A DNA stretch of 41,096 bases, taken from the IMG/VR virus record IMGVR_UViG_3300030708_001584, positions 1 to 41,096 of that record. The stretch is one strand, 5' to 3'. Positions 1 through 41,096 of this stretch are shown one piece after another. A program made the translations under genes and the position numbers. The notes under the pieces were generated by a model that saw nothing but the letters and a program-made list of their open reading frames with translations, had not been told where the DNA came from and ran no database searches. How positions within the stretch are numbered: the first letter of the stretch is position 1; every line of letters starts with the position of its first letter. This stretch comes from a virus. Lineage: Duplodnaviria; Caudoviricetes.

Positions 1-199
1 TTTCTGTTAAATAATCTAAATCTCTATCATCCACATCCACTGAAATATTTGGACCGCCCATAGTTTTTATTCTATTCAAATATTCTTTAATTTTTTTCCT
101 ACACTGTTCATCTTCTTCTTTATTATTAACACCTAAATTAGTAGTAATTTTAGAAGAGGTTCTTAACTTTGGTTGTTTAACAATATTAAACCAACTCAT
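1..199 (-). CDS. hypothetical protein, runs off the left edge (MSWFNIVKQPKLRTSSKIT...)
   Basis: Manual translation: ATG at 199, open to the window edge, AGGTG RBS upstream. Confidence 0.7.
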   Translation of the reverse strand, partial: MSWFNIVKQPKLRTSSKITTNLGVNNKEEDEQCRKKIKEYLNRIKTMGGPNISVDVDDRDLDYLTE

Positions 200-215
200 A
201 CTAAACACCTTTTCA

Positions 216-236
216 CAAAAATTTTGGCGGAATTTT
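216..236. repeat. 21-bp direct repeat copy 1, CAAAAATT(T/G)TGGCGGAATTTT
   Basis: Matches 610-630 with one mismatch; both copies lie just upstream of minus-strand genes. Confidence 0.75.
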
Positions 237-238
237 TT

Positions 239-580
239 TTAGTAAGACCAAATTAACTCATATTCTCCATCTTTGTATTTAATTAATTCTGCTGGCCCTA
301 CTTTATCTCTAACTTCAGGAGGCTGACTATTAATATCCTCAATAACACTTTGAGGTAGTTTAACATCATCTATAATAACATCAGTAACGTAAATTCCAAT
401 TTCACGCATATTTTCAATACGTTGCCCAAAAGAAAATTCCCATTCAATTATTGCAGTTTGGTGTTCATCAATTTCTAAATCATCATAATCAACAGTTGTT
501 CTAAAAGAAAACCCATGCATTTTATTTGCAGGTCCATCTTGTTTAATTATTTTCTTTCTTAGTTCTTCTTCCCATTTCAT
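239..580 (-). CDS. hypothetical acidic protein
   Basis: 113-aa ORF with GAGGT RBS upstream. Confidence 0.75.
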   Translation of the reverse strand: MKWEEELRKKIIKQDGPANKMHGFSFRTTVDYDDLEIDEHQTAIIEWEFSFGQRIENMREIGIYVTDVIIDDVKLPQSVIEDINSQPPEVRDKVGPAELIKYKDGEYELIWSY

Positions 581-609
581 AACAATACCTCATTTTAATT
601 TTACTTTTT

Positions 610-630
610 CAAAAATTGTGGCGGAATTTT
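610..630. repeat. 21-bp direct repeat copy 2
   Basis: Matches 216-236 with one mismatch. Confidence 0.75.
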
Positions 631-1031
631 AGTGGCACTAGCAAAAACTTTTTAATTCTTTTTTTTCTATTTCCAGGATAAAAATATATTATTTAATTAT
701 TAAATGATTTAATTATATTATATTCGGTTAGTATCGAATGTATTGTATTCCTATGGGCAAAGTATTATTGTTATCTTTAATATTTATTATTATTAATGTT
801 GCTGGCTTAATTAACCATTCATGTCGTATTAAACTCTTGTATAAAGTATTTTAGTGAAGTTTTGATTAGATATAATATAATTTATTAATTTATATTGACC
901 CCTCATTATTTTTATATTGTATTTACTAAAAGTTTTCAAAATTAAACATTTAATTAGAGATAAACAAGTTCGTTATTCGCGCCATTTGAATAATAAATAT
1001 TAAATTAGTATTGTTTGTATTATAATTATAA

Positions 1032-1316
1032 TTATAACATATTATAGTAACGACCAGATATTTCTTTTATTTCCTTTAATTTTAAATGATGCTGATAGTC
1101 ATCTTTCACATATGTTTTAATTTGACGCATTGCATCTAAATGATTCTTTAATTCAATACAATCCATATTCATAAGAGTTCGCTTATACTTATCAAAATCA
1201 CGATAATACTTTGCACTCCTTATTTCATCAAGATACTTATCGCGTATATTTTCGCATCCAAACTCATTAATACTGGTTTGTCTATATTTCAATATAGAAT
1301 CAAACCAATTACCCAT
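1032..1316 (-). CDS. hypothetical protein (MGNWFDSILKYRQTSINEFG...), possible PIP-like motif
   Basis: ORF track; ATG 1316 preferred as start because it gives the same W-x-x-x-[IL]-K type N-terminus as neighbouring ORFs. Confidence 0.6.
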   Translation of the reverse strand: MGNWFDSILKYRQTSINEFGCENIRDKYLDEIRSAKYYRDFDKYKRTLMNMDCIELKNHLDAMRQIKTYVKDDYQHHLKLKEIKEISGRYYNML

Positions 1317-1537
1317 GCAGCAGCCTATGGCTAGTAACCTATTAACTATATTGGAGCGCACATAGATATTAGACCACTAATGCATATCATCAGTCATTAA
1401 AAAAGAATCGTTTATTATCATTAAAATTTATTATTGTTTATTTTAACATTAAAAAAATTTTAGAGCAAAGCATATGGTGTGAACTTTGTGATTACACCCC
1501 ATATATCAGGTAAATGATACTACAAGTGAGGTTTATT

Positions 1538-1930
1538 ATGAAAAATAGATTAGTAGAATACTTAGAACGAGAAGTTGATTGGAAAAATGATAGCATTAGA
1601 GAGGAATATGGTATCAAATATTACTTTGATGAAGATGTATGTTTTGAGGAATGGTTAGAAGCAATTCCTCAAGAATTGTGGGAAAAGCACAATTTAGAGG
1701 AACCTGATGATATTCTTGAAACTAGTGATGCTGATGCTATTGCTGACTTAATGTTGCATCTGAAAGAATGGTGCAAAGAATACTTTAGTCGCAAAAATAT
1801 TAGAAAAGGTATTGATGCCCGTAGAAGAGAAGATGAAAGAGATGCTAGGACTCAAGCGGCTGAAATGGGTTATCATGACTATTATGGTGGTAGTTATTAT
1901 CCATCAGAAGGCGGTTATTCCTATTATTAA
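1538..1930 (+). CDS. hypothetical acidic protein with Tyr/Gly-rich tail (module 1)
   Basis: ORF track; GAGGT RBS favours ATG 1538. Confidence 0.8.
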   Translation: MKNRLVEYLEREVDWKNDSIREEYGIKYYFDEDVCFEEWLEAIPQELWEKHNLEEPDDILETSDADAIADLMLHLKEWCKEYFSRKNIRKGIDARRREDERDARTQAAEMGYHDYYGGSYYPSEGGYSYY

Positions 1931-1936
1931 CCAAAT

Positions 1937-1957
1937 GCGCCCTTCGGGGCCTTTTTT
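1937..1957 (+). terminator. hairpin plus T-tract ending module 1
   Basis: GCCC-TTCG-GGGC followed by CTTTTTT just after the stop codon. Confidence 0.7.
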
Positions 1958-2090
1958 ACAAAGTTAGTGCCATATGGTTTGAAATATGATATTATGAAAT
2001 GTATTGAATAATATCTTATGAATACCTGATAAATAAGGTTTAATTACATACCAACCATATGCTCCCGTAACTTTGTGATTTAATGGGGGC

Positions 2091-2198
2091 CTATTGGCCC
2101 GTTTGGTCATTTTGGGTGCAAAAGCACCTATAACAGACGGTGCGACCGCAGTTTTTCGATATTACCACATTACACATATCACATCTTGACTTCATCAT
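2091..2198 (-). CDS. 35-aa Zn-finger microprotein (MMKSRCDMCNVVISKNCGRTVCYRCFCTQNDQTGQ), module 2
   Basis: Manual translation; GGTGA RBS, two CxxC pairs, GGGCC/GGCCC hairpin at the stop. Confidence 0.7.
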   Translation of the reverse strand: MMKSRCDMCNVVISKNCGRTVCYRCFCTQNDQTGQ

Positions 2199-2381
2199 TA
2201 TTCACCTTTTGTCTCATTGTATCTGTATCTCTCATTAATACATCTATTTATGATGGGATTCCTCAAAGTTACAATCATATGGTTCTACTTTGAAAGAAGC
2301 CTAATTTATACATTAAACACTAAGTAGGTTGCGTCATCGAGAAAGGCTGATGCAGGAGAAACAACAAAAAGGTGATAAAAA

Positions 2382-2930
2382 ATGAGTAAAACAAGTTATT
2401 ACATGGATGATGAAAAATGGGATGCTACCCGTAGTAAGGTAGACGCTTGGATAGAGCAAAACGGAGATAATCCGATTGTGCCTGTTATTACGGGTATTCT
2501 AGACCAAGCACAAGAAAATGCAGATTCGCGTAAGCGATTATGGGGTGCTATTACAGCAATGTTCAGCACTGTTGATAATTCCCCAATTAAGAAGGGTAAG
2601 CCCAGAGAATCGCTACCTGACGCGGTTGAAGTGCGAATTAGCGGTATTGTTGCTAATGTTACAGCAAACAAGGCACAGGAATATATGGATAATCCATATT
2701 GTGCGCTTGAAAGCCGTAGTCGTGTTACAGCCACTTCAGAGGTCTTTTTCGGAACAGCAGAAGAATACGGTGAATACCACGGTAATCGCGTAGAACGAAT
2801 GCTAATCGACGCATATAGAGCGCATGTTAAGAATGATGAAAATGCCCGCGTATTGTGGGATGGTGAGTCAATGAATGGTGATATGCCTGATTTGCAGGTA
2901 ATTGCTCCAAATACGGAGGAAGAGGAGTAA
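2382..2930 (+). CDS. hypothetical protein, paralog of 4783-5289 (module 3)
   Basis: 182-aa ORF with GGTGA RBS; shares NADSR, SPI, LP, WDG and terminal EEE with the paralog. Confidence 0.88.
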   Translation: MSKTSYYMDDEKWDATRSKVDAWIEQNGDNPIVPVITGILDQAQENADSRKRLWGAITAMFSTVDNSPIKKGKPRESLPDAVEVRISGIVANVTANKAQEYMDNPYCALESRSRVTATSEVFFGTAEEYGEYHGNRVERMLIDAYRAHVKNDENARVLWDGESMNGDMPDLQVIAPNTEEEE

Positions 2931-3025
2931 TCCTAGCATTGTAAGTCCTTTCTCGGTGGCCCCCTTATGGGGGTTTGCCATTACATTAGACAAAGTAGCA
3001 AACCATATGGTGTGACTTTGTTTAA

Positions 3026-3037
3026 CCCTATTATATA
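3026..3037 (+). promoter_or_regulatory. archaeal TATA-like promoter CCCTATTATATA just inside the ACTTTG arm
   Basis: Similar elements at 4703-4713 (+), 4428-4440 (-) and 2245-2257 (-), each oriented towards the module's gene. Confidence 0.55.
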
Positions 3038-3057
3038 GAAATAAATGAATAAAGACC

Positions 3058-3357
3058 ATGAGAGCCATAACACGCGACGCAGTAAGAGCATTCTGCAACA
3101 ACTATAAGTTTAAGCGGGATAATACCGAAATAAGAATCATTGAAAGAGATAATTATATTATAACACAAATGCGACTTCATGGGAATGTTATTGCGGAAAA
3201 GATGCCGAGCGGGTTTTATATCTCAACGTGTGGATGGGCAACAAATACAACAAAGGAACGCTTAAACGGTTTTAACGGGGTAAATATCGTTCAACGTAAT
3301 TATGAGTGGTATTTGAACGGTGAACACTGGAACGGTCAAAGGATAAAGGTGTTTTGA
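3058..3357 (+). CDS. phage-type hypothetical protein (LHGNxIA...CGWxTxTTKERLN), module 4
   Basis: 99-aa ORF; motif recalled from small viral proteins; probably leaderless. Confidence 0.8.
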   Translation: MRAITRDAVRAFCNNYKFKRDNTEIRIIERDNYIITQMRLHGNVIAEKMPSGFYISTCGWATNTTKERLNGFNGVNIVQRNYEWYLNGEHWNGQRIKVF

Positions 3358-3363
3358 ACATAT

Positions 3364-3379
3364 TGACCCTTTAGGGTCA
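3364..3379 (+). terminator. hairpin ending module 4
   Basis: TGACCC-TTTA-GGGTCA. Confidence 0.5.
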
Positions 3380-3457
3380 TATTATTCTCAAAGTTTTATG
3401 ACCATATGGTTGCACTTTGAGCAAGACGATAATAGACCATTTAATATAATTAAGACG

Positions 3458-3703
3458 GTGATAACCATTAGAACAGCATACCAGATATATAGGAACAATA
3501 AGCCAACCAGTGAGTTTTACTCATACAAAAGGGAGGCACAGAACGAAATTGATAGCAGAAATAAGTTTGCTATCCGCCAAATCATGAAAGATGTAAATCG
3601 AATGAATGGCGCACTTAGAGGCCGAAATCGAGAAGCCTTTGAAGAAGCGGTTGATTCCGTAGCAAACCCACCTTACACAATCGTAGAAATACGTATTGAG
3701 TAA
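3458..3703 (+). CDS. hypothetical protein (module 5), start uncertain
   Basis: The ORF-track ATG 3398 lies inside the repeat site; GTG 3458 or non-canonical ATT 3467 after GGTGA are more plausible. Confidence 0.65.
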   Translation: MITIRTAYQIYRNNKPTSEFYSYKREAQNEIDSRNKFAIRQIMKDVNRMNGALRGRNREAFEEAVDSVANPPYTIVEIRIE

Positions 3704-3849
3704 TTTGGGATGCTTAGGCAGTTCTTAGAACGTAAGTCCTAAATGTCCCAATTTGGGTCATAATCACAAAGTTATGACCATATGGTTTGACTTTGCACAA
3801 AGCCTGAAATAGAGATAAAACAGGAATATCAGGAGCGTAAACACTTATA

Positions 3850-4165
3850 CTCGGTTAAGTTGGGTTTCAAGGCTACTACCAGTTATCGCGCGATTCTGGC
3901 CCTTTACTCCTACCCAATTAACTTTCAAATGCAATACTCCGTCAATCCCTGCTATCCGTCAAGGGGGAATATGAAAAAGAGTTTAACGGACTCTTTGTAA
4001 GACAATCATTATCATAATCAGAACATCGTTTATGATTTAACACCGTTCAATATCTGCTTTACGTTTTTATTTAACCCTTTGATACGCATATGGGCGGCAA
4101 GCGTTACACGGCGAAAAACGATAATCCGTGACTAACTAATTATATTCAAAGCAGATAGTTTGAAT
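3850..4165. ncRNA. putative structured RNA in module 6
   Basis: No long ORF; helices GTTAAGTTGGGT/ACCCAATTAAC, AAAGAGT/ACTCTTT, CACGG/CCGTG, and TATCTGCTTT (4051-4060) with AAAGCAGATA (4148-4157). Confidence 0.45.
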
Positions 4166-4166
4166 A

Positions 4167-4271
4167 TTAACTATTGTAAGGCCAATAGCAATGAACATTG
4201 GAACAGACAGGTAATCCATCTTCATCTCCAATAATATCATAATTGCATAAATGGCATTTAGAGCGTTTCAT
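4167..4271 (-). CDS. 34-aa Zn-finger microprotein (MKRSKCHLCNYDIIGDEDGLPVCSNVHCYWPYNS), module 6
   Basis: Manual translation; GAGGTG RBS; ATGA overlap with the upstream ORF. Confidence 0.7.
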   Translation of the reverse strand: MKRSKCHLCNYDIIGDEDGLPVCSNVHCYWPYNS

Positions 4272-4351
4272 TCGTAACACCTCTTGCATTTAGTATTAAC
4301 AATCCTATAACACTTAGAACAAAACTTAATAGATTCAAACCAATCATACAT
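4268..4351 (-). CDS. 27-aa Zn-finger microprotein (MYDWFESIKFCSKCYRIVNTKCKRCYE), module 6
   Basis: Manual translation; GGAGG RBS; two CxxC pairs. Confidence 0.65.
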   Translation of the reverse strand: MYDWFESIKFCSKCYRIVNTKCKRCYE

Positions 4352-4782
4352 CTGGAACCCTCCAATTCACCAAAAGAAAGGAAGGCGGTCAGTAATAGGT
4401 CATTCATGTCTCTATTACTGTTTGATGTATATGAATAGGGTTTCTCAAAGTAAAACCATATGGTAGTATTAAGAAAAATAATAATTTATTATTTTGAATC
4501 TATTAGCACAGTCGGAACTGCTGGTCTGATTGTCTAGAATCCTAGACACTTATCCGGCCACTTTTGACTACTTTATGTATCTTAACCTATTCGTAATAAC
4601 TAGCCATAATGGTTTATTTTTTACACCAATTCGCTATTTCTCATTTCTCACGATTCTCATAGACATTCAACAACCATATGCTCCTAACTTTGTAAAAAGG
4701 AGCCTATTATATACCCCTGTAAAGTGGGAGTATTGTCCAGCGAGGACAGGAAGAACATAACTTAGTAAAACAGGTGATTAAA

Positions 4783-5289
4783 ATGAATGACGCAGAATGG
4801 AATAGTATGAAAGTAGAACTTGAAGAGTTCTTTAGTGTATCAACACAGGACACTTCAGCAGTTCAGGGTGTTTATGCAGGATTAGCCGCTATGGGCGATT
4901 CTAACGCAGATTCCCGAACTGGAGCAAAGAAGGCACTACAAGCATTATTGAAGGACTTTGATGGTTCTCCAATTAATAGGCGTGGAAGCCGTGGAAACCT
5001 ACCTACCACAGTAGCAGTAGTTCTTGACCAACTATCGGTTGAACTACGTGATGCAATTGCAGCCGCTTTTGACTCAAACCCTAACTTTAGGGCTATTGTC
5101 CACCGACACGGAAAAGCCGTTTCTAACGGTGCTTCTCCGAATTATACGGATGGTGCAGAGTTTGGTGCTTATATCGCTGGAAAGGCGCGAAAGGCTGGTG
5201 CAAGCCTTTATTCCTCCGGTGATTGGGATGGGTCATTAGACACCTTAGTTTCTACTATCACTGAAACGGAGGTTTACGAAGAGGAATGA
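4783..5289 (+). CDS. hypothetical protein, paralog of 2382-2930 (module 7)
   Basis: AGGTGA RBS before ATG 4783; motifs shared with the paralog. Confidence 0.88.
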   Translation: MNDAEWNSMKVELEEFFSVSTQDTSAVQGVYAGLAAMGDSNADSRTGAKKALQALLKDFDGSPINRRGSRGNLPTTVAVVLDQLSVELRDAIAAAFDSNPNFRAIVHRHGKAVSNGASPNYTDGAEFGAYIAGKARKAGASLYSSGDWDGSLDTLVSTITETEVYEEE

Positions 5290-5314
5290 TTCTTCCTTTT
5301 CGTTCTCGCTGGAC

Positions 5315-5373
5315 AAACCCCCTAATCTGGGAATTGGGCTTAATTGCCTGATTCTCAGGTTAGGGTTTTTTTT
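5315..5373 (+). terminator. long hairpin plus T-tract ending module 7
   Basis: CCCTAATCTGGGAATTGGGC pairs with GCCTGATTCTCAGGTTAGGG, followed by a T run. Confidence 0.75.
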
Positions 5374-5711
5374 ATTTTCAAAGTATAAAACAACCATATG
5401 GTCCTAAAAAAATAAATTAGGCATTACTATATTTCGCCGCCATAGGCCCCCCTCTGACTATAAATACCTCACGCAGCACGTAGATATGTTGAGCCTAATT
5501 AGTTATTATGCCTTTCAAACACGCTTATTTCCTAGTTACTATGTATAAACCCTCTACTTATTGGTCTTACATATTACCCTACTCACAATTGGTCTTTCTT
5601 AAGGTCAATTCCAATTAACATTAGTATAATATTACATACTTCATACTGAATACTCTTATATTAATACTAATATTGATATTAACGTATGCGTCTAATATCT
5701 AATGCAACTGG

Positions 5712-5904
5712 ATTTCATTTCTCATCGTTTCTCATGAGTGATAAATGAAAACCTATGCAAAATGAAGAGGTTGTGTTACATAAGTTATTGATAATATATT
5801 TCAATTATCATTTATCACATTTATCATCATCTTCTATCTTCTTCTTCTTCTTCTTCTCTCTTGAGCGTGACCCCCCATGAGAAATGAGAAATGAGAAATG
5901 AAAT
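5712..5904. repeat. inverted clusters of ATGAGAA heptamers flanking an AT-rich/CTT-repeat core; candidate replication origin
   Basis: 5712-5736 is nearly the reverse complement of 5876-5904, which holds (ATGAGAA)x3 ATGAAAT. Confidence 0.55.
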
Positions 5905-6022
5905 ACATTTTGAATAGGTTACGCTACACAACATACACAATACGAGTCCTTTATGTTTATTCTCATCCATCATGCGATGATAAACGACATAATAGATAAA
6001 AACAAACAAGAAGTGATTAATT

Positions 6023-6919
6023 ATGAAAACAATAGTAACGAAAGAAAAATATAATGGCTGGTTATGCAGATTTAAAAATAGCAAGATTAAATTGTGGAGA
6101 TTTATTATTGATAGTAAGGCCGAAGTAATTAAGCAAACTATGAGTAGATGGGGCGTTTCTGAAAAAACAGCCAATGAATATTATGCTAAATATATTCCTG
6201 ATTTGATTGCTTTGTTAGCAACTGATAAAGAAGAAAGAGAACAATATATTCAAGAACACTATTTTGCCTGTAATAGAGCAAAATATGAGGCTCATCTTTT
6301 GAAACAAAAGAGGATTGAAAAAGGCCTTAAGGTGAATTATCAGAAGGATGAAAAACCATCGGTAAAAAAATACAACAAATGGTCTAATGAAGAGTTAGAA
6401 CAATTAAAACTATTATATGAGGTCTACAAAGACGAAAGAGGATGGCCGAAAAAAGCAGCCAAAGTTCTTAATGAAGCATTTCATGAAGGTTTAGAAATAA
6501 GAACGGCATCGAAAGTGTATTCTAGATATAATTTAATGTTGATGAAGGAAGAAAAATTAGCACAAAAAAGCGACTTACCCAAAGTTAATAAGGGTGCTAA
6601 ACGAGAGAATGATGAGATTATTCTAGACGCTACAAAGGAGGCGAAAGTAATGAGTTTTAATGATACACAGAAATCTATATCAGTTATGTGTGATAGAATT
6701 AAAACTATGTTACTTGCTAAGAATAAACAATATGGGGATTCAGTGATGAGTCCTATTCGTGTATTCTCTAAGGCTGATAAAACAGAACAATTGAAGGTGC
6801 GAATTGATGATAAAATTAATCGTCTTCTTCAAGGCGACGAAAGTATTGAATCTGATGTTGATGTAATTGATGATTTGATTGGTTATCTTATTCTATTGAG
6901 AATATCAATGGAGGAATAA
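6023..6919 (+). CDS. multidomain protein: Myb-like HTH plus C-terminal DUF1599/Nmad1-like helical nucleotide-hydrolase domain
   Basis: KWSNEELEQLK; KNKQYGDS...RIDDKINRL...DLIGYLILL. Confidence 0.65.
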   Translation: MKTIVTKEKYNGWLCRFKNSKIKLWRFIIDSKAEVIKQTMSRWGVSEKTANEYYAKYIPDLIALLATDKEEREQYIQEHYFACNRAKYEAHLLKQKRIEKGLKVNYQKDEKPSVKKYNKWSNEELEQLKLLYEVYKDERGWPKKAAKVLNEAFHEGLEIRTASKVYSRYNLMLMKEEKLAQKSDLPKVNKGAKRENDEIILDATKEAKVMSFNDTQKSISVMCDRIKTMLLAKNKQYGDSVMSPIRVFSKADKTEQLKVRIDDKINRLLQGDESIESDVDVIDDLIGYLILLRISMEE

Positions 6920-6921
6920 AT

Positions 6922-7104
6922 ATGAATGAAAAAGAAAAGGAAATGGAAAGATTATTAGATATGCCTCCAACTGAATTGGTAGATTATCTTTTAGAAATAA
7001 AGAAAAAACTACGTGATGCTACTGATTTATTAAATGATTGTGGCTATAAATTAATAGATGGAGTTTGGCGGGATATGGAATATTATCCTAATGATTTGGA
7101 GTGA
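6922..7104 (+). CDS. hypothetical protein
   Basis: 60-aa ORF with GGAGG RBS, tightly packed between neighbours. Confidence 0.7.
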   Translation: MNEKEKEMERLLDMPPTELVDYLLEIKKKLRDATDLLNDCGYKLIDGVWRDMEYYPNDLE

Positions 7105-7109
7105 TTAAG

Positions 7110-7583
7110 ATGAAAAGCAGACGAAGACAAAATAACACTAGAATAATATATTGTTACAAATGTAGTATAGGATATTCAATATCCCCTATTACTGATGAAC
7201 GTGGTAAATTATATTGTAGGAGATGTGGAGTAGTAACTAATTTTGAACCTTCACCTAAGCCTCTAACTATGAAAGAAGTGCATAAAAGACATAGAGAGAG
7301 ACATCCAAATGATAAGATTTCTTTTGGTGAAAAACCAGTCAAGAATTGGACAACAAGAGAAATGAAAAAGATTGAAAAGTATAGAAGGTTTGTGACTGTA
7401 TTAGATGACTTCACAAACAGATATGAAGATTCTCCAGTAGTTCCAGCAATAAGGGATATGACTTTAATGCTTAAAGCAGAAAATAGTATTCAAGAAATGG
7501 ATAATGCTTGGAGTGCAATTAAGATTGTTTTACAAAGTAATGAAGATATGAAATTATTCATTGCTGATAAAAAGAACGCTTAA
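7110..7583 (+). CDS. Zn-ribbon protein with a C-terminal segment resembling the N-terminus of 2382-2930
   Basis: CYKC...CRRC; DSPVVPAI...EN...WSAI versus DNPIVPVI...EN...WGAI. Confidence 0.7.
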   Translation: MKSRRRQNNTRIIYCYKCSIGYSISPITDERGKLYCRRCGVVTNFEPSPKPLTMKEVHKRHRERHPNDKISFGEKPVKNWTTREMKKIEKYRRFVTVLDDFTNRYEDSPVVPAIRDMTLMLKAENSIQEMDNAWSAIKIVLQSNEDMKLFIADKKNA

Positions 7584-7594
7584 TTGAACAATAT

Positions 7595-7671
7595 GGGTCT
7601 ATGGCTTAGTCAGGTAGAGCGACGGGCTTTTAATCCGTTGGTCGGGGGTTCAAATCCCTCTAGACCCACCA
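7595..7671 (+). tRNA. tRNA-Lys(UUU) with encoded CCA
   Basis: Acceptor GGGTCTA/TAGACCC, anticodon loop CTTTTAA, T-loop TTCAAAT. Confidence 0.95.
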
Positions 7672-7677
7672 TATTTT

Positions 7678-7773
7678 AACTCGGTTTTGTGCCAAATAAA
7701 AAAGATAAAGACCTTCTCGTTACGTCGCTGTAACGGCAATAGGGGTTGCTTTCAACCGAAATCTTTCCGAGTT
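7678..7773 (+). ncRNA. unknown structured ncRNA family, copy 1
   Basis: AACTCGG/CCGAGTT stem, TTTTGTGCCAAATAAA insert, AAAGAT/ATCTTT stem. Confidence 0.7.
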
Positions 7774-7777
7774 TTTC

Positions 7778-7845
7778 AAGGTTTTGCACAGTAATAAATT
7801 GAATGGGGGCCAAAACGAACGCATGTGCGTAATTCAATTTTCCTT
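7778..7845 (+). ncRNA. unknown structured ncRNA family, copy 2 (divergent)
   Basis: AAGG/CCTT stem, TTTTGCACAGTAATA insert, AATTGAAT/ATTCAATT stem. Confidence 0.55.
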
Positions 7846-7854
7846 AACTTTCAC

Positions 7855-7935
7855 GCGGTTTTGTATCGAATAAAAACGATAAAGGGTTGGTAGCCAGATA
7901 ATAGGGGTTTTCTTCTTGAACCGAAATCGTTCCGC
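7855..7935 (+). ncRNA. unknown structured ncRNA family, copy 3
   Basis: GCGG/CCGC stem, TTTTGTATCGAATAAA insert, AACGAT/ATCGTT stem. Confidence 0.7.
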
Positions 7936-7945
7936 ATTTTAATTC

Positions 7946-8035
7946 AAACTGGGTTTTGCAGCAAATAAAAACTAGAAAACTTGGCGTCTTTCACTGTTGA
8001 TAGTAGAGTCCTTTCTATGAACTAGTTCCCAGTTT
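7946..8035 (+). ncRNA. unknown structured ncRNA family, copy 4
   Basis: AAACTGGG/CCCAGTTT stem, TTTTGCAGCAAATAAA insert, AACTAG/CTAGTT stem. Confidence 0.7.
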
Positions 8036-8047
8036 ATTAAACATAAA

Positions 8048-8130
8048 GCAGGTATATCCGAGTTGGTCAAAGGAGCCGGAGTTAAGTTCCGGTGCAAAAT
8101 GCTTCGTAGGTTCGAATCCTACTACCTGCA
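8048..8130 (+). tRNA. tRNA-Leu(UAA) with long variable arm
   Basis: Acceptor GCAGGTA/TACCTGC, CCGGA-GTTAAGT-TCCGG anticodon arm, GTAGGTTCGAATCCTAC T-arm. Confidence 0.92.
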
Positions 8131-8140
8131 CTTATATTCT

Positions 8141-8254
8141 ATTACTGGGTTTTGTGCCAATTAAAAACGAAAAAGTGGTTTTTCATCGAGAATTCTTTCA
8201 AGGAGTTCGGGAAGGCAATAAGGGACGTGGGTGTCCAAATTCGTTCCCAGTAAT
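8141..8254 (+). ncRNA. unknown structured ncRNA family, copy 5
   Basis: ATTACTGGG/CCCAGTAAT stem, TTTTGTGCCAATTAAA insert, AACGAA/TTCGTT stem. Confidence 0.7.
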
Positions 8255-8267
8255 TAGAGGTGATTAA

Positions 8268-8393
8268 ATGAAATGTAAAGAATGTAATAATAGAGCAACA
8301 ACGAAATATTTTCATTTTGTTGTTTGTGAAATCATTGCTATTGATTTATGTGATAAGTGTTGTGATGTATATGATAGAATGCAAAAAGTGTAA
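8268..8393 (+). CDS. 41-aa Zn-finger microprotein (MKCKEC...LCDKCC)
   Basis: Manual translation; GAGGTGA RBS. Confidence 0.7.
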   Translation: MKCKECNNRATTKYFHFVVCEIIAIDLCDKCCDVYDRMQKV

Positions 8394-8526
8394 TGATACA
8401 GGAATGCTTCCAATAATAATTATTTCTCCGTTAGGTGAAAAAGAACAAGATGTTATTATTTGTGAGTGTGTTCTTGAGCAAATAGAAAAAGAGTATTTAG
8501 ACAAAGAGGCGACTCTTAATGAATGA
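8371..8526 (+). CDS. Zn-finger microprotein (CKKCNDTG...CEC)
   Basis: ORF track, trimmed to an ATG start. Confidence 0.7.
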   Translation: MIECKKCNDTGMLPIIIISPLGEKEQDVIICECVLEQIEKEYLDKEATLNE

Positions 8527-8668
8527 CTTATATAAGGTAGCCCCTATCCGAAAGTGTAGAAATTGTGGGGCGTTAAAACCTAACTATTTAACAGGTAATT
8601 GTAATGGTTGTCCAAAGTGCATCAGTATGGGTTTTATTTGTTGGTGTAAGTATCAGGTGATAAAATGA
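8519..8668 (+). CDS. 49-aa Cys-rich microprotein (CRNC...CNGCPKC...CWC)
   Basis: Manual translation; overlaps both neighbouring ORFs. Confidence 0.65.
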   Translation: MNDLYKVAPIRKCRNCGALKPNYLTGNCNGCPKCISMGFICWCKYQVIK

Positions 8669-8811
8669 GTGGTAAATGTTTTATTTGTGGAAATTCTATA
8701 TTGAAGGGAGAACAAAGTCACATTTCTTATGAGATGAGAGATGGTGAACTAAAAGCAATTTATTATTGTGATTCATGTTTTATGAGTTCAACAGGAATAG
8801 TGATAAAATGA
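8665..8811 (+). CDS. 48-aa Zn-finger microprotein (CFIC...CDSC)
   Basis: Manual translation; AGGTGA RBS; ATGA coupling. Confidence 0.72.
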   Translation: MSGKCFICGNSILKGEQSHISYEMRDGELKAIYYCDSCFMSSTGIVIK

Positions 8812-8957
8812 ACGCTGATGTATTTAATGCCTTAATTATAGCATACGTTCTCGGAGTCCTCACTCCTATTGTAATACAGTTTTACAGAAACAAGATTCCA
8901 GAAATTAAAGCAGGAATGAAAATAGCAAAGGCTATAAAAAATAAAAATAAGAAGTGA
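8808..8957 (+). CDS. small membrane protein
   Basis: Single hydrophobic helix followed by a basic tail. Confidence 0.65.
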   Translation: MNADVFNALIIAYVLGVLTPIVIQFYRNKIPEIKAGMKIAKAIKNKNKK

Positions 8958-8961
8958 TAAA

Positions 8962-9537
8962 ATGAATATATTTGTTTTAGATATGAGTCCAGAAATTAGT
9001 GCAAAGCATATGGTAGATAAGCATGTAGTTAAAATGCCTACTGAAAGTATGCAAATGTTATCTACTAATTTGAATCATTTTGGTATTGTAAGTCCATATA
9101 AACCAGTAATGTTAAATCATCCTTGCACTATTTGGGCAAGACAAAGTTATGAAAATCATGAGTGGTTATTAGAACATTGTCTAGCATTATGTAAAGAATA
9201 TACTGCTAGGTATGGTAAAACACATGCAGTTGAAAATACCTTTAATCAGTATTGGGATGAACTTCATCAACAAACACTTTATGTTGATTGGCCTACTATT
9301 GGTTTAACTCCATTTGCTATTGCTATGGATGATGTTTATCGTGTAGAACAAAACGAAGAAGAAGATGATTTTTCTTTTGCTATTCGTTCTTATCATAATT
9401 ATTATTGTTATGGTAAAAATCATATTGCTAATTGGAAAATACCAGAACACAGACCTAATTGGTTTGAAAAGAAATATTTTAAAAGAAAGAAAACAACTAA
9501 TGTAAAAAGAATTAGTTGGCCACCGAGGAGAGATTAA
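8962..9537 (+). CDS. pyrimidine-dimer DNA glycosylase (DenV)-like protein
   Basis: MNIFVLD...DKHVVKMP.E..QMLST...NHPCTIWAR...EYTARYGKTH. Confidence 0.7.
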   Translation: MNIFVLDMSPEISAKHMVDKHVVKMPTESMQMLSTNLNHFGIVSPYKPVMLNHPCTIWARQSYENHEWLLEHCLALCKEYTARYGKTHAVENTFNQYWDELHQQTLYVDWPTIGLTPFAIAMDDVYRVEQNEEEDDFSFAIRSYHNYYCYGKNHIANWKIPEHRPNWFEKKYFKRKKTTNVKRISWPPRRD

Positions 9538-9538
9538 A

Positions 9539-10036
9539 ATGAAATTATTAGAAATAGTAGAAGAATATTTGAAAGCAAGAAATATGGATTTTGCTGTATT
9601 GGAAGAACATTCAACAATAGCGTTTGGTTTTGAAGGTATGAGTAAAACTAATTGGCATTGTATTTTTCAAACAAGAGAAGAAGAAGAACAAGTGATGTTT
9701 TATTCTACCTTTGTAGAAAATATTAAACCTAAATATATTCAAAATGTGATTAATTATATTACTGATGAAAACTATCGTTTAGTTGTTGGTAATTTTGAAA
9801 TCGACAGAAGAGATGGCGAAATAAATTATAAAACATCACTAGATTGTAGTAATGTTGAACTGACTCATAGCATACTTGATGGTATTATGTTTAGTAATTT
9901 ATCTACTATGGATAGACACATAGATAATTTCGGTTTATTAAATAAAGGAAAAGAACCTAAATATTTAGAACCGCCGAAAGCAAATGTAAGAATAGATAAT
10001 CCAAATTGGAAAGATAGTTTGGGGGATTTAGAATGA
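9539..10036 (+). CDS. YbjN-like (T3SS chaperone fold) protein
   Basis: NYRLVVGNFEIDRRDGEINYKTS pattern. Confidence 0.7.
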   Translation: MKLLEIVEEYLKARNMDFAVLEEHSTIAFGFEGMSKTNWHCIFQTREEEEQVMFYSTFVENIKPKYIQNVINYITDENYRLVVGNFEIDRRDGEINYKTSLDCSNVELTHSILDGIMFSNLSTMDRHIDNFGLLNKGKEPKYLEPPKANVRIDNPNWKDSLGDLE

Positions 10037-10115
10037 ATGAAGAAGAATACGAAATGTATGAAATGAAAGAACGACGAAAGTTGATGAGCGAAAAATATGC
10101 AAAGGATGTGTAAAA

Positions 10116-10367
10116 ATGAAAGTAATAAGTGAATGGAATGTAAAGAAAACAAGAAAAGAATTTGAATGCGAAACCTGTGGAATGATTATTCCAATAGGTT
10201 CACCTACAAGGAATCAAAAGATTTCTACTGATGATGGTATCATTACAGTTAGACATTGTGATTTTGATTGTGGTAATAAGAAGAAGTCAAACTATAATCG
10301 AATAGTTTATCCTATTCTTACTGGTGTAATTGCATTTGTAGGATACATGATTTGGAGTGGAATGTAA
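10116..10367 (+). CDS. Zn-finger protein with C-terminal transmembrane helix
   Basis: RKEFECETCG..I..G; hydrophobic tail. Confidence 0.7.
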   Translation: MKVISEWNVKKTRKEFECETCGMIIPIGSPTRNQKISTDDGIITVRHCDFDCGNKKKSNYNRIVYPILTGVIAFVGYMIWSGM

Positions 10368-10612
10368 TGAGCGTAACGGTTGAATTTGTTTTGATTGATG
10401 ATATGGAAATGCCTCCGATTGTGATAGCAATGGATAGGCAGAATCAACCAAAAGTAACACTAAATAATTATTATAGAGAATGGCTCGGTATTCATCGGAA
10501 AGTATTCGGTGGAATGGGTGAAGGGCTTTATAACAAGATTGACCAATTAATTGATAATATGCTTCAAGAAGGTTGGGAATATAAACAAATGGATAAGGAG
10601 GATTTTGAATGA
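10367..10612 (+). CDS. hypothetical protein
   Basis: ORF track; TAATG coupling at 10367. Confidence 0.7.
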   Translation: MSVTVEFVLIDDMEMPPIVIAMDRQNQPKVTLNNYYREWLGIHRKVFGGMGEGLYNKIDQLIDNMLQEGWEYKQMDKEDFE

Positions 10613-10691
10613 ATAAGAAAATAAATATGGAAGAACATGTAGAATGGATTCTAGCAATTACAAACTGTGCTGAAAAGATGGGGTTGATTGA

Positions 10692-10892
10692 ATGAATATG
10701 GTTAAAAAGTTTGTTCAGAATCAAAAAATTAAGAATTGTAATCATGCATTATCTACATATGTGGATAAACATCAAGTAATAAAAGAAAATACCATAGAAG
10801 AAACACATATATTTACTTGTCCTGAATGTGGTGGTAAAGGGACACAATTACACGTAATTGAAAGATATATAACATGGGAGCGTGAAGAATAA
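10692..10892 (+). CDS. small Zn-ribbon protein
   Basis: CNH...CPECG. Confidence 0.7.
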   Translation: MNMVKKFVQNQKIKNCNHALSTYVDKHQVIKENTIEETHIFTCPECGGKGTQLHVIERYITWEREE

Positions 10893-12064
10893 TGGAAGAA
10901 TTAGTATTACCAAAGAGAGCATTAGGAAATGGAAAATGGGACCGTATGTTAAAGAAGCGTATGGTCGAATTATCCGTAGCAGATAATTATGAAGAAGCAA
11001 AGCATGAATGGGTAGCAACTGGAAGAATCTGGTATATTCCCTTTTTAGGAGATTATGCAGAAGATGGTAATAATTATCTAAATGAGTTTAATGCAGAATC
11101 TAATTGCACTCATCATACAGGAAAGTGTTTATGCGGTCATAGAATTGTTTGGCACTTTGAAATTCATAATACAGAAAATGATAATTATGAGATTGTAGGT
11201 TCAGACCATATTGAATCATATCTAATTATTCGTGAGATTTCTGAAAGAACTGGTCTAAGTGAAGATGAGATTACTGATGAAATGATTGAAGAATGGTTAG
11301 ATACTCGCGTTAAGTCGCTAAAGGCTCAATGGTGGTGGGATAGAAACGGTGAATTGTTTGAAGATATGTTTAATGCAGTTAAAGAAATTGACTTACGTTT
11401 TAATGTAAGAGAAACTGGAACATATTATGATTATGAATTAGCAATGAATCGCCCTAAGACAAAAATTAGAAAGCGTGGAACTGGACAGTTTGGAGATTAT
11501 GATTACAAAATGGCTTCAATTGTTTGGAGATGGAATCATCCTGATAATCCAAAGGCTCAAATCAATACAACAGGTTATCCTAATGACCGTCTTTATCAGG
11601 ATTTAATTATCTTTTATTCTCAAGTGCAGGATTTTAGAGATAGAATGCAAAAAGAAGATGACTTCCTAGAAAAGAGAAGGGAAGAAATTCAAAACGGTAG
11701 AGAACAAACTAGGAGAAATGAGGCAATTCGTGTAGCGAATTCTATGCGTGAAGCAAGAAATGATGATTCTTTTGCAGAAGCGTGTGAGTTCTATGGAATT
11801 GAGCCATTTTCTGAAGAGATTGGTTCTAATGATTGGGAAAGAAGGTTCCTTAGAGATGTTAGAACTAGAATAATCGACGGAAAAAATCTTAGTGATAAGC
11901 AGATGGACGTTTTACGCAGGATTTTAACTCCTAATAATGACCCACCAACAGAAAAGCAATTAAATTTCTTGAATCGTTTAGGGTATGATGGTGAACAACC
12001 TAATACAAAAACAGAAGCAAGTAGGCTTATTGATGGTATTATGAAAGAAAGGAGAGGTGAATAG
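10892..12064 (+). CDS. hypothetical protein with a CxCGH.I...VGS Zn motif and C-terminal PTEKQ..L..LG motif
   Basis: 390-aa ORF. Confidence 0.8.
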   Translation: MEELVLPKRALGNGKWDRMLKKRMVELSVADNYEEAKHEWVATGRIWYIPFLGDYAEDGNNYLNEFNAESNCTHHTGKCLCGHRIVWHFEIHNTENDNYEIVGSDHIESYLIIREISERTGLSEDEITDEMIEEWLDTRVKSLKAQWWWDRNGELFEDMFNAVKEIDLRFNVRETGTYYDYELAMNRPKTKIRKRGTGQFGDYDYKMASIVWRWNHPDNPKAQINTTGYPNDRLYQDLIIFYSQVQDFRDRMQKEDDFLEKRREEIQNGREQTRRNEAIRVANSMREARNDDSFAEACEFYGIEPFSEEIGSNDWERRFLRDVRTRIIDGKNLSDKQMDVLRRILTPNNDPPTEKQLNFLNRLGYDGEQPNTKTEASRLIDGIMKERRGE

Positions 12065-12066
12065 TA

Positions 12067-12279
12067 ATGACTGATATAACACATATAGAACTATCATCAA
12101 CTAGATATGATGAAATAAAGGAAGCGATGTTTATGCAACATGTAGAAATAAATAATTTAAGGGCGTTAGTGCGCCATTATGAAAAAACAATAAATATTCT
12201 CACAGGTCGGCTTATGGAGCAAGGGGAAGTTCTTATAGACCCCGACGATGTGGGAAAAGTAACAACGGAGAGTGAATAA
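12067..12279 (+). CDS. small coiled-coil protein
   Basis: ORF track; GAGGTGA RBS. Confidence 0.7.
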   Translation: MTDITHIELSSTRYDEIKEAMFMQHVEINNLRALVRHYEKTINILTGRLMEQGEVLIDPDDVGKVTTESE

Positions 12280-12280
12280 A

Positions 12281-12484
12281 ATGAGATTGAGAATATTAAA
12301 TGAAACTGGACATACTGTATTAGAAGTGAATGCTGAAGAAATTGTGGAGTATATTGATGACCATCCCGCCCATTGGGTGTTTGTAGATGGTGAAATCGTA
12401 TCGAGAGAAGATATACGTCAAATTGATTGGACTCAAATTGAGTCAGTAGATTTAACACCCGCAATTGTCGGCGGTATTAACTAA
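12281..12484 (+). CDS. ubiquitin-like (ThiS/MoaD/SAMP beta-grasp) protein ending VGG-IN
   Basis: MRLRIL...VFVDGE...VDLTPAIVGG pattern. Confidence 0.75.
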   Translation: MRLRILNETGHTVLEVNAEEIVEYIDDHPAHWVFVDGEIVSREDIRQIDWTQIESVDLTPAIVGGIN

Positions 12485-12554
12485 ATTGGGTAAATTGGAG
12501 GGGTAATCCCTACCCCTCCTTTTATCCTCTTTTTCAACCACAAGAGGCGTTAGC

Positions 12555-12941
12555 ATGGTTTATGAAAATTTATGTAAAGAGGCTTTAGCCGCATTAATGG
12601 AACATGGGTATGGTTGGATTTTAGATGATATAAAAACCAATACTGAAGGTAATGTTCTATTTGACCCTAATTTTTATCCAGTCGGATATAGATTAGCACA
12701 TTCAACGACACATAAAAGTGTTATAGTAGCAGACGGTAAAACCGTTGTTAAAATTAGAAACAAAATTTTTGAATGCATTGATGAAGCGATTCAAGAATAT
12801 GGTTTAAAAATAATGGAATCATTCAATGATTGGGAATTTATTTCCGATAAAGAATGGATGGTTCTTAAAAGAAATGGTAATTGGCTTACTTGTTTTAGCA
12901 CAATAAGCGAAATACCTGTAAGAAGCACATTGAGGGCTTAA
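12555..12941 (+). CDS. hypothetical protein
   Basis: 128-aa ORF with GAGG RBS. Confidence 0.7.
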   Translation: MVYENLCKEALAALMEHGYGWILDDIKTNTEGNVLFDPNFYPVGYRLAHSTTHKSVIVADGKTVVKIRNKIFECIDEAIQEYGLKIMESFNDWEFISDKEWMVLKRNGNWLTCFSTISEIPVRSTLRA

Positions 12942-12942
12942 C

Positions 12943-14802
12943 ATGAGAAATGACCAAAAGATATTAAGCGATATTACAGTTCATATGAAATACTCTAAAT
13001 ATTTAGATTCAGAAAATCGTAGAGAGAATTGGGATGAAATTTGCGAAAGAAATATGCAAATGCATTTGAAACGATTCCCCGAACAAATACCTGCGATTAA
13101 AGAAATATATGAGAAATTTGTAAAGACAAAGAAAATTTTACCTTCTATGCGTTCTATGCAATTTGCTGGAAAGCCGGTAGAAATTTCTCCCAATAGAATA
13201 TACAATTGTGCATATATGCCTATTGATGATATTATTGCCTTTTCAGAAGGAATGTTTTTACTTCTCGGAGGAACTGGTGTAGGTTTTTCTGTTCAAAAAC
13301 ATCACATTACTTCTCTTCCTGAAATTAGAAAACCTAATTTTGAAAGGCAGAGAAGATATTTAATTGCTGATTCTATTGAAGGATGGGCTGATGCAGTTAA
13401 GATTTTACTAGAATGTTATACTGGTAAAAGGCTATCAACGCCTCAGTTTGATTATTCTGATATTAGACCTAAAGGTTCTTTATTAAAAACTAGTGGTGGT
13501 AAAGCACCGGGTTCTGGACCTTTAAGAGAATGTCTTGTAAAAATAGAAAATATGTTACAAGAAATGCCCGATGGTCACAAAATAAAACCAATTGAAGCAC
13601 ATGATATTATGTGCCATATTGCTGATTCAGTATTAGCAGGTGGTATTCGTAGAGCAGCATTAATTAGTTTATTTAGTGCAGATGATAATGAAATGTTATC
13701 TGCTAAAGTAGGACATTGGTGGGAAAAGAATCCCCAAAGAGGAAGAGCAAATAATTCTGCTGTTCTTTTAAGACATAGAATTGATAATAATTTCTTTTGG
13801 GATTTATGGAAAAGAATTAGAGCATCAGGTTCAGGAGAACCCGGAATTTATTTTTCTAATGATAAAGATTGGGGAACTAATCCTTGTTGTGAAATTGCAT
13901 TAAGACCATTTCAGTTCTGTAATTTAGTAGAAGTAAATGTATCTAATATTGAGGACCAAGAAGATTTGAATAAAAGAGTAATGGCTGCTAGTTATTTAGC
14001 CACGCTTCAAGCATCTTATACTGATTTTCATTATCTTAGAGATATATGGAAGCAAACTACTGAAAAGGATGCTTTACTCGGTGTATCTATGACTGGAATT
14101 GCATCCAATAAAGTAGCATTATTAGATTTGGAACATGCTTCTTATTTAGTAAAGAAAACTAATGCTGAATTAGCAGAAGCAATGGGTATTAATCCAGCAG
14201 CAAGAACAACTTGTATTAAACCTGCTGGAACTACTTCATTAGTATTAGGCACTAGTAGTGGAATACATGCATGGCATTCAGAGTATTATATTCGTAGAAT
14301 TAGAGTGGGTAAGAATGAAGCGATTTATTCTTATCTTAAAAATAACTTTCCAGATTTGGTTGAAGATGAATACTTTAATCCTACTGAACAGGCAGTAATA
14401 TCTATTCCGCAAAAAGCACCCGAAGGTTCTATTCTTAGAAATGAAGAAGTGTTTACTTTACTAGAACGTATTAAGAGATTTTCTATTAGATGGGTTAATC
14501 CGGGACATAAAGATGGATTAAATAGTCATAATGTTTCTGCAACTGTTTCAATAAAAGAAGATGAATGGGATGGTGTTGGAGCATGGATGTGGATGAATAG
14601 ACATTATTACAATGGATTATCTGTTTTACCTTATGATGGTGGAACATATATTCAAGCACCCTTTGAAACTATTAATAAAGAAAAATACGAAGAAATGTGT
14701 GCTAATCTTGGAGATATTAATTTAGATAACGTTATAGAAACTAGTGATGAAACAGATAGACAAGGCGAAATTGCCTGTGCCGGTGGTTATTGCGAGATAT
14801 GA
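12943..14802 (+). CDS. nrdJ: class II (B12-dependent) ribonucleotide reductase
   Basis: PSMRSMQFAG, GGIRRAA, GEPG, TNPCCEI, KPAGT, C-terminal ACAGGYCEI. Confidence 0.95.
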   Translation: MRNDQKILSDITVHMKYSKYLDSENRRENWDEICERNMQMHLKRFPEQIPAIKEIYEKFVKTKKILPSMRSMQFAGKPVEISPNRIYNCAYMPIDDIIAFSEGMFLLLGGTGVGFSVQKHHITSLPEIRKPNFERQRRYLIADSIEGWADAVKILLECYTGKRLSTPQFDYSDIRPKGSLLKTSGGKAPGSGPLRECLVKIENMLQEMPDGHKIKPIEAHDIMCHIADSVLAGGIRRAALISLFSADDNEMLSAKVGHWWEKNPQRGRANNSAVLLRHRIDNNFFWDLWKRIRASGSGEPGIYFSNDKDWGTNPCCEIALRPFQFCNLVEVNVSNIEDQEDLNKRVMAASYLATLQASYTDFHYLRDIWKQTTEKDALLGVSMTGIASNKVALLDLEHASYLVKKTNAELAEAMGINPAARTTCIKPAGTTSLVLGTSSGIHAWHSEYYIRRIRVGKNEAIYSYLKNNFPDLVEDEYFNPTEQAVISIPQKAPEGSILRNEEVFTLLERIKRFSIRWVNPGHKDGLNSHNVSATVSIKEDEWDGVGAWMWMNRHYYNGLSVLPYDGGTYIQAPFETINKEKYEEMCANLGDINLDNVIETSDETDRQGEIACAGGYCEI

Positions 14803-14806
14803 TATT

Positions 14807-15076
14807 ATGATTAGTATCAACGAAGCAATAGAATTGTTGAATTTTATTGATATTGATAATGATACTAAAATAAAAACTATAAAAATGTTAAAACTAACAG
14901 GAACATTACACCCCTTTTGGCGTGTAATAAGAACAACGCATGATGTAAATGATAGCAGAAGTTATCATACCATCATAAAAAATTTACGAGAGATGAAAGA
15001 ATACATCGAAGCAAACGAAGAAGAATATTTTGAAATAAGCAAGCCGATAGATTGGGATTTACAAACCTATCTTTGA
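14807..15076 (+). CDS. hypothetical protein
   Basis: ORF track, trimmed to the first ATG after nrdJ. Confidence 0.6.
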   Translation: MISINEAIELLNFIDIDNDTKIKTIKMLKLTGTLHPFWRVIRTTHDVNDSRSYHTIIKNLREMKEYIEANEEEYFEISKPIDWDLQTYL

Positions 15077-15162
15077 CCGATTTGTTTATATGGGGTTTCG
15101 CGTAATGCGAAATCAATTGAGCAGGTTTCTAATGCTCATTAAAATACATAGGAGATGATAAT

Positions 15163-15327
15163 ATGGCTGATAAAGACCCAGAATACATTGAAACAAGTAG
15201 AGGAAGAATGGCTACTAAATGCCGTATATGCGGCGGTAGTTTGCTTTCACCTACTGAAATAAAGAAAGAAGTTCATAAGCACTGTGATGAAACAAGAACA
15301 GGAAGCACATATTCTATGAGGGGTTAA
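15163..15327 (+). CDS. 54-aa Zn-finger microprotein (CRICGGSL...HKHC)
   Basis: Manual translation; GGAGATGA RBS. Confidence 0.72.
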   Translation: MADKDPEYIETSRGRMATKCRICGGSLLSPTEIKKEVHKHCDETRTGSTYSMRG

Positions 15328-15328
15328 A

Positions 15329-16486
15329 ATGGCAGATTTTGTAGAAGCGTTATTCGATACATTTGATGATTCTAGTAAAAGAATTAGCACTGAATTTGAA
15401 TATACCTTTACTTACGAAGGTAATGTTAAATGGTCTAATCATCGTAATACAATACGTTTTAGAAGAGACGGTGAAAATTTTGATACCTCTTGGCTAACTC
15501 AATTTATGGGTATTCAAAGAGGAAGAACTGTTGATGGTATTCATCAATTTAAGATAGATGATTTTATTTTACATGTTGAGCGAAGAAATAAAACATATTA
15601 TGTTATGGGTTCTTTATTAAATAAATCAGAGACAGTTCTATTGATTACTAGAGTTTTATATAAATCATGCTTTAGTAGGGATTTAACAGAGTTATTAGAA
15701 TATACAATGAAAGCAATTTCATTCCCGACTAATGTAATGTATGCAATAGAAAATAGAGCGCCTTATAAGTTTGTAAAGGATTTAAATTGGGTAGAGTCAA
15801 GATTAAATGTTGAAGCAATTTCTATGACTGAATGTGCTATTGAAATTTCAGATGGTATTTGGGCTAATATATCTATTAAAGACCTAGATACATTTGTTAA
15901 TGCATTTAAAGGGCAAGGTTCAAAACGTTCTAAGAAGTGGAAGAATTGTTCTCCTAAGAAATTATGGAAAACTCTAATGGGTAAAGAACCTAAAGAAACT
16001 GAATTGAATTTGATGGTTGAGTTTTTAGAACAGAATAGAACTCAAGAGATTGTTGAAAAGAGAGCAAGAGAACTAATGGATGAAATGTTAGTAGATTATC
16101 CAGACAGGATTAAAATCATAACAAAGTCAGACAGAACATACATGTTAGTTAAGGGTAAAATAACTGATTGGATTATTACAGATGAAGCATATAAAACACA
16201 AACACAAAAGGTTTCTACTTTCTTATTTAGTAGAGATGAAGATAAAAGAGGAAGACCTTTTGGTGATGGTTATTTATATCCTAAAGGCGGAATATGTATT
16301 GATAATGTAAGCACAACTTCTAGTGTTGGCGACCAATTTGCTGCGAGAGCATTTGCATTACTAAATGATAATATGACTTTACAATTAGTTAGCACCATTA
16401 GACCTTATGTTTATGATAAGAGTAAAGAAGTAATTTCAGATAGATTAGATTGGGATTACGATTATAGTAAGGAGGAATCAGAATGA
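15329..16486 (+). CDS. hypothetical protein; C-terminal domain with a GGICID motif (candidate E2-like or DUF4132 C-terminal-like domain)
   Basis: 385-aa ORF; function inferred only from motif and context. Confidence 0.7.
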   Translation: MADFVEALFDTFDDSSKRISTEFEYTFTYEGNVKWSNHRNTIRFRRDGENFDTSWLTQFMGIQRGRTVDGIHQFKIDDFILHVERRNKTYYVMGSLLNKSETVLLITRVLYKSCFSRDLTELLEYTMKAISFPTNVMYAIENRAPYKFVKDLNWVESRLNVEAISMTECAIEISDGIWANISIKDLDTFVNAFKGQGSKRSKKWKNCSPKKLWKTLMGKEPKETELNLMVEFLEQNRTQEIVEKRARELMDEMLVDYPDRIKIITKSDRTYMLVKGKITDWIITDEAYKTQTQKVSTFLFSRDEDKRGRPFGDGYLYPKGGICIDNVSTTSSVGDQFAARAFALLNDNMTLQLVSTIRPYVYDKSKEVISDRLDWDYDYSKEESE

Positions 16487-17391
16487 AATGTAGTGAATGT
16501 AATAGTAGAAAATTTGAATATGATGAAAGATTACAGCAGAATTGTTGTATTGATTGTGGATTTGTAATGGTTGAATCAGCATTTGAAGAAACAGTTCAGA
16601 TTAAATATGGAGATGATGATACTTTTAGGGCTGGAGATAAAGGAACTTTAGGTTCTCTTATTGGTGAATCGCAACCAGAATCTAAACACCTAAAAAGAGC
16701 ATTAAGAACCACTAGAGCAAGAGTTCAATCTAATATATTTACAAAGAATGGTGAAAGAGAAGTAAGGTTTTATAACGTATTAAAGGTTCTTTTGTCTAAT
16801 TATAATACGAGTAATGGTGAATCTATTAAAAGAATAAGTGATGATATTATAACTTATTTTAGGCGTTTAGATAAAAGTCATGATTTGAGGGGTTATACCA
16901 ATGATGAAAGAGCAGCCGCTTTGAGTTACATAGTATTTAGAGAACATGGTTGGCCTGTATCTTTACATTCTATATCTAAACATTCTGATGTAGAAAGAGG
17001 TAGAGTTTCAAAGGTAGCAAGAACTTTTGCTAGAAAATTAGGTAAAACTACGATATTAAGTCAAGTTCCCTTTGTTTCTTGGTGTGAAAGAGAAGCGAAT
17101 ATTATGGGCGGAGAAGAGTTTGGAATTGCTATAATTAATATTGCACCATTAATGCAGAATTTTTTTATGGAATATGGCTTTCCACTTACTAGAGTTCAAG
17201 TAGCCACTACAATGTATTTGTGTAATTTATTGTGTGGTTTTAAATATACACAGAAAAATATCGGTAAACAATTGAAAACTTATCCAATTTCAATAAGAGA
17301 TAGTTTACAAAGGATTTGCGCTCAATTAAATATTAAGCGCGATGATTTACTCACTATGAGTATGGATGATTTTATTAATGGAGTGTTTTGA
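16483..17391 (+). CDS. tfb: transcription factor TFB/TFIIB-like protein
   Basis: N-terminal CSEC...CIDCG ribbon, LGSLIG B-reader region, two cyclin-like repeats (AAALSYIVFR, TQKNIG). Confidence 0.85.
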   Translation: MKCSECNSRKFEYDERLQQNCCIDCGFVMVESAFEETVQIKYGDDDTFRAGDKGTLGSLIGESQPESKHLKRALRTTRARVQSNIFTKNGEREVRFYNVLKVLLSNYNTSNGESIKRISDDIITYFRRLDKSHDLRGYTNDERAAALSYIVFREHGWPVSLHSISKHSDVERGRVSKVARTFARKLGKTTILSQVPFVSWCEREANIMGGEEFGIAIINIAPLMQNFFMEYGFPLTRVQVATTMYLCNLLCGFKYTQKNIGKQLKTYPISIRDSLQRICAQLNIKRDDLLTMSMDDFINGVF

Positions 17392-17392
17392 A

Positions 17393-17968
17393 ATGAGAAA
17401 AATAATGATTATAGGAGCAGGAGGAATTGGTAGTTTTCTAATTCCTTTACTAGATAGAACAGGGTTGTATGATATTACAGTGTTTGACCCAGATAAGGTT
17501 GAAACAAAGAATCTTACTTATCAAAACTTTAAGAAGGGTCATGTAGGACAAAATAAGGCTTTAGTTATGCGTCAAGAATATTCTAACGTAACACATGCTA
17601 GTCAATTTAAAGTTTTAACACCAAGTCAAATTAGCGGATATGATATTGTTGTTTGTTGTGCAGATAATTTAGATGTAAGAAGGCTTCTTTATCGTCAAGG
17701 TTTTGGTGAAGATACTAATTTAAAGTGGTTAGATACAAGAGCGCAAGGAAGAAATGGTGCTGTAATATCTTACAAAGTAGATAAAAATCTAGCAAGCACT
17801 CTTTTAGCCGGTAAAGAAGGTTCTTTTTCCTGCCAAGGAGAAAACTGGGATGGTAGTGCTAAGGGAGTAAATTATATGCAAGTGGTTGTAGCGGGTCTTG
17901 CTATTCAATGGTTACAAAATTACTTCATTGATAATGAAGTATTTGAATATAAGGTGGTGAATGCCTAA
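17393..17968 (+). CDS. ThiF/E1-like ubiquitin-activating adenylyltransferase
   Basis: IIGAGGIGS, FDPDKVETKNLTYQ, CADN, SCQ. Confidence 0.9.
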   Translation: MRKIMIIGAGGIGSFLIPLLDRTGLYDITVFDPDKVETKNLTYQNFKKGHVGQNKALVMRQEYSNVTHASQFKVLTPSQISGYDIVVCCADNLDVRRLLYRQGFGEDTNLKWLDTRAQGRNGAVISYKVDKNLASTLLAGKEGSFSCQGENWDGSAKGVNYMQVVVAGLAIQWLQNYFIDNEVFEYKVVNA

Positions 17969-18399
17969 TGGAATGGAATAATGAAATAAATGATATATGG
18001 AACTTAATACAGAAGACGACTAAGAATGTAACAGATTTATACCCTGTTATATGGAAAACTTCTATGGAGAATGATAATAGAGAAGTGCAAGTTGTTATTG
18101 ATGCTAATGATAATATATATTCTTCAATAGGAAACCCTTCCTTTGTTGCATTTATGCAAGAACCTGTTGGATTAACATTACCTATTAAAGAATGGATTCA
18201 TACGCATCCTTTTGGTAGTGCTTATTTCAGTGGAACTGATATTAGAACTGTAAGAACATTTGAACCAGTTATGGAAAGAGCAACTGTATTAGGTTTTAAT
18301 CAAATAGCAACTTGGACTCCTTTGTTTCAAGAACCTTATGAACACTTTGTTTGGTTACATGAAGATGTAGATTATATTCATGGGGATGAGGAAGAATGA
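17968..18399 (+). CDS. JAB/JAMM metalloprotease
   Basis: REV...WIHTHP...FSGTD (E-HxH-S-D). Confidence 0.88.
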   Translation: MEWNNEINDIWNLIQKTTKNVTDLYPVIWKTSMENDNREVQVVIDANDNIYSSIGNPSFVAFMQEPVGLTLPIKEWIHTHPFGSAYFSGTDIRTVRTFEPVMERATVLGFNQIATWTPLFQEPYEHFVWLHEDVDYIHGDEEE

Positions 18400-18620
18400 A
18401 TGATTACAGATATGTATTTACAACATGTAATAATTGTGGTGTAATAACTTCATTAGTAGATTTACAAAACCATGAAGAGGCTAAATGGTCATGGTATGAT
18501 AAAACAGATGATGTTCTGAGTTATAATTTTAATCAAGCAATTTGTTGTGGCACTGTTTCTAACGGAGCAGTATGTCTTCATTTTACTAACAACAAAGACA
18601 TTTTAGAGGTGAAAGAATAA
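18396..18620 (+). CDS. small Cys-rich protein
   Basis: CNNC...CC...C.H. Confidence 0.65.
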   Translation: MNDYRYVFTTCNNCGVITSLVDLQNHEEAKWSWYDKTDDVLSYNFNQAICCGTVSNGAVCLHFTNNKDILEVKE

Positions 18621-18700
18621 TGTGTGGAGCAATACCTAGTCAATGTGATAAGTGTGGTCATTGGTATAGAATAGGAACTTGTAATAAGTGTAACAATTAA
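18620..18700 (+). CDS. 26-aa Zn-finger microprotein (MCGAIPSQCDKCGHWYRIGTCNKCNN)
   Basis: Manual translation; GAGGTGA RBS. Confidence 0.6.
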   Translation: MCGAIPSQCDKCGHWYRIGTCNKCNN

Positions 18701-18710
18701 TGGTGATAAT

Positions 18711-19106
18711 ATGAAAAGAGCAATCACAGTTACATTTCCTGCTCCATTACCTGCTACTATCAAATGTCCTATATGTGAAGGAAATAAATGTAAAGTATGT
18801 AAAATGTCTGGTAAAATAGACATTAAAGTAGATGCTAAAGTTCCAATACAAAGAGGACATATTATAAAATATATAGCAGATAATCTTAAAGATGTATCAG
18901 CAGAATTAACTAGAACTTATGGATTAACTCCAGAAGTAAATACAGTAGGTGTTCACGATACTGGTGAAGGAAACTATGAGATAGTTCAGTTTAGTAGTAT
19001 TGGTGGAGCATGTTGGGTAGTATTTAGATTAGATGAAATAGAAAACCCAATGTATTTCTTTTCAAGACAAAAGTTAGACAGATGGAAAAAAGGTGGTTAT
19101 GAATGA
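18711..19106 (+). CDS. hypothetical protein with CPICEG..CKVC Zn finger
   Basis: ORF track; GGTGA RBS. Confidence 0.75.
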   Translation: MKRAITVTFPAPLPATIKCPICEGNKCKVCKMSGKIDIKVDAKVPIQRGHIIKYIADNLKDVSAELTRTYGLTPEVNTVGVHDTGEGNYEIVQFSSIGGACWVVFRLDEIENPMYFFSRQKLDRWKKGGYE

Positions 19107-19339
19107 AAGAAGAAAATATATTAGCGAGAATTGCTAGAAACGCAAGTGAAGAATTAATAATAAAAGAAGGAGTATATTGGAATTTAAAAGTTCTAGATAT
19201 ACGTTGGTTTACTAACGGGCGACCAACTAAGAAAGGAGTCCGTATGAATATAGATGAAGGAAGAATATTATTTAATGCATTAAGGAGGATTTACGATGGT
19301 GAGCAAAAGAGAAGCGAGACAATTATTGAAGAAGAGTAA
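19103..19339 (+). CDS. PC4/YdbC-family ssDNA-binding protein
   Basis: LDIRWF...PTKKGVRM. Confidence 0.8.
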   Translation: MKEENILARIARNASEELIIKEGVYWNLKVLDIRWFTNGRPTKKGVRMNIDEGRILFNALRRIYDGEQKRSETIIEEE

Positions 19340-19535
19340 TCCTGAACGTTCACATTCAACAAATGCTGTTTCTACGTTTGCTACTTTAGCAGATAAAATA
19401 TTATTCTTATTTGCTAAGAAAGTAGAAAGCGAAGTAGATAATGTAGAAGGTAGAGGTTCTAGAGTTACATCTGAACATGTTACAAATGCTGCATTACATA
19501 TGATGAGCATTATAGCAGAATTGGAGGAATTATAA
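19296..19535 (+). CDS. histone-fold-like protein
   Basis: Short helix (ARQLLK), S..A, long helix, RVTSEHV..A match the histone-fold pattern. Confidence 0.55.
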   Translation: MVSKREARQLLKKSNPERSHSTNAVSTFATLADKILFLFAKKVESEVDNVEGRGSRVTSEHVTNAALHMMSIIAELEEL

Positions 19536-19657
19536 TGGGAAGAATCAAACAGATAAAAATAGCATATGAAGAAGGAAAGTCCGTAGAAGAAATAGCAAAT
19601 AGTTTAGGGATAAAATATTCTGTTGTAAGGAAAATATTATCGAAGGTGAACGAATGA
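19535..19657 (+). CDS. 40-aa helix-turn-helix microprotein
   Basis: Manual translation GKSVEEIANSLGIKYSVVRKIL; GGAGG RBS. Confidence 0.72.
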   Translation: MGRIKQIKIAYEEGKSVEEIANSLGIKYSVVRKILSKVNE

Positions 19658-21183
19658 CTCTAATTGCATTTTCAAGAATGATGCAAGCAGTAGAGCGTTC
19701 TACTCCTTCAAGGTCTGAAACTATTATTAAGGATAGTTGGGCTTCTTTCGATGACCCAGAACTATTAACTAAAATTATGGCTCTTGAATATGAACCTACT
19801 AATGTTGGTTCAACAAGAGCAAAGAAATGGGTTGCTAAAGCACTAGGATTATTTGATGATGAGTTAGATAACCTTGAATCTCTTTATGGTGACTTTACAG
19901 AGGGAATCTATTTAGATTCACAAAATAGTGTTGATTCTTCTATTACATTACGTGAACTAGATAATTTACTTTCAATGGATTGTAGTAGTATTTCCGGCCC
20001 CTCATACCGCCTGTTTCAAGAGGCATTATCGCGCATGAGTGGGGTTGAACGTAAGTGGTTCCTTCGTTTTTGGCTACGGAATCCGAGAAATGGTCTTAGA
20101 AAAGGTAATCTAGAAAAGGTGCTTAGTAAGATATACGAAAAGCCTCTAAAGCAAATTCGTAAAGATTTATCATACCATAACCTATCTGAAATTGTTTCAT
20201 ATTACATTATGAATGAACAACCTCCGGTGCTTCTATCCTTTGGTCAGTTTATCAAACCAATGTTAGCAAAACCCCTAGTTTCTAAGAAAAAGAAGTTCAA
20301 GGGTGGTATAGTAGATTACAAGTATGATGGTAATAGATACCAAATACATCGCAATAGAGAGTTAGTTATTATCTTCAATAGAAGGGGCAAAGTAGTTACG
20401 GACCAATATCCTGATGTTGTTGAAGATGTATTACAATGGGAACAAACATCATTTATATTAGATACTGAAATATATCCAATTAATCCTGATGGTAGTCCTG
20501 CTCCACATAAAGTTCTTGGAACTAGAGTTCATTCAAAGAATAAAACAGAAGCAGTAGAAAAGTGTCCTGTAAAGATGGTAATATTTGATGCTATGAAAGT
20601 TGGAGAAACAGTTCTTATTGATATGTCTTTAACTGAAAGATTAAATTATATTTCTGATTTCCCTAATCAAGCAACAAGATGGTTAGAACCGGAATCAAGA
20701 AAAGCCTGTTATAATCAAGCAATAGCAGAAGGGTTTGAAGGAATTATGATTAAAAATCCCGATGCTCCTTATGCACCCGGAAAAAGAAGTAATGATTGGT
20801 TAAAACACAAACCACCTCTAATTGAATTAGATGTTGTTGTTTTAGGAGTCAAATATGGTGACGGTAAAAGGTCAGATGTATTTGGTAGTTATTTAATTGG
20901 TGTAAAGGATGGTAATAATTTTCAAAGTATTGGTTGGGTCGGAAGTGGTTTATCCGATTTACAATTAATGAGTTTAACTAGAACACTTCGTAAGCACATA
21001 GAATCTTATGATAAAGGTATTATGTTTACATTACCTAGAGTTGTTCTAACAGTGAAGTCAGATTTAATATCTACTAATGCAGATGGAACTATTGGGCTTA
21101 GATTCCCTAGAGTTTCAGCAATAAGAGATGATAAACCAGTATCAGATATTGATACTATTGAAAGAGTAAAGGAGTTGATGTAA
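19654..21183 (+). CDS. lig: ATP-dependent DNA ligase
   Basis: KPMLA, KYDG, EGIMIK, WLKHK, LRFPR. Confidence 0.96.
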   Translation: MTLIAFSRMMQAVERSTPSRSETIIKDSWASFDDPELLTKIMALEYEPTNVGSTRAKKWVAKALGLFDDELDNLESLYGDFTEGIYLDSQNSVDSSITLRELDNLLSMDCSSISGPSYRLFQEALSRMSGVERKWFLRFWLRNPRNGLRKGNLEKVLSKIYEKPLKQIRKDLSYHNLSEIVSYYIMNEQPPVLLSFGQFIKPMLAKPLVSKKKKFKGGIVDYKYDGNRYQIHRNRELVIIFNRRGKVVTDQYPDVVEDVLQWEQTSFILDTEIYPINPDGSPAPHKVLGTRVHSKNKTEAVEKCPVKMVIFDAMKVGETVLIDMSLTERLNYISDFPNQATRWLEPESRKACYNQAIAEGFEGIMIKNPDAPYAPGKRSNDWLKHKPPLIELDVVVLGVKYGDGKRSDVFGSYLIGVKDGNNFQSIGWVGSGLSDLQLMSLTRTLRKHIESYDKGIMFTLPRVVLTVKSDLISTNADGTIGLRFPRVSAIRDDKPVSDIDTIERVKELM

Positions 21184-21665
21184 TGGTAAAGGTAGGAGAT
21201 TATACATTAATAGGTATGGACCCTTATACAATAGCAGACATTGTAGATGGAATTGCATATCTTAGAAAGATTTCAGAAACTAATAGAGGTAGGCATAAAG
21301 AAATGAAAGTTGAATTAGTGCCATATTTTGAGAATGGTGAATGGATTATACCCGAAAAACCACAGCATAGAGAACCTGCTGTAAAGAAAGTTAATATACC
21401 TACTTTACTTCGGGATGCCGTCGATTTACCTATTTCAAGACCGGCGCGACTTTTAATAAACGAAAACTTAGAATCTATATTAGTTAGTGCAATAGGTATT
21501 GCAGAAGAAAGAGCAAAGTATGAGGGTAGTAAAAAAATATATCCTAGACACTGGCCTTTTATAGAAATGAATTGGGAACATATGGATAGAAAAGCAACAA
21601 ATATTGACTATGATTCATATATGGAGAGTGTAATCAATGGTGAAGAAGTGGAAGAAGAGGCTTGA
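21183..21665 (+). CDS. protein with C-terminal histone-fold-like domain
   Basis: IPTLLRDAVDLPISRPARLLINENLE...AEERAKYEGSKKIYPRH. Confidence 0.6.
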   Translation: MVKVGDYTLIGMDPYTIADIVDGIAYLRKISETNRGRHKEMKVELVPYFENGEWIIPEKPQHREPAVKKVNIPTLLRDAVDLPISRPARLLINENLESILVSAIGIAEERAKYEGSKKIYPRHWPFIEMNWEHMDRKATNIDYDSYMESVINGEEVEEEA

Positions 21666-21975
21666 ATCATTACGAAATGATTACGAAGAAGTAACTCAAT
21701 TTATTTTTATGGTGTATGGACCTTTTGGAGAAAGAGATTTTAAGATTTTAGAATATTCTTTGAAGGATATATTAAATGAAAAAGAATCATTTTATATTTT
21801 CGATGATGTAAACAGGAAAGATGCGGAGACATTTAATATTTTTGAAGGATTATCCTTTCAATTATTTGTTGGAGGAAAACTAGATGAATATACTCAAACA
21901 GCAATTACTAATACCTTAACAGAAGGTTTTAATTATTTAAGAATAAAGGCAGAATTTTATGGAGTTGTATCTTAA
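21637..21975 (+). CDS. hypothetical protein
   Basis: 112-aa ORF within the operon. Confidence 0.7.
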   Translation: MVKKWKKRLESLRNDYEEVTQFIFMVYGPFGERDFKILEYSLKDILNEKESFYIFDDVNRKDAETFNIFEGLSFQLFVGGKLDEYTQTAITNTLTEGFNYLRIKAEFYGVVS

Positions 21976-22376
21976 TGTTTACCAAAGAACAACTTCAAGG
22001 AATTTTACTTTCATTACCGAAATGTGAAATACATATCAACCAAGCAAATAATATTGATATTGGTTATCGAGTGCGTCTAAGAATAAATTTTAGAGCCTCT
22101 TCTAGTGATTTCTTATTAGCCCTGCAAAGAACACTGACTCAATATGAGATTAAATCAACCTTCAAGGAAATAGAACACAAGAGTAGACCAAAACCTATTC
22201 TTAGAGTAAGTGGACATAAAGATGTTTATTTACTTTCTAAATTAATACCCGATTTACCAGATGCTAAAAACGAATGGAAGAAAAATCTAGAAATAATTGA
22301 TATTGTTTCTAGTGGCCAGCATTTAGAATTGCCCGGTCTTGAAAGAATATTTGAATTAAAGGAAGTGTTAGGCTGA
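21975..22376 (+). CDS. degenerate LAGLIDADG-fold protein
   Basis: LQGILLS in place of LAGLIDG, followed by GYRVRLRINF...FLLAL. Confidence 0.6.
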   Translation: MFTKEQLQGILLSLPKCEIHINQANNIDIGYRVRLRINFRASSSDFLLALQRTLTQYEIKSTFKEIEHKSRPKPILRVSGHKDVYLLSKLIPDLPDAKNEWKKNLEIIDIVSSGQHLELPGLERIFELKEVLG

Positions 22377-22387
22377 GTTTTTTAAGT

Positions 22388-23224
22388 GTGGCTAAAAGAG
22401 AAAAACCAATTATAATTACAGGAAAGGCTGGCACAGGTAAAACAACTAAAGCATTAGAAATGTTTGAGAATACTCCAACAATTCTTTATGCTAATGAAGT
22501 TGATTACTTAGATATATTTTCTATACCAACGGATGTTGGTTTCTTAATAGAAGATGTGCATTATAAACCTAAGACGGATAATATTATGAGAATAATAAAT
22601 AATTACAAAGGACAAATAGTATTAACTTCTATGAATGAAAAAGATATTCCTGCTAAAATTAAAAATGCTTGTAAAAAGAAAAGAGCAGGAACTAAAACAT
22701 TATTACAAGATTCTATTAAAGAACTGGCTCCACATTCAGATGAACCTAAGAATTATGATATTAGTGTATTTGATATTGTTAATCAATATCTTAGGTCTAA
22801 AAATAGGGATGATATAAGAGAATTATTATTGCTTAAACGCCCTCCTGATACTCAAATTCTAACATGGTTGAATGAAAATATTCACCCAAATAAAATATCA
22901 TGGATAGACCATAGCGTAAAAAGAAAATGGAGTTCAGATTATTTCTATTCTTTACTTGCCTATACTCATAGCGGTGAACATTATACTAGATTACAATTCC
23001 CTAAGCGTCGTAGTTATAGTGAAATACCTAAAATTTGTAGACGTTTAGGATTAAAGAAAGAAGAAAGTTATTTACTTAGTCAATTGTTTAAAGATGAAGA
23101 ATTTAAAGAATGGGCAAAAAAGAAACTAGATAATAGTCAGTGTAGATTATTAGGTCTAGGAGAAAAGAAAAGGCGTAAGAAAACTACGCCAATAGTAGCG
23201 GAGGTTTCGTTAAATGAATGGTAA
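22388..23224 (+). CDS. clamp-loader-like AAA+ ATPase (RFC large subunit-like)
   Basis: GKAGTGKT, IEDV; adjacent to RFC small subunit. Confidence 0.7.
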   Translation: MAKREKPIIITGKAGTGKTTKALEMFENTPTILYANEVDYLDIFSIPTDVGFLIEDVHYKPKTDNIMRIINNYKGQIVLTSMNEKDIPAKIKNACKKKRAGTKTLLQDSIKELAPHSDEPKNYDISVFDIVNQYLRSKNRDDIRELLLLKRPPDTQILTWLNENIHPNKISWIDHSVKRKWSSDYFYSLLAYTHSGEHYTRLQFPKRRSYSEIPKICRRLGLKKEESYLLSQLFKDEEFKEWAKKKLDNSQCRLLGLGEKKRRKKTTPIVAEVSLNEW

Positions 23225-23519
23225 ACATTTCCAACCAAGTAAATCGAGAAAAAGAAAATTACAGGACAAATACATTGATTTTGCTTTGAGTTTATGGTTT
23301 GATATTAATAACGAAGAACCTTTCACAGTTAGGGAAATAATTTCCTTATTTATAGAAAACAAGAATTTATATAAATCTAAATTTAGATTAAGAAATATAC
23401 CTACTACTTATGTAGTTTCAAGGTATGTTTCAACATTATCTTATGTATCTAGGGTAGATGATAATAAAGCATTATGGAAAATAGATGGTGATAAATATGT
23501 TATGGACAGAAAAGTATAG
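23214..23519 (+). CDS. putative winged-helix protein
   Basis: FTVREI...PTTYVVSRY...LWKI. Confidence 0.6.
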   Translation: MNGKHFQPSKSRKRKLQDKYIDFALSLWFDINNEEPFTVREIISLFIENKNLYKSKFRLRNIPTTYVVSRYVSTLSYVSRVDDNKALWKIDGDKYVMDRKV

Positions 23520-24408
23520 ACCAAGAAGAGTAAATCAAATTGTAGGACAACATCAATTTGTAATAGATGCAGAAACATGGATTGAAAATAAAAACATGCC
23601 TAATGTATTAGCATATGGTAAAGCCGGAACTGGTAAAACTAGTGCTGCTATGGCTCTCGCTATTGAATTATTAGGTGATGATTTCAAAGATAATTTTTAT
23701 GAAATTAATGCTAGTGATGATAGGCGATTAGAAATAGTTAGAACAAATATTAAAGAAATTGCACAAACTGGTAAGTATGGTGATGTTCCGTTTAAAATTA
23801 TTCTTTTGGATGAAATGGATGGAATGACTAATGATGCCCAAAATGCATTGAAAAGAATCATGGAAAGATACAGTGAAAATATTAGGTTCTTTATTACATG
23901 TAATGATAGAAGTAAGATTATATTCCCATTACAATCTAGATGCGCTAACTACCACTTTAAGCCTCTTAATGATATGCAGATGAAGGACTTACTTTGTAAT
24001 ATTGCTAAGACAGAAGAAAACAAAGTTTACGACGATAAAGAAATGGAGGGATTTATATACACCCTTCGCGGAGATATGCGTAGAGGGATTACCCAATTAC
24101 AGGCGAGTATTCACTCAAATACCCCTCTAAGTAAACAAATAGATAATGCTCTAGAAAAACCTAGAGAGATTTTGAATAAAATTGTTGATTCTGATTTGGA
24201 TAGTGCATTAGATATGTTACATGATTTAATCTATGAAGGCAGAGATATTAAAAATATTTGTGGTGATTTACACGATTGTATTATAACTGCTGAAATGGAA
24301 GCACCAAAGAAATATAAATTATTGAGAGTTATTGGAGAATCTGAATGGAGAGCAAATAATATGACTCCAAGAGTTTTAGCATCATGGATGATAGGACAAA
24401 TGAGGTGA
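23497..24408 (+). CDS. rfcS: replication factor C small subunit
   Basis: WTEKYRP, GTGKT, EINASD, LDEMD, QSRC, GDMR. Confidence 0.95.
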   Translation: MLWTEKYRPRRVNQIVGQHQFVIDAETWIENKNMPNVLAYGKAGTGKTSAAMALAIELLGDDFKDNFYEINASDDRRLEIVRTNIKEIAQTGKYGDVPFKIILLDEMDGMTNDAQNALKRIMERYSENIRFFITCNDRSKIIFPLQSRCANYHFKPLNDMQMKDLLCNIAKTEENKVYDDKEMEGFIYTLRGDMRRGITQLQASIHSNTPLSKQIDNALEKPREILNKIVDSDLDSALDMLHDLIYEGRDIKNICGDLHDCIITAEMEAPKKYKLLRVIGESEWRANNMTPRVLASWMIGQMR

Positions 24409-24412
24409 TTAA

Positions 24413-24589
24413 ATGGATAAAGAACTTATTAGAAGATGTATTACTTATCTATCTATAATTGAATCAATGCAAAAATTAGATAATTTGTGGTATCAAAATG
24501 TATTTAAGAACCGCCCAGATTGGGAACAGGGATTACCCCAAACAATAGAAGATTTAAAACAACTACAAGAAGAAAAGGTGATTGGTTGA
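24413..24589 (+). CDS. 58-aa hypothetical protein
   Basis: Manual translation; GAGGTGA RBS. Confidence 0.65.
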   Translation: MDKELIRRCITYLSIIESMQKLDNLWYQNVFKNRPDWEQGLPQTIEDLKQLQEEKVIG

Positions 24590-24726
24590 AGTGCTGCAAT
24601 AAACCAATGTCTATCCTCCATGTGGAGGAAAAACCACTTAATGTCGTATTTATATGCGAATTTTGTGGAAGGCAGTATGAAAGCAAAAAGAAAAAAGAAA
24701 ACAGGAATGTGATAAAATGGACATGA
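24586..24726 (+). CDS. Zn-ribbon microprotein (CCNKPM...CEFCG)
   Basis: TTG start after AGGTGA. Confidence 0.6.
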   Translation: MKCCNKPMSILHVEEKPLNVVFICEFCGRQYESKKKKENRNVIKWT

Positions 24727-25955
24727 ATGAAAATATAAAAGAACAAGTGAGAAAGGCTTCAAGCCTTTTAGGAATGAATGATGAAGAGGGCATGGAGAAG
24801 TTTATGACTATCGTAACAGATAATAACTTAACTTTACCTAATGATGAAGCATTGGCTTTAAGCCTATGGCGACAATACTTTATGAGCGCAAAAACATCAA
24901 AGACGACAGAAAGAAAGGGAAATACAGGTTCTCTTGTAAAGAAATGTTTTGGTTTCTTTATCAGTATGGATGAAGCAAGAAACATTAATGAAAACCTTAG
25001 AAACCGTCTTTTGGCAGAATATCGCCGTGATGCAAATGCTACATTAAGTAGTGGAAAGATTGCTATTGCAGAAGAACAGGCAGATGGTAAGTTTAATATT
25101 ACTAGATACCATAATGATGAAGAACAACAGATTACTAAGGATAGTATGCCTTCTGGTAATGTTGAAGTAGAAGATGGAGTATATCTAATTGCTTTGGATA
25201 ATAATAAGACAAAGTATAATTCAATGGATAAAAACCCTTCATATGGTTCTCCTTTACCTGAATTTAATTGGCGTAGGTCTGGTATTTTCGTAGGAAAGGT
25301 AGATGGTGGAGATGTTATGGTTTGGAACTTTTCATACCGTAATGAAGCCTGTAAGAACTTTAATGCAGGAACTTTCAATTGGGTTCACTTTGATGCTATT
25401 CCAAATGATAATCAACGCCTTAATGGATTTACAGATGGAACATACAATAGTTTGAAGTTCAATACAGATTTAGATACTTCTGATGAAATGTATATTGATG
25501 TATCTTCTCAAAACTTTGTTAGTATTCTAGCAGAAACTAATCCCGATAAGGTTGTTACTCTAATGGAATTAGAGCGAGTTCATCAACAAAACCAAATGAA
25601 GGATTGGGGAGAGCGTTATGTTATTACAGATGGTAGTGTAGTTAATATTAATATGAAGGCTACTTCTAATGGAAATAGGATTCTTTCTATTACAGACCTA
25701 AATTCTGACTTTGATTATGAAGGGGATTCTTGGGGAAGCACTACTTGTTGGATTCCATCTGAAATGAATATTGATTTTGGAATTGGTTCTCAAGTATTAA
25801 TCGTTGGAAGAACTTCTCAGGGAACTGATGAAAATGGTATGTTAAGGCCAGTAAGTATTAATGTTTCAGGATTATATGTTCTAGAGCGTCGTGGTTCTGT
25901 ATCTTTTGATGTTCCACAAGATATTGAGGAAGATACTGATTGGTTTAGTGTTTAA
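24717..25955 (+). CDS. OB-fold ssDNA-binding protein (RPA-like), putative
   Basis: C-terminal ITDGSVV...ITD...CW...GSQVLIVGR OB pattern; acidic/aromatic tail. Confidence 0.65.
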   Translation: MDMNENIKEQVRKASSLLGMNDEEGMEKFMTIVTDNNLTLPNDEALALSLWRQYFMSAKTSKTTERKGNTGSLVKKCFGFFISMDEARNINENLRNRLLAEYRRDANATLSSGKIAIAEEQADGKFNITRYHNDEEQQITKDSMPSGNVEVEDGVYLIALDNNKTKYNSMDKNPSYGSPLPEFNWRRSGIFVGKVDGGDVMVWNFSYRNEACKNFNAGTFNWVHFDAIPNDNQRLNGFTDGTYNSLKFNTDLDTSDEMYIDVSSQNFVSILAETNPDKVVTLMELERVHQQNQMKDWGERYVITDGSVVNINMKATSNGNRILSITDLNSDFDYEGDSWGSTTCWIPSEMNIDFGIGSQVLIVGRTSQGTDENGMLRPVSINVSGLYVLERRGSVSFDVPQDIEEDTDWFSV

Positions 25956-25964
25956 GGTGATTAA

Positions 25965-26186
25965 ATGACTACTATTATTAAAGAAGATAATTTTATCTTT
26001 GACTTGAAGGAGGTGGAATTTATTACTTGGTCACATAATCATGATGATGGCCGATGGTTCATTAAATTCCACTTACCTTCTGGCAAAGAATGTAGAGTTA
26101 AAGTTGAAGAGAAGCATGAAGTAGATGATATTGTTAATAAATGGAATGCAATTAAAGATGGTGAATATGATGAGTTGGACGACTAA
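25965..26186 (+). CDS. hypothetical protein
   Basis: ORF track; AGGTGA RBS. Confidence 0.7.
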   Translation: MTTIIKEDNFIFDLKEVEFITWSHNHDDGRWFIKFHLPSGKECRVKVEEKHEVDDIVNKWNAIKDGEYDELDD

Positions 26187-27012
26187 AAAGGATAATGATA
26201 CAGCAGTAGATACAAATGTTATTGCAGAAGCAAAGAAAGTTACTTTCGATGCTAGGCAAAAACGTTTTAATGAGAGTTTTAAAGAGTTGTTGAAGCAACA
26301 ACAAGAAAAGAAAACTTCTCGTCTTGTATTAGGTATTTGGGGCGAACCAAAGACCGGTAAAACTGGAATAGCATTAGATTTTCCTGAAAGACCTATTAGG
26401 GTTTTAGATTGGGATAGGGGCGTTGAATCTACATGGCGCGAATGCCATGATGCAACAGATAGAATACAGATATTTTGTCCTATTGTTATGAATGCAGATA
26501 ATCAAATTGATATTACCAAAAGCGAAGATAACTCACATGACTTCGTTAGATATGTAAGGCAGGAGATTCAAGATGGATTGGACCCTATTTTTATTATTGA
26601 TGGTGTTGATACTTGGTTTGATTCTTGCATTTACAAAGTTAATCCTAACCCTACAATCGTAACAAAAATGATGCCGTATCAATACGGTCCTAGAAATAAA
26701 ACATTTTATCATTTGTTAGAAGCAATTTATAATCTAGATTGTGATGTAATTTATATTACTCACGAAATGGAACGATATGTAGATAATGCACCTGTTGGTG
26801 TTCAACCTGCATGGAAAGATTGGGGTGGAAAACTAGAACAAGAAATACATTGTTATAGAAAGAAACTTAAGGGTCAAATATTATATCAAGCAGAATTAGT
26901 TGGTAGTAGAACTAACGGTAACTTAGTTGGTAAAGTATGGACTGTAAGAGAAGGTTCTCCACCTAAGATTGTATGGAACGGAATACCTGAATTACAAGAA
27001 GGCAAGATATAA
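26167..27012 (+). CDS. RecA-superfamily ATPase (Sak4/AAA_24-like)
   Basis: GEPKTGKT, LDWDRG, IIDG, ITH. Confidence 0.8.
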   Translation: MMSWTTKKDNDTAVDTNVIAEAKKVTFDARQKRFNESFKELLKQQQEKKTSRLVLGIWGEPKTGKTGIALDFPERPIRVLDWDRGVESTWRECHDATDRIQIFCPIVMNADNQIDITKSEDNSHDFVRYVRQEIQDGLDPIFIIDGVDTWFDSCIYKVNPNPTIVTKMMPYQYGPRNKTFYHLLEAIYNLDCDVIYITHEMERYVDNAPVGVQPAWKDWGGKLEQEIHCYRKKLKGQILYQAELVGSRTNGNLVGKVWTVREGSPPKIVWNGIPELQEGKI

Positions 27013-27332
27013 TGGATATAAATGAATATCAAAGAGTTGCATGTGAAACTGCTATCTTTCCTAAAGATAAAAGTTTAATGTATCTTACTTTAGGTGTTTG
27101 TGGTGAAGCCGGTGAAATTGCCGAAAAGGTAAAGAAACATATTAGGGATAACACATCGCATCATCAATTAAGAGAATCATTGATTCTTGAAATAGGTGAT
27201 GTAATGTGGTATCTCGCCAATTTAGCAGATGCTATACATGTTGATATGGAATGGATTGTTATCCAGAATATTGAAAAAATTAGAAGTAGAATGGAAAGAA
27301 ATAAATTACAAGGTGATGGTGATAATAGATGA
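27012..27332 (+). CDS. MazG-like nucleotide pyrophosphohydrolase
   Basis: GEAGEIAEKVKK...EIGDVMWY...GDGDNR. Confidence 0.92.
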   Translation: MDINEYQRVACETAIFPKDKSLMYLTLGVCGEAGEIAEKVKKHIRDNTSHHQLRESLILEIGDVMWYLANLADAIHVDMEWIVIQNIEKIRSRMERNKLQGDGDNR

Positions 27333-28093
27333 AATTTAATTGTGATGCAAAGGAACTTATGGACGCAATAGAATCAACAACATTAAAAGGTAAATACAAA
27401 TATGGTGACGGATTAAAATCTAAATCTATTGGTGACTACTGTTATATGAAAATAACTGGTAATGAATTAACATTACATAATTCAGATAATACAACAGCAG
27501 TAAGAGTAAAGTTAGAAGTGGATGGTAATGAATCCGGTCAATGCACAGTAGAAATATCTAGAATGATTAAGTATTTGAAGAATATTAATGGTAGTATTAC
27601 CTTTACTAAGACAGACCATATTAAGATTAATTCCGGTAATGCTAATGTAAGTTTACCCGTCGTGGTTGTTCACCCTAGTATAGATATGATTACAAAGCAT
27701 GAAAATAGAATTAAAGATATTGAGTTCGGAACTCCTGAATATTTACCTGCTTGGGGCAAAGTAGAATACGAAGCAGGTATTGGTTTAAATTCTAAAAATA
27801 TTCAAGAGACAATGAAAGCAGTTGAAAGTGTAGGTTCTGGTGTATTTAAGTTAGATTTTGATGGCGAATCATTAACTATATCATCATCTAAATTGAATGA
27901 ATCTTATTCAGAAGTCCTTGAGTTTGGTGAAAAACTATGGGCTGCTTATGGAGAAGAAGCAACAGTAGAAGTTGTATTACCATTTCATAATTTTTATGAT
28001 GGTATTTTTATGATGTATTTGAAGGATGAATGTCCAATTTTGTTTGATGATGGAAAGTGTTCTATTATTCGTGCGCCTTATATGGGGAATTAA
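27329..28093 (+). CDS. DNA sliding clamp (PCNA-like)
   Basis: 254 aa, beta-rich, ends in IRAP, next to PolB and RFC. Confidence 0.75.
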   Translation: MKFNCDAKELMDAIESTTLKGKYKYGDGLKSKSIGDYCYMKITGNELTLHNSDNTTAVRVKLEVDGNESGQCTVEISRMIKYLKNINGSITFTKTDHIKINSGNANVSLPVVVVHPSIDMITKHENRIKDIEFGTPEYLPAWGKVEYEAGIGLNSKNIQETMKAVESVGSGVFKLDFDGESLTISSSKLNESYSEVLEFGEKLWAAYGEEATVEVVLPFHNFYDGIFMMYLKDECPILFDDGKCSIIRAPYMGN

Positions 28094-28094
28094 T

Positions 28095-29759
28095 ATGATA
28101 GTTTGTTATACTGATAGTGAAAATATTATTCGTCTTAGATGGAGAGATGAAGAAGGTAATAGAAAATCAGAAGATGTTTCTGACTTTAGACCTTATTTCT
28201 TTATTAAATCAGATGAGATGGAATATCCTTATTATACTATTAAACAGGGAAGGACTAAAGTTGCAGTTAATTATCAATATGAACATGGCGATTGGGTTAA
28301 TCTTAATGGCCAATCTTTAAAGAAAGTTATAATAGAAAAATCATATGATATGAAAACTGCTAAAGCAAAATGGGAAGATACTTATGAAGCAGATGTTAAA
28401 TTTCATTATAGATATTGTGTTGATAAATTACATGATATGCCAGAATATAAATTAAAGAAATGGTATTGGGATATGGAATGGTTGCCATCAGAACATGAAC
28501 ATGGTGATGCAATTACTACAATTGTAATGTATGATAATTATACAGAAAAATATACTACTTATGTTTGGTTTCCAGAAGAACGTCTTGTAGAATTTAGTGA
28601 AGATATTAGAGTTTTCAATACTGAACAAGAACTTTTACTGGCTTTTGCTGGCGATATGATGAAGGCTGACCCCGATATGCTTATTGCATGGTTTGGTCTT
28701 AAATTCGATTTACCTAAATTAATAGAAAGAATGGCTCATAATAGTATTGACCCTAGAATATTATCCCCTTATCATGAAGTTAAAGGTGTTGGATTTAGAA
28801 ATAGTAAGTTTACTATTGGTAAAGTAGTAAATAATTACGGACCTATTCAACAACCTATTCGTGGTCGTATTACTCTAAACTTAGATTTGGCTTTTGAAAG
28901 ACAATGGAATGATGCTCAAAGAGGAACACTACCTTCTCTTTCATTAGATTATATTTCTACTGAAGTTTTAGGTGAAAAGAAATTAGTGTCTGAAAAGTTC
29001 CCAGATAAAAATGAGTTTTTCTTGAGGGCTTGGTTAGAAGATACAGAAACTTATCTAGATTATGCAAAGAAAGATGTTGAATTGATGGTAAGGATTGATG
29101 AGGAAAATTACACTTCCGAAGCAATTTTATCATTACAACGATTACTAAAAGCACCTTTTGATGCATGTTTTTATGCTAGTAATATGGGAAGTATTTATTT
29201 TATGAGAAATGCTACATGGAAAGCACCAACTGGAAAGAAGGTAGAAAACCGTGTTGAATATGAAGGGGCTATGATTTATGACCCACTTTCTGAAGGAACT
29301 AACGGATTACATTTTAATGTGGCTGCTTTTGATTTTGCAGGTCTATATCCTTCTATGATGGTAGCAAGAAATATTAGTTGGGAAACAAAGAGTGTAAATC
29401 CTACTGAATTTGCTGTTAATATACTTACACCTAGAGATTTCTCAGAATGTAAGCATAAATCTATGTTATATTACAAAACAGATAAATTAGGATTATTACC
29501 TTCCGCAGTTCTAGAATTGAAAGAATTACGGAATGACTATAAGCGTAGAATGAAAGAGGCTTATGTTAAAGAAGACAAAGCAGAATACGCTAAATGGAAT
29601 AACAATCAAATGGCCGTGAAAAGATTAATGGCTTCATTTTATGGAGTTACTGCTTTTCAAGGGTTTGGTTGGGCAGATGTTGATATTGCTGCATCAATAA
29701 CTGCTAGTGCTAGAGAAGCAATAAGAGAAGCAGCATTTAAAGCAAAGGAGATGGAATAA
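28095..29759 (+). CDS. polB: family B DNA polymerase, N-terminal part (exonuclease, motifs A and B)
   Basis: WDME, KFD, YAKKD, DFAGLYPS, KRLMASFYG. Confidence 0.93.
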   Translation: MIVCYTDSENIIRLRWRDEEGNRKSEDVSDFRPYFFIKSDEMEYPYYTIKQGRTKVAVNYQYEHGDWVNLNGQSLKKVIIEKSYDMKTAKAKWEDTYEADVKFHYRYCVDKLHDMPEYKLKKWYWDMEWLPSEHEHGDAITTIVMYDNYTEKYTTYVWFPEERLVEFSEDIRVFNTEQELLLAFAGDMMKADPDMLIAWFGLKFDLPKLIERMAHNSIDPRILSPYHEVKGVGFRNSKFTIGKVVNNYGPIQQPIRGRITLNLDLAFERQWNDAQRGTLPSLSLDYISTEVLGEKKLVSEKFPDKNEFFLRAWLEDTETYLDYAKKDVELMVRIDEENYTSEAILSLQRLLKAPFDACFYASNMGSIYFMRNATWKAPTGKKVENRVEYEGAMIYDPLSEGTNGLHFNVAAFDFAGLYPSMMVARNISWETKSVNPTEFAVNILTPRDFSECKHKSMLYYKTDKLGLLPSAVLELKELRNDYKRRMKEAYVKEDKAEYAKWNNNQMAVKRLMASFYGVTAFQGFGWADVDIAASITASAREAIREAAFKAKEME

Positions 29760-29760
29760 A

Positions 29761-30048
29761 ATGGAAAGAATAACACAATATGCTAAATGCATGAGATGTG
29801 ATAATGAAACAATGATACTTGAATCGAATACACAACCACCATATGATGAAAGAGCATTTTGCTCGGAATGTGGTCATACTGAAATTAGATATGCCTTTGG
29901 CGCATTTATTTTCAATAGTGCGGTAATACCTATCAATTCACCTTTTATTACATCGTTTGAAGATTATATAAATTCAGATGAAAGTATAGAAAAGGTAAAG
30001 ATGTTTGTTGAATCATTACAGATGTTAGAAGTTAAAGAAGAGGAATAA
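29761..30048 (+). CDS. Zn-finger protein between the PolB halves
   Basis: CMRC...CSECGH. Confidence 0.72.
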   Translation: MERITQYAKCMRCDNETMILESNTQPPYDERAFCSECGHTEIRYAFGAFIFNSAVIPINSPFITSFEDYINSDESIEKVKMFVESLQMLEVKEEE

Positions 30049-30050
30049 AT

Positions 30051-30992
30051 ATGGATGTAGTTTACGGACATACTGATTCTATTTATGTAAAAATTGATTC
30101 CGTTGAACAAGCACAAGAAGTTGTTGAAGAAATTAATGAACATGTTAAAACTAAATTTCCAAATGTTTTAGGTTTAGAGGAACACCCAGTATCTTTAGAG
30201 TTTGAAAAGTATTATCAAACATTAGGCGTAGGCACTACTAAAAATAGGAATGCTGGATTAATTTCGTGGAAAGATGGTAATTGGTTAGAAGAACCAGAGT
30301 TTATCATGACTGGATTTACTGCTAAAAGAGTATCTATTACTCCATTAGCAAAAAGAACACAATTAGATGTATTAAGAATGTGGGTGGAAAATAAACCTAA
30401 ATCAGAAATAGTATCTTATTGTCGTTCTATTTATAATGATGTTCTAAAGGGTGATATTGAACTTAGCGATATTACTATGAGAACTAGATATAGACCAGAA
30501 AGATTTACGATGAAATGTAATGGTAATATTGCTAATGGTTGGAATACTAAGAAATGTAAAAAAACTATTACTTACGATGAAGCAATCAAATTATCTGATT
30601 TACAAAATAATGGTGCAACATTAAGATGCCCTGATTGTGATGGTAGTTATTGGACTACATTGGAAGGTAAAAGGCTTTCATTAGGAAGTGCAACAGAAGG
30701 TGCTGTAATACATGATATTATTAACCCTGATAATAAGATTACTGACTCATTTCTTTATATCAAAATAAGGAATTCAAATATTGTATTTACCAATCCTTTA
30801 AATGGTTTACCTAGAGAAGCAAAATATATTGCATTTAAGACAGTAGATGAATTACCAAAATATGAACCTGATTGGGCGCATTATGCTGAATCAGTAGTTA
30901 AGAAATCTGAACCAATATTCAGAGCAATGGAATGGGATATTACAGAAATAAAATTAGATAATAAACAAAGAAGTTTGGATGAGTGGTTTTAA
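30051..30992 (+). CDS. polB: family B DNA polymerase, C-terminal part (motif C, thumb, PIP box)
   Basis: YGHTDSIY, LEFEK, KNRNAG, QRSLDEWF. Confidence 0.92.
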   Translation: MDVVYGHTDSIYVKIDSVEQAQEVVEEINEHVKTKFPNVLGLEEHPVSLEFEKYYQTLGVGTTKNRNAGLISWKDGNWLEEPEFIMTGFTAKRVSITPLAKRTQLDVLRMWVENKPKSEIVSYCRSIYNDVLKGDIELSDITMRTRYRPERFTMKCNGNIANGWNTKKCKKTITYDEAIKLSDLQNNGATLRCPDCDGSYWTTLEGKRLSLGSATEGAVIHDIINPDNKITDSFLYIKIRNSNIVFTNPLNGLPREAKYIAFKTVDELPKYEPDWAHYAESVVKKSEPIFRAMEWDITEIKLDNKQRSLDEWF

Positions 30993-31138
30993 TGAAATGG
31001 TATGAAAAATTTACAAGTAAAGAAAAACCAAAAGAATCCGAAGAAATAAAAGAACTCAAAGAAAGAGTTAATAAACTACATGCTAGAATTGTGCATATGG
31101 AACAATTCATAAATAAATTAAAAGAGGCGATGAAATGA
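30992..31138 (+). CDS. 48-aa coiled-coil microprotein
   Basis: Manual translation; translationally coupled at both ends. Confidence 0.62.
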   Translation: MKWYEKFTSKEKPKESEEIKELKERVNKLHARIVHMEQFINKLKEAMK

Positions 31139-32001
31139 AAGAATACACATATCAATGGAATAGTGATTGGGCAGATGATGAATCTAAACCAATACTTAAG
31201 ATTACTAAATCATCATTAGGAACATTTAATTGGTGTCCTAAGAAATATGAATATAATTATATTCAGAAATTACCACAAGACCAAACAGAAGTTATGATTA
31301 AAGGTAATATTATTCACAATAGTCGTGAAGATTTCTTTAATAAGTTTGATGTAGAAGAAGCGAAAGAAAAGACACCCGACGAATTATTGATGTATTGCAC
31401 TACTCTTCATCCTATTGATGAATATCATGATGTGTATGAAGTAATGGCTGCATTTGAAACTCAAAGATTTTTAGAATCTAAGGAACAAGACACATTAGAT
31501 AATTTCTTACCTGTTGGTAATGAAGTAACATTAGATGCTGAAATTGTAGTTCCTAGAAATGTATCTAAGAAATATCCATTATTGCGAGATTATACAGTTC
31601 ATTTACAAGGTATTATTGATAGGGTATTCAAAGAGGGTTCTTTTTATATGCCTATGGAATTGAAGACCGGTGGATGGAAAGATAGTAAAAGAACTGATAT
31701 GCGTAAAGAAATGGCATATTATAAACTATTATACGAATCCTCTACTGATGAGGAATTGATTTCTAAGGGATTAGACCCTAATATTGATTTCAAATACTGG
31801 GCATGGTATTATCCTGCTTCTAATCACTTGACTGTTGAACCTTGTAAAAAGCGTAGCACAACAGCAGTATGGGATTCTATTGCTAAATTAATTAATGCAT
31901 ATGAAAGTGGTTTATTTGCTACTAAATTTTATGCACCTACATGTGGACAGTATTGTTCATATTTTGGTATATGTGAGGGGGTGAATGATAATTGGCTCTA
32001 A
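31135..32001 (+). CDS. Cas4/RecB-like PD-(D/E)XK nuclease
   Basis: WCP, GIIDR, ELKTG, C-terminal C..C..C. Confidence 0.88.
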   Translation: MKEYTYQWNSDWADDESKPILKITKSSLGTFNWCPKKYEYNYIQKLPQDQTEVMIKGNIIHNSREDFFNKFDVEEAKEKTPDELLMYCTTLHPIDEYHDVYEVMAAFETQRFLESKEQDTLDNFLPVGNEVTLDAEIVVPRNVSKKYPLLRDYTVHLQGIIDRVFKEGSFYMPMELKTGGWKDSKRTDMRKEMAYYKLLYESSTDEELISKGLDPNIDFKYWAWYYPASNHLTVEPCKKRSTTAVWDSIAKLINAYESGLFATKFYAPTCGQYCSYFGICEGVNDNWL

Positions 32002-32315
32002 TAGACAATAAAATAAACGAATACTTAACAGAAAAAACTTGGACTTTTGCAGAGATTCAAGATATTGAAAGAACTGTAACTAACATTTCTGATTCAATAT
32101 ATGAAACAATGAAACCAAAAGACAAGTTAGATTTAGTTTGGGACACCATAGTAAATAATGCAGATGGTGAAGAGTTTAGTAGGATTTTCATAAAACAGGT
32201 AAAATACCAAATTAAGGCAATAGTAGCCGAAGGTATTAAGAACCATTTACAGAATGCAGTAATCACATTCCCGAAGGAGGGTGATACTGATGAAAAACCT
32301 AAGCAGAATAAGTGA
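31992..32315 (+). CDS. hypothetical protein
   Basis: 107-aa ORF with TTG start after GGTGA. Confidence 0.68.
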   Translation: MALIDNKINEYLTEKTWTFAEIQDIERTVTNISDSIYETMKPKDKLDLVWDTIVNNADGEEFSRIFIKQVKYQIKAIVAEGIKNHLQNAVITFPKEGDTDEKPKQNK

Positions 32316-32344
32316 TATTAATTCAAGTATGAATAGTTGGGATA

Positions 32345-33406
32345 ATGATGAAGTTTCCGAGAGAAGTATGGGCTGGTAGTCATATTAAAAATGCACCACA
32401 ATTTAAAAGATTAATTGTGCGTTCAAAGGATGAATATGTTAATTGGGTCAAGATGTATAACACTAGAATGAATTGCTATACTAGTGTTTATGATTTTGAT
32501 AAGTTTCATATTAATTCTAAAGTAGATAGTTCTGTTATTTTAGATAGAGCATTTTTAGATTTTGATTCACACGATAGGCCGTTAGAAGAATCGTTTTTAG
32601 ATGTTAAAGAAACTGCTAGATATTTTTATGAAAATGATTATGTATTTAAAATGTATTTTAGTGGTAAGGGTTTTCATATGTTTGTTTACGGTGAAGTAGC
32701 AAATGATATTAGGCAGATTCAATCCTTTTATCAGCAATTAGTTAATCACTTAATTGAATTTAGAAAGAATAATAATCATGATGAGCGACCTACTTTAGAT
32801 AGTAGTGGAATACAAACTAATAGGTTAAGAAGGATTCCTAATACAATGAATCTAAGTAGTGATTCTAAATTAGGAGATGAACAAAATCCTGTTCCATTTT
32901 ATTGTATTCCTTTAGTTATGTCTGATATGATTAGAGATTTAGGTGCTATTTTATATGATGCATTATCCCCTAGAGGAATTAAAAATAATATTGGAAATAC
33001 TTTAGTTAAATGGCCGGTAGTCACTACGGTAGAAGCAGCAGATGTAGAAGTAGAAATACCTGAATCGGTAGGAAAGATTCCTTTATTACCTTGTATTCAT
33101 AACGCTATTATGGTAGAAAATCCTAGTCATGAGGCAAGAGTATATCTTATTCAATGGTATAGAGATATATTAACGATGGGTGAACGTATTATACCATTTG
33201 AGAAACAAAAAGAAATTACCCAAATTATTATGGGTGAAATAGAATCAATCGCTGAACAAGATAATGTTTGGTTAGATTGGGATAAATACACTACTCTTAA
33301 ATATGTAAGAGGAATAGTAAACGGTGGTTACAATGCTCCCGGTTGTAAAACGAAATTAATCCCACAAGGATATTGTATTGGAAAATGTTGGAGGTATGCA
33401 GAATGA
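32345..33406 (+). CDS. archaeo-eukaryotic primase (PriS with fused PriL-like Fe-S domain)
   Basis: LDFD, SGKGFH, RLRRIPNT; LPCI..SHEAR..C..C..C. Confidence 0.88.
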   Translation: MMKFPREVWAGSHIKNAPQFKRLIVRSKDEYVNWVKMYNTRMNCYTSVYDFDKFHINSKVDSSVILDRAFLDFDSHDRPLEESFLDVKETARYFYENDYVFKMYFSGKGFHMFVYGEVANDIRQIQSFYQQLVNHLIEFRKNNNHDERPTLDSSGIQTNRLRRIPNTMNLSSDSKLGDEQNPVPFYCIPLVMSDMIRDLGAILYDALSPRGIKNNIGNTLVKWPVVTTVEAADVEVEIPESVGKIPLLPCIHNAIMVENPSHEARVYLIQWYRDILTMGERIIPFEKQKEITQIIMGEIESIAEQDNVWLDWDKYTTLKYVRGIVNGGYNAPGCKTKLIPQGYCIGKCWRYAE

Positions 33407-33486
33407 GACAAACAAAATTAACAGAATTTGGATTTAGAATAATTAGACAAAGAACATTAGAAGAATTTGGATTTATAATAGAATAA
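33403..33486 (+). CDS. 27-aa tandem PIP-box microprotein (MRQTKLTEFGFRIIRQRTLEEFGFIIE)
   Basis: Manual translation; GGAGGT RBS; ATGA overlap with the primase stop. Confidence 0.72.
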   Translation: MRQTKLTEFGFRIIRQRTLEEFGFIIE

Positions 33487-33499
33487 GGAAGTGATTAAA

Positions 33500-33757
33500 A
33501 TGACTGATGAAAATAATGATAAGAAAAAGGATTGGAAAGACGTAATGGATGATTTAGATAAAAAACGTGCTAGGGGTGAATTTGCTAAAAAATTCAATCG
33601 CAAACACAAAAAGGGTTTTGGTTCAAGACATAAGGGAACACCTAAAGGAACTTGTATTATGTGTGGGAAAAGAGTTTCTCCATATACTAGAATAATAGAA
33701 CCAATGACTAATCTAACCTATTGTCCGACTTGTGCAAAACGGAGAGGAATTAAATGA
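33500..33757 (+). CDS. basic Zn-finger protein
   Basis: CIMCG...CPTC. Confidence 0.72.
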   Translation: MTDENNDKKKDWKDVMDDLDKKRARGEFAKKFNRKHKKGFGSRHKGTPKGTCIMCGKRVSPYTRIIEPMTNLTYCPTCAKRRGIK

Positions 33758-34440
33758 TTACTATTGATGACCGTGAAAAATCAGCATTAAAGGAATATGT
33801 TATTTCTGAGGCTACTAGATTAAATATGCCCTATAAAATAGAGCGATTAAAGGTAGGAGATTATGTTCATGGTGAGTGTTGTTTTGAAGCAAAATCAACA
33901 CATGATTTCTTGGCTTCTGCAATTAGTGGAAGAATATGGAATCAAATAGATAATATGGATAGAAATTATCAAAATAATGTAGTTATTATTTATGGTGAAA
34001 TGAAGGATGCTTTGACTTATACTCAACATTCATTCAGTAAGATGCCAGAAAGAAATAGGCAAATTATGTTAAGAACTAAATTTTATGGTGCTATGGGTGC
34101 TATGGTTTTAGATTATGATGTAAAACCGTTTTGGGTTCCTAATGTAGAAGAAGCCGCAAGAATAATAACTAGTATTTGTAAAATGAGTAAAGTAGAAAGA
34201 GTAATCAAATCACCAAAAATAATTAAAACTCTAACATCTACTGATATGAGAATAGATATACTCTCAACTATTAAGGGTGTAAGTCCTGCAAAGGCAAAAC
34301 TATTATTAGAAACATTTGGTTCTATAATGGAAATTGGTGAAGCAACAACAGAAGAAATTGCTAGTTTACCTAAGTTTGGTAATACCGTAGCAGAAAGAAT
34401 AATTAACGCATTAAATACAGAAGAGAAGGTGAGAATATGA
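33754..34440 (+). CDS. XPF/ERCC4-family nuclease with HhH motifs
   Basis: IDDRE, GDY, FEAKS..D, IKGVS, FGS. Confidence 0.9.
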   Translation: MITIDDREKSALKEYVISEATRLNMPYKIERLKVGDYVHGECCFEAKSTHDFLASAISGRIWNQIDNMDRNYQNNVVIIYGEMKDALTYTQHSFSKMPERNRQIMLRTKFYGAMGAMVLDYDVKPFWVPNVEEAARIITSICKMSKVERVIKSPKIIKTLTSTDMRIDILSTIKGVSPAKAKLLLETFGSIMEIGEATTEEIASLPKFGNTVAERIINALNTEEKVRI

Positions 34441-35882
34441 GTGAAGAATACGATGATGATTTATATTACTATGAAGAAGTTTATGAAGATAAACCAGTTG
34501 AAGAAAGTAAATTACCTGCAATTGTAGAAGATTGGGTTAAATCAGCAACAGAAGTTTCTAAGAAGAATCCTGTTCCTGCTACAATGTTATTCTATAATAT
34601 TCTAGGTGATATAGTAAAAGATATGGTAGCATTACCAGTCGGTAGAAGTATTGAAGATTGTAGAATACATGTTCTTTGGCTTCAAACTTCAGGTTCAGGT
34701 AAATCAGAAATGTATAACTTCGTGGGTCCAGTTGTTAGAAGGCTTTATGAGATTATGGAAGAAACTCAAGGTAAAAGATATGATATATTCGATTTAGATG
34801 ACTATACAGATGGAACACTTATTGGTTCTTTCAAACCAGTAGAAGTAGAAGAAACAGATGATGAAGGTAACATTCGTAGAGAAAAGAGAATGGAACAGGT
34901 TAATGGAGCATTACATGGTCAAGGTTTGGCTTATTGGGATGAGTTTGAATATTCTGGAGTATTTAGTCAATCACAGCATAAGCAAAATGTAATTGTTTAT
35001 TTGAATACTTTTATGAATAGTTTGCATGGACAAAATTGGCAAATCAAAAAGAAACTTACTCATTCAGAAAATACTTTAGTTTGTGAGTGCAGAAGAAGTT
35101 CATATGCTACTTCTTATATTCCACACAATCTTTCTACTCTAATTGCAGAAAAGGGAGTATTACAAAGAATGTTAATATTTGTTAGAGAAGTGGATGAAAA
35201 AGAAATTAGAGAAATGCGTCGAATGGTTATTAGGTCAATGGGTGTTATTGAAGATAGAGCAACACCAATTGAAAAATATGCTTTAGCATTTAATTCTATT
35301 TATACAGAAGTGTTAGAAAGATTTAATGAAGTAAATGAAGACCCCCTACAAACTTTAGAATATCCGAATGAAGTAAGAGAAGTTATAGAACAACAATATT
35401 ATCAGATGGAAGAGTTTATTCATAATGCTAGACCAGAAGTTAAACACGCTGCTAAGAGTTTTATTTCTAGATTATTGGTTATGATGTTTAGATTATCTGC
35501 TCTAAATTGTATTGCAGAAGCACCTAGTATAAGTGATGAAAAAGCAAAATGGATTGTTAAACCACGAAATGCGCTTCAAGCAGCGAGAATTGTGCGACAG
35601 AGTTATATGTCGCTTGTATCATGGCTAGACGAAGCACTTAAGCAGGAACATAAGTCAGTTGTTGAGAAAACACAGGTTGCTAAATTTAAAACTATTTATC
35701 ATGGTATGAATAAGGATGATGAAGGTTTTGCTCATAAAAAACTTCTATTAGATACTTTGAGGAAAGAAACCGGAAAAGGACAAGCAACAATTTATCGTTG
35801 GTGGAACGAAGAAGCATCAAAACACTTTGAAGAAAAAAGAATCGGTAAAAGTTATTATGTTAGATTAGAGGTGACGGAATGA
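34437..35882 (+). CDS. divergent MCM-like AAA+ helicase
   Basis: IHVLWLQTSGSGKS, WDEF, LQR arginine finger, C-terminal winged helix. Confidence 0.72.
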   Translation: MSEEYDDDLYYYEEVYEDKPVEESKLPAIVEDWVKSATEVSKKNPVPATMLFYNILGDIVKDMVALPVGRSIEDCRIHVLWLQTSGSGKSEMYNFVGPVVRRLYEIMEETQGKRYDIFDLDDYTDGTLIGSFKPVEVEETDDEGNIRREKRMEQVNGALHGQGLAYWDEFEYSGVFSQSQHKQNVIVYLNTFMNSLHGQNWQIKKKLTHSENTLVCECRRSSYATSYIPHNLSTLIAEKGVLQRMLIFVREVDEKEIREMRRMVIRSMGVIEDRATPIEKYALAFNSIYTEVLERFNEVNEDPLQTLEYPNEVREVIEQQYYQMEEFIHNARPEVKHAAKSFISRLLVMMFRLSALNCIAEAPSISDEKAKWIVKPRNALQAARIVRQSYMSLVSWLDEALKQEHKSVVEKTQVAKFKTIYHGMNKDDEGFAHKKLLLDTLRKETGKGQATIYRWWNEEASKHFEEKRIGKSYYVRLEVTE

Positions 35883-36103
35883 AGTGGGAAAATAAATATA
35901 TTGTATTTGACGCAATAGATGGACCTAAAGTTATTCAAGAAAGTTTAGATACTTTTGGGGATGAAGGTTGGGAATTAGCAACAATGATTACAGTAGCAGG
36001 TGAAAAGATTGTAGCATTCCTTAAACGTAGGCATGATATTGTTGAAGAAAAAATTGATGATAAAGCAGAAAAATTAGCAAAGTTATGGGGTAATGATAAA
36101 TGA
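35879..36103 (+). CDS. DUF4177-like protein
   Basis: MKWE.K...L..FG.EGWEL....LKR. Confidence 0.75.
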   Translation: MKWENKYIVFDAIDGPKVIQESLDTFGDEGWELATMITVAGEKIVAFLKRRHDIVEEKIDDKAEKLAKLWGNDK

Positions 36104-36696
36104 GTGTTCTAGCCATTGATATAGAGACAAAGAATATGTCTCATGAAATCGGTGGCTGGAATAATACTCATATGTTTCAAGTATCTACTGTTGCTACTTG
36201 GGATGGAAATAAAGGCGTTGTTTATGTTGATGAACCCGTTGATTGTTTTGCTAAAACTGGAATAGAAGTAAAACCTCTATCAGTTCTTAAATATGATTTA
36301 GATGAACATTATGAAAATGGTGGTCGTCTTTTAGGTCATAATATTGTTTCATTTGATTTACCTGTTCTAAGAGATTCAATGGACATATATTGTATCAGAA
36401 AGTATATGCAAAAGAAAGCATATATTGATACAAGTTCTTCATTAGTTTCAGGACACGGTAAAAGAATTAGATTAAACAATTTAGTAAAACATTCATTGGG
36501 GGATTCAAAAACAATGGATAGTGCAGATGCTCCCCTTTTATGGAAACAAGGAGATTTTAATACAGTTACAGAATACTGTCTTAAAGATACACAACTCGTC
36601 TATGACTTATGGAGATTTGGTCAAAAGAATGGCTATGTATCTGCATATGATATAGATGAAGAGATTAAAAAACAATATGAGGTGAAATGGAAATGA
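36100..36696 (+). CDS. DEDDy/RNase H-like 3'-5' exonuclease
   Basis: DIET, HNIVSFD, YCLKD. Confidence 0.88.
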   Translation: MSVLAIDIETKNMSHEIGGWNNTHMFQVSTVATWDGNKGVVYVDEPVDCFAKTGIEVKPLSVLKYDLDEHYENGGRLLGHNIVSFDLPVLRDSMDIYCIRKYMQKKAYIDTSSSLVSGHGKRIRLNNLVKHSLGDSKTMDSADAPLLWKQGDFNTVTEYCLKDTQLVYDLWRFGQKNGYVSAYDIDEEIKKQYEVKWK

Positions 36697-36839
36697 GTGC
36701 ATGGAGTTGGTTAGGCTTACTATTATACATAATGCTTATGGCAGTATTTTTCTTTGCGGCCTTTGGAACATCAAATATGTCCGAAGATAGCATTGACGAA
36801 TATATGGATAAATTGATTAGAGAGTCCGGTAATAGATAA
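36693..36839 (+). CDS. 48-aa membrane microprotein
   Basis: Manual translation; N-terminal hydrophobic helix. Confidence 0.65.
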   Translation: MSAWSWLGLLLYIMLMAVFFFAAFGTSNMSEDSIDEYMDKLIRESGNR

Positions 36840-36997
36840 TGTCTTTAAAATGCGATTGTAAGTATTGTGGTCTTACTACAATACCTAAGAGAATACAAGG
36901 CATTTATGTTGGTTCGACAGAAACGATAAAATTATGGGAATGTCGAGAGTGCTTTTTTGTTTGGTCAGAAAAGAATCCTCTCGGAATGCCCGTTTAA
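36839..36997 (+). CDS. 52-aa Zn-ribbon microprotein (CKYCG...WECRECFFVW)
   Basis: Manual translation; TAATG coupling. Confidence 0.68.
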   Translation: MSLKCDCKYCGLTTIPKRIQGIYVGSTETIKLWECRECFFVWSEKNPLGMPV

Positions 36998-37025
36998 AAA
37001 TTTTTGAATTTTTTACAGACATTTT

Positions 37026-37051
37026 TTAGTATTTCTATATAGAAATACTAA
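37026..37051. repeat. perfect 26-bp palindrome TTAGTATTTCTAT/ATAGAAATACTAA
   Basis: Read directly; lies between convergent gene blocks. Confidence 0.8.
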
Positions 37052-37355
37052 TTTCAGAATAATTAGGGGTTATTATTTCATTTCTATTAGCCGACGGCGA
37101 GGGTATTTAAATCGGCAATTTATTTCAAAAATATCAATCTCAAAGACAGAGAAACCGCCTCAAAGGATGCCCTAAAACGTCGCTCAAGACACCCCTTGAA
37201 ATTAGTAGGGGTCCGGTCCCCCTTGAGCATTCAACGGCCTCTAAGACCCCCTCAGAGGCTTGTATTTTAATCACCATAAGATAGAAATAAAATAAATGCT
37301 GCAATTAGAAAAAGAAACAAATTTATTGTTATATAAACAACCTTAGTTTTAGTTT

Positions 37356-39380
37356 TCATGTAGAACTCACTATAAACCAACCGTTCTGTAAGTTACCTAA
37401 ACCATTAGCATCAGTTAAATTATTTTTATCATAACTAATATAAGCGCATAAAGTAACACAACCCATACTAGGCAAAGTCAAAACATTAGAAGTTCCAATC
37501 ATAGCATGAGTAGTTTGAGCAAAATCAATTTCATCACCACTTGCCGGAGAAATAATAGCAGAAGCAGATGTAACATTTTTAATTATAATTATTTGTCCTG
37601 TATTTACAGTAGAACTACTTGTTGCTGGTAATTCAAAAAAGTTATTTGCAGAGTTTCTAACATCAGGTATTTGTATATAACCATGCATTAATTGTCCTTT
37701 AGTTCCTGTTGGGCCAGAAACTAACATTCCTCCACCCGGAGTCATATATGTATGAGCGCGACCATCAGTCATTGGAGTAATCATTGAACCTGAATTATCG
37801 AATTTTAATCTTTCAGCCGCAGCAGCACCACCGGACATTGTTTTTAATGTTAAAGAAAAATCTTCTGAACCTCCTGTTGTATCAGTAATTGCAGTTTCTA
37901 TTGTAGCACCAATTTCATTATTTCCTGCTGATGTTTCTACTTCAAATTGTATTCCAACACCTAAACCAGTAGCGGGAGTTCCTGATGTTTCTTCTGTAAT
38001 TTTTAATGGGAATACAACTGCATTAGTTGTTGAATCGCTATTTACTACTTGTAATGCATTATCAGGATTATTTGTATTTATTCCTACTTTACCATCGGAA
38101 GTAACTCTTAATTTTTCAGTAGCAGCACCAGACGAACCAGTAGATAAAATTAAATCTGTTGCATTAACACTACTACTAAATGTATCTTGTGCTATTGCTT
38201 TAATAGAAGCAGAAACTTCTGTTGCATCTGAACCACTACCTTCTACTGGCGCAGAAAAATTAATTCTACCTAATTCATCATTAGCAACAATAGTAGTTTC
38301 TCTTGTTTCAATTGATATTTCACCCGCAGGTGCGGTTCCTGTTCCTGTTAATCCTCTTACACGAATACCTGACCCTTCAACCATTAATTGAGTGTTAAAA
38401 GCATCAACTGTATCTCCATCAACAATAGAACCAATCATTAAAGTTCCATCTTCTGTTCCATCCGTTTTATCTAAAATTCTACCAAATATACTTGTATAGT
38501 CAATATTTTCAGGTGAACCAGCATCATTTTTTCCTCTAGCATCTATTCTCAATGTAAAATCATTATCTGCGGGTGATGAAGAGTTTCTAAAAAATACTAA
38601 ATCTGGTGCAGTTCCAGTTCCCGAATCTGTATTTATTAGTGTTAATCCTGCATCTGTTGTTCCAGTTGTTGTTCCAGTAATTTGCCCAGTAACAGATAAA
38701 TCTCCTGTAACTGTTGTTGCTCCTGCTCCAGTTATACTTAATTTAGCAGAATCAGAATTATTTCTAACTTCAAAAGCAGTATTAGCATCATCACTACCTA
38801 ATCTTGCTACAATTTTTTTATCTGCATCTGTATTATCAATAATAAAATCTCCACCAGCAGTAGGAACTTCTACGGTAGTCCCACCAGAAGCAGCAGTTAT
38901 TTTACTCATTTCAGTATATCCAGAATCATTATAACCTATACTTAAACTATTTTCAGTTTTATTTACAGTAAGATATTGAAGACCAACATTTGCTGTTCCA
39001 TTGTGTGTAACAACAGCAATAATAGTATCTCCTGCTGTATATTCTGGAACTTTATTTACAGCAGTAGGATTCCTAATTCTAAGAACATTTGAACTATCTA
39101 CTACTAATAAATGATAACCATTAGTATAAGTAGAACTTAAAGCCATATTATTTACTGCACTAATTGAAACTTTATTACCATCTCTAAAAATAACACCTGC
39201 TCCTACGTCAATTTGTGTTGCACTATCAATTGTAATATCAAATCCACTTATTGCATAGTTTTGACCTAAACCATCAGAAAGTGCTTTAATAATTCCTGTA
39301 TGTGGAAAATCAACACCATCCTCTATTTGAGCAGTTGGTGATGTTGCACTTTTACTGTATTGATTAGGGTTACTTACCAT
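37356..39380 (-). CDS. tail fibre/adhesin-like virion protein
   Basis: Thr/Gly/Ser/Asp-rich; EKLRVTSDGKVGINT..P...L.V fibre-type motif. Confidence 0.7.
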   Translation of the reverse strand: MVSNPNQYSKSATSPTAQIEDGVDFPHTGIIKALSDGLGQNYAISGFDITIDSATQIDVGAGVIFRDGNKVSISAVNNMALSSTYTNGYHLLVVDSSNVLRIRNPTAVNKVPEYTAGDTIIAVVTHNGTANVGLQYLTVNKTENSLSIGYNDSGYTEMSKITAASGGTTVEVPTAGGDFIIDNTDADKKIVARLGSDDANTAFEVRNNSDSAKLSITGAGATTVTGDLSVTGQITGTTTGTTDAGLTLINTDSGTGTAPDLVFFRNSSSPADNDFTLRIDARGKNDAGSPENIDYTSIFGRILDKTDGTEDGTLMIGSIVDGDTVDAFNTQLMVEGSGIRVRGLTGTGTAPAGEISIETRETTIVANDELGRINFSAPVEGSGSDATEVSASIKAIAQDTFSSSVNATDLILSTGSSGAATEKLRVTSDGKVGINTNNPDNALQVVNSDSTTNAVVFPLKITEETSGTPATGLGVGIQFEVETSAGNNEIGATIETAITDTTGGSEDFSLTLKTMSGGAAAAERLKFDNSGSMITPMTDGRAHTYMTPGGGMLVSGPTGTKGQLMHGYIQIPDVRNSANNFFELPATSSSTVNTGQIIIIKNVTSASAIISPASGDEIDFAQTTHAMIGTSNVLTLPSMGCVTLCAYISYDKNNLTDANGLGNLQNGWFIVSST

Positions 39381-39381
39381 A

Positions 39382-39801
39382 TTATTCGACCTCCGCCACT
39401 AAAGTAATATCTATTGTATCTGATGTAGTAAAAGGCCCTAACGCATCAAAGTTGAATCTAGCAACCATAACTGTATCTGTTGTAACTGCCGTAGAAATAG
39501 TATCTGATACTGATAAAGCCATATTTGTTTTTAGAGTATTAAAATGAACCTCATTTGAGGGTAATGTAGCAAATATACCAAACTCCCTTATTGTTTCACC
39601 ATTTAGAGAATTAAAAGTAGCATTGAAATCAACTACATTTTCATCGGATAATACTGACGAAAATGATGATGAAGATGCAACAACCGAATCTAAATCATTA
39701 CTAGATGGGTTAGTGCTATCACCACCATTACCTACTTTCGCGGTTGTAGTAAATGTTTTTAAAAACATCGCCATTCTTCGTTTTGTTTCTTCGGTTATCA
39801 T
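39382..39801 (-). CDS. putative tail/baseplate protein
   Basis: VGNGG...NGETIREFGIF...MVAR pattern. Confidence 0.65.
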   Translation of the reverse strand: MITEETKRRMAMFLKTFTTTAKVGNGGDSTNPSSNDLDSVVASSSSFSSVLSDENVVDFNATFNSLNGETIREFGIFATLPSNEVHFNTLKTNMALSVSDTISTAVTTDTVMVARFNFDALGPFTTSDTIDITLVAEVE

Positions 39802-41096
39802 AGATTTATCTCCTTTAATGTAGTAGTAGTAGAACTAGTTCCTCCGGTGAATCCTAATGTGGCGGTCCCTATATTTAATGTTTGACTGAAACCTAACACG
39901 AATGAACCCGCAGAAGTAGTTTTAGTAATTATTAATTTGATTGGTTTTACTCTATATTGTTCAAGATTGATAGCAGTTTCTTCATTTTCTTTAAAAGTTT
40001 GACCTCTAATGAATGCTCTTGACTTTTTATTATCAATCAATATCTCTGCAAGTTTAGCCTGTAAGCCGGCATTAAAAACACCTAATTCTAATTGCATAGG
40101 CCCAATTTCATATTTTATACCCAAAACCAAATATTCGCCTCTAACTATTCCATTATATTTAGATTCAAAATCTACTACATCACCAACTCTTAAATATTTT
40201 AATTTATCAGTTCCTAAAGTTACCGTAACTCTTTTACTATTTTCTGTGTGTTGTTTAAGTAATCTTCTTGCCTCTGTATTTACTTCTTCTTGTGTAGTTA
40301 AAGATTCATCAGTAACTTCTAAAGTTTTAATTCCAAATTTTTTAATTCCTTTTATATCACGAACTCTAGATTTAACTCCCCTTCCATAAACATTAATATC
40401 ATTATAATAATCAAATAACGAATTTTCTCTACTTACACTAGTAATTTTATAATCTGGATTTTCATCTGTTATGAATGCTCTAGTAAAATTAGAACTATCT
40501 GATATTTTAGTTAATGAAATATTATTACCATCAAAATCTAATCTTTTATTTTTTAATCTTGCTAAGAAATTAATTGCTGAATAAGCATCTGCTCCTTGAA
40601 AGTTTGGTCCTATAAAATACTCAAATTCAGGAGTTGTATTATCAAATTGTATATTATTTCTTTCTAAAATATCATTAATTATATCTTCTGCTTCTAATGC
40701 AATACTAACTGAACAACCAATTTTTGCTTTAGTTGATTTTCTTAAGGAAATGGGTCTAGGTGATGTAATTGTAAAAGGAGTTGAAAAGGAAACTATACCA
40801 ACCTGCCGTTTAAATTTAGAACCGAAAGTTAGAGTAGGAACTGTATAAGTTGCTGTATCAGGAAAATCATTATTACTAGAATTTTTAGATGCAGTAAATA
40901 AATCTATTCTTAAATTTTGTTTATATTTTTCATTACCATCAGTTGTATAAAAAGTATAATTACCCTCACTTAATCCTGTTCCAAAGAAATTTTCAGGACT
41001 TCTAACGACATAATCATTTCCATCTCCTAATCTATCAGAATCTACAACGACATACATTGATAATACTCCTTCCTGATAACCAGAAACTACACTCCT
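39798..41096 (-). CDS. tail hub/baseplate-like protein, N-terminus off the right edge
   Basis: Frame stays open from 41057 to the edge; YNDINVYG...IKKFG...LRVGDVV pattern. Confidence 0.65.
   Translation of the reverse strand, partial: RSVVSGYQEGVLSMYVVVDSDRLGDGNDYVVRSPENFFGTGLSEGNYTFYTTDGNEKYKQNLRIDLFTASKNSSNNDFPDTATYTVPTLTFGSKFKRQVGIVSFSTPFTITSPRPISLRKSTKAKIGCSVSIALEAEDIINDILERNNIQFDNTTPEFEYFIGPNFQGADAYSAINFLARLKNKRLDFDGNNISLTKISDSSNFTRAFITDENPDYKITSVSRENSLFDYYNDINVYGRGVKSRVRDIKGIKKFGIKTLEVTDESLTTQEEVNTEARRLLKQHTENSKRVTVTLGTDKLKYLRVGDVVDFESKYNGIVRGEYLVLGIKYEIGPMQLELGVFNAGLQAKLAEILIDNKKSRAFIRGQTFKENEETAINLEQYRVKPIKLIITKTTSAGSFVLGFSQTLNIGTATLGFTGGTSSTTTTLKEINL

Follow-up and report, generated by a model that had tools for sequence, protein, structure and literature searches.

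Integrons carry their integrase gene, IntI, adjoining the cassette array. New cassettes enter at attI, intermediates are circular, a single attC hairpin is formed from both ends and the cassettes point in one direction. Shufflon/invertase systems keep the invertase gene beside the segments.

Other described systems are compared here from excerpts of the cited papers. Acinetobacter pdif/XerCD modules have fixed 11-bp XerC and XerD arms, alternating C and D modules and varying spacers (PMC13141974). T4-type PeSLs repeat a promoter in one direction only and are proposed to recombine through homology; PeSL minicircles have been demonstrated (PMC2839356). The intergenic repeats of halovirus HF2 are direct promoter repeats, and the excerpt of PMC8707807 reports neither a palindromic core nor shuffling for them.

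Here we describe an array of gene units in a 41,096-nucleotide stretch of viral DNA (Caudoviricetes; IMG/VR record IMGVR_UViG_3300030708_001584), hereafter the window. The array works like dif modules, integron cassettes and T4 PeSLs but fits none of them. We interpret it, with a probability of about 0.6, as a cassette array in which an invariant CATATG is the point of unit exchange, likely through a dedicated cut-and-join reaction that would recognize predicted hairpins at the unit ends.

Viruses that carry the array

The array viruses are ocean viruses that likely infect archaea. Magrovirales are described in the excerpted text of PMC12999244 as having genomes of 90-110 kb, opposed morphogenesis and replication modules, PolB, primase and ligase. 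Relatives of the window virus have genomes of 92-103 kb and matching gene content; the Magrovirales label rests on gene content because no named phage record matched. The array seems to be a fixed feature of the viruses of one of the most abundant uncultured marine archaeal groups. A word search of the available main texts of PMC11706807, PMC5434244, PMC10160649 and PMC12999244, supplements aside, found no passage on a cassette, palindrome, hairpin or recombinase.

Layout of the array

Ten CATATG sites divide the array into seven gene units and two short spacers without arms (Table 1). CAAAGT-N3-12-CATATG has 14 matches in the window, all within 1471-5400, against 0.11 expected, and none of 100 shuffled sequences gave more than one. 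All 14 fall at the ten cores named in an earlier sequence-only reading, whose seven modules and four full sites (2264, 2991, 3389 and 3767) are as described there. The stretches 1971-2061 and 4457-4680, which that reading left between modules, turn out to be units too, and its arm, ACTTTG, is one form of a broader consensus, RCTTTG. One CATATG inside a module, at 4087, is without arms and marks no boundary.

Judged by sequence motifs, a coding unit carries one to three small genes, preceded by a promoter-like TATA stretch 3′ of the upstream stem and a ribosome site, and has a terminator-like hairpin. The minus-strand modules encode cysteine-rich microproteins of 34-35 aa. Unit F was considered as a non-coding RNA and rejected (no Rfam match, no strong folding signal). 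The left edge of the window's array is a distinct anchor site. A terminal anchor is present in 80/134 arrays, a figure inflated by the search mode and lowered by cut-off loci. Where an anchor was called, blastn homologues of the conserved element outside it lie 245-871 bp away.

Table 1. Array components and candidate proteins in the window.
Feature	Position	Strand	Evidence or remark
Conserved non-coding element, outside anchor end of array	599..715	.	blastn match in 55/70 array loci
Anchor site: A/T tract, GCAAAG abutting CATATG core	1451..1476	.	Loop motif without stem
Unit A: ORF 1514-1930, 138 aa	1471..1976	+	End hairpins 1476-1498 (+), 1948-1971 (-)
Spacer s1: armless, mobile non-coding unit	1971..2061	.	
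Unit B: 35-aa CxxC microprotein 2091-2198	2056..2281	-	End hairpins 2061-2090 (+), 2257-2276 (-); compensated stem-base changes at both
Unit C: F0-family protein 2382-2930	2276..3009	+	End hairpins 2281-2301 (+), 2972-3004 (-)
Unit D: Kyano_Gp96-family protein 3058-3357	3004..3408	+	Pfam PF23790, E 5e-14; end hairpins 3009-3027 (+, weak), 3375-3403 (-)
Unit E: ORF ending 3703, ~80 aa	3403..3784	+	End hairpins 3408-3427 (+), 3756-3779 (-)
Unit F: 34-aa cysteine-rich microprotein 4167-4271; remainder without long ORF	3779..4462	-	End hairpins 3784-3804 (+), 4439-4457 (-)
Spacer s2: armless	4457..4680	.	
Unit G: second F0-family protein 4783-5289	4675..5400	+	End hairpins 4680-4703 (+, compensated), 5364-5395 (-)
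Conserved early protein	10892-12064		Candidate
ATP-dependent DNA ligase, candidate joining enzyme	19654..21183	+	Pfam PF01068, E 1e-37
Single-domain LAGLIDADG-like protein without catalytic acid	21975..22376	+	Profile match to solved LAGLIDADG enzymes, E 2e-9

Core palindrome and end hairpins

Every joint has an 18-bp consensus palindrome, the core CATATG flanked by GTWGKR and its complement, which overlaps the hairpin stems. The hexamer CATATG occurs in 378/378 fully armed sites, found without specifying it, and armless sides keep GT in 228/254 cases. Arms form inward pairs: among 443 segments, 338 are two-armed, 69 armless and 36 one-armed. Arm and core are 3-13 bp apart, and the commonest gap, 5, gives an 11-6-11 arrangement.

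Both ends of a coding unit have the same plan: 5′-CATAT, a stem starting with the core's final G, a loop with RCTTTG and a return strand ending in ACC. Each end is predicted to form its own short hairpin, and the arms are not halves of one palindrome. The longer the stem, the farther the arm from the core (Spearman 0.62, n 541); the variable spacing is explained as stem length because each end folds separately with RCTTTG in the loop. The sequence-only reading had proposed a folded single-stranded DNA substrate, which is supported, and a fold across the core, which is rejected; each end is instead predicted to fold on itself. Arms across a core match no better than random array ends: their gaps differ by 2.05, versus 1.74 ± 0.09 for random ends of the same array.

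Across 697 ends, Watson-Crick pairing in stems is 0.687 (0.583 ± 0.004 expected), A·C occurs 109 times (231 expected) and G·T 393 times (451 expected). Ends that lack GT are compensated in 17/18 cases, and among single stem changes, 23 produce G·T and 4 produce A·C. A·C is avoided at upstream ends (29 versus 60.5 ± 6.2) and also at downstream, antisense ends (22 versus 53.8 ± 6.1); the conserved stem lies on opposite strands at the two ends of a unit. On the strand that starts with CATATG, stems at both ends retain G·T and avoid A·C, which points to DNA, not mRNA. By these statistics, a conserved tag lies 5′ of a strand-specific DNA hairpin. The stems are weak (0 to -6 kcal/mol in the window); in ungapped register, 791 of 1205 ends have three perfect base pairs at the foot and 406 lack them.

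Rearrangements in relatives

We found arrays in 48/48 related virus loci, which had been retrieved through an unrelated core gene. The array is restricted to one place in 4/4 full genomes; the sequence-only reading would have taken a genome-wide motif, placed without regard to gene boundaries, as a sign of simple regulatory sites. All rearrangement data come from metagenome assemblies (contigs), and the arrays are related, so that the counts below are not independent events.

The window reads A s1 B C D E F s2 G, and its closest relative (L158) reads A E B(inv) s1(inv) C D F s2 G. Unit E has moved to second position, the two-unit block s1-B is inverted and all new joints lie at the core. Joints of this type, with 7-10 shared letters, also occur in contigs of runs X7, X11 and X14 (joint 1969>3402 in all three), and unit B is inverted in X11 and X14. 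Both arrangements persist across studies and years, so events are slow. No inversion joints were seen in contigs of X2, X4, X5 and X6, which drop rare variants. The 188 metagenome loci and 8 runs, whose contigs likewise drop rare forms, yielded neither an excised circle nor a unit joined to itself. In run X5, the interior of unit A is swapped for another allele. Run X6 is without cover at 1962-2315, which proves nothing.

Comparison of homologous ends across 134 distinct arrays gave 445 pairs with a shared partner and 180 with different ones. On switched sides, identity stops at the consensus, in 8/61 cases at the first base beyond CATATG. A unit keeps its stem and loop when it moves, and crossovers go no further than the core. 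The crossover falls inside an identical 6-bp spacer common to neighbours, at a resolution of 6-10 bp. Each of the 7 inversion breaks has an end no more than 13 nt away from a core. Counting ends up to 30 nt from a core gives 10/14 for inversions and 8/14 for order changes (background 11%), and among the single-unit indels listed, ~10/13 are clean. Indels mostly fall within units, with only 23/116 ends near a core, and general recombination is therefore also active in the array. Flips are the minority (17/384 end pairs); 159/187 coding units follow the majority direction of their own array, and 25/62 arrays are of mixed direction.

Distant viruses apparently exchange units, as judged from sequence identity: units are 79-87% identical between viruses whose core protein is 44-64% identical. 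A copy of spacer s1 is 84-86% identical in L291, whose core protein is 45% identical, and s1 has different neighbours in L225 and L235. Among the loci compared, armless spacers match almost only other arrays, and we rejected the idea that they are captured host or virus DNA.

Relatives support the proposal that the units are portable cassettes which can join in either orientation at a palindromic 6-bp core: they gain, lose, move and flip units at the core, and module order and orientation are not fixed. Breakpoints had been expected at CATATG; the ends of inversions and order changes are concentrated near the core, and most indel ends are not. A search for such junctions in contigs recovered the reordered joints in X7, X11 and X14 and no circles. 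Integron-like polarity was not seen: the anchor changes partner least often (0.13 versus 0.26-0.37 inside the array), and shufflon-like fast switching was not seen in contigs of the 8 runs.

Search for the enzyme

Pfam gave no recombinase among the 43 window proteins, IntI included, in agreement with the sequence-only reading. The enzyme search that it recommended, run on relatives, came back empty for each family, in five relatives' records per family (not the same five): tyrosine recombinases (PF00589, 0/5 near-complete relatives; control 14/14), serine recombinases/invertases (PF00239, 0/5) and Y1 HUH proteins (PF01797, 0/5 over the cut-off). No invertase of PF00589 or PF00239 therefore lies beside the segments in these records. 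A lone 15-bit PF01797 match was discarded as a 61-aa ORF without HxH. ResT/TelK telomere resolvases (PF16684) were found in 0/5 relatives, with a control positive in only 1/14. No recombinase appeared among 61 (PHROGs) and 30 (Pfam) chosen proteins of relatives, and a conserved protein of 374-404 aa near the anchor has no recombinase motif. With neither an enzyme of a known family in the relatives tested nor an excised circle in the contigs, site-specific cutting and joining is a reaction that we infer.

Several viral proteins were considered. F0 was rejected as the enzyme, being without a conserved catalytic set; it has no solved relative by sequence and no Atlas match, and its model (pLDDT 86) best matches a three-helix bundle at Z 6.6, which is not evidence of a new fold. 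For the conserved early protein, a model of residues 1-270 gave no fold match (best Z 3.4, again not evidence of a new fold), and the Atlas returned only unnamed viral clusters. The viral ligase could be the joining enzyme. The LAGLIDADG-like protein occurs in 10/10 records and lacks the helix acid in 11/11 sequences; we regard it as a lead, a candidate binder of the palindromic core.

Comparison with described systems

As in dif modules, neighbours share a site, the crossover falls in an identical 6-bp spacer, units are inverted, lost and relocated, and no enzyme lies beside the array (PMC13141974, excerpt). In contrast to the modules described there, the virus spacer is always the same palindrome, ends join in any combination, units come and go singly, and the arm lies in a hairpin loop at variable distance. 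With gaps of 3-13 bp and single-unit indels, the array has neither fixed 11-bp arms abutting the spacer nor alternating C/D modules.

The resemblance to PeSLs lies in a lytic virus with a variable region of small ORFans, each with a promoter and stem-loop, modular shuffling and no identified recombinase (PMC2839356, excerpt); the virus array has such promoter and stem-loop repeats by sequence motif. Unlike PeSLs as excerpted, its ends are symmetric, its crossovers stop at a 6-bp core, its units invert, its conserved stem lies on opposite strands at the two ends, and circles were not seen in the contigs. The repeat is not a one-directional, sigma-70-like element recombining by homology.

REP/BIME and IS200/IS605 ends likewise have a short conserved tag at the 5′ hairpin foot, conserved loop bases, strand-specific DNA hairpins and inverted pairs (PMC8266576, excerpt). 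Compared with that account, the virus tag is a palindrome common to neighbours and is itself the crossover, the stem sequence is free, the cargo is whole genes and Y1 is absent from the viruses tested. Integrons share the cassette array with a distinct end site and folded single-stranded DNA as likely substrate, whereas here there is no IntI, unit ends fold alone, both orientations occur, units carry their own promoters and exchange is not focused on the end site. Halovirus HF2, a tailed archaeal virus, has repeated intergenic motifs beside TATA boxes (PMC8707807, excerpt).

Proposed mechanism and alternatives

In the proposed exchange at CATATG, stems would extrude on the strand with its 5′ end at the core (the top strand at the left end, the bottom strand at the right), probably helped by a protein because the stems are short. 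A nuclease or recombinase would cut both strands within the core. Since the core is palindromic and identical everywhere, any end could be sealed to any other, in either direction and without a scar. One armed side seems enough for the reaction, so armless spacers could also move, and co-infecting viruses would trade units. The enzyme may be a conserved viral protein or a host enzyme.

We also put forward, tentatively, a broader claim: that an order of lytic archaeal viruses has a universal sticky-end standard and a virus-encoded enzyme of no described family, which, guided by hairpins, would cut the palindromic core and join any unit to any other in either direction, as a new class of cassette recombination. 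Concretely, a dimer on the 18-bp core, with the LAGLIDADG-like protein as binder, might open the central ATAT, precisely where both hairpins have their foot, with sealing by the viral ligase. If this standard is real, distant viruses trade genes like standard parts. The array provides a defined site and testable substrate for accessory-gene shuffling in lytic viruses, a question open for T4 PeSLs. A dedicated enzyme, if it exists, would offer a new recombination tool with scarless joining in any order and direction and hairpins of free sequence as handles. The array also flags small proteins, above all the F0 family, that are kept under rapid exchange.

The leading alternative, which we consider unlikely, is that the sites are regulatory or insulating, binding a viral factor at early transcription units. 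Shuffling would then be a by-product of general recombination on a 10-18 bp palindrome with selection for intact units, as proposed for T4-type PeSLs. The TATA-like stretch after the upstream stem and terminator-like hairpin after the downstream one suit this explanation, as do a Sak4-like annealase in the virus group (G002 homologue), encoded ERCC4 and PD-(D/E)XK nucleases (Pfam) and ligase, the blank recombinase searches in the relatives tested and the slow events. It is opposed by the same hairpin on the antisense strand at the downstream end, by the invariant core with GT kept on armless sides, by the movement of stem and loop with the unit up to crossovers at the core, and by shared homology far below the ~50 bp cited for T4 (PMC2839356, excerpt).

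If the sites were instead rigid duplexes of the dif type, on which a host Xer-type tyrosine recombinase acts as in Acinetobacter dif modules, this would account for the 11-6-11 spacing, the identical spacer shared by neighbours, inversion, relocation and an enzyme off the element (PMC13141974, excerpt). We judge this improbable: arm position varies with stem length, a duplex site should show no strand bias in its wobbles, and none of 13 GTDB matches placed an array in a contig titled Poseidoniales. Still harder to sustain is action of the hairpins in RNA, as processing or termination signals with incidental changes in DNA. Tolerance of G·U is typical of RNA stems and the units are separate transcription units, but the antisense strand is the favoured one for the downstream hairpin, the upstream hairpin precedes the TATA-like box and the joints at the core are left unexplained. 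Assembly errors at short repeats are barely credible: although all data are metagenome assemblies, with no raw reads, the joints share far fewer letters than assembly word sizes, and the alternative order recurs in independent studies with ~10% divergence throughout.

Distribution and structure of the cassette arrays

The array at 1471-5400 is confirmed and widespread, and the anatomy of its sites, our main new result, is unlike any single described system. The half-site motif matches 14 times, at ten CATATG cores that all lie within 1471-5400, and nowhere else in the window (chance expectation 0.11); the repeated CATATG-centred sites noted in the sequence-only reading are thus real. Pattern scans showed that many contigs, both viral and metagenomic, carry arrays, and two sets with overlaps removed were used (70 arrays with 513 sites and, later, 134 arrays with 896 sites). 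For a motif-independent test, a core gene unrelated to the array served to retrieve loci (the best 80 of 129 matches), which were kept if they had at least 8 kb upstream. All 48 such loci, a few of them near-duplicates, contain an array, the 32 shorter loci being excluded from this count; their core proteins have a median identity of 43%. The full-genome scan proposed in the sequence-only reading, run on four full genomes, placed the sites in a single cluster in each, between the structural and early blocks, and not genome-wide.

A strict full-site scan of GTDB returned 13 stretches, including a single multi-site contig, NZ_NZTP01000027.1 (L151-L153), which is assigned to an Altibacter bin and holds a full array. 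This contig is probably a mis-binned virus, since it carries the virus's conserved non-coding element, which could be an origin, packaging or genome-end signal.

The 443 segments comprise 338 armed at both ends, 69 armless and 36 one-armed, where an arm is the RCTTTG-type motif facing into a unit. Two-armed segments have a median length of 684 bp, and 203 of them contain an ORF of at least 90 aa; the armless median is 148 bp, and one armless segment has such an ORF. The arm is therefore part of the segment it faces. Within units, the upstream end is followed by a TATA-like stretch, and a terminator-like hairpin stands just before the downstream end. One end of the array is often formed by the anchor, a distinct site whose loop motif lies directly against the core.

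Of the 70 arrays, 67 encode one or two members of the F0 protein family, and some genomes encode an additional member outside the array. These proteins are all-helical with basic glycine-rich loops, and the family stands by itself in 360 clusters; relative and fold searches returned no known relative and no known fold. Armless non-coding units of 90-350 bp each also occur in runs of at least three (L031 1138-3065, L042 5469-6615 and L023 6109-6402). A TGAAA motif is common at armless ends, and some armless units fold end to end. Possible roles of such runs are as small RNAs or as decoy DNA.

Unit ends carry predicted hairpins with covarying stems

The distance from core to arm (the gap) tracks the distance from arm to ACC (Spearman 0.62), because the stretch separating core and arm pairs with the bases 3' of the arm. 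Stem pairing across 697 distinct ends was 0.687 versus 0.583 +/- 0.004 in a control in which ends with the same gap exchanged their 3' parts; at variable positions it was 0.599 versus 0.476. The pair-maximising register was chosen in data and control alike. Of the 18 ends with a start other than GT, 17 are compensated, and four of these are common to the window and its closest relative, L158. Single stem changes between homologous ends gave G·T (23), A·C (4), G·A (17) and other combinations (20), while double changes kept the pair in 14 cases (some redundant), left a wobble in three and broke the pair in five. A·C is halved and G·T is kept, both at upstream and at downstream ends, which argues that the predicted fold is favoured on the strand with its 5' end at the core, antisense at the downstream end.

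The end stems are short and weak, and they reach no further than the last G of the core: the base beyond it could add a pair to the stem in 8% of 791 ends. The core hexamer is CATATG in 378/378 sites and belongs to a longer, 18-bp palindrome that holds on armless sides too (227 ends, picked by their other side) and is independent of the hairpin result. The folded single-strand site proposed earlier stands in so far as the stems covary with a strand bias, but not as a fold across the core: arms on the two sides of one core are unmatched to each other, and each end folds alone.

Units are rearranged at the core

L158 is ~90% identical to the window, with unit E relocated and the block s1+B (an armless spacer and a unit) inverted. 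Every new joint is at the core, in keeping with the portable cassettes, joined at CATATG in either orientation, of the earlier account. Contigs of metagenome runs X11 and X14 have the L158 order and those of X7 have its A|E joint (three studies; 7-10 shared letters); the window's own order occurs in contigs of X2, X4 and X5.

Homologous ends across arrays have the same partner in 445 pairs and a different partner in 180. At 61 distinct partner switches, the partner-side match stops at the consensus, as for random ends; eight diverge at the first base past CATATG, and about six show long matches and are probably homologues that have diverged. Seven inversion breaks were found in four genome pairs, and every one of them has an end no more than 13 nt from a core; ~10 of the 13 single-unit indels printed are clean (three of these being armless spacers). 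Near-matching units (79-87% identical), the window's s1 among them, are present in viruses with a core-protein identity of 44-64%; of the flanking DNA, 0-19% is shared at the identity level of the units. No excised circles were seen in contigs of the metagenome loci and runs.

A candidate cut-and-join reaction

The unit structure, the invariant core, the joints at the core and the covarying, strand-biased end stems are directly supported. We favour, at a probability of roughly 60%, a dedicated cut-and-join reaction acting at these sites. The end stems would extrude, a cut would be made within the core and units would be rejoined in any order, with unit exchange during co-infection. Several observations sit poorly with so neat a scheme, the lack of circles included: of the 116 indel ends, 93 fall inside units, flips number only 17 of 384, the majority of units share one direction and exchange is not concentrated at the anchor. 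A less likely alternative is that the sites are regulatory and are shuffled by general recombination. A host Xer enzyme acting on rigid sites is very unlikely. Profile searches for tyrosine, serine, HUH and telomere-resolvase families, in five relatives each, found no known recombinase, as the sequence-only reading had reported for the window.

A single-domain LAGLIDADG-like protein is a lead only, tied to the array by a co-occurrence common to all core genes. LAGLIDADG enzymes are described as cutting 22-bp sites across four central bases to leave cohesive 3' ends (PMC3394308), and by analogy such a cut around ATAT would sit at the foot of both hairpins. The catalytic acid is missing from the helix in 11/11 sequences, so this protein could at most be a binder; the turn in question has an invariant Lys.

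The array is organised like dif modules (PMC13141974), occupies the same niche as T4 PeSLs (PMC2839356) and has ends built similarly to REP or IS200/IS605 hairpins (PMC8266576), yet it misses a defining feature of each as described there. A description of the array was not found in the literature searched, including a word search of the main texts of magrovirus papers. We class it provisionally as a kind of cassette array.

Host virus and gene content

The window is an entire 41-kb virus record that encodes, by Pfam, a split PolB, ligase, clamp loader, ERCC4 nuclease, TFB-like protein and ThiF. Relatives have genomes of 92-103 kb with early and structural genes on opposite strands, a layout and size that match the ICTV profile of Magrovirales as given in PMC12999244. 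Gene content is the basis of the putative magrovirus label for the window. Family and fold searches with the conserved early protein gave no match.

Features of the window and their coordinates
Feature	Position	Strand	Remarks
Conserved non-coding element	599-715; weaker copy near 205-240		A few hundred bases outside anchor; in 55/70 array loci
F0 proteins (units C and G)	2382-2930; 4783-5289		
tRNA-Lys(TTT)	7595-7671	+	Gene
tRNA-Leu(TAA)	8048-8131	+	Gene
Conserved early protein	10892-12064	+	CLCGH and MASIVWRWNHP motifs; many invariant residues
Ubiquitin-like protein, ThiF E1-like enzyme, JAB-like protein, TFB-like factor	12272-12484; 15329-18399		Early block; ThiF and TFB zinc ribbon by Pfam, others by eye
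LAGLIDADG-like protein, single-domain	21975-22376	+	Adjoins ligase; in 10/10 records

Two relatives' genomes (G002 and G005) encode a second ATP-dependent ligase domain within an 840-870 aa protein of the head-morphogenesis block (L168:2046-4565, minus strand, in G002). Many structural-side ORFs in G001, G002, G004 and G005 start with an M-S/T-W-x-x-I-L-K motif, and one structural-side family in these genomes carries a similar motif at its end; the motif is possibly a head-packaging or cleavage signal.

Follow-up and report, generated by a model that had tools for sequence, protein, structure and literature searches.

Compact RNA elements such as xrRNA and ENE are built from U-rich and A-rich strands and form pseudoknots or U-A-U triple helices. 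The C4 RNA of phages P1 and P7 is processed by RNase P. In the accessible part of the source on this antisense RNA (PMC12197685), C4 is described as a virus-encoded structured RNA that carries short antisense stretches in its loops and blocks translation near the ribosome-binding site (RBS), which makes it a precedent for the mode of action proposed below; PreS, treated in the same source, is a further precedent. In Methanosarcina mazei, the archaeal small RNA sRNA162 uses a single-stranded linker to mask the RBS and start codon of a trans target (PMC4152357, available sections). A functional small RNA can also be housed in a canonical tRNA intron, as illustrated by the archaeal box C/D guide in the tRNA-Trp intron, which is released by the splicing endonuclease (PMC4090602, available sections). 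Lastly, HDV-like ribozymes, including theta ribozymes, have a pseudoknot core in which a hairpin precedes an RAA-type junction, and are associated with viral tRNA genes (PMC10879173, available sections). The RNA units described here share, or are proposed to share, such features with the cited systems.

The units were found in the window, i.e., the whole stretch of 41,096 nucleotides that was analysed, which is the linear, 43%-complete virus record IMGVR_UViG_3300030708_001584. It encodes a split family B DNA polymerase (PolB halves at 28026-29759 and 30051-30992), as well as RFC, an ATP-dependent ligase, an ERCC4 nuclease and a class II ribonucleotide reductase. According to the accessible part of PMC5434244, a split PolB is diagnostic of group B magroviruses, which carry tRNA genes too. 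Because of the split PolB and the archaeal replication genes, the window is assigned by gene content to the group B magroviruses, viruses of Marine Group II archaea, and this assignment in turn leads us to infer a host among the Poseidoniales. Marine Group II archaea, like the viruses that infect them, are abundant and have not been brought into culture; in the papers searched, no account was found of how these viruses take over their host. Other features of the window are worth recording. The palindrome CCATATGG or a near variant occurs about eight times in intergenic positions ahead of short early-region genes (1960-5410) and is possibly a promoter or operator element. At 16483-17968, a TFIIB zinc-ribbon protein (PF08271) adjoins a ThiF/E1-like gene (PF00899), a pair that is kept in the related genome G001; such a viral TFB-like factor could redirect transcription of the host. 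G001 additionally encodes a histone-fold protein within its magrovirus replication block (L393:14168-14614; PF00808, E 7e-5).

The sequence-only reading had reported five copies of a structured RNA interleaved with tRNAs. All five are present on the + strand where they had been placed (7678-8254), in a gene-free stretch that starts after tRNA-Lys(UUU) and surrounds tRNA-Leu(UAA), so that tRNA-Lys precedes unit 1 and tRNA-Leu separates units 4 and 5. The elements of a unit follow a fixed order: P1, UUU(UG), the 5′ strand of the knot, an A-rich linker, P2 (starting with AA), AAA(A), a variable loop, the 3′ strand of the knot, AUAR, the P4 hairpin, RAA, P2′ and P1′. The array and its borders comprise the following features.

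6023-6919, + strand: upstream landmark gene with a C-terminal phrog_1485 domain, bordering the RNA cluster in many relatives
7595-7671, + strand: tRNA-Lys(UUU), head of the RNA cluster
7678-7773, + strand: unit 1, type A, with P1 at 7678-7684/7767-7773 and UUUUG at 7685-7689
7690-7693/7735-7738, + strand: pseudoknot of unit 1, with the A-rich linker at 7694-7700 and P2 at 7701-7706/7761-7766
7707-7734, + strand: loop of unit 1, with a conserved internal hairpin; AUAGG-P4-GAA at 7739-7760
7778-7845, + strand: unit 2, divergent and without P4, with P1 at 7778-7781/7842-7845 and the pseudoknot at 7786-7790/7824-7828
7796-7804/7832-7840, + strand: P2 of unit 2; loop at 7805-7823, with a conserved GGGRGCC motif at its start
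7855-7935, + strand: unit 3, type A, with P1 at 7855-7858/7932-7935 and the pseudoknot at 7864-7867/7897-7900
7875-7880/7926-7931, + strand: P2 of unit 3; loop at 7881-7896 and tail with P4 at 7901-7925
7946-8035, + strand: unit 4, of type B, in which the guide-like signal is found, with P1 at 7946-7953/8028-8035
7959-7962/7996-7999, + strand: pseudoknot of unit 4; P2 at 7970-7975/8022-8027 and tail with P4 at 8000-8021
7976-7995, + strand: variable loop of unit 4, a candidate guide, unstructured (folding energy of the loop by itself 0)
8048-8131, + strand: tRNA-Leu(UAA), between units 4 and 5
8141-8254, + strand: unit 5, type A, with P1 at 8141-8149/8246-8254 and the pseudoknot at 8155-8158/8214-8217
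8166-8171/8240-8245, + strand: P2 of unit 5; loop at 8172-8213, with two small hairpins, and tail with P4 at 8218-8239
8962-9537, + strand: downstream landmark gene, PF03013 pyrimidine-dimer glycosylase-like (phrog_624), bordering the RNA cluster in many relatives

For the phrog_1485-domain gene at 6023-6919, there is no hint that it works together with the RNAs. One contig of run X1, a run whose kind of data is not established, covers the entire array, with differences.

Several details of the sequence-only reading hold. The 16-nt insert reported for four copies matches units 1, 3, 4 and 5, flanks included, with 0 mismatches, at a chance mean of 0.71 for the pattern at up to 3 mismatches, and the listed inner stem sequences are all present as given. 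A stem-insert-stem descriptor finds the 5 units in the window, vs 1 match in 30 dinucleotide shuffles of the whole window; on the shuffled array region it finds a single unit in 1/1000 shuffles. Others have to be amended. The AATA(A)GG-hairpin-RAA module does occur in copies 1, 3 and 5, but is not restricted to them, as unit 4 has it too. Copy 2 is indeed divergent; it moreover represents a subtype with a 5-bp pseudoknot and without P4, which has its own compensatory changes in L025 and L113 and scores only 11.5 bits with the model R2. The insert itself had been described as one-sided, i.e., unpaired, whereas four of its bases pair with the four bases just 5′ of AUAR, forming the pseudoknot.

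Folding energy is a poor guide to this structure. Minimum-energy folds of single units are no better than those of shuffled sequences (z from -1.3 to +0.7) under a folding model that cannot form pseudoknots; since such pseudoknot-blind energies are unremarkable, the structure rests on covariation. Covariation had been claimed within one genome, and the homologs covary strongly as well. In an alignment of 23 units, chosen partly for pairing, 93% of the cells pair and 15/19 pairs vary on both sides, including 4/4 knot pairs, a level reached by 0/500 shuffles. A cleaner test is provided by a pattern that specifies no knot, inner-P2 or P1 pairing. This pattern yielded 46 IMG/VR loci, in 46/46 of which the full structure could be parsed, giving 31 unique units. 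Among these, the knot pairs at 92/93 positions, vs a fraction of 0.79 with shuffled partners (maximum 0.89), and the unspecified P2 positions (3-6) pair in 124/124 cases vs 0.57 shuffled, while in 30/31 units the knot is capped by a purine pair, A-G in some and G-A in others. The fold is accordingly read as a pseudoknot that two stacked stems close off. Both UUU and AA/UU hardly vary, with AA opening P2 in 86/88 units, a figure to be read with the fact that the descriptor itself demands the first A of P2 and most of the U run. Base triples between the invariant UUU and the AA/UU pairs of P2 are likely. This weakens the earlier suggestion that the U-rich insert binds Sm-like proteins, as the insert is partly paired and its UUU probably engaged in triples.

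Rfam 15 has no match for the window at E<=1 except tRNAs, and nothing but tRNAs at E<=2 for eight related loci. The search of Rfam that had been proposed thus leaves standing the description of an uncatalogued structured RNA with a constant scaffold and a variable loop, to which the homologs add strong covariation. K-turn, Sm-site, hammerhead, twister and pistol readings are ruled out by the covariation register together with Rfam. Judged from its sequences, this RNA family is real, uncatalogued and widespread among viruses of marine archaea, and its pseudoknot fold is well supported.

The fold bears directly on the possibility, also raised by the sequence-only reading, that the units are self-cleaving or ligating ribozymes that process the tRNA cluster like theta ribozymes. 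HDV-like ribozymes have the same helix order, knot-P2-insert-knot′-P4-RAA-P2′, which in the units is followed by the covarying pairs of knot, P2 and P4, and the units are linked to tRNAs. Nevertheless, no catalytic nucleotide is conserved: the base before GAA, the equivalent of HDV C75, is U in 36/55 and C in 19/55 units and pairs with G, while the catalytic position of theta ribozymes cannot be U (PMC10879173, available sections). There is no conserved P3/L3 with P1.1, the corresponding place being taken by a hypervariable loop without conserved stem, the knot has only 4 bp, and divergent members keep no AUA/GAA bases. Position argues in the same direction, as units begin at least 6 nt past a tRNA end or far from any tRNA, many having no tRNA nearby; in the window, the G1-equivalent site lies about 18 nt after tRNA-Lys, while theta-type cleavage needs <=5 nt. 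The ribozyme reading is thus weakened and is considered very improbable.

The family is not confined to the window. In total, 88 distinct units of 65-152 nt were parsed from magrovirus-like contigs, where they occur in arrays of one to five, beside tRNAs, alone between genes or, in one lineage, as a tRNA-Lys intron; tRNAs accompany them in 19 homolog loci among those checked by ARAGORN or by sequence. The model R2 has matches in 12/50 related records. A looser descriptor, with 2 false matches in 0.89 Mb of shuffled sequence, finds units in 14/15 whole records, of which 12 had been chosen for their R2 matches and two others, R2-negative, also had units; one fragment is without. Among the carriers, 21/22 records tested match the PolB of the window, 20 of them strongly, and some of these enzymes are unsplit and more distant; the RNA family therefore likely spans several magrovirus groups.

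No convincing cellular copy was found, host genomes being covered by one strict pattern alone. With this pattern, GTDB gave 22 matches, none convincingly structured and none titled Poseidoniales, and of the genomes around G051, 6/301 have a match vs 7 control matches. As the G051 group has no close match to the viral tRNA-Leu or chaperonin, the host is taken to lie outside it. A stretch of Poseidoniales DNA encoding a surface protein shares three words with the query, but is not among the matches of any of the three unit-only queries and was set aside. Among the best 20 of 581 matches in GenBank phages, only tRNAs were found. The literature search retrieved nothing on RNA motifs of magroviruses, on structured or pseudoknot RNA of Marine Group II viruses, on leaderless starts in Poseidoniales or on antisense pseudoknot RNAs of archaeal viruses. 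In the searchable part of PMC11706807, the words non-coding RNA, intron and Rfam are all absent, and four words for the family are absent from six supplement files of a survey of viral structured RNAs (PMC10690425), in which an unnamed entry is possible.

Several other RNA elements deserve mention. Relatives of unit 2 in L040, L042, L043, L087 and L101 lie between tRNA-Leu and the main unit, and have a one-sided GGGRGCCAAAA bulge and a hairpin, without the UUU/pseudoknot insert. A subfamily with a short constant loop (G044:25091-25162, G045:56461-56533, G046:35408-35480, G002:83122-83198 and L282:3291-3355) carries UCAUCUCC in the P4 loop instead, which resembles the 16S anti-Shine-Dalgarno tail; here, a different arm may have taken over the presented sequence. 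At G001:49159-49226 (- strand), well away from the array, a single unit-like structure of atypical form has CACCUCC in its tail; it was excluded from the loop statistics. In other magroviruses, non-coding islands of 0.6-1.2 kb hold several different closed-stem RNA units with the spacer word AUYACAYUC between them; they are situated about 1.1 kb upstream of the PF03013 gene in L259, L262, L264, L272, L273, L282, L287 and L291, and further islands lie at L420:10650-12000 and L446:3450-4110. Eight loci with such islands gave no Rfam match. In L259 and L272, the island upstream of the PF03013 gene has a unit with the hammerhead-core-like CUGACGAG, to which L259 adds GACGAAAC, but a hammerhead is rejected as the stems do not fit. 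GUAAGUCCU, in the loop of that unit, recurs in the window near 2941 and 3733.

Archaeal tRNA splicing is an established process that excises bulge-helix-bulge introns. In the related virus G029, the same tRNA as at the head of the cluster in the window, tRNA-Lys, has by ARAGORN a 100-nt intron, which lies at position 37/38 and consists entirely of one unit. A full bulge-helix-bulge can be read from the sequence, with two 3-nt bulges and a 4-bp central helix, and the outer helix is the P1 of the unit; L509 and L534 have the same arrangement. This member thus has the form of an archaeal canonical tRNA intron, and on the strength of established archaeal splicing it is predicted to be excised and probably circularised. 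The intron location suggests a stand-alone RNA. Elsewhere, an AYUC word lies within 15 nt of 34/88 units on the 3′ side and of 40/88 on the 5′ side, vs 10% of random windows, and also 3′ of several viral tRNAs. Its presence next to about 40% of the units suggests shared processing.

The settings of the units also bear on a possible role in cis, in which the unit would be a knotted roadblock against a 5′-to-3′ exonuclease, or a processing signal, for the RNA just downstream. An RBS word and a start codon follow within 45 nt in 43/88 units, and a P1-closed pseudoknot is a compact, ring-like topology. Yet in one lineage the unit resides in a tRNA intron that is cut out, units in tandem arrays protect only each other, and the bias of the loops described below is left unexplained, the loops showing no particular pairing with the gene downstream (62 loops, p=0.36). 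A stabilising role in cis is therefore clearly unlikely.

What varies between units is the loop. Type B is the commonest subtype; its loop is unfolded, hypervariable and about 9-13 nt long without AAAA. The folding energy is 0 in 19/23 type B rows, and in held-out loci the loop measures 13-17 nt including AAAA in 19/24. Paralogs have completely different loops, whereas orthologs retain some of the loop cores even as their P4 loops drift. In the discovery set, CAU is the top trinucleotide (14/29 loops vs 5.7 expected; cluster-weighted 56% vs 24%, p=0.001), and 23 type B rows, one of them a duplicate, resemble a matrix of viral start regions (p=0.003). CAU alone does not replicate in 24 held-out loops (25% vs 18%, p=0.23). 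The same loops are enriched in CAU/CAC (58% vs 28%, p=0.001), UCAY (33% vs 9%, p=0.001) and anti-RBS words (29% vs 13%, p=0.01), while the P4 tails of the held-out set, used as control, have no excess of any of these three. CAU/CAC falls in the last 4 nt of 16/51 type B loops vs 4.1 expected with the last base held fixed, a set of 51 rows in which 4 are wrongly parsed type A rows, 2 are duplicates and one is a long unit of doubtful status; among held-out rows only, the count is 7/25 (p=0.001). Orthologs are not independent, and weighting by P2 type keeps this 3′-end signal for B2 and weakens it for B1 (p=0.035-0.12). P4 loops are pyrimidine-rich too, so that base composition alone is no proof, and the sharing of loop words across scaffolds was discarded as support, being also high in the tail control.

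The last loop base is a pyrimidine in 29/31 units. Opposite the linker base, C occurs 15 times and U 14 times, and as both face it about equally, pairing does not explain this preference. The preference is consistent with targets that begin the pairing with a purine, for example at the 5′ end of a transcript or at a leaderless AUG/GUG. The loops of L094, L377 and L382, read as antisense, spell an RBS and a start codon at natural spacing, and the complement of the unit 4 loop (7976-7995) reads as a GUG start and four codons (M-K-D-A-K). GUG-type matches make up about 40%, above what leaderless starts would suggest, so that "start codon" and "RBS word" cannot be told apart by this measure. Type A loops, i.e., those of units 1, 3 and 5, have some folding of their own, and in unit 5 a small stem can include the CAU; the 3′-terminal signal is found in 0/8 type A loops, and their resemblance to start regions has p=0.12. 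Read as antisense, type B loops thus look like start codons and RBSs. An exposed single strand with a start-like complement, as in C4 and sRNA162, is found in type B and not in type A.

The same words could be read as bait. UCAY and CCUCC resemble the 16S anti-Shine-Dalgarno tail and a KH-type motif, and it has been considered that frame or loop binds and titrates a host protein, with as candidates a KH-domain protein reading YCAY or the 16S 3′ end, an Lsm protein, a tRNA-processing enzyme or an antiviral nuclease; this reading is unlikely. It is in line with the UCAY enrichment in held-out loops, with the 12-13 bp stack of P1 and P2, which is like a tRNA acceptor and T arm, and with the tRNAs that accompany units in 19 of the checked loci. 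However, a single protein could hardly account for such diverse loops, several paralogs with different loops are present together (5 in the window, 3 in G303), and ACAY and GCAY occur besides UCAY.

A search for targets within the viruses gave no signal. For 51 loops compared with 1973 predicted viral start regions, the longest exact match has a mean of 9.6 nt vs 9.3 shuffled, the only long match being the antisense strand of a unit itself. Duplex energies of 17 loops with their own genomes give a mean p of 0.50, and the whole-genome antisense excess for 31 loops is 0.15 nt. Individual matches elsewhere were inspected as well. The complement of the unit 4 loop has at least 124 matches in IMG/VR, 11 of them start-like and none shown to be archaeal; one beside an RBS, in L738, lies on a contig without the PolB of the window and is taken as chance. 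For 18 nt of the L094 loop, IMG/VR has 25 occurrences of the complement, 22 of which begin a reading frame of at least 39 codons, in apparently unrelated phages; the complement is thus a start sequence found in nature and not thereby a target. Three AT-rich matches of the L094 loop lie inside coding sequence, one of them read in detail, on contigs without the PolB of the window and were rejected. The guide role put forward by the sequence-only reading consequently finds statistical support in the loop bias and none in the antisense search of virus genomes.

Other RNAs of the host may also be considered as partners. The units would then guide the modification or cleavage of host rRNA, tRNA or other non-coding RNA, or serve as a polymerase template on which synthesis starts at the 3′ pyrimidine of the loop and stops at AAAA, a set of roles that is decidedly improbable. 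It would account for a loop length fixed at about 9-13 nt, a feature shared with archaeal box C/D guides, and for the tRNA-intron location, which recalls the tRNA-Trp intron guide (PMC4090602, available sections). An ACA-like word follows the stem in 17/88 units from several magroviruses, as ACAYUC, which is exact in 0/5 units of the window. Against it, complementarity to proxy archaeal 23S loci is 8.58 vs 8.57 nt (45 loops) and p=0.17 for 64 proxy tRNAs, both sets of proxies coming from another phylum than the host. There are no C/D boxes and no two-sided pocket: the RUGAUGA/CUGA K-turn of box C/D is not matched, the covarying register being AUA/GAA closed by G-Y and absent in divergent members, and the 3′ strand of a box H/ACA pocket is paired inside the RNA (P2 positions 3-6, 124/124). 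Pfam searches of 96/107 ORFs of a 96% complete carrier revealed no reverse transcriptase, Sm, Argonaute, Nop or TruB protein. As no viral partner family was found among these ORFs, any protein partner is likely one of the host. By exclusion, after the negative results on the genomes of the viruses themselves and on the proxies, we infer a target in the host.

The preferred reading, held tentatively and judged not far short of probable, is that the units are reprogrammable antisense RNAs that mask host translation starts, i.e., paralogs with one pseudoknotted frame and a swappable loop. It builds on what is observed, namely the fold, the family, its spread over magrovirus-like genomes, the canonical tRNA intron position in one lineage and the loop bias. 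The units would be cut from one tRNA-containing transcript by host tRNA-processing enzymes or, in the intron case, be released as a circle by splicing endonuclease and ligase. The frame, made up of two stacked stems that close both ends, the 4-bp knot and a side hairpin, would hold the short swappable loop. The invariant UUU would follow the major groove along the AA/UU pairs of P2, and A-minor contacts would dock the A-rich linkers, so that the frame would be made of RNA only and have its ends hidden. Between P2-AAAA and the knot, the loop would pair with 9-13 nt of a target, the first paired base of which is a purine, often of an AUG/GUG start or of a GUGA/GGAG RBS word. Each paralog would be aimed at a different gene, and a change of loop would re-aim it. 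Blocked ribosome loading would then shut down the translation of selected host genes or cause decay. Support for the loop-target steps (pairing, re-aiming and shut-off) comes from the sequences of type B only, which in the window is unit 4; a guide role of units 1, 3 and 5, with their partly folded loops, is less certain. A complete RNA-only guide system, with a nuclease-proof frame, arrays, a tRNA-intron circle and a 9-13 nt loop that clamps host mRNA 5′ ends, is possible but doubtful. Guide function is in short a testable proposal with replicated statistical support, for which the virus genomes and the rRNA and tRNA proxies yielded no target.

If true, this would be a microRNA-like arsenal in an archaeal virus, the loops of which would list the host genes that matter in infection. 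About 90 loops are already in hand; as guides, their matches in Poseidoniales would tell which host genes are attacked and which virus belongs to which host, and would reveal whether these archaea use leaderless starts. The 70-nt frame with its swappable loop, if it works as tRNA-intron cargo, could serve directly for knock-downs in archaea. Should the loops have no guide role, the units still form a new, sharply covarying pseudoknot family with a predicted natural circular form.

Compared to the known systems, the units share with xrRNA and ENE a compact pseudoknot and the U-rich and A-rich strands that likely form triples, but they have both ends in P1 and a hypervariable presented loop, and match neither in Rfam. 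Unlike HDV-like and theta ribozymes, they lack a conserved catalytic C, P3/L3 and a cleavage site at the tRNA 3′ end, and have an extra outer stem closing both ends. The intron copy differs from the tRNA-Trp intron guide in having no C/D boxes or K-turn, in being virus-encoded and in occurring as an intron in one lineage only. sRNA162 is, in the sections available of its source, one RNA of cellular origin that has neither the pseudoknotted frame nor arrays of paralogs nor a link to tRNAs. C4 has another fold, with no Rfam C4 match for the magrovirus units, and targets the phage's own ant mRNA according to the accessible part of its source, whereas no self target was found for the units; the magrovirus family moreover consists of paralogs with swappable loops in an archaeal virus. 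The fold thus belongs to no catalogued family, while the masking of a translation start has its precedent in C4 RNA and sRNA162.
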